Part shown: in pieces, positions 1 to 29,881 of the stretch
Numbering within the stretch: the first letter of the stretch is position 1
Layout of the letters: every line of letters starts with the position of its first letter
Source: a virus
Lineage: Duplodnaviria; Caudoviricetes
IMG/VR virus record: IMGVR_UViG_3300033076_000586
Coordinates: 1 to 29,881 of that record
Strand: one strand, 5' to 3'
DNA length: 29,881 nt
The notes under the pieces: model-generated
Told to the model about the DNA's origin: nothing
Seen by the model: the letters and a program-made list of their open reading frames with translations, nothing else
Databases searched by the model: none
Translations under genes and position numbers: made by a program

Positions 1-116
1 TCCCCCTTCACTTCAATCGTCGTGCAGCTTGGGCACGGAACCGTCCTATCGGCGCATTGCCCGTAGGAACAATATGTGACGGTTGCGACCACGTCGTCTT
101 CGTCTTCAGGACCCAT
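1..116 (-). CDS. hypothetical Cys-rich protein, partial (runs off window)
   Basis: Hand translation MGPEDEDDVVATVTYCSYGQCADRTVPCPSCTTIEVKG...; ATG overlaps the end of 106..315; CxxxxC/CPSC motifs. Confidence 0.5.
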   Translation of the reverse strand, partial: MGPEDEDDVVATVTYCSYGQCADRTVPCPSCTTIEVKG

Positions 117-315
117 AAATATCGTCCTCGTCTATGCGCTCAATAAACTCGTCAACGATCCTTTTTAGGCAATCAAACCTAGTCGGCCTTTCCTCGTTTG
201 GGGATATAATTCTTGCCCCCTCAAGCTCAAGCATTGCCCTAAGCTTGCCCTTGGCTTCTTCCCAAAGAGCGTTCGCCATTGCATATCGCAAATTGTCAGT
301 AGGTAGTTCAGTCAT
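106..315 (-). CDS. hypothetical phage protein
   Basis: ATGA overlap with the upstream HNH gene; co-oriented in the early-left operon. Confidence 0.65.
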   Translation of the reverse strand: MTELPTDNLRYAMANALWEEAKGKLRAMLELEGARIISPNEERPTRFDCLKRIVDEFIERIDEDDIYGS

Positions 316-671
316 TGGAATAGGCCCTTTCTTGGCAACTCTGGTAGCTCTATCCGCTTCCGCTTCTCTCTCTTCGGAAAGCCCCTGGAGGCAATCTTCT
401 GCTTTGGCACGGTAGCCCCGATATGCTTCGCGGCTATCCTATTCGTCTTCGCGCGAACTGGAGCTTCCTGAGCTGTTTTTCCCGCATGGCAGTCAAGGTG
501 AGCAACGCCCATATTCGCTTCCACGTCCTCCCCGCCGAGCCACAATGGTTTTTTGTGCTCAACATGCCAAGGCTCTCCTGTTTTGATGGTTAACCCGCAG
601 AGATGACAGGCGCCATTAGACGCCTGCCATACTCTGACGCGCAGAGCTTTGGTTATCGCCCTGCGCGCCAT
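312..671 (-). CDS. HNH endonuclease (Zn-binding, McrA-like)
   Basis: CHLCG...WHVEHKKPLWLGGEDVEANMGVAHLDCH motif. Confidence 0.85.
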   Translation of the reverse strand: MARRAITKALRVRVWQASNGACHLCGLTIKTGEPWHVEHKKPLWLGGEDVEANMGVAHLDCHAGKTAQEAPVRAKTNRIAAKHIGATVPKQKIASRGFPKREKRKRIELPELPRKGLFQ

Positions 672-672
672 G

Positions 673-879
673 TTACGCCGCTTTCTTCATCGGACGGCTT
701 GGCAAGACCTTGAACCGCTTGCCCGTTTTAGCCTCAAGCTCCTTCAAGTGAGCAGAAATGACCGGCTCAAGAAGCTCGCCGATGGTCGTATCCAGCGCCT
801 TGGTGGCTCCACGGACTTTTCCGGCGATCTTTTCGTCCAGGCGGATGGTGAATGTAGTGCGATTGACAGTCTTAGCCAT
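673..879 (-). CDS. ribbon-helix-helix-like DNA-binding protein
   Basis: Likely start MAKTVNRTTFTIRLDEK just after the upstream stop; alternating beta-strand 'TFTIRL' followed by two helices. Confidence 0.55.
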   Translation of the reverse strand: MAKTVNRTTFTIRLDEKIAGKVRGATKALDTTIGELLEPVISAHLKELEAKTGKRFKVLPSRPMKKAA

Positions 880-881
880 TT

Positions 882-1193
882 CTAGAGTTTCCTTTCTGCT
901 CTCTCTGTTGCTTCGGCGCTCATTCGCTCCGAAAACTTCATCTTGATCCATTCAACCTTAATCTTAGCCAGATTAGCCGCCTTTCTGGCCTCCACGGTTT
1001 TCGTCACATATTCCAGCCACTCCTTCCCGGCTTTTACGGTCGCTTCAGCCCGGCTCACCGGCATATCGCCAAGCGCCGCCATCATCTGAGCCAGGACGGC
1101 TGATTTCGACGACTCCAGCAGGTCTGCAGCGGCGTCTAGCTCGCACCATTCTTTGCCGGCTAAGCGGAACTGCTCGGAAAGAGGCTGCGACAT
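882..1193 (-). CDS. hypothetical helical protein in recombination module
   Basis: Coupled to the SSB-like gene; helical/coiled-coil composition. Confidence 0.7.
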   Translation of the reverse strand: MSQPLSEQFRLAGKEWCELDAAADLLESSKSAVLAQMMAALGDMPVSRAEATVKAGKEWLEYVTKTVEARKAANLAKIKVEWIKMKFSERMSAEATERAERKL

Positions 1194-1474
1194 CAGAATG
1201 GGATTTCATCGCTTAGCGGATCGTCGTAGAGGCTCTGCGGCTTGCTCTGCGGCTTGCTCTGCGGCGCGCTCTGACCCTGCTTAGCGGCCTTTGGCTTTCC
1301 GCGCTTCACCAGCATGAATTTCTTCCCCCCCTTTCCCTCCTTAATCTTGCATGTGGCGTAGAATTCTTCGCCGCTCTCCCCAGTCCAGGTTCCTTCGTAT
1401 TCGGCGTGCCAGTCTTCGGTTTTCCGCTTATTCTTGAACAGAATGACGGTGTGCGAGTTATCATAATCAGCCAT
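1193..1474 (-). CDS. single-stranded DNA-binding protein-like
   Basis: Beta-rich N-terminus, Q/P/K linker, acidic SSB-type tail DDPLSDEIPF; next to ERF. Confidence 0.7.
   Translation of the reverse strand: MADYDNSHTVILFKNKRKTEDWHAEYEGTWTGESGEEFYATCKIKEGKGGKKFMLVKRGKPKAAKQGQSAPQSKPQSKPQSLYDDPLSDEIPF
1232..1265. repeat. 12-bp tandem repeat (GCTCTGCGGCTT, about 3 copies) encoding the PQSK linker
   Basis: Seen directly in sequence. Confidence 0.85.
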
Positions 1475-2120
1475 TAGACGCCCCATTGTTGGCTGCGGAA
1501 ATCTTGTCTTCAGCGGCGCGGAAAGCCTTCTTGAAAGCCTCCTTGTCGTCGTCCCACATACCGGCTCTGGCTGCTGAAGACGTTACTAGAATGTCCTTTA
1601 GATCTTCCCTAGACTGCGCATCGCCGATTCTATTAACCAAAGATGCTAACGCGTTCGCAGACTGCTCTTCGGTAAGTGCAGGGACTGGAGGCGGCGCGGC
1701 CTTCTTCGGCGCCGGCGTCGTCTTCTCATTAGCTGCATTGCCATCATCGTCGGGCGTATCTCCAGCAATCCCGCAGATCGCGAACAGACCGAAGCGCCGA
1801 TAATAGGTCATAGCCGCGCCGACTTCCTGCGGGCGAGCAGGGAAGGCAATAATCGGCATCTCCGACGAAATCCACTCCCCGCTCTCGGCGTGCGCCAAGA
1901 CGGTCTCAAGGACCATAACGTCGCCATCCATGCGCGTGGGCTGCGTGAAGGCGATTCCGTTCTTGGACAGTGGTTCACGAACAGCGTCGATCCCGGCTGT
2001 TATATCCGCATACTTCGACTTGAAGTGTGGGTTAGTCAGATGTTTTTCAGGGTTCTTCATCTCGCCCTGCGCCTTCGCAAGAGCGAGCATGAGGTTCCCG
2101 ATTGACGGTGAGCTATTCAT
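1467..2120 (-). CDS. erf: ERF-family single-strand annealing protein
   Basis: ALAKAQ...NPHFKSKYAD...HAESGEWISS...GAAMTYYRRF...GIAG..DDDGN motifs. Confidence 0.9.
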   Translation of the reverse strand: MNSSPSIGNLMLALAKAQGEMKNPEKHLTNPHFKSKYADITAGIDAVREPLSKNGIAFTQPTRMDGDVMVLETVLAHAESGEWISSEMPIIAFPARPQEVGAAMTYYRRFGLFAICGIAGDTPDDDGNAANEKTTPAPKKAAPPPVPALTEEQSANALASLVNRIGDAQSREDLKDILVTSSAARAGMWDDDKEAFKKAFRAAEDKISAANNGASNG

Positions 2121-2908
2121 TTTGCGCCTCGTATGGTGATTGCGCCGTTTTTCGAGCGCTTGGCAGTAATTCCATGCCCGAACGCCTCTGATACGTCAGG
2201 TTCGATCAAACCTTTAATCGTATCGGCTGCCTTTGTAAACTTCTTTGACGCGGCCAAGTTTTCTAGCCATTCCCCGGCGGCTGACGACCACTCGTTGCGG
2301 CCTGTCATATCCTCGATGCGGATTGCCTCGACAGGTGGCGGCGGAGGTTGGACAAATACTGGCGACTGTCCGGTCTGGACGGCGTTCCAGAATAGCTCTT
2401 CAGCGCGGATCAGGCATTCGGCGTATTCCTCGTCAAGGGTTACGTCGTATTGCTCGAATTTGTGGCCGTTCCCATAAATCACGCTTAAGACGGCGCGATC
2501 TAGCTCGCAGACGATCATATTATGAGTGAGCTGCGGCAGATAGCGCGCTTTAATCTCTTCCGGCTTGGCGAATGGGCTGACCGTCTTGGCTTCGTAAACG
2601 GTCTCGTTATTATCTGTCAGGCCGTCCAATGTGCACATCATCCAAGGGTAATGCAGGCTGAGTTTTTCAGCGCCCATATGGGTTATCTTGCGCCCCGTGC
2701 GGCGCTCGAAGAACGCGATGTTGACAGGCTCCGTCGCTGAGCCGATCACGACCTGAAGCACATCCGACAAATCTTCCGGCTCGATCTCGCCACGATATTC
2801 CCGCCAAAGACGCAGGATTTTTTCGTCGTCTCCGCTCATGATGACATTGGCGGTGCTCCCGCCAATGCCATGCTTGCGGAAGGCTATCTGAGCTTCCGTA
2901 AGGCTCAT
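2117..2908 (-). CDS. YqaJ-like viral recombinase / lambda-exonuclease-family nuclease
   Basis: RKHGIGGS, TLDG, YEAKT and YLPQLTHNM motifs; paired with ERF. Confidence 0.9.
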   Translation of the reverse strand: MSLTEAQIAFRKHGIGGSTANVIMSGDDEKILRLWREYRGEIEPEDLSDVLQVVIGSATEPVNIAFFERRTGRKITHMGAEKLSLHYPWMMCTLDGLTDNNETVYEAKTVSPFAKPEEIKARYLPQLTHNMIVCELDRAVLSVIYGNGHKFEQYDVTLDEEYAECLIRAEELFWNAVQTGQSPVFVQPPPPPVEAIRIEDMTGRNEWSSAAGEWLENLAASKKFTKAADTIKGLIEPDVSEAFGHGITAKRSKNGAITIRGAK

Positions 2909-3096
2909 CGCTCCATCTCCGAATTAAAGGCGCGGCAGGCTGCCTCTACCCGGTCGAACAGCCCTTCCTTGAGGAAAATGGCGATGTTCATAAGCTCGCC
3001 GTTACCGTCACGCAATTCGACCCAGACCGTGTTCCCATGCTTGCACGCCTCAAGCGTGATCCCGCTAGCGCGGGCTGAAATGGTATTCTCGGGCAT
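2905..3096 (-). CDS. hypothetical protein
   Basis: GGAGGG SD upstream; ATGA overlap with the YqaJ gene. Confidence 0.6.
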   Translation of the reverse strand: MPENTISARASGITLEACKHGNTVWVELRDGNGELMNIAIFLKEGLFDRVEAACRAFNSEMER

Positions 3097-3267
3097 TTAT
3101 CCCTCCGTAACGCCGATTGACATAAAGGCGTATCGTTGATTTTCCCGCCTGGCGCTATCCCATGCGCTCCACCATCCAAGCCGGCGGTATAGACCGGCCC
3201 GGGTGGCGTAATAGGCGGCTATATGGCTGCAAGCATGGTGCTGTTGCACTGGCCGACAGGCCGTCAC
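3097..3267 (-). CDS. hypothetical 56-aa protein (not in ORF track)
   Basis: GTG start overlaps the upstream TGA and the stop abuts the next ATG; VTACRPVQQHHACSHIAAYY...GVTEG. Confidence 0.45.
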   Translation of the reverse strand: MTACRPVQQHHACSHIAAYYATRAGLYRRLGWWSAWDSARRENQRYAFMSIGVTEG

Positions 3268-3404
3268 TTGCGCAGTTCCTTCTTAATGGCCCGGATGGCT
3301 TTCCGCTCAGAACGCTCCAGAACCGCCAGGGCGATGCCCCAGGCTAAGGCGAGCGTCAGGAATGGCGCGACGAAAAGGATGGTGACGAATTGAGCCTCAG
3401 ACAT
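3264..3404 (-). CDS. 46-aa single-pass membrane protein (not in ORF track)
   Basis: MSEAQFVTILFVAPFLTLALAWGIALAVLERSERKAIRAIKKELRK; TAATG coupling; TM helix plus basic tail. Confidence 0.6.
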   Translation of the reverse strand: MSEAQFVTILFVAPFLTLALAWGIALAVLERSERKAIRAIKKELRK

Positions 3405-3775
3405 TAGTTCGCTCCTACCGGTTGCCATTTGCCGTTCACGTCTTTGACCGACCTGGTCGTGGTTTTCCGATCAAAGTCGACGCAAGAGCGGATATCGCCC
3501 TCTTCGTTGAACTTACATACCAGCCGACCTATTAATTTTCCGTCTAGGTTCTCGATCTCGTGCATCGACATATCGACGCCGTTGTATTTGGCGATAATCG
3601 CCCTGGTGCAGATCCGGTCTTCCGGCTCGCAAAGCCGAATAACGGGGTTTTTGCCGCCGTTCTGCCGGATGGCGCGCTCGGCGTGAGCTTTAACCAATTG
3701 CGCCCAATCCTCGTTTTTACCGGCATGAGCGGGCGAGCAGGCTAAAATCAAAGCTAAGAAGGCAATCCGTCGCAT
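3404..3775 (-). CDS. secreted/periplasmic protein with signal peptide
   Basis: MRRIAFLALILACSPAHA signal peptide; four Cys in the mature part; AGGAG SD. Confidence 0.75.
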   Translation of the reverse strand: MRRIAFLALILACSPAHAGKNEDWAQLVKAHAERAIRQNGGKNPVIRLCEPEDRICTRAIIAKYNGVDMSMHEIENLDGKLIGRLVCKFNEEGDIRSCVDFDRKTTTRSVKDVNGKWQPVGAN

Positions 3776-3802
3776 CGGAATTTCTCCTGGGTAGTCAGCC
3801 TA

Positions 3803-4018
3803 TTACCATTGGCCGTTCTGTTGCTGCTGATATTGGTGGTATCGAAGCTGTTCCTGAGACTGTTCCTCAAGGCGGCGCATATTCTCCCGCATATGGTCAA
3901 TCGTTCGCTCGTTTTCGTAGTTGTCGCTGTTGTAGTAGCGGCAATTCGACCCGTAGCAGTTCGCCGAGGCGGCGGTCGAGGTGAAGGCGATCAAGGCAGC
4001 AAGGATAAGCGTTTTCAT
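3803..4018 (-). CDS. small secreted protein with signal peptide
   Basis: MKTLILAALIAFTSTAASA signal; CxxxxC; Q-rich tail. Confidence 0.7.
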   Translation of the reverse strand: MKTLILAALIAFTSTAASANCYGSNCRYYNSDNYENERTIDHMRENMRRLEEQSQEQLRYHQYQQQQNGQW

Positions 4019-4209
4019 TTCGACTGCTCCTGTAGTTCAGCAAGTTTCTTGCTGTTCTTGTAAATCATCATTTTGGCAATCTCGACCCCGTGGCGCTTTA
4101 CTGCTGGCGTGACGGGCTTTCCGTCAGGTCCAAAGCCGCTTTCGATCTGGCGGATCGTCGCTTCCCAGGCGGCTATTGATTCCTGAAGCTGGGCGATGTC
4201 GTATTTCAT
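4015..4209 (-). CDS. hypothetical protein
   Basis: GGAG SD; ATGA coupling to the next gene. Confidence 0.6.
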   Translation of the reverse strand: MKYDIAQLQESIAAWEATIRQIESGFGPDGKPVTPAVKRHGVEIAKMMIYKNSKKLAELQEQSK

Positions 4210-4212
4210 GGC

Positions 4213-4446
4213 TTACTCCATCACAATGCAAAGACCAAAGCCGCCGGCGGTCATGCCGTCGAGGATGTCGTGCTTGTCGCACTTGGCCATTCCCCAGGCG
4301 ACTTTGAGGCAATAGCCAATGTCGCGCAGCGGGGTGTGGGGCGGCTTCTGGCCGACAGAGATAAACTGCCGATCGCGGAGCTTCTGCTCGCGGACCAACG
4401 CATTCGCTTTGGCCATGATCTTCGCGATGTTGTAGCGGATGGTCAT
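4213..4446 (-). CDS. hypothetical protein, first gene of leftward early operon
   Basis: ATG at 4446 has a GGAG SD (the track starts at GTG 4455); directly downstream of PL. Confidence 0.6.
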   Translation of the reverse strand: MTIRYNIAKIMAKANALVREQKLRDRQFISVGQKPPHTPLRDIGYCLKVAWGMAKCDKHDILDGMTAGGFGLCIVME

Positions 4447-4474
4447 TTGCGTCACTCCGTCGTTCGATGTCCTA

Positions 4475-4503
4475 AGTTATAAACGAAAAATCGTAGCTGT
4501 CAA
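4475..4503 (-). promoter_or_regulatory. PL-like sigma70 promoter with operator in the spacer
   Basis: TTGACA-N17-ATAACT (or N16-TATAAC) on the minus strand; spacer contains the ACGA-N4-TCGT palindrome at 4483-4494. Confidence 0.75.
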
Positions 4504-4507
4504 CAAG

Positions 4508-4545
4508 AAAAAGGGGCGGCGAAATTTTGTTTTGCGCCCGCCCCC
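4508..4545 (-). terminator. intrinsic terminator downstream of cI
   Basis: GGGGCGG(G)CG...CGCCGCCCC stem followed by TTTTTCTT on the minus strand. Confidence 0.6.
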
Positions 4546-4571
4546 AAATCGGTTATTGATTCGTTACCGCT

Positions 4572-5063
4572 TTATTTGTGCTGGGGCTTGGCTAATGATT
4601 GAGAAAATCCTGAAGGAAAGAATCCGCGAGCTATCGTCAGCCCCTGAATACGGCCAAGATACTGCATATTGCCCGCGCCATCGGGCGGCGGTGCTTCGGC
4701 GAATTCTCTGCAAATTGCAAGGAGTTCAGCCGACTCTTCGCGATCTAGCCCTAGACGCTCTAGAACCCCCGAAACGATATAGCAAAGACGATCAAGAAGG
4801 ATCGCTGCACTAGGCGCTACGACCGGCGAGCTAGGGAATTTCGGCCCCTGGCCCGTCATCAGCCATTTCTCGGTCACGCCTAGGGCTTCGGCAAGCTCAT
4901 ATATAATGGAGGTGCGCCTGGCCTTCCCGGTCTCGATGCTGCTAATCGTCGAAACGCCGCAGCCGAGCGTCGGATTGATTCGCCGAATCTCGTCAGACAA
5001 TCTACGCTGATCCCAGCCTCGCCCCGCGCGAGCTTCCGCCACGCGGCTACCTAGAGTTGACAT
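4572..5063 (-). CDS. CI-like repressor (XRE HTH) without S24 peptidase domain
   Basis: LGSRVAEAR...STISSIETG...ELAEALGVTEKWLMTGQG; AAGGAGG SD; divergent from the cro-like gene. Confidence 0.85.
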   Translation of the reverse strand: MSTLGSRVAEARAGRGWDQRRLSDEIRRINPTLGCGVSTISSIETGKARRTSIIYELAEALGVTEKWLMTGQGPKFPSSPVVAPSAAILLDRLCYIVSGVLERLGLDREESAELLAICREFAEAPPPDGAGNMQYLGRIQGLTIARGFFPSGFSQSLAKPQHK

Positions 5064-5096
5064 GCACGCCTCCTTAATCTTCGTTAACGGAATATA

Positions 5097-5172
5097 CGAC
5101 GGAAATTCGTAACTTACAACAGGGTAAATCTACCTATTTGCGCTTGACAGGTAATTCGGAGTTTCGTAGCAT
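5097..5172 (+). promoter_or_regulatory. OR region with PR promoter
   Basis: TTGACA (5144-5149)-N17-TAGCAT (5167-5172); operator-like ACGGAAATTCGT (5099-5110) and TCGGAGTTTCGT (5156-5167). Confidence 0.75.
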
Positions 5173-5178
5173 AGCGAT

Positions 5179-5388
5179 ATGACGAAAGACGAAGCCTTTA
5201 GCAAAGTCGTTGAAATCCTTGGCACTCAGGCCGAGCTTGCGCGCTTGTTGAATGCCCGTCAATCTACTGTGTCGTATTGGCGGATAACCGGAATTCCCGC
5301 CGAGCAGGCGGTAGAGCTTGAGAAGGCGAGCGACGGTCGAGTGCCGCGCTGGGTTTCTCGCCCAGATCTATGGGAGCCAAGGCTATGA
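5179..5388 (+). CDS. cro: Cro-like (YdaS-family) transcriptional regulator
   Basis: GTQAELARLL...STVSYW...IPAE...LEKAS.G.V....SRPDLW signature; divergent from cI. Confidence 0.85.
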   Translation: MTKDEAFSKVVEILGTQAELARLLNARQSTVSYWRITGIPAEQAVELEKASDGRVPRWVSRPDLWEPRL

Positions 5389-5516
5389 GCGATGAAGAGA
5401 TAGACCGCATGTATGGGATTGAGCCCATGCCGCAGGGGCGGGCTTATGCGCTGATGATCGGAGCCTCTCTCGCGCTTTGGGCCGTCATTTTCTGGATTGC
5501 CTGGGCGATTATCTAA
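5385..5516 (+). CDS. 43-aa membrane protein (not in ORF track)
   Basis: MSDEEIDRMYGIEPMPQGRAYALMIGASLALWAVIFWIAWAII; ATGA overlap with cro. Confidence 0.55.
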   Translation: MSDEEIDRMYGIEPMPQGRAYALMIGASLALWAVIFWIAWAII

Positions 5517-5575
5517 CCAATCGCGACGGGAAAGACCGCGCTAGCAAAGAGGGAGGCTCCTAATGGAACGCTCCT

Positions 5576-5908
5576 ATGAGGAAAGAATACCAAAGTCAGT
5601 GGAGGCGAGAATTCCTTGAAAAGAACGGGCATTCTCATAGCAAAGCATGGAATAAAAATAACCCAGAAAAGCGCAGGGCTCAGAAAATGGTAGAAAACCA
5701 CCTAGCAAGAGGAAAGCTTGAAAAAATGCCTTGCGAACGCTGCGGATCTTCAGTGAATGTCCATGCCCACCATGACGATTATTCGCGGCCTCTGGACGTG
5801 ATGTGGCTTTGCGCCAAACATCACAAAGAGCGCCACAAAGAGCTTCGCGCTGGCTCTCCTCCTCTGCAGCGCGAAGAAACGCCTGCCCTTGGCGTTTCCC
5901 CTCCCTAA
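5576..5908 (+). CDS. HNH-like Zn-binding protein
   Basis: CERCG...HAHHDDYSRPLDVMWLCAKHHKERH motif. Confidence 0.75.
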   Translation: MRKEYQSQWRREFLEKNGHSHSKAWNKNNPEKRRAQKMVENHLARGKLEKMPCERCGSSVNVHAHHDDYSRPLDVMWLCAKHHKERHKELRAGSPPLQREETPALGVSPP

Positions 5909-5911
5909 ACT

Positions 5912-5939
5912 CCCCGGCGCTTCGGCGTCGGGGCTTTTT
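5912..5939 (+). terminator. intrinsic terminator (tR1-like)
   Basis: CCCCGGCGC-TTCG-GCGTCGGGG followed by CTTTTT. Confidence 0.8.
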
Positions 5940-6162
5940 AGGCAAGTTTCACGAGACTTCCCCCTTCAAATGTGTTTATCGCATCGCGCATTTTTGAGGG
6001 CTGTTTGGGTAGCAGGTGGAGGGGGGCGCGGGAATATCCCCCCAGTTATTCAGTTTCGGGCGGCGCTTTGACGCCCGAGGCCTCGGATCGAAGACCAGTC
6101 GGTTCGGGGAATGCGCAAAGATCGGGTTACTTCGTCGTGGTTGCTAATGCGATCTAAGCGCG

Positions 6163-6199
6163 AGGGGGCGGTAGGTGGGAGCCAGCCGCCCCCTTTTTT
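6163..6199 (+). terminator. intrinsic terminator before rusA
   Basis: AGGGGGCGG/CCGCCCCCT stem followed by a T run. Confidence 0.75.
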
Positions 6200-6213
6200 A
6201 TGAGGTATTACGA

Positions 6214-6591
6214 ATGCTCGGCAGAGAAGAAAAAGAAGTCGTCATGCTTGACCTGCCGCCGCCAATCTCAACGAACGATATCTGGACGCCAGTCCGCCGC
6301 AAGGCCGGCTTCGCCCAAATGGTTCGCTCTAAGAAATATTTGCAGTGGGTCTCTGACGCTGGCTTTATGATTAACGCGCAACGCCCAGGAATGGTAAGCG
6401 GGAAATTCTCATTTCGCCTGCAAGTTACACGCAAAAGCAGGGTCGATCTAGATAACGTTTTGAAGGCCACGCTTGATCTATTGCAAAATCAAGGAATTAT
6501 CTCGAATGATCGCAAATGCGAGGAAATACAAGTCAAGCGCGCAGACGTTGACGGAATGCGCTGCACAATTATAGCAATTAAGGGGGAATAA
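6214..6591 (+). CDS. rusA: RusA-family Holliday junction resolvase
   Basis: LPPPISTN, RVDLDNVLKATLDLLQNQGIISND motif; GAGG SD before ATG 6214. Confidence 0.85.
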   Translation: MLGREEKEVVMLDLPPPISTNDIWTPVRRKAGFAQMVRSKKYLQWVSDAGFMINAQRPGMVSGKFSFRLQVTRKSRVDLDNVLKATLDLLQNQGIISNDRKCEEIQVKRADVDGMRCTIIAIKGE

Positions 6592-7062
6592 ATGGCTGTC
6601 AAACAGTGGACCGAAGCAGAGGACGACCAGCTTCGCGAGTTATGCAAGCAAGGGCTGTATTATAGCCGAATTGCAAAAATCCTCGGGCGCGGCAAGAATT
6701 CCGTTGTCGGCCGGGCTCAGCGAAAGGGTTATTCCGGTCTGGCGCCTCGCAAGCCGGTATGGAATTCTGGTTTGAGCAAGGATCTGGCCGCGGGAAAGCT
6801 CAAGGTCGAGGAGAAGGCCAAGAAGGCCGAGAAAATAGAGGCGCTGTTTTGCGAAACGGTTGCCGACGATTACGACGCTTTCAAATCCATTCCATTTGAA
6901 TCCTTGGAGCATGGCATGTGCCGCTGGCCGCGGGGTGAGGCGCGGGACATGGTTTTCTGTGGCTGCCGGACGCTCGTAGGTTCGTCGTGGTGCGAATGGC
7001 ACCGGAGCCTCGTCTTTGTCCCTTATCGTCCCGCCAAGTTCATTGCGAGGTCGGTGCGATGA
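6592..7062 (+). CDS. gcrA: GcrA-family cell cycle regulator
   Basis: N-terminal WTE..DDQLREL...G..YSRIAKILG.GKNSVVGRA and C-terminal CRWP.G...FCG...SWCEWH. Confidence 0.9.
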   Translation: MAVKQWTEAEDDQLRELCKQGLYYSRIAKILGRGKNSVVGRAQRKGYSGLAPRKPVWNSGLSKDLAAGKLKVEEKAKKAEKIEALFCETVADDYDAFKSIPFESLEHGMCRWPRGEARDMVFCGCRTLVGSSWCEWHRSLVFVPYRPAKFIARSVR

Positions 7063-7370
7063 CAAAAGGCGCTAATTCCCCTTTGAGCGCGCAAGACTCT
7101 GCGAAGATCAAGGCGCTCTACCAATCTGGCGTATCGGTCTACCAAATTGCCAAGCAGACCGGCTTTGCCTGCTCCACCATTCACCGGCACGCGACCGGGC
7201 AATACAAGCGCAAGCCAAAGGCCATTCCGCCTAAGCCGAAGCTGTGTGCAAAATTGATCGGGGATTGCCCGGTATCCGGCCAGCGGCTGTTCATGGTCAC
7301 TGGCGCCGAGCATGAACATTTGACGCCCGAGCCTATTGTTAAGCTTTCCGGCTGGAGGATTGAGGAATGA
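7059..7370 (+). CDS. HTH DNA-binding protein
   Basis: KIKALYQSGVSVYQIAKQTGFACSTIHRH; ATGA overlap with gcrA. Confidence 0.7.
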   Translation: MTKGANSPLSAQDSAKIKALYQSGVSVYQIAKQTGFACSTIHRHATGQYKRKPKAIPPKPKLCAKLIGDCPVSGQRLFMVTGAEHEHLTPEPIVKLSGWRIEE

Positions 7371-8038
7371 CCTATCGCATCGCGGATTACTGGCCATGGC
7401 TTAGAATTGGCGAGGAGCGGCGATTAGAATACGAGTCGATAGATGGTTCGCAGGAGCCGTTTTCGTCCGTGTTTTGGTATGATCCGACAAGCCAAAGCAT
7501 GACCCTTTACGATTTTGATTCGGCTGGGCGCTGGAAAGATACGTGGTTTTACCGATGGGAGCCGAGCAAAGGCGGCGTCTCAGAGTGGCGCGACGATATC
7601 CAGAACAAGGGTTGGCTGGCGAAGCTATTCGGTCCGGTAAGCCGCGTCGTCTACTCTACCCCAATCCTTTGGGGAAACGTCCTGCGGCTTGGCGGCTATG
7701 CGATCAGCTATCCGAAAAAAGATCCGCTGCGCAGCTGGCCGCCATCGTGGCAAAGCGGCAAGCAAGTCGTTCTGCTCGAGGAGCATCTAGACAGCTTCAC
7801 GACCATTCACGGCGACACATTTGGGAATGTGCTGATATATCAATACCTTCAGCAATGGGGCGACACGGTTGCCGGCGCCCGCTATTGGGCGGCTCGAGAT
7901 ATTGGGCCGATAGCTGTCGAGTTCTTCGGCGTTCCTCCAGCCGACATGAAATGGCTCGGCGTCGACCATTCCAAAATCTCGTTTATCAGAACTGCGCGCT
8001 ACGACGCGAAGGTCAAGAATAGCGGAGTTTCAGCATGA
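7367..8038 (+). CDS. hypothetical Trp-rich beta protein
   Basis: 223-aa ORF with GAGG SD, coupled by ATGA at both ends. Confidence 0.75.
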   Translation: MTYRIADYWPWLRIGEERRLEYESIDGSQEPFSSVFWYDPTSQSMTLYDFDSAGRWKDTWFYRWEPSKGGVSEWRDDIQNKGWLAKLFGPVSRVVYSTPILWGNVLRLGGYAISYPKKDPLRSWPPSWQSGKQVVLLEEHLDSFTTIHGDTFGNVLIYQYLQQWGDTVAGARYWAARDIGPIAVEFFGVPPADMKWLGVDHSKISFIRTARYDAKVKNSGVSA

Positions 8039-8283
8039 ACGATCAGCGTTTTTATAGCCTTGTGGATCTCATGGAAGCGACGAATAAGGCTTGCGATATA
8101 TCTGCCCCAGGTCGAGACCTGATCTGTTACGAGGCTCGGCAGTCAATCAATAACGACGGGAATCGGGATTATTCCGTGTTTATCAAAAACGCCAGCCAAG
8201 ATGACCTGGATTTACAGAATCTAATAATGAAGATTTTGCACGATCAAGGGTTTCATGGCGTTGAAGTCGTTACGGAATGGTGA
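8035..8283 (+). CDS. hypothetical protein
   Basis: ATGA overlap; GGAG SD. Confidence 0.65.
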   Translation: MNDQRFYSLVDLMEATNKACDISAPGRDLICYEARQSINNDGNRDYSVFIKNASQDDLDLQNLIMKILHDQGFHGVEVVTEW

Positions 8284-8294
8284 TTTGGTGATAA

Positions 8295-8606
8295 ATGACG
8301 ACTAAAAACACCGGCGATTTATCACCAAGGCGCGAATTTGACCAGCTTTCCGAGCTAGCGGCGCTCTGGAAGTCGCGGGGCTACGACCGGAAGCCGGTCA
8401 ATTCTGCGACGACGGATCGATTCTGCGAGATTTGTCTAGTTCAGGCTCGCCGGCAGCAGGTGGATTTCCCGATCCTGGCCACTATTGCTGTAAACGATGC
8501 TAATGGCGTGGAACGCTGGCTCTGTGTTTCGCATGGCGAAATGGCGCTGAAAAAGAGGGCTGAGCGCCTACGACAGAGCGCTTGCCAAAACGGTGGAATG
8601 GTGTAG
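8295..8606 (+). CDS. hypothetical protein, possible Zn finger
   Basis: CEIC...CVSH; GGTGA SD. Confidence 0.6.
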   Translation: MTTKNTGDLSPRREFDQLSELAALWKSRGYDRKPVNSATTDRFCEICLVQARRQQVDFPILATIAVNDANGVERWLCVSHGEMALKKRAERLRQSACQNGGMV

Positions 8607-8711
8607 GTTTGGAGGTGGCGGGAGCGAGACGCAATACCAACCTCGCTCCCAACCGGTGGCCTAAAGCGTTACCAGCGCTTTTTGGCGCGCCATCACGAAG
8701 GCTCAATTCGC

Positions 8712-8993
8712 GTGGCAAACGAAAATTTAACATCACTTGACGAAAAAGACAATCCCCTAGGCATGGAAGGCTTAGAGGTTTTAGCGGCTGATTACGCCCA
8801 GAACCTCAAGCGTGACTATTCCTTTGCCTGTTACGAGGCGATGTCTTTTGCCGCCATCTGTCGCCAGCAAATCGAGCTAGGCGATCACGAGGGCGCTTTC
8901 CATTCGACGCAACGCTTCCAGAAAGCTGCAACTGAGGTTTGCCGGCTGATGCGTCGTCTTGACTCACATCAAAAGCGGGAGGGCGTCAAATAA
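8712..8993 (+). CDS. hypothetical protein (start uncertain: TTG 8682, GTG 8712 or a later ATG)
   Basis: Co-oriented ORF; GAAGG upstream of GTG 8712. Confidence 0.55.
   Translation: MANENLTSLDEKDNPLGMEGLEVLAADYAQNLKRDYSFACYEAMSFAAICRQQIELGDHEGAFHSTQRFQKAATEVCRLMRRLDSHQKREGVK
8724..8752 (-). promoter_or_regulatory. candidate antisense promoter
   Basis: TTGTCT-N17-TAAATT with TGn extension on the minus strand. Confidence 0.45.
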
Positions 8994-9460
8994 CAGTTCT
9001 CTGTCTTGGGCTAAGCTTTACCGTATGGGGCCCGGCGCAGAGACCGCGATTGCGATAGCGCCGACTGAGCTTGCTGCACCCGAGACCGACCGGCTTGCGA
9101 CACAATGACGGAACGAACGCCATACCAAACTTGGGTGTCTTTACTGACCCTTTCCGCACCCCGGCCTAGAGCCGGATATCCGTCACTAGGGGCCTCCGCG
9201 CCCCACTTTGCCGCAAATACCTATACCCGAAGCCGGGGGATATACGAGGCTGGCACGCTGGAGTGGTTCACCATAGGGGCTGCAATCCCTAGACGAACAT
9301 GACGGGTAAACGAGGGCAAAAACTGAGGGGTAGCGTCCCTCCCGCCGCAGCGATGGTTCGGGCAGAACGCCCAGCGGCTAAACCGGTATACGCCCTCCTA
9401 GTATGGGAGGCATCGTATAGCGGAAAGGGTCCCTATTGTCTTGTGTTAGAGGAGCTTGAA
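8994..9460 (+). ncRNA. large structured non-coding element (ncRNA or origin), family unknown
   Basis: Perfect 12-bp long-range helix 9146-9157/9420-9431 enclosing several nested hairpins; no convincing gene. Confidence 0.5.
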
Positions 9461-9661
9461 ATGCCTAGTGATTTACCAGAAGACGAAGGGTTGGTTGTCC
9501 CTCATCAAAGCGCAGTTTACGTTTTTCGGAACCAAGCCGGCGGGATTACGATACGAGAGGAGCAGGCCGATGGTGACGCATCGTTTGTGTCGTTCAAGGA
9601 CGAGTATGCGGAAGCGATAATTGATGCAATTCGGAAGGTAGCACGCCATCGACAGCGATGA
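9461..9661 (+). CDS. hypothetical protein
   Basis: GAGGAG SD before ATG 9461 (MPSDLPE...), preferred over the track start at 9299. Confidence 0.65.
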   Translation: MPSDLPEDEGLVVPHQSAVYVFRNQAGGITIREEQADGDASFVSFKDEYAEAIIDAIRKVARHRQR

Positions 9662-9984
9662 GGTTCCGTGGGATGAGTGAATTTAAGCTGGCCAGTGACG
9701 CCGACGCGCCAGACGTCGAGATAGACCGCGCGCGCCGTCTGTTACGAGATGGCGAAATCAGCACGGAAGATTTTGGATGGCTGATGGGTTACGTCGACGA
9801 TCAGGCCGAAGTCCCGTTCCACCGCATGACGCAGGCTCAGAAGCGGCGTTATTTCGCCCAGCGGCGACAGGCTGATTTGTTTGGGCCGGCTGGGGCTCGC
9901 AAGCGTCGGCGTCGTAAGGCAAAGTCTAGCTCATTGATAAGGCCGGAATTCTGGTCTGGAACGCAGGTGGAAGTCGCGAAATGA
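9658..9984 (+). CDS. hypothetical protein with Arg-rich C-terminus
   Basis: ATGA overlaps at both ends. Confidence 0.6.
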   Translation: MRFRGMSEFKLASDADAPDVEIDRARRLLRDGEISTEDFGWLMGYVDDQAEVPFHRMTQAQKRRYFAQRRQADLFGPAGARKRRRRKAKSSSLIRPEFWSGTQVEVAK

Positions 9985-10355
9985 CGTTGCGGGAAGAAAT
10001 AGCCGCTCTAATGGATAAGGGCGTGAGCCAAGGGGAAATCGTCCAGCTTATCCGCAGAGACCATCCAAACACCAGGCCGCATCGTATCCGTGAGCTTTAT
10101 GGGACGCTGATGGGTCCTGAATATTCCGCGCAGGTGAAGGCTGAGAAGGAAGCCAAGAAGCTCCAGCCCGTCGCCAAGCCCGAAAAGCCGAAGCGATATG
10201 TCGTCGAGGATCCTGAGACTGGTCAGAAGAAGATTTTCAAGGAGGTTCTGGTCGGCCTCCAGGGCTTTGACCAGACGGCTAACAATGGCGGCGGCGTGCG
10301 TAAGATATTGATAAGCCTGCCTTATGTTGCGTGGATAGATCGGGAGGAGGTTTAA
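9981..10355 (+). CDS. hypothetical protein, probable N-terminal HTH
   Basis: EIAALMDKGVSQGEIVQLI; translationally coupled. Confidence 0.65.
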   Translation: MTLREEIAALMDKGVSQGEIVQLIRRDHPNTRPHRIRELYGTLMGPEYSAQVKAEKEAKKLQPVAKPEKPKRYVVEDPETGQKKIFKEVLVGLQGFDQTANNGGGVRKILISLPYVAWIDREEV

Positions 10356-10357
10356 TA

Positions 10358-10549
10358 ATGGCTGAAGAAACGCTTCTGAGCGCGTCCCGCCGGGCTGTAA
10401 GGTTCTTTGATATCGATATGTCGAAGGGCGGGGTTATCACCGAAGAAACGGAATACGCCTTCCACGTTCTGCGTCGGGAGGTGGAGCGGGCGGCGCTACG
10501 GGATAAAATCGAGCAGCAGCGGCGCGAGCGCGTTTCGGGGGATAAATGA
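10358..10549 (+). CDS. hypothetical protein
   Basis: GGAGGAGG SD before ATG 10358. Confidence 0.65.
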   Translation: MAEETLLSASRRAVRFFDIDMSKGGVITEETEYAFHVLRREVERAALRDKIEQQRRERVSGDK

Positions 10550-11055
10550 TGCCGCAGATATCTCCACCGCATCGCTACGCCAACGGGCGCAAAAAGCGAG
10601 CGTCTAGGGCCGTGGATAGGCTCAACGAGGCGAATGCGGATGATATGGCTAGGGCCATGGCTACCGCGCTCAGCGGCCCTCACAGGCGCGGCAATAGCGA
10701 CCCTCTATGCGAAAGCCCGATAGGTCGTTTCGTCCTGAGGTTCTCGCTCGCCAGGGAATGCGCCGATGCGGCGTTGCTCTACGGCGACGTGACGGGCAAA
10801 TGGCGGGCTGCGATCCTGGCTCCGACACCTGATCGGATTGGCGGGAGCGGGGCTGAGCCCGACGAGGCGCTGGTTAAACGCTGGGAAGAGGATTTGTCGG
10901 AGTGGCGCCGGGCGATGCTGGATGGCGGGGGGAAACGCGCGCGAATACAATGCGACGCGATGATTTTGGACCTTATGGAATTCTCCCCCGGATTCGACTT
11001 CCAAGGCTGCGTTAGTTGCTTGATTTCATTGGCAAAAGCGCAGGGTAAATTATAG
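10546..11055 (+). CDS. hypothetical protein, possible late-transcription regulator (DUF6456-like)
   Basis: Last early gene before the late promoter (Q position); ESPIGR motif resembles DUF6456 proteins from memory. Confidence 0.55.
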   Translation: MMPQISPPHRYANGRKKRASRAVDRLNEANADDMARAMATALSGPHRRGNSDPLCESPIGRFVLRFSLARECADAALLYGDVTGKWRAAILAPTPDRIGGSGAEPDEALVKRWEEDLSEWRRAMLDGGGKRARIQCDAMILDLMEFSPGFDFQGCVSCLISLAKAQGKL

Positions 11056-11056
11056 G

Positions 11057-11085
11057 TTGACGGCGTCTACGTTATAATGTAGCGT
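11057..11085 (+). promoter_or_regulatory. late-operon promoter with palindromic site in the spacer
   Basis: TTGACG-N17-TAGCGT; near-palindrome CTACGTTATAATGTAG at 11067-11082. Confidence 0.6.
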
Positions 11086-11125
11086 CACGGTTGGCATCAT
11101 CCACAATTTCGCTTTGGAGCAGGGC

Positions 11126-11356
11126 ATGGACCCTAGATCGGCGGCGGCTCAGGCTGGCTATGTGGATGTTGAGCTTTTGCTATTTTCCTGCGCCAAGGCA
11201 TTCGGGCAAGCCAAGTCCTGGGAGGATTTGGATGCTGCCTGGAAGGATCTTGTGAAGCCTGTTCAGGGGCAGCTGTCAGATACGGCGCTGAGCATTCTCG
11301 AAAGCCTGTTTGCTCTTAATCTCACGGTTATCGGCAAGGGCCGCGCTGATGGATAG
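11126..11356 (+). CDS. hypothetical protein
   Basis: GGAG SD before ATG 11126; first gene after the late promoter. Confidence 0.6.
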   Translation: MDPRSAAAQAGYVDVELLLFSCAKAFGQAKSWEDLDAAWKDLVKPVQGQLSDTALSILESLFALNLTVIGKGRADG

Positions 11357-11435
11357 GGCTGAATACGAGCTTTATCTGGCGCTTTTGCTTGAGGCTGTTC
11401 TGAACGGCTCGACGGGCGTTTCAGATGAGCGCTGA
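11349..11435 (+). CDS. 28-aa microprotein (not in ORF track)
   Basis: MDRAEYELYLALLLEAVLNGSTGVSDER; bridges its neighbours with overlaps. Confidence 0.4.
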   Translation: MDRAEYELYLALLLEAVLNGSTGVSDER

Positions 11436-11772
11436 CCCGCAGCTTTTGCGTAGGATGCTGGCTAAGGTGGATGCGACGGATCGTTTCGAAGAGACTGAGC
11501 GGAAGCTAGACGCGGTTCTCCGCGCTTGCCAATTGATGTTGCATCTCAACGACTTACACGGTAGGCGCATGACGGCTTTGACGGATGCTTTGGGCGCTCA
11601 TATTGATCGCTTAGCCTCTCGCATTGCTGAGGCGACTAGCCAGGCTGAGGCTTTGTCGTCTCTTCAGCAGCAGAAGGCGGATATTGAGGGTCGTTTCGCG
11701 ACGCTTCAGGCTCAGTTCGATGAGCAGAGCGCTTCTCTACAGGCTGCGATCGATCGACTGGCGGGTATATGA
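11425..11772 (+). CDS. coiled-coil protein
   Basis: Heptad-rich A/Q/L sequence. Confidence 0.65.
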   Translation: MSADPQLLRRMLAKVDATDRFEETERKLDAVLRACQLMLHLNDLHGRRMTALTDALGAHIDRLASRIAEATSQAEALSSLQQQKADIEGRFATLQAQFDEQSASLQAAIDRLAGI

Positions 11773-11888
11773 TGGCTAAGGTTACGATCAAGAAGGCTCC
11801 GAAGCCTAAGACGATTAAGCTGAAGCCTTCGGTTTCCACCACTTCCCTCGCCAAGCTAAAGGCAAGGGCGAGCAAGATTGTCAGGTAA
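11769..11888 (+). CDS. 39-aa Lys-rich basic protein (not in ORF track)
   Basis: MMAKVTIKKAPKPKTIKLKPSVSTTSLAKLKARASKIVR; ATGA overlap. Confidence 0.6.
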   Translation: MMAKVTIKKAPKPKTIKLKPSVSTTSLAKLKARASKIVR

Positions 11889-11900
11889 GGAGCTGGTTCA

Positions 11901-12068
11901 ATGAAGGGTAAGTCACCGAAGGCTGTCGAAAACAGCATGTATCACAACAAGGCTGATCGGAAGGCGGATAGCGTTTCGACGCCTAAGCCTAAGCGTGGCG
12001 ATAGCCGGTCAAAGCAGACCATGGGCAATATTAAGCCACAGGCTCCTTGTGGGAAATTTCACGGATGA
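11901..12068 (+). CDS. 55-aa basic protein (not in ORF track)
   Basis: AAGGAG SD; MKGKSPKAVENSMYHNKADRKADSVSTPKPKRGDSRSKQTMGNIKPQAPCGKFHG. Confidence 0.65.
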   Translation: MKGKSPKAVENSMYHNKADRKADSVSTPKPKRGDSRSKQTMGNIKPQAPCGKFHG

Positions 12069-12523
12069 AAACTGGTCCAAAGCCCAAGGCCGTTTTGGAT
12101 CTATTTAACCGTAACTTTATCCCGGAGCCAAATTCAGGGTGCTGGATTTGGACTGGGCCAACAAAGCAGCATGGATATGGAAGGCTAAACCTTAGGCATA
12201 GGGGTCTTGGGCAGCCTGCCGCGCATAGACTGGCGTATCAGTTGTATTGTGGCGAGATCGGCGATGAGCTTCACGTCTGCCATAAGTGCGATAATGTGCT
12301 GTGCGTAAACCCAGACCACCTTTTTCTTGGGACTAGAAGCGACAACTTGAGCGATGCTGCTAAGAAGCGTAGGTTAGCTACTCATAAGCTTACCGCTGAG
12401 CAAGTTGCTGATATTCGCTCAAAACGCATGAGCGAGTCAAAGTTTGCGGCTCTTTACGGTGTTAGTAGAGGGTCTATAAACGATATTCACCGCGGAAACT
12501 CATGGGGATGGTTAAATGGCTAA
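12065..12523 (+). CDS. HNH homing endonuclease with C-terminal HTH
   Basis: PEPNSGCWIWTG...AHRLAY...VCHKCDNVLCVNPDHLFLGTRSDN. Confidence 0.9.
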   Translation: MKTGPKPKAVLDLFNRNFIPEPNSGCWIWTGPTKQHGYGRLNLRHRGLGQPAAHRLAYQLYCGEIGDELHVCHKCDNVLCVNPDHLFLGTRSDNLSDAAKKRRLATHKLTAEQVADIRSKRMSESKFAALYGVSRGSINDIHRGNSWGWLNG

Positions 12524-12683
12524 GTCAATGATTGGCGCCGGTCTCGGCAAATCCAAGTCGGCTGGGCTTTCTTCTCGTTCTCCCAAAGACGCGGGCTCGC
12601 CGAGCGTTAAGCCGAAGTCAGGAGCTGTTGTCGGTGTTCGTAAGAGCAACAACAAGCGCTCCATGGGAAGGAAAGGCTGCTAA
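12516..12683 (+). CDS. 55-aa basic S/G/K-rich protein (not in ORF track)
   Basis: MAKSMIGAGLGKSKSAGLSSRSPKDAGSPSVKPKSGAVVGVRKSNNKRSMGRKGC; fills the gap before TerS. Confidence 0.6.
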   Translation: MAKSMIGAGLGKSKSAGLSSRSPKDAGSPSVKPKSGAVVGVRKSNNKRSMGRKGC

Positions 12684-12684
12684 A

Positions 12685-12933
12685 GTGGCTGGTCGGCCTG
12701 TTGGTTCTGGCGCTGGCGTAAAGCTAAGCCAGAGCCATAGAGATAAAATCGCAAACTCTAATATTCTTAGCTACTTGATTTCTCACGCAGAAGGCTCTCG
12801 AGAGATGTCTCCGACGCAGGTTACTGCGGCCATTGCGTTGCTGAAAAAGTGTTTGCCGGATTTGCAAGCTGTTCAGCATACGGGAGATGAAGGCGGCCCG
12901 GTGAAAATCCAAATTGGCTGGATCAAGGAGTGA
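12685..12933 (+). CDS. terminase small subunit (probable)
   Basis: GTG start MAGRP...; 'MSPTQVTAAIALLKKCLPDL..V.HTGDEGGPV' resembles short TerS proteins; upstream of TerL. Confidence 0.65.
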   Translation: MAGRPVGSGAGVKLSQSHRDKIANSNILSYLISHAEGSREMSPTQVTAAIALLKKCLPDLQAVQHTGDEGGPVKIQIGWIKE

Positions 12934-12940
12934 GGTTTCT

Positions 12941-13102
12941 ATGAAGGGTTTAAAAATTAAGGCTGGGGAGTATGGCGGATACGCCGTATTGTCCTGGAAT
13001 TCTTATGGTGATTCGATCGATTTTTTGTTCTCTGGATCTCTTGATGAGTGCCTAGCGTTTATGAAGTCGCGGTCAGAGGCTGCTCGGAATAAATGCAGCT
13101 AA
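12941..13102 (+). CDS. small hypothetical protein between TerS and TerL
   Basis: GAGG SD before ATG 12941. Confidence 0.55.
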   Translation: MKGLKIKAGEYGGYAVLSWNSYGDSIDFLFSGSLDECLAFMKSRSEAARNKCS

Positions 13103-14385
13103 CGATCCCTTATAAGCCTCGAGAGCAGTTCCAGACTTTCCATGATCGGACGCAGCGGTGGTCTTGCATTGTTGCGCATCGCCGTGCTGGCAAGACGACG
13201 GCCTGCATTAATGATCTGTTGCGTTCGGCGATTAATTGCCAGAATGATCGTCCTCGGTTCGCATATATCAGTCCATTGCTGAAGCAGTCCAAGGACATTG
13301 CCTGGGACGCTTTGAAGGCATATGCGGCTCCATTGAAAGCGATAGGAGCGGAATTTAATGAAAGCGAGCTTAGAGTTGATCTCCCTAGCGGCGGTCGCAT
13401 ACGTATTTATGGGGCTGATAACCCTGATAGCCTCCGGGGCATTTATCTCGATGGTGTGGTTATCGATGAGCCGGCGCAGATCCGCCCGAGCCTCTGGACA
13501 GAGGTTGTTCGCCCGGCGCTGAGTGATAGGCAAGGCTGGGCGGTGTTTATCGGCACGCCAAATGGAAAGAACGAGTTTTACGATATCGCCGAGCGCGCCA
13601 AGGCCAGCGACGAATGGTTCTATCTACAGCTGAAAGCCTCGGAAACCGGGCTGATAAGCGCCGACGAGCTCTACGACGCTCGCCAGCAAATGGGCGAGGA
13701 TCGCTATGAGCAAGAATACGAGTGCTCGTTTGAGGCGGCTATCCAAGGCTCCTTCTACGCCGACGCTCTCAAGCGAATGCGGGAAGAGGGCAGGCTGGGA
13801 CGGCTTCCAATTGAGCGAGCCATTCCTGTTTATACCGGATTCGACTTGGGGATTTCTGATTCGACCGCCATCTGGTTCGTCCAAGTGGTTGGGAAGGAAA
13901 TTCGGCTTATCGACTACGAGGAATTTTCTGGCGTCGGGTTTGAGCATTACGCAAAGGTGCTACGTGACCGCGGTTACATATACGGCAGTCACTATTTCCC
14001 TCATGATATTGCTGTTAGGGAGCTTTCTAACGGCGTTAGCCGACTGGAAACGCTTCGCGGATTTGGGATCGGCGATATCCAAGTCGTTCCGCAGCATAAC
14101 GTCCTCGACGGAGTGAATGCGGTTCGCCGGATGCTGGATCGTTGCTGGGTTGACGAGACGCGCTGTAAGCGGGGCTTGGAATGCCTATGGCAGTATCGTC
14201 GCGAATGGGACGAGAAGAATAGGATCTGGAAAACCAATCCCTTACATGACTGGACCAGTCATGGCGCGGACGCGCTACGATATTTCGCAGCTGGATTCGT
14301 CGAGCCGCAACTGAAAACTGCGGCTGATCGCTGGGCTGATTATGGGAAGGGAAAGACTGGCGGTGCATCGTGGCTGACTGCCTGA
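13093..14385 (+). CDS. terL: terminase large subunit
   Basis: Walker A HRRAGKT, Walker B GVVIDE, FIGTPNG, nuclease FDLG and SHGADALRY. Confidence 0.95.
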   Translation: MQLTIPYKPREQFQTFHDRTQRWSCIVAHRRAGKTTACINDLLRSAINCQNDRPRFAYISPLLKQSKDIAWDALKAYAAPLKAIGAEFNESELRVDLPSGGRIRIYGADNPDSLRGIYLDGVVIDEPAQIRPSLWTEVVRPALSDRQGWAVFIGTPNGKNEFYDIAERAKASDEWFYLQLKASETGLISADELYDARQQMGEDRYEQEYECSFEAAIQGSFYADALKRMREEGRLGRLPIERAIPVYTGFDLGISDSTAIWFVQVVGKEIRLIDYEEFSGVGFEHYAKVLRDRGYIYGSHYFPHDIAVRELSNGVSRLETLRGFGIGDIQVVPQHNVLDGVNAVRRMLDRCWVDETRCKRGLECLWQYRREWDEKNRIWKTNPLHDWTSHGADALRYFAAGFVEPQLKTAADRWADYGKGKTGGASWLTA

Positions 14386-14843
14386 CCTACGAAGAAGCGC
14401 ACAAGGCGTTCAGGTATGACCCTGAGACCGGCAAGCTATTCCGCCAGGCTGGCAAGTTTGCCGGCAAAGAAGCTTCTTCTTGGTGCGCAAGAGGATATGG
14501 CCACGTTTGGCACGGCAAGCATTATTTTACGCATCGCATCATTTGGCTGATGCACTATGGAGAGTTCCCTGTCGGAGAGGTCGATCATATCGATTTAGAC
14601 AAGGGAAACAATAGGATAGAAAATCTTCGGCAAGCGACAAAATCGCAGAATCAGGCTAATGTCCCTGGCCGCATTCGTGGCAGGCTGAAGGGTGCAAGCC
14701 AACTGAATGGTAAATGGCGCGCAAAGATCAAGGTTCGTGGCAGATACCTGTTCCTTGGATACTATGCGACCGAGCAAGAGGCTCACGAAGCTTACAAGCG
14801 CGCCGCTATCAAGCATTTCGGCGAATTCGCAAGGGCCGCATAG
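14370..14843 (+). CDS. HNH homing endonuclease with AP2-like domain
   Basis: YDPETG...HRIIW...VDHIDLDKGNNRIENLR.AT.SQN; KWRAKI...LGYY.T..EA..AY. Confidence 0.9.
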   Translation: MADCLTYEEAHKAFRYDPETGKLFRQAGKFAGKEASSWCARGYGHVWHGKHYFTHRIIWLMHYGEFPVGEVDHIDLDKGNNRIENLRQATKSQNQANVPGRIRGRLKGASQLNGKWRAKIKVRGRYLFLGYYATEQEAHEAYKRAAIKHFGEFARAA

Positions 14844-14913
14844 CCTACCTCTGGTTGCAATTCCTCTGTCTGGTGCGCCCAAACACGGGCCTGATACCAA
14901 TCGTAGGTTGTAA

Positions 14914-15294
14914 ATGCCTCTTCTCGACGATCAATGGCAAAATCCTCTCTGGGCGGCGTTCCAGAGCATGCGCGGTCGTGATCCTGAGCAGGACACGGCT
15001 CCGCTGCCTGAGGTGGGCCAGGTTCCTGGCGATAAGCTCGCCATGAAGATGTCGCAAGGATTAATGGCTGCTAACCCGGCTGCTGCTTTGGGCCGTGCGG
15101 CGATTATGGAGGGTGGCAAGGCTCTCTATGACGTGTATGGCGGCGATGAGAAGCTGGGCGAGATGAAGAGCGCTATGCGGGATTATATGTTCCCGCCGAG
15201 CTATCAGGGCGCGCCGTTGCGTGGATCGATCCAGCCTCAGAGCTATGGCAATCACTACGGCATGCTGAAACAGCCGTTTTATGTGGGGCGCTAA
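14914..15294 (+). CDS. hypothetical protein (possible internal head protein)
   Basis: 126-aa ORF between TerL and portal; M/G/A/Q-rich. Confidence 0.65.
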   Translation: MPLLDDQWQNPLWAAFQSMRGRDPEQDTAPLPEVGQVPGDKLAMKMSQGLMAANPAAALGRAAIMEGGKALYDVYGGDEKLGEMKSAMRDYMFPPSYQGAPLRGSIQPQSYGNHYGMLKQPFYVGR

Positions 15295-15446
15295 TGCCGC
15301 TTCTTGACGAGGGCTCTCGCGGCGCTGGCGAAGGCTCCCGCAACTACGTGATTTTCGATGACAAGCTCGTCGACATCGCCCGCAAGTATGGCCTTCTCCC
15401 GCTTGGCGTGGGCGGCTTTGACTTCTCTCAGCAAGAGCAGAAATGA
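15294..15446 (+). CDS. 50-aa ORF, likely internally deleted remnant (not in ORF track)
   Basis: MPLLDEGSRGAGEGSRNYVIFDDKLVDIARKYGLLPLGVGGFDFSQQEQK; coupled to both neighbours. Confidence 0.6.
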   Translation: MPLLDEGSRGAGEGSRNYVIFDDKLVDIARKYGLLPLGVGGFDFSQQEQK

Positions 15447-17446
15447 CTGACGAAAGCACATTCGAAAGCTCTGATATCGCTTCGCAGCGTGCGGAGGCTG
15501 GCGGCTCTGACGAGGCTGAAAAGCGCGCGTCTCTTCTAGACCGCGAGGCTTTGTTCAAGCGGCTTCGTCGCTGGTTCAAGCAGGATAAGCGGCATTCGGA
15601 GGATTGGCGGCGTGACGCTGAGACGGAATTCGATTTCGTCGCTGGTCGGCAGTGGAGCGCTGAGGATATCGCCTATCTCCGCGAGCAGATGCGCCCATCT
15701 GTGGCTTTTAATCGCATAGCTCCAGTGATTTCAGCGGTTTCTGGCACTGAGGTGACCAATCGGCAAGAGGTTCGGTATCTTCCTAGGACTGAGGGCGATG
15801 CGGCGCCGGATGAGATGCTTTCTGCTGTTGCCAGGTGGTTCCGTGACGAGTGCAACGCTGAGGACGAAGAGTCGGATGCGTTCATGGATACGCTCATCTG
15901 TGGCATGGGCTGGACCGAATCTCGGATGAACTTCGAGACAGACCAGGACGGCGCGCCGATGATTGATCGCGTCGACCCTCTTGAGATGTTTTGGGACGCC
16001 AATGCCAAAAAGCGCAATCTTGAGGATGCCCGGCGTATATGGCGTGTCAAGAAAGTCTCTTTGGACGAGGCTATCTCACTGGTCGGACACGGAGACGTTG
16101 ACGAAGACGACTTTAACGCTTCGTGGGCGAACTTTGATGATCGTGGGAATAAGGATGAGACGCGGCAGGAAGCGCGATTTTATCGCCCTGATGGTCGGTC
16201 CGATAAAGACACGCCGGACGACCTGATCACGCTGGTAGAATGCCAGTGGTGGGAGCGCGAAACGGTCTATGTCATCGCCGATGAGCTCGGCCAGATGCAG
16301 TTCTTGAGCGCCGAAGACTGGGATAAGCTCGAGGATCGGTCTGAAGAGCTTGGCCAGCCGTTGCCGAAGTATGCGACGCAGACTAAAAGGCGGTATTACC
16401 GGGCTTGGTTGGGCGCGAAGGTGCTGGCTGACCCTGACGAAGAGCCGTTCGGTCCGCATTTCAGCTACCAGTCTATTACCGGCTACCGGGATCGCAATAA
16501 GGGGACGTTTTACGGCCTTGTTCGTGGCATGCGCGACCCGCAGGTCTGGGCCAACAAGTTCCTGAGCCAGACGATGCATATTCTCAACACGTCCGCCAAA
16601 GGCGGGGCGCTGGTTGAGGAGAACATCTTCTCCGACGAGCGGGAGGCCGAGAAGAATTGGTCTCGCCCGGACGCCTTTATCAAGGTGAAGCCGGGAACCC
16701 TCAGCAACGCTTCGGGTCCTAAGATACAGCCGAAGCCTCAAGCGGCGATGCCTCCTGAATTGAGTGGTTTGATGCAGTTTTCTCTGCAGAGCATCCGGGA
16801 TGCGAGCGGCGTCAATCTCGAATTGCTGGGCATGAAGGATCAGGAGCAGGCTGGCGTCCTCGAGATGCAGCGCAAGAAGCAGGCTCTAGCTGTTTTGGCC
16901 GTGCTTTTCGATAGCTTGCGGCGTTATCGGAAGAACCAGGGTCGGCTGCTGCTGTGGCTGATCCAGAATTTCGTGTCTGACGGGCGAATGATACGGGTTG
17001 CGGAGGATTTGCAGCCGGCGCGTTATGTTCCGTTTATCCGGCAGCCTGACTTCGTCAATTACGACGTGATTGTCGACGATTCTCCGAGCAGCCCGCAGCA
17101 GAAGGAGCTGACCTGGGCGGTTCTGATCCAGATGCTGCCGATGGTTAAGGATCAGATGACGCCTGAGCTATATTCCACTATATTGGATTACAGTCCACTG
17201 CCGGAGAGCGCTGTGGAGAAGATCAAGCAGGCGATGATGCAGGCCCAGCAGAAGCCGCCGCCGCCGCAGCAACAATTGGCGATGGCGGGGGCTCAGGCTA
17301 AGGTCGAAGAGACGAAAAGCAAGGCTAACCTTAACAATGCCAAGGCGCAGCGCGAGCATGTTGGGGGAATGGTGGAGACTGCGCAGGCTGTGGCCCCGGC
17401 GGTTCCTCCGATGGCTATCCCGCCGGGCATGAATGGAGTGCAGTGA
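15443..17446 (+). CDS. portal protein (P22-like)
   Basis: 667 aa; F..G.QW...RP...FNRI.P; YGLVRGMRDPQ..ANK; SGVN..LLG; YDVIVD..PS; Q-rich barrel-like tail. Confidence 0.9.
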   Translation: MTDESTFESSDIASQRAEAGGSDEAEKRASLLDREALFKRLRRWFKQDKRHSEDWRRDAETEFDFVAGRQWSAEDIAYLREQMRPSVAFNRIAPVISAVSGTEVTNRQEVRYLPRTEGDAAPDEMLSAVARWFRDECNAEDEESDAFMDTLICGMGWTESRMNFETDQDGAPMIDRVDPLEMFWDANAKKRNLEDARRIWRVKKVSLDEAISLVGHGDVDEDDFNASWANFDDRGNKDETRQEARFYRPDGRSDKDTPDDLITLVECQWWERETVYVIADELGQMQFLSAEDWDKLEDRSEELGQPLPKYATQTKRRYYRAWLGAKVLADPDEEPFGPHFSYQSITGYRDRNKGTFYGLVRGMRDPQVWANKFLSQTMHILNTSAKGGALVEENIFSDEREAEKNWSRPDAFIKVKPGTLSNASGPKIQPKPQAAMPPELSGLMQFSLQSIRDASGVNLELLGMKDQEQAGVLEMQRKKQALAVLAVLFDSLRRYRKNQGRLLLWLIQNFVSDGRMIRVAEDLQPARYVPFIRQPDFVNYDVIVDDSPSSPQQKELTWAVLIQMLPMVKDQMTPELYSTILDYSPLPESAVEKIKQAMMQAQQKPPPPQQQLAMAGAQAKVEETKSKANLNNAKAQREHVGGMVETAQAVAPAVPPMAIPPGMNGVQ

Positions 17447-17691
17447 TGATTTCTAGCGACATGAAGAATTCGGTTTCGGATTATGCGGCGGCGATCACGC
17501 CGAGCGATTCGAATGCGAACGAGTATGAGTATTTGTGGGTTGGCGGCGCCGGTGATTTGGCGGTTATCCCGAAGCTCAGCGGCTCTGCTGTGACGCTGGT
17601 TGGCGTTCAGGCTGGCTCTTTCATTTGGGTTCGCACGTCTAAGGTCATGTCGACGAATACGACGGCGACGAGCATTGTAGGCTTCAAATGA
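17443..17691 (+). CDS. head spike base protein (RcGTA Rcc01079-like)
   Basis: AAAITPSD...LWVGGAGDLAV...V.AGS..VR..KV.ST.TTAT.IV pattern. Confidence 0.75.
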   Translation: MMISSDMKNSVSDYAAAITPSDSNANEYEYLWVGGAGDLAVIPKLSGSAVTLVGVQAGSFIWVRTSKVMSTNTTATSIVGFK

Positions 17692-17828
17692 TCGCTTTTG
17701 TCATGCGCACCGCGCGCACGTTCCGAATTAGATTCGATGTCGGAGCGCGGCTTACTTACGAGAGCGCAATTACTGACCAGCTACTTCTTGAAGATGGAAC
17801 TAGCTATCTTCTTTACGAACCGAACTGA
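17688..17828 (+). CDS. 46-aa fibre adaptor-like protein (not in ORF track)
   Basis: MIAFVMRTARTFRIRFDVGARLTYESAITDQLLLEDGTSYLLYEPN; LLLEDGxxxLL motif. Confidence 0.55.
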   Translation: MIAFVMRTARTFRIRFDVGARLTYESAITDQLLLEDGTSYLLYEPN

Positions 17829-17838
17829 GGGCTAGGCT

Positions 17839-18612
17839 GTGGCTGACGCAAAACTTTCCGCTCTAACCGAGCGCGGCGCGGCTGTTGTCGACGCTGATCT
17901 TTTCTACACAGTAAGCGGGACGACGAGCTATAAGCTTCTCGCTTCTCGTGTGAAGACATATTGCTCGGCCAGCCCGACGCTTGTGACGCCTGCTTTGGGA
18001 ACGCCGGCGAGCGGCACGCTGACGAATTGCACCGGTTTACCGGTCTCTACGGGCGTATCTGGACTCGGGACTGGGGTTGCGACGGCTGCCGGGAATGCGG
18101 TCGATGGGGCTGGCGGGTTTATCACCTACGCCACGTTCGCCCCGGCAAGCGGCAAGACGCTGACGGCTTCGAACAGCCTGACATTGGCTGGAACGGACGG
18201 CAAGACGCTGACGGTGAGCAATTCGATCACGCTCGCCGGCACCGATTCGACGACGATGACGTTCCCTCCGGCGTCTGCGTCGATTGGTTATCTGAACGTC
18301 CCGCAGAACAGCCAGACGGCTGCTTACACGACTGTTTTGGGGGATAGCGGGAAGCATATCCTGCACCCGGCGAGCGATAACAATGCCCGCACCTTCACGA
18401 TCGACAGCAACGCAAACGTCGCTTATCCGGTCGGCACGGTGATTACGTTCATCAACCTGATCAACACGGTCACCATCGCGATCACGTCCGACACGATGTA
18501 TCTGGCCGGAACTGGCACGACCGGCAGCCGGACGCTGGCAGCTTATGGCGTGGCGACGGCCACGAAGGTTGCGTCGACGACGTGGATCATTAGCGGCACG
18601 GGGCTAACCTGA
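17839..18612 (+). CDS. fibre protein
   Basis: MADAKLSAL start; SPTLVTPALGTPASGTLTNCTGLP fibre motif; T/G/A-rich; ends WIISGTGLT. Confidence 0.8.
   Translation: MADAKLSALTERGAAVVDADLFYTVSGTTSYKLLASRVKTYCSASPTLVTPALGTPASGTLTNCTGLPVSTGVSGLGTGVATAAGNAVDGAGGFITYATFAPASGKTLTASNSLTLAGTDGKTLTVSNSITLAGTDSTTMTFPPASASIGYLNVPQNSQTAAYTTVLGDSGKHILHPASDNNARTFTIDSNANVAYPVGTVITFINLINTVTIAITSDTMYLAGTGTTGSRTLAAYGVATATKVASTTWIISGTGLT
18151..18246 (+). repeat. 48-nt (16-aa) tandem duplication in the fibre gene
   Basis: GKTLTASNSLTLAGTD / GKTLTVSNSITLAGTD. Confidence 0.8.
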
Positions 18613-19880
18613 TGAGTGGCTGTCTAAATGTTCTGATGGCGCATGGAGGCTCTACGGTTCTGACGGAGGACTACACGTCATCCGACACGATGACGTGGGT
18701 GACGCACGCGCGCACCGGCCACGCGATGATGTTCGACAGCACGGGGAAGCTAACGTTCGCGCCGAATAACATTCTTCTGAATGGTAATAACTTTTCTGGG
18801 AGCTACGACAAGCTCTCTGGAGCTACGGTTGATGCGACGGGAGTTTCTGACCCATTTTCTGGGTCAAACGCGTCGACAATTACGCTCCCGAATGGCGGAG
18901 CTATTGCAAGGTATGAAACAGTCGAATCTGGAAACTATGCCGCGGGCATATGGCTGAAGGGTTCTGGGAATGTTGAAGTAACGCTTATGACATCGGGATA
19001 TTCCGGTGTTACGACGACTAATGTGACGCTAACCGGAACCTGGACATTTTATGATGCTGTTGGGGCGATTTCTGGAACGCTTGCTGGGCTTTTTGTTCGA
19101 AATGGCAGCGGATCAAGCGTGACATTTGATGCGTATTTGGGTGTATGCTCCAGAATAACTTATGAAAGCCACGTTAGGTCAGGCGACAAGGTTCTAATTA
19201 CCGGGACTGCCTATTACGGCCCCCGCATGGACTACAACCCGGCCACGTTGGCCAAGCGCGGGTTGCTGCGGGAGATGAGCCGGACGAATGTTGTGCTCTA
19301 CAATCGCGATTTGACTAATGCGGCGTGGACGAAAACTAACGTCACGGCGGCGAAAGACCAGACCGGCATTGATGGCGTTACTAACTCTGCGTCGAAGATA
19401 ACCGCTACAGCAGGCAACGGAACTTGCCTACAGGCTATTACACTTGCCTCGTCAGCCCGCTATCAATCCTGCTGGGTTAAGCGCGTTACTGGCTCCGGCA
19501 CGATTGAAATGACCATGGACAACGGTTCGACGTGGACGGCGATAACTGTCACCGGAAGCTGGACGCGCGTTGCCATACCGACGCAGACGCTTGCTAACCC
19601 GACAGTTGGGTTTCGCATTGTTACTGATACTGACGCGATTGCGATTGATATGGTGCAGAACGAAGATGGCACGAGCTGGACATCTGAGATACCAACCACG
19701 TCCGCATCAGTCACTCGCGCCGCAGATGATCTAACCGCAGCGCTCTACACCGCCGACAGCGTCACCGAATACTATCGCCTCGTCTCCGACCTGAGCGAAA
19801 CAAGCCGGACCGTCAATCCGTTCTCTGGCGTCACTGACGAGACGGACAGCATCTGGGTAAAGAAGTTCACAAAGCCATGA
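18612..19880 (+). CDS. head spike fibre domain protein with CBM-like domains
   Basis: PRMDYNP...RGLLRE..RTN......DL.NAAWTK...SEIPTTSASVTRAAD pattern. Confidence 0.75.
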   Translation: MSGCLNVLMAHGGSTVLTEDYTSSDTMTWVTHARTGHAMMFDSTGKLTFAPNNILLNGNNFSGSYDKLSGATVDATGVSDPFSGSNASTITLPNGGAIARYETVESGNYAAGIWLKGSGNVEVTLMTSGYSGVTTTNVTLTGTWTFYDAVGAISGTLAGLFVRNGSGSSVTFDAYLGVCSRITYESHVRSGDKVLITGTAYYGPRMDYNPATLAKRGLLREMSRTNVVLYNRDLTNAAWTKTNVTAAKDQTGIDGVTNSASKITATAGNGTCLQAITLASSARYQSCWVKRVTGSGTIEMTMDNGSTWTAITVTGSWTRVAIPTQTLANPTVGFRIVTDTDAIAIDMVQNEDGTSWTSEIPTTSASVTRAADDLTAALYTADSVTEYYRLVSDLSETSRTVNPFSGVTDETDSIWVKKFTKP

Positions 19881-20314
19881 CAACAGAAGTTATCGCGTGG
19901 GCTCCTAACATGGTTACAATGAAGACGGCGGCTCAAGCCACTGGCTTCTACCATGTCGCTCGACAGGCTATCAGGGACCACGGTTCTTGGGCCGGCTCCA
20001 GGGGCGGTTGGGCGCTGGCTCTTGTTCCGCAGTTCAACCAGCCGACCGGCAATATGGTCACTGTGAACGGCCCCAGCGGCCAGATGGAAGTGCCGGAGAT
20101 GGCCCCTGTGGCCGGCGTGTGGGCCAGACTTAGATGGAATGACACCTCGAAGCTTGCGCGCCTTGAGACGTTCATTACGGCCATCAAGGCTAATGGCCTG
20201 ACGGTTTACCGTCGAGTGAACGTCGGGAAGCAGGAGGCTCCTGCCTGGATTTGGACGGCTGATGGCGTGACGCCTGCGCCTTCTTATCTCGACCAGATCG
20301 GGGTCATTCTCTGA
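19877..20314 (+). CDS. hypothetical protein of the fibre module
   Basis: ATGA coupling to the spike fibre gene. Confidence 0.7.
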   Translation: MTTEVIAWAPNMVTMKTAAQATGFYHVARQAIRDHGSWAGSRGGWALALVPQFNQPTGNMVTVNGPSGQMEVPEMAPVAGVWARLRWNDTSKLARLETFITAIKANGLTVYRRVNVGKQEAPAWIWTADGVTPAPSYLDQIGVIL

Positions 20315-20316
20315 TC

Positions 20317-20464
20317 TGGTGAGATCTCACCGCGTCGGGCGGCTTCCCGACTTCGACAGCTCTGCGATAGAGGCTAAATGTCTGATATGTCTGAAGATTT
20401 TGCGGCAAGCTACACTCCCGAGGAAAAGAATTATCTTGATACGAAGGGTGGTGAGATCTCACCG
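20317..20464. repeat. two identical 16-nt copies TGGTGAGATCTCACCG with a 14-bp palindromic core
   Basis: Copies at 20317-20332 (intergenic) and 20449-20464 (inside the scaffold gene). Confidence 0.9.
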
Positions 20465-21331
20465 AAGGAGCCTCCGCCCGTAGAAAACGAAGTCGAGGAT
20501 GACGTTTCGACGGACGACGTTCATGCGTCTGACGATACGAAAGATCGTTCCGAAAACGAGCAACCGGAACAGAAAGAGCGTCGCGGTCGGGTTCCTCTGA
20601 GGCAGTTCCGCCAGGAGGAGGAGCGGCGCAAGTCCGCCGAGCGTGAGGCTCAGACGCTGCGGGAGCAGGCGGCTCGCTTCGACGAGCGGCTAAAGATGAT
20701 TTACGCCGCTCAGCAGCAGAACGAGCAGCCTAAAGATGAGGCTCCTGATCCGAGCCAGGATCCTATTGGCGCCATTCAGTGGCAGCAGCGGCAAATTGAG
20801 GCTCAGCGGCAGGCTTACGAGCAGCAGCAGCGCACGCAGCAAGAGCAAGCGGTGATTAGCCAGATTGATAATGGCTATCGCCGAGCCTTCCACGAGTTTT
20901 CTGCGGAGACGCCGGACGCCCCGCTTGCTTATCAGCACTTCACGAATGCTCTGGGTAAGTATTTCGAGACCTTGGGGGTTCCTGAGGCTCAGATTGACGC
21001 GCTAGTGGTTCAGGAGGAGCGCAAGCTTGCGTATCAGGCGGCGCAGCGGGGGCAAAACCCGGCGAAAATCGTCTACGAAATGGCTAGGCAGTTCGGTTAC
21101 GCCCCGGCGCCACAAGAAACCCAAGACCGAGAAGCAATCGAAAAGGCCGAAAAAGATATCGATCGCCGTCAGAAGGCGGCGGCGGCTTCAAAAAGCATCT
21201 CTAATGCGAGCGGTTCGCGCGGGGGGCGAGCCCCTAGCGCTCAAGAGCTGATCTCTATGAGCGACGAGGAATTCGCTGAGATGCGGTCGAAAATGAGTGA
21301 TCGTGAATTCCGTCGCATCGCCGGCGGCTGA
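20378..21331 (+). CDS. capsid scaffolding protein
   Basis: Acidic N-terminus, VPL..F..E..RRK, Q-rich coiled coil, C-terminal 'ISMSDEEF'; lies between portal and MCP. Confidence 0.8.
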   Translation: MSDMSEDFAASYTPEEKNYLDTKGGEISPKEPPPVENEVEDDVSTDDVHASDDTKDRSENEQPEQKERRGRVPLRQFRQEEERRKSAEREAQTLREQAARFDERLKMIYAAQQQNEQPKDEAPDPSQDPIGAIQWQQRQIEAQRQAYEQQQRTQQEQAVISQIDNGYRRAFHEFSAETPDAPLAYQHFTNALGKYFETLGVPEAQIDALVVQEERKLAYQAAQRGQNPAKIVYEMARQFGYAPAPQETQDREAIEKAEKDIDRRQKAAAASKSISNASGSRGGRAPSAQELISMSDEEFAEMRSKMSDREFRRIAGG

Positions 21332-21334
21332 CGC

Positions 21335-21363
21335 TTTACAGGTTCTGCGCTCTAAGGCATAGT
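21335..21363 (+). promoter_or_regulatory. candidate sigma70 promoter
   Basis: TTTACA-N17-CATAGT immediately after the scaffold stop. Confidence 0.45.
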
Positions 21364-21400
21364 AACGGCGCTCCGAATAGAGCGCGTGGGGAGACTCACC

Positions 21401-21438
21401 AAGCCGCCAATCCATGGCAGTGGGTTGGCGGTTTTTTG
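21401..21438 (+). terminator. intrinsic terminator
   Basis: GCCGCCAATCCAT-GGCA-GTGGGTTGGCGGT followed by a T run. Confidence 0.75.
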
Positions 21439-21466
21439 TTATCAAATTCAGAAGGATTGCGGGCGG

Positions 21467-21802
21467 ATGATTAAGGAATTCCGGGACAAGGCGTTCGCTC
21501 TCGTCACTAGGGCGCACAATGCGCATTTGTCGACCGATTCCTATGCCCAGCACGTAGCTCTCGGCGATTTCTATTCGGCTTTGGAAGACAAGGTGGACGA
21601 TATCGTCGAGACCTACCAGGGCTGCTATGGGAAGCTCGATAGCCCGGACAATAGCGTTAAAGACGCGATTGCCGAGATGGCTAATTGGGTTGCGGCGCAC
21701 AAGGACGAAATCGCCCAAGAAAACGATATCGTCGAGAACCAGCTGGACGAGCTTGGCGCTCTCTTCGCTAAAACCTATTACAAGCTAACCCAACTTAAGT
21801 AG
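21467..21802 (+). CDS. ferritin/Dps-like four-helix protein (DUF5856-like)
   Basis: AHNAHL.T.SYAQH.ALGDFY..L...VD..VE.YQG.YG...T.YKL..L motif. Confidence 0.75.
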   Translation: MIKEFRDKAFALVTRAHNAHLSTDSYAQHVALGDFYSALEDKVDDIVETYQGCYGKLDSPDNSVKDAIAEMANWVAAHKDEIAQENDIVENQLDELGALFAKTYYKLTQLK

Positions 21803-22283
21803 GCTTAGAGTATTCGCCCCAATGTTCTTTGGCGGCGTCGCAATATGCTTGGCGGGCAGATTGAGGGCTATCAAATAGACCTAAATATTTCCCGCCAAGT
21901 CTAGCCATATACCTGTTTTTTGTTACCTGTCTAACTCCTTTAAGCCCTGATGTGTTGTTTTTTGGCTTTTTTTGGTTGCCCTGATTTTGAGAAAAGGTTG
22001 AGGGGCGAAGATTTCTCCAACAATTATTCCACGGGTTGCCATCAATGTGGTCGATAACGTCTGGGACTTCTCCAGTCATCCATAGGAAGGCTAGGCGATG
22101 GATATAGTAATGCCTTTGTCCGACTACAGCGAAAAGATATCCATTCCCAGCCAAATGGCGTTGTATGGTTTCGTTCTTGTGGCTCTTTTTGTCGAATCGG
22201 TAACATTCCCCCGTCCATGGGCTATATGAGAAAAGTTCTCGGATTTCAGATTGGGTGAATGGTATCGGTAGAGGTTTTGCCAT
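21795..22283 (-). CDS. HNH homing endonuclease (antisense to the late operon)
   Basis: HRLAF...IDHIDGNPWNNCWRNLR..T.SQN...NNTSGLKGV...YLGLF; AT-rich. Confidence 0.9.
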   Translation of the reverse strand: MAKPLPIPFTQSEIRELFSYSPWTGECYRFDKKSHKNETIQRHLAGNGYLFAVVGQRHYYIHRLAFLWMTGEVPDVIDHIDGNPWNNCWRNLRPSTFSQNQGNQKKPKNNTSGLKGVRQVTKNRYMARLGGKYLGLFDSPQSARQAYCDAAKEHWGEYSKPT

Positions 22284-22316
22284 AACCTACTATGGCATGA
22301 AAACGAGAGATTGTAA

Positions 22317-22931
22317 ATGATTTTGATCGGCGTTCCGACCCGTGGCGATGTATGCGCGGGAACTGCTAATGATCTCATAGCCTTAATCTGCCGGTCTCAA
22401 ATTCCGCTGGCGATTAATTTCTCTGTTGGCTCAGTTCTCCCTGGGAATCGTGAGCTTTTGGCCGAGCAGGCTATAGAGATGGGCGCGTCGCATCTCTTCT
22501 TCGTGGATTCGGATATGCGCTTCCCGCCGGACACGCTGAACCGGTTGTTAGCGCATGAGAAGCCGATTATTGGCGCCAATGCGGTGACCCGCAAAGGGTT
22601 TATTCGGCCGTATGCTGGTGGGTTTGACGGAATGCCCGTCTACTCGAATGGCAAGACGGGGGTTGAGAAGGTTCTGACGGTTGGGGCTGGTCTGCTTCTA
22701 ATTGATTGTAATGTATTCAAATCTCTTGAAAAGCCGTGGTTTATGTTCCATTATATGCCCGGCATAGGTCATGGCGGCGAGGATGCTTATTTTTGCCGCT
22801 GCGCTGACGCTAAAGGATTCGAGACATGGGTGGACCATGATCTCGCGCACGATGTGAGGCACATCGGAACAATGGAATACGGGATGGAGCACGCTCAGCC
22901 CGTTCCTGAAGGCTTCCAGCCGGGGAAGTAA
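22317..22931 (+). CDS. GT-A fold (family 2-like) glycosyltransferase
   Basis: ILIGVPT...R......A......HLFFVDSDM.F...GAGLLLI...VF...PWF...GED..FC...H.G. Confidence 0.85.
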   Translation: MILIGVPTRGDVCAGTANDLIALICRSQIPLAINFSVGSVLPGNRELLAEQAIEMGASHLFFVDSDMRFPPDTLNRLLAHEKPIIGANAVTRKGFIRPYAGGFDGMPVYSNGKTGVEKVLTVGAGLLLIDCNVFKSLEKPWFMFHYMPGIGHGGEDAYFCRCADAKGFETWVDHDLAHDVRHIGTMEYGMEHAQPVPEGFQPGK

Positions 22932-22938
22932 ATACCGG

Positions 22939-23071
22939 CTTCGACCTGGCCCGCGATAGGGGCTCGCCAAGCTTGGGGCGCAAAACGAAGCTTCGTCACT
23001 CGGAACGATACTCCGAAACCGTCTAGCTGAAGACGTAAAGCGCAGCCTCGCGTGAACGCAGCGAAATAGCG
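22939..23071 (+). promoter_or_regulatory. structured capsid-gene leader with five tandem pseudoknot-like units
   Basis: Each ~25-30-nt unit has two interleaved complementary pairs; see findings. Confidence 0.5.
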
Positions 23072-23107
23072 GGCGAATCCCTCAACTCTTCCCAAAGGAG
23101 ACGGCAA

Positions 23108-24169
23108 ATGGCCGTTACTGCTTATGGCGTCAATGACGCCCTCGCGGTAAAGCTTTGGTCGAAGGAGCTTGCGGTCGAAGCGCTCAAGAAGACCTATTTC
23201 AAGGACTTCATCGGTTCTTCGCCTAGCTCCCTGATCCAGCTTAAGAGCGAGACTTCTAAAGGTCCTGGCGACAAGATCACTTTCGGCCTTCGCATGCAGG
23301 CTTCCGGCGACGGCATCATTGGCGATGGCGTTCTGGAAGGCAATGAAGAGTCGCTGACGACGTATTCGGACGCGGTCTACATCGACCAGCTTCGTCATGC
23401 GCACGTCACCGGCGGTCGCATTTCCGAGCAGCGCGTTCCTTTCGATCTCCGTCAGGAGTGCAAGGACAGCCTGTCGGATTGGTGGGCTAACCGTCTGGAC
23501 ACGGCCTTCGCCAACCAGCTTGCCGGCAACACCGGTCAGGCTGACACGCGCTATACGGGCAACCAGGCGACCGTGGCTCCTTCGTCCACGCGTCTCGTCT
23601 ATCCCTCGAGCGCTCGCGCTTCTGAAGCCACGATCAACAGCAGCGACACGTTTACGCTGTCGGTGATCGACAAGGCTGTCGAGGCGGCTCGTGTGGCGTC
23701 CCCGATGATCCGTCCGCTGAAGATCAACGGTCGCGATTATTATGTGGCGTTCCTGCACGACTATCAGGTCACCGATCTTCGTATCAATACGTCGACCGGC
23801 CAGTGGCTTGATATCCAAAAGTCGGCGATGACCGGCGGCCAGGTGTCGGACAACCCGATCCTGACTGGCGCTCTTGGCGAGTATAACGGCGTCCTGCTGT
23901 ATCGCTGGAACCGTATCCCGGTTGCCCCGTCTTCGGCGGCTGCCGGCGCTGGCAAGGTTCGCCGTGCGGTCCTTTGTGGCGCGCAGGCGGTCATGCTGGC
24001 TTTCGGTCAGGACAACAGCGAGTCCAAATTTACGTGGGTTGAAAAGCTCTTCGACTACGACAATCGTTTCGGCGTTGCTGCCGGCACGATCTTCGGCATG
24101 AAGAAGACGGTCTTCAATTCCGTGGATTTCGGCACGGTTGTCATGCCCACTTACGCCGACGCGCACTAA
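23108..24169 (+). CDS. major capsid protein (N4-gp56 family)
   Basis: VKLWS...GD.ITF.L...LEGNEE.L......IDQLRH...H.YQV.DLR...GA.A...AFG...DY.N..G; AAGGAG SD. Confidence 0.9.
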   Translation: MAVTAYGVNDALAVKLWSKELAVEALKKTYFKDFIGSSPSSLIQLKSETSKGPGDKITFGLRMQASGDGIIGDGVLEGNEESLTTYSDAVYIDQLRHAHVTGGRISEQRVPFDLRQECKDSLSDWWANRLDTAFANQLAGNTGQADTRYTGNQATVAPSSTRLVYPSSARASEATINSSDTFTLSVIDKAVEAARVASPMIRPLKINGRDYYVAFLHDYQVTDLRINTSTGQWLDIQKSAMTGGQVSDNPILTGALGEYNGVLLYRWNRIPVAPSSAAAGAGKVRRAVLCGAQAVMLAFGQDNSESKFTWVEKLFDYDNRFGVAAGTIFGMKKTVFNSVDFGTVVMPTYADAH

Positions 24170-24182
24170 GGAGGGCTGAACA

Positions 24183-24617
24183 ATGGCTACTGGAACTGCG
24201 GGTGGCGTTGGCCGTGACGTGATGATGCCTGTTAAGCAGGTCATCACGAAGACGATCAACTACAACGATACTGGCATCGCCTCTGGCGTTGTTATTGGCA
24301 CGCTTCCGATTGGGGCGGTGGTTCAGAACTGGCGTGTGACGGTGGAAACGCTGTTTAATGCTGGTTCGACCAACCCGATCACGATTGGCACGACGGCGAC
24401 GGGCGCTGAGGTTGCGGCTTCGGCCTCGATCACGTCCGGCACGGCTGGCGTCTACACTGGCTCCCCGGCTGCGGCTGGCGGCTGGGCGAAGACAACGGCG
24501 AACACCCCGATTTATACGGCTTACATTCAGACCGGCACCGCCGCGTCGACCGGTAAGGCGCATATCGTGGTTGAGTATGTGTCGCTCGTGTCCACCAACA
24601 CGGACGCTGCCACGTAA
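24183..24617 (+). CDS. capsid decoration/cement protein (probable)
   Basis: Follows MCP; IGTLP.GA.V....V.V...FN.G.....TIG...G.A.IVVEY pattern; strong SD. Confidence 0.7.
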   Translation: MATGTAGGVGRDVMMPVKQVITKTINYNDTGIASGVVIGTLPIGAVVQNWRVTVETLFNAGSTNPITIGTTATGAEVAASASITSGTAGVYTGSPAAAGGWAKTTANTPIYTAYIQTGTAASTGKAHIVVEYVSLVSTNTDAAT

Positions 24618-24624
24618 CATTGAT

Positions 24625-24650
24625 GGGCGGGTTTCGGCCCGCCCTTCTTC
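24625..24650 (+). terminator. stem-loop / weak terminator after the capsid genes
   Basis: GGGCGGGT-TTCG-GCCCGCCC followed by TTCTTC. Confidence 0.6.
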
Positions 24651-24669
24651 GTTCTAATTGGGGGCCGAA

Positions 24670-25173
24670 ATGGCATATACTGGCACTTTTGACGCGACGA
24701 AAGATCAGCTCGTCAGGGTCAATTCTTTTACGACCGGAGCCGTCACGACGGTTACGGATTCGACGGTTACTCTCACTCAGGCTTCTCATGCGGGCGGCGT
24801 CGTCGTCCTGGCTCGAGCGGCTGGCGTGACGGTTACTCTCCCGGCTGCGACTGGCACGGGCGACATCTACCGCATCATCATCGGCACGACGGCGACGAGC
24901 AACGCCAACATCGTCAAAGTGGCGAACGCCACTGACGTGATGAACGGCTCACTTGCTCTGCAGCAGGACACGGACTCGGCGGGAACGCTGAAGCTGTGGG
25001 CGGCTGCCGATAGCGATGACACGATGACGTTTGCTGGCGCCGCCACGACGGGCGGCACGGTTGGCGCGTTCATCCAGTGCGTCGATTACAAGGCTGGGTT
25101 CTGGTCCTGCCAGGCTTGGACGAAATCGAGCGGCGGCGCGGAAGCGACCCCGTTCTCGGCGACTGTTTCCTAA
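24670..25173 (+). CDS. virion structural protein
   Basis: T/A/G-rich; TVTLPAATGTG motif; ends ATPFSATVS. Confidence 0.7.
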   Translation: MAYTGTFDATKDQLVRVNSFTTGAVTTVTDSTVTLTQASHAGGVVVLARAAGVTVTLPAATGTGDIYRIIIGTTATSNANIVKVANATDVMNGSLALQQDTDSAGTLKLWAAADSDDTMTFAGAATTGGTVGAFIQCVDYKAGFWSCQAWTKSSGGAEATPFSATVS

Positions 25174-25415
25174 TGTCGCTACAAGCATGGTTTTGGCTTT
25201 CGAGCCATTACCCGCTTTTTGAAGAGCCCCCGGCGCCGGTTGCGGTCATTCCGCGGCCGGTTTCGCCTATCAAGTCCGGGAAGCTTTCAGATGCTGATGT
25301 CGCGGAAATAAAGCAATTGCGCGCACAAGGCGTTATTCTGCGCGAGATTGCTGAGCGGTTCGGGGTGTCGGTTCCGGCAATCCACCACGTCGTTAAAGGC
25401 AGGAAGCGGAAATGA
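25173..25415 (+). CDS. small HTH protein (resembles HNH C-terminal DNA-binding domain)
   Basis: KLSDADVAEIKQL...LREIAERFGVS..AIHHVVKG; TAATG coupling. Confidence 0.6.
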   Translation: MSLQAWFWLSSHYPLFEEPPAPVAVIPRPVSPIKSGKLSDADVAEIKQLRAQGVILREIAERFGVSVPAIHHVVKGRKRK

Positions 25416-26044
25416 CCACGCTGGCGACGATGAAAAGCCGGATTGCCGACGAGCTATCCCGCACGGATCTGACGAGCCAGATCGCCACGGCGATTGACAG
25501 CGCCATCGCCAAATACCAGAAGACGCGGTTTTATTTCAACGAAGCCGGCTTCACGACGCTTCAGTTCTCGACCGTGGCGAATCAAGAGACCTATACGACG
25601 GAGAACGCTCTCCTTCCGTATATCTACGACGTAGATGATCTCTTTGTTACGGTTGGAGTCAACAATTACCGGGTGAAGCGCATCGACCCGACCTTGTTTG
25701 TTATCAACAAGATGCCGTATTTCCTCGGCCAGCCTTATCAGTATATGTGGATCAATCAGACGTTCTATCTGTCGCCGATCCCGAACGACGTTTACACGAT
25801 GTCGATCCTTGGGCACTACAAGCTGGCTGCGCCGGCTGCTGACGATACAGCTGACAACCATTGGATGACAGACGCCGAAAGGCTTATTCGTTCATGCGCC
25901 AAGCGGATGCTGTATCAAGATATCTTGCTGGATTCGGATGGTATGGGTGCGAGCGCTCAGGCCGAGCAGGAGGCGCTGGATGATCTGAAGGCGACGTCAA
26001 ACCAGATGCAGAAGATTGGCTCAATCCAGCCGACGAAGTTCTGA
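25412..26044 (+). CDS. head-tail adaptor protein
   Basis: MTTL..MK..IADEL.R.DL...I..AI; G.P..Y.......LSP.P...Y; position after the capsid genes. Confidence 0.75.
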   Translation: MTTLATMKSRIADELSRTDLTSQIATAIDSAIAKYQKTRFYFNEAGFTTLQFSTVANQETYTTENALLPYIYDVDDLFVTVGVNNYRVKRIDPTLFVINKMPYFLGQPYQYMWINQTFYLSPIPNDVYTMSILGHYKLAAPAADDTADNHWMTDAERLIRSCAKRMLYQDILLDSDGMGASAQAEQEALDDLKATSNQMQKIGSIQPTKF

Positions 26045-26047
26045 TCC

Positions 26048-27508
26048 ATGACGACTATCCCCTTCGGCCAATACGCCCCTGATGTCGCGAGCATCGGCAC
26101 GTCTTTTACGAATTACGTAAAGAATGTCTATCCGCAGGTCGCTGACGGTTATGGCCCGATGCATGGGCCGGATGATTTTACGCTAGCGATGACCGGCACG
26201 CCACAGGGGCTTTATGGCGCCATCAATCTTGATGGATCTTCCGCGCTGTTCGCTGGTTCCGGGACGAAGCTTTACAAGCTGAACGGGGTGACCAACGCCT
26301 GGGAGGATGTCACTAGGGCGTCCGGCGGCGATTATTCTGTTGCTAGCACAGCCTTGTGGGATTTCTGCCAGTTCGGGAGTATTGTGATCGCGGTTGCTGA
26401 TGGCAACGCTCCGCAATCGTTCACGCTGGGCTCGAGCACCAAATTTGCGGCTTTGGGCGGCTCGCCTCCGCAAGCCAGGAGAGTGTCGAACGTCGGTGAT
26501 TTCGTCGTCTTATCTGGGCTGACAAGCAACCAGAATAGAATCCAATGGTCGGCCATTAATGACACGACTGGCTGGACGGCTGGGACGAATTTGTCGGATT
26601 ACCAGGACTTCCCTGATGGCGGCGCTGTCCAGGGTGTCGCTGGCGGTGAATTTGGCGTCGTCTTCCAGGAGCGAGCCATCCGCCGGATGATCTTCGTCGG
26701 TCCTCCGTCGATCTTCCAGTTCCAGCGTATTTCGTCTGATCGTGGCGCTCTGACCAGATACGCTTTCTGCCAAGCGGCGGGGAATATCTTTTTCCTCGCC
26801 AACGACGGATTTTACAAGATTGACCCCGGCGGCGGGATTACGGATATCGGCTCAAATCGCGTCAATCGCAAGATTATTGATGAGATTGATCCGACTGAGC
26901 AGCACCATGTTCAGGCTGTTTCCGATCCGTCTTCCCCTAGGGTTATGTGGTTCTATAGGTCTGTGGATAACGGCCAGCCCTATATGGATCGGGCGCTCAT
27001 TTATGATTGGTCTATTGATCGATGGTCATATGCAGAAATTGAAGCTTACGTGGTCTCTACCAGCCTCCCGATGTCCGCGACGCTTGAGGGCCTTGACGCT
27101 GCCGGGACAATGGAGACATTGCCGTTTTCGTTAGACAATTACACGAGCCAGCTAACCCGTGAGATTTCGCTTATTTGCTCTGACAAAACGACGTGCAAAC
27201 TGACAGGGGCTTATCTCGAAGCTGAGATTGATACGCCGGAGGGATCGATCGGCGACGGAATGCGGTCGTTTACCCGTTCGATCGCCCCGATCACAGATGC
27301 CGCGGGGGCTTATGTCTCGACGCTGAGCCGGTCGAGGCTGATCGACGCCAAGGTGCAAGGAACCGAAACGGCTATCGGGGTCCGCGGCTATGCAAGCCTG
27401 CGGACAAATACCCGGTTTGGCACGGTGCGGGTTCGCATACCGTCCGCCGAGACGTGGACGTTTGCGCGAGGGGTTGATGTGGTCACTCAGAAATCGAGCT
27501 TCCGCTAA
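26048..27508 (+). CDS. tail nozzle / DNA-stabilisation protein (beta-propeller-like)
   Basis: 486-aa beta-rich protein after the adaptor; RIQWS..ND...W; podovirus gene order. Confidence 0.75.
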   Translation: MTTIPFGQYAPDVASIGTSFTNYVKNVYPQVADGYGPMHGPDDFTLAMTGTPQGLYGAINLDGSSALFAGSGTKLYKLNGVTNAWEDVTRASGGDYSVASTALWDFCQFGSIVIAVADGNAPQSFTLGSSTKFAALGGSPPQARRVSNVGDFVVLSGLTSNQNRIQWSAINDTTGWTAGTNLSDYQDFPDGGAVQGVAGGEFGVVFQERAIRRMIFVGPPSIFQFQRISSDRGALTRYAFCQAAGNIFFLANDGFYKIDPGGGITDIGSNRVNRKIIDEIDPTEQHHVQAVSDPSSPRVMWFYRSVDNGQPYMDRALIYDWSIDRWSYAEIEAYVVSTSLPMSATLEGLDAAGTMETLPFSLDNYTSQLTREISLICSDKTTCKLTGAYLEAEIDTPEGSIGDGMRSFTRSIAPITDAAGAYVSTLSRSRLIDAKVQGTETAIGVRGYASLRTNTRFGTVRVRIPSAETWTFARGVDVVTQKSSFR

Positions 27509-27831
27509 TGACGGCTCCTTATCCGACTCTTCAGCTACCAACCTACGACGAGCAGTCCTGGACGCGGGCAACGACGGCAATTCGGTCTATAGCTGAAGGC
27601 AGGTCTTTAGCTGTTGGGACGGTTACGTTGACAGCCAATGCGGCGACGACGGTGGTGTCGTTTACGAATTGCTCCGTCAATAGCAAGATTTTCCTCTCTC
27701 CGACGACGGCGAATGCGGCTGGCGCGGTGGCGACGACGTATGTGTCGGCGGTTGGGAATGGGACGTTTACGCTAACGCACGCGAATAACGCTCAAACGGA
27801 TCGGACATTCGGCTTTGTTGCACTCGGATAA
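27508..27831 (+). CDS. small virion tail protein
   Basis: T/A-rich beta C-terminus; TAATG coupling. Confidence 0.65.
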   Translation: MTAPYPTLQLPTYDEQSWTRATTAIRSIAEGRSLAVGTVTLTANAATTVVSFTNCSVNSKIFLSPTTANAAGAVATTYVSAVGNGTFTLTHANNAQTDRTFGFVALG

Positions 27832-28258
27832 GCGGGTTTTCGAAAGCGGCGATTTCATCGTTCAGATGATCGCTGCCGAGCATGTCGAGGCTGCCTGGCC
27901 TCCGTGCCATGCGCTGATTGAGGCTTCCTGCCGGCGTGGCGGGGCTGAATTCACAGCTGGGCAGTTGCGGGATGATTGCAAGGCTGGAGTCCGGCAACTT
28001 TGGACGATCAGGCAGATCGGCAAGGGGATCGTTTGTGCGGCGGTAACGAGCGTGACCTATTTCGGCGGGCGAAAGACGGTTGTTTGGACGGCGCTTGGCG
28101 GGAAGAATTGGGACGCCTGGTCGCACTTTGAAGCTATCGTAGCGGACACGGCTAAGCACTATGGTTGCGATGCTATACGGGGTTACTGCCGGCGCGGCTG
28201 GAAACGGAAACTTAAATCATACCGAGAAATCGGCGTGATTATGGAGCGGGAGATTTAA
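27815..28258 (+). CDS. GNAT-fold-like virion assembly protein (start uncertain)
   Basis: AKHYGCDAIRGYCRRGW.R.L motif; precedes ejection-type genes as in T7-like gene orders. Confidence 0.6.
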   Translation: MLHSDKRVFESGDFIVQMIAAEHVEAAWPPCHALIEASCRRGGAEFTAGQLRDDCKAGVRQLWTIRQIGKGIVCAAVTSVTYFGGRKTVVWTALGGKNWDAWSHFEAIVADTAKHYGCDAIRGYCRRGWKRKLKSYREIGVIMEREI

Positions 28259-28259
28259 G

Positions 28260-29450
28260 ATGGCGGGCGGCGGCGGTCAGAGCCAAACCAGCAACTCGAT
28301 GCAGTTCGAGAATTCGACGACGGATAAGAATCCGTGGAAGCCGGCGCACCCGTATCTCGGCGAAGCGTTGCAGATGGCGCAGAAGGCGGCGTGGAATTCC
28401 GGCAGCATTCCTATGTCAGCTGGGCCGTCGAATTATCACGCTACTATTGGCGAAGAGATGATGCTGGATAATTCCCGGCACAATCAAATGGGTTTGATTG
28501 GTGATCAGGGGCTCGGCGGAATCAGCAGCTTTTTGTATAATGGCGGAATGTCCGCCCCGCAGACGCAGGCTCTTGCTAAGCTGAATACGGTAGAGAGTAA
28601 CCTTGATCCATATGCCTCTGGCGCTTTGACGAAAAGCAATCCGTATCTCGACGAAGTCCTGAAGAAGGCGATGGGCGACGCGGCGGCGGCCTCGAATGCT
28701 CAGTTCTCGGCGGCTGGTCGTTATGGTTCAGGGGCGCATTCAGGGGCTCTGGGCAAGGAGCTCGGCGGGATCGAATCGCAGGCTCGCCTGCAGGATTATT
28801 ATACGCAACAGCAGAACCAGCTTGCGGCCAACCAGGCGCTGGCCGGGATTGCTAACCAGCGGGCTGGGATTGGCCAGCAGGCGGTGAATAACTTCTATGG
28901 CGCGTCTGATGCGGCGAACAAGCTTTGGGCGACGAAGAATCTGCCGGCTCAGACTATGATGGATGTCGGTGACCGTCGCCAGATGAACCTCCAGCAGTAT
29001 TACGATCAGCTACGCGCTCAGCCTTGGGCGGATGCGGCGAACTATTCGAATATCGCTTCGCAGATTGGCGGCATGGGCGGCACGTCTCAGACGCAGGGTA
29101 TTTCGGTCGGACAGAATAAGACGACCAGCAGTGGCGGCGGTAGCGGGATCATCGGCTCAATTCTCGGTGGCGGCATGACTGGGTTGTCATTTCTCAAGAA
29201 CATGGGCGGTCTTGGCGGGCTTGGGGCGCTGTTTACCGGCTCTGATGTGCGGCTAAAGGAAGATATCAAATTAGTTGGCGAAACATTTGATGGGCAGCCT
29301 ATTTTCTCTTATAGATATAAGAGTGGCGGGCCGAAGGTCATGGGTTTAATGGCTCAAGAAGTTCTAAAACACAAGCCTGAGGCCGTCGCACGCGATCCTG
29401 AAAGCGGGATGCTTGGCGTGAATTACGATAAGGCGACCGAAGATGTTTGA
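28260..29450 (+). CDS. internal virion/ejection-type protein with C-terminal peptidase S74 chaperone domain
   Basis: G/Q/A/N-rich helical body (NPYL, GRYGSGAH); SDVRLKEDI...Y.Y....GLMAQEV....PEAV...V.Y. Confidence 0.75.
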   Translation: MAGGGGQSQTSNSMQFENSTTDKNPWKPAHPYLGEALQMAQKAAWNSGSIPMSAGPSNYHATIGEEMMLDNSRHNQMGLIGDQGLGGISSFLYNGGMSAPQTQALAKLNTVESNLDPYASGALTKSNPYLDEVLKKAMGDAAAASNAQFSAAGRYGSGAHSGALGKELGGIESQARLQDYYTQQQNQLAANQALAGIANQRAGIGQQAVNNFYGASDAANKLWATKNLPAQTMMDVGDRRQMNLQQYYDQLRAQPWADAANYSNIASQIGGMGGTSQTQGISVGQNKTTSSGGGSGIIGSILGGGMTGLSFLKNMGGLGGLGALFTGSDVRLKEDIKLVGETFDGQPIFSYRYKSGGPKVMGLMAQEVLKHKPEAVARDPESGMLGVNYDKATEDV

Positions 29451-29881
29451 TGTATATAAAGAATATCTCAGGTATGATCCGGAAAGCGGAAAGCTATTCT
29501 GGATCAAGCGCCCGTCGAATAGAGTCCGTGTAGGAGATGAGGCTGGCGTTGTTAATGCTTTTGGTCATGTCGCCATACAGGTAAGGCTTTATAAAACATA
29601 CGCGCATCGCGTCGCATGGGAGCTGTATTACGGTGATCCGCCACATGGCGAGATAGATCACATAAACGGCGATCCTTCTGATAACCGAATTCAAAATCTT
29701 CGGGTCGCCACGCGCAATCAACAGCTTTGGAACACGAAGGCTGGCAAACGTAATTCGTCTGGCGTTAAGGGTGTCGGATACGATCCTAAGCGGGGGTCTT
29801 GGCGCGCTTATATCAAGGCGCACGGCGTCCAGGCACAAGTGCGCGCAAAGACTTTCGAAGAGGCGGTTCTGTTGCGCCGTA
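29443..29881 (+). CDS. HNH homing endonuclease, partial (runs off window; not in ORF track)
   Basis: Hand translation MFDVYKEYLRYDPESGKLFW...AHRVAW...IDHINGDPSDNRIQNLR...NSSGVKGV. Confidence 0.85.
   Translation, partial: MFDVYKEYLRYDPESGKLFWIKRPSNRVRVGDEAGVVNAFGHVAIQVRLYKTYAHRVAWELYYGDPPHGEIDHINGDPSDNRIQNLRVATRNQQLWNTKAGKRNSSGVKGVGYDPKRGSWRAYIKAHGVQAQVRAKTFEEAVLLRR

Follow-up and report, generated by a model that had tools for sequence, protein, structure and literature searches.

The phage record and the gap at 8994-9460

The window, by which we mean the whole 29,881-nucleotide stretch of DNA analysed, is an entire linear IMG/VR record (completeness 63%), and Pfam and PHROG matches to its genes give it the layout of a lambdoid temperate phage. 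The left operon encodes HNH, SSB, Erf and RecE-like exonuclease proteins, the repressor lies on the minus strand (4572-5063), and Cro (5179-5388) is followed by RusA, GcrA and small uncharacterised genes, then by terminase, portal and capsid. GcrA and the best portal matches, to Rhizobium phage RHph_Y1_10 and Paracoccus phage KLEP18-1, indicate an alphaproteobacterial host; the related contigs described below come from aquatic and freshwater runs. The early operon ends in a conserved 169-aa gene (10546-11055, plus strand), by its position a likely late activator, which served as the anchor for our comparisons. Five HNH-type or endonuclease-like genes are present in the 30 kb (312-671, 5576-5908, 12047-12523, 14370-14843 and 25077-25415), and enzymes of this kind could drive module exchange.

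Between a conserved 93-aa gene (8712-8993, plus strand) and the Shine-Dalgarno (SD) sequence of the next gene lies the intergenic module considered here (8994-9460, plus strand). The first-pass annotation had placed the next genuine start just beyond it, and this was borne out: the SD, GAGGAG, occupies 9449-9454 and the ATG stands at 9461, together opening a 66-aa gene (9449-9661, plus strand) in whose place relatives have other sequence. The upstream protein, 71-82% identical in four relatives, is predicted to form a helical hairpin, a shape that resembles Rop; identity with Rop was rejected, as what matched were generic helical hairpins (best E 0.73), with no significant fold match, Rop included. 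Three ORFs span the gap (8959-9108, 9105-9302 and 9299-9661), with ATGA overlaps at both junctions. Two copies of TGTCTTG, at 9002-9008 and 9437-9443, flank the element as a 7-nt direct repeat that might be accidental or mark a site of exchange. Further upstream, the start codon of ORF 8295-8606 sits inside a perfect 12-bp inverted repeat (8285-8328), and relatives differ upstream of 8330, near this repeat.

ARAGORN finds no tRNA or tmRNA in the gap. The covariance-model search that the first-pass annotation had proposed matched no family: Rfam 15 gives 0 matches at gathering score in the window, and the only entry reported for 8900-9550 is sucC, at E 8.4. Readings as a group I or II intron, RNase P, tmRNA, retron or riboswitch were accordingly dropped. 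A MITE was also rejected, as the sequences flanking the closing helix differ, leaving no target-site duplication, and the element is single-copy in the record.

Predicted fold of the gap RNA and its strength

Every stem named in the first-pass annotation lies where it had been placed. Helices P1, P2 and P3 and most inner hairpins are common to the minimum free energy and centroid folds of 9140-9436, which together predict a multi-branched RNA domain of 286 nt (9146-9431, plus strand) closed by P1, a perfect 12-mer helix (9146-9157/9420-9431) whose 3' end is 17 nt before the SD. The plus-strand stems nest inside P1 without conflict. They comprise the 5-bp hairpin P2 (9161-9175, pair probability 0.96); P3 (9177-9185/9300-9308, one G-U pair), with hairpins 9189-9204 and 9274-9291 inside it (0.90, 0.84, 0.82); a hairpin at 9325-9341 (0.59) with TAGCGT (9331-9336) in its loop; a branched helix at 9344-9378, formed by 9344-9348/9374-9378 (outer, 0.71) and the inner stem 9360-9363/9369-9372; and a bulged hairpin stacked on P1 (9387-9419; 0.94, 0.98). 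A possible 6-bp pseudoknot on the same strand, 9207-9212/9315-9320, is indicated by complementarity, and both of its putative strands are unpaired in the centroid fold.

The gap RNA had also been proposed to switch between conformations through a second TGACGGA, and folding of successive prefixes retains this as a transient, predicted only for transcripts ending at about 9210-9300. In these, 9106-9112, within the first copy of ATGACGG (9105-9112, plus strand), is predicted to pair with 9179-9185 until 9300-9308 has been made, when the second copy (9299-9305) displaces the first.

The description 'densely structured' is too strong: the whole gap folds no better than its shuffles (z -0.50 on the plus strand, +0.14 on the minus), and only the P1-closed core folds modestly better. 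For the core (9146-9431) z is -2.0 on the plus strand, with 7 of 200 shuffles as good, and -2.41 in a second run; on the minus strand it is -1.5 to -1.9. The 5' part of the gap (8994-9145) carries no folding signal (z +0.25). This modest excess is mostly due to P1, since the two halves of the core folded separately reach z -0.85 and -1.28. Among 1182 windows of this length in the record the core comes 12th, and then only with its ends set on P1; windows shifted 50 nt off it give z -0.2 and -0.7. Because the regression z of this ranking (-3.5) is inflated relative to direct shuffling (-2.4), we use the rank alone. Five perfect 5-bp hairpins in the core have P = 0.078 over 2000 shuffles, and the ensemble diversity is unremarkable, 20% of 150 shuffles being as low. 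Perfect inverted repeats of at least 12 bp within 400 nt occur at four places in the window, P1 being one, and the pairing probability of P1 is 1.0 when 8994-9460 is folded versus 0.19 within 8800-9660. Elsewhere in the record, the late region has a perfect 14-bp inverted repeat and windows among the record's best-folding (20318-20463 and 21346-21931), and the left operon has a 12-bp inverted repeat spanning 235 nt together with its own best-folding minus-strand windows (1293-1527 and 546-881).

Relatives of the gap and the missing initiator

Eight public runs, chosen by shared 31-mers, were aligned to 8200-10400 at 80% likeness, and the stretch 9458-9605, where contig cover is absent, was left out as evidence of absence. 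Seven pieces that cover parts of the gap, drawn from five runs in four studies, differ at 12 of 869 letters (about 1.4%), and no indel within the gap is among the differences listed for these contig pieces. One contig, from run X2, covers 8867-9447 with 26 differences and 0 gaps and then leaves the alignment at 9447; the upstream gene accounts for at least nine of its differences, over 127 nt, and the gap for at most 17, over 454 nt; of the 11 listed, the two within the gap are at 9025 and 9029. The flanking genes occur in several versions 13-19% diverged as well as in near-identical ones. Contigs depart at 9443-9447, 12-16 nt past P1, into a different downstream gene, and one relative turns to a different sequence at 8983, which makes the module look swappable. 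The alignments fit a conserved, swappable module; the same pattern would follow from a recent transfer, and the near-identity is also biased by the choice of runs through shared 31-mers.

The homolog collection that had been called for yielded near-identical copies only, with no diverged homolog in any collection searched. DNA searches of INPHARED phages and PLSDB plasmids found none, nor did the gapped pattern of P1 in IMG/VR, spaced seeds taken from the open frames of the gap and run against IMG/VR and JGI metagenomes, or blastn, nhmmer and local alignment in the fetched comparator loci. Two genome samples (401 and 401) gave 20 and 1 short matches, none extendable; the nine opened lie in or resemble coding genes (carB in six), and the others are 23-43 nt long. 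Scans with the neighbouring proteins reached no locus containing the gap, two of the loci having too little upstream DNA. Among the public runs listed as carrying it there was no RNA data set, which has no bearing on its expression. The literature searched, mainly openly readable papers and in part represented by portions of them, describes neither the element nor an RNA-primed origin in a lambdoid phage.

Temperate phages of this layout normally need an initiator protein and an iteron origin. The operon had been described as lacking replication genes, and for the window this holds: no initiator, helicase or primase profile matches. Profiles made locally from comparator phages for initiators, primase-polymerases and helicases gave 0 matches in the window, and a PHROG search at E up to 1 found no replication family among 27 small ORFs. 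In the comparators the picture is different. Of ten loci with a RusA match, nine have an initiator-family gene downstream, full-length in seven (L002, L016, L017, L018, L037, L098 and L099, the last two apparently one phage) and represented by its C-terminal part only in two (L121 and L169; phrog_270); L012 has a similar short protein with no PHROG match. In L221, L193, L198 and L250 a few small genes separate the initiator from the downstream homolog of 10546-11055, and in L111 an initiator lies just upstream of an end-of-operon gene that belongs to another family; many genome matches to the 10546-11055 gene are decayed remnants with no replication gene. The gap stands three to four small genes before the 10546-11055 anchor, within the interval that holds the comparators' initiators; we infer its exact slot, because the genes directly beside it lack homologs among the comparator loci. 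In L250, L037 and L137, what looked like gaps proved to be initiator genes and were discarded. In L121 (3521-4045) and L012 (39915-40379) the sole initiator-like protein is short, with the usual N-terminal part missing.

A terminally repeated relative, G004, with a portal 65% identical, bears on the part of the phage that the record lacks. Its HNH protein matches that at 312-671 of the window (32%), and beyond it lie excisionase, integrase, small genes and endolysin; in the G004 region (L261) no replication family was found in the 12 ORFs scanned of the 22 listed. This gene content suggests that the missing part of the window record is probably also free of replication genes.

Candidate roles in replication and regulation

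The gap is a plausible candidate for a non-coding RNA module in a phage without the expected initiator. Our preferred reading, held tentatively, is that it may be the primer RNA of a transcription-primed origin run by host enzymes in an initiator-less temperate phage. The case for an origin or primer role is one of position and analogy. It draws, among other things, on the initiators that comparators have in the same interval, where none was matched in the window, and on the near-identity of copies of the gap with swappable ends. ColE1 replication proceeds through DNA polymerase I and restart-type helicase loading. By analogy, the gap would be read through from early operon transcription and the transcript would fold stepwise, the 9106/9179 pairing first, P3 next and P1 last; an RNA-DNA hybrid might then persist near the transcript 3' end, host RNase H and DNA polymerase I would process and extend the primer, and restart-type helicase loading would follow. 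The folded primer RNA would so replace initiator and iterons. The ColE1 primer RNA has a six-G tract, whereas the gap has no G6 run, its longest being a G5 at 9235. Neither strand of the gap has a consensus promoter, in a scan that misses weak alphaproteobacterial ones, and no antisense unit was seen in it. It also contains no AT-rich unwinding stretch (at most 55% AT in 40 nt), no DnaA box, no CtrA box and no iteron-type features, its repeats being two-copy and 9-12 nt long.

By the features tested, the gap is not a member of the Rfam families or of the ColE1, Ceduovirus or ssoA origins; at best it would work like the Ceduovirus c2 origin transcript or ColE1 RNA II, being neither. Ceduovirus origins are described as non-coding, with over 90% likeness inside a type but dissimilar from one type to another; they can sustain a plasmid in the absence of phage proteins and are proposed to start via transcription (PMC7150918). 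Like those of c2, bIL67 and 923 (transcript PE1-T), the gap appears non-coding and is near-identical among relatives. The Ceduovirus origins lie in lytic phages at the early/late boundary, between promoters PE1 and PE2, and were shown to drive plasmids; in contrast, no promoter was found in the gap, and the window phage is temperate, alphaproteobacterial and known from sequence. The gap has no sequence match among INPHARED phages. ColE1 and MRB plasmids are initiator-free and use a folded pre-primer RNA, and unrelated RNAs can share the mechanism (PMC6380287). The gap RNA resembles ColE1 RNA II in its predicted transcription-coupled refolding; no initiator is matched in the window, a record 63% complete. 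The gap differs in showing no antisense RNA I unit, six-G tract, Rop-like match or dedicated promoter, and, unlike RNA II and RNA I, has no similarity to PLSDB plasmids or Rfam. The gap is also like GOLLD, ROOL and other Rfam phage motifs in being a gene-free, multi-branched RNA candidate within a phage operon, and unlike these in having no noteworthy Rfam match and a fold that comes from prediction.

Were the gap a primer, the mechanism of ColE1/MRB plasmids and of the lactococcal phage c2 would extend to lambdoid phages, and phage genomes without any replication gene could be explained. Only slightly less likely is that the predicted RNA is real but has a job other than replication, either as a processed small RNA or as a cis-acting leader or antiterminator for the downstream genes. 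The well-defined core fold, the predicted transcription-coupled switch, the 17 nt between P1 and the SD, near-identity of relatives up to the SD region and the lack of origin-type marks in the gap would all suit this. Such a role sits less well with element ends that have neither promoter nor terminator, with the absence of an Rfam family and with the persistence of the element while the downstream gene differs among relatives, and it would leave the missing initiator unexplained. Even so, a regulatory RNA here would still be a candidate outside Rfam.

We think it unlikely that the gap is intergenic DNA, neutral or decayed, in which a 12-bp inverted repeat arose by chance and which a recent exchange among phages has spread. 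That would account for the whole-gap z of -0.5, the four comparable inverted repeats, the hairpin count and the ordinary ensemble diversity, but 467 nt is long for so packed an operon, the contig pieces come from four studies with about 1.4% divergence and no listed indel, and the stems nest within P1 without conflict.

The claim that the gap is non-coding is supported for two of its ORFs, whereas a third scores like a gene. Under a codon model built from 13 long genes, 22 accepted genes score -0.24 to +0.31 per codon; 9105-9302 (-0.35) and the gap part of 9299-9661 (-0.34) fall below all of them, whereas 8959-9108 (-0.07) lies inside their range. With a minus-strand ORF, 9011-9220, scoring -0.06, the 5' part of the gap, which holds 8959-9108, may therefore code. 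That the gap as a whole is a series of small genes linked by translational coupling (8959-9108, 9105-9302 and 9299 to about 9455), or the relic of such a series, is quite improbable. The ATGA overlaps and the score of 8959-9108 speak for it, as does a gene caller's choice of 9299-9661 (120 aa) on the window contig, but this 120-aa form clusters with no other protein, and two relatives interrupt it with an in-frame TGA, after 9443-9447 where the contig ends are loose. The 65-aa gap ORF is absent from the same protein collection. Neither 9105-9302 nor 9299-9460 has an SD or a Pfam or PHROG match, and tblastn found no relative of the gap ORFs in IMG/VR or JGI metagenomes (the JGI query being the minus-strand frame). 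Moreover, both ATGA junctions sit in the repeated ATGACGG that pairs with 9179-9185.

Least probable, and very unlikely, is a folded single-stranded DNA signal (single-strand initiation or primosome assembly) serving recombination-driven or rolling-circle replication: the gap folds as DNA at z -2.25 (plus) and -1.85 (minus), has several hairpins like ssoA origins, carries in the loop at 9331-9336 the hexamer TAGCGT, which equals CS-6 of ssoA (PMC4598088), and belongs to a phage encoding Erf, RecE-like exonuclease, SSB and RusA, but this 6-nt sequence, the only look-alike of such a signal in the gap, occurs five times on the plus strand of the window, at chance frequency, the best RS-B match is 10 of 17, the fold relies on G-U pairs, and no rolling-circle Rep or dso was found.

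Returning to the primer reading, one comparator offers a possible parallel. In L169 a gene-poor gap of 554 nt (3709-4262, folding z -2.71) ends at the SD of the 135-aa, C-terminal-only initiator (4263-4670). With rather little confidence, we suggest that alphaproteobacterial lambdoid temperate phages can give up an O-type initiator gene in exchange for a swappable cassette of folded RNA that primes replication with host enzymes, L169 being an intermediate state. Homology between the two gaps was tried and rejected: forward scores have P 0.42 and 0.07, with an unremarkable rank among 9850 control windows, and one reverse-strand score (P 0.015) disappeared under stricter scoring. Inspection of L169 by eye suggested a reverse-strand promoter and terminator resembling oop; this was likewise rejected, as the scan did not call it. 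The 5' 150 nt of the L169 gap alone fold at z -4.3, and we regard this gap as a candidate on its own account.

A second gene-free stretch of the window, 5909-6213, between the HNH gene and RusA, could compete with 8994-9460 for the origin role, given its better folding (z -4.2 for 5900-6215, with 0 of 100 shuffles as good) and the G6 run at 6021. It consists of a row of hairpins, with a strong terminator-like one at 6163-6200 just before the RusA SD, and has no Rfam or phage match; we regard it as a candidate small RNA, attenuator or origin. At its upstream edge, 5878-5948 looks like a suhB/MmgR-like small RNA (E 0.006; 25.8 bits, where the gathering score is 41), and a similar stretch was seen by eye after cro in L121, at about 1160-1215.
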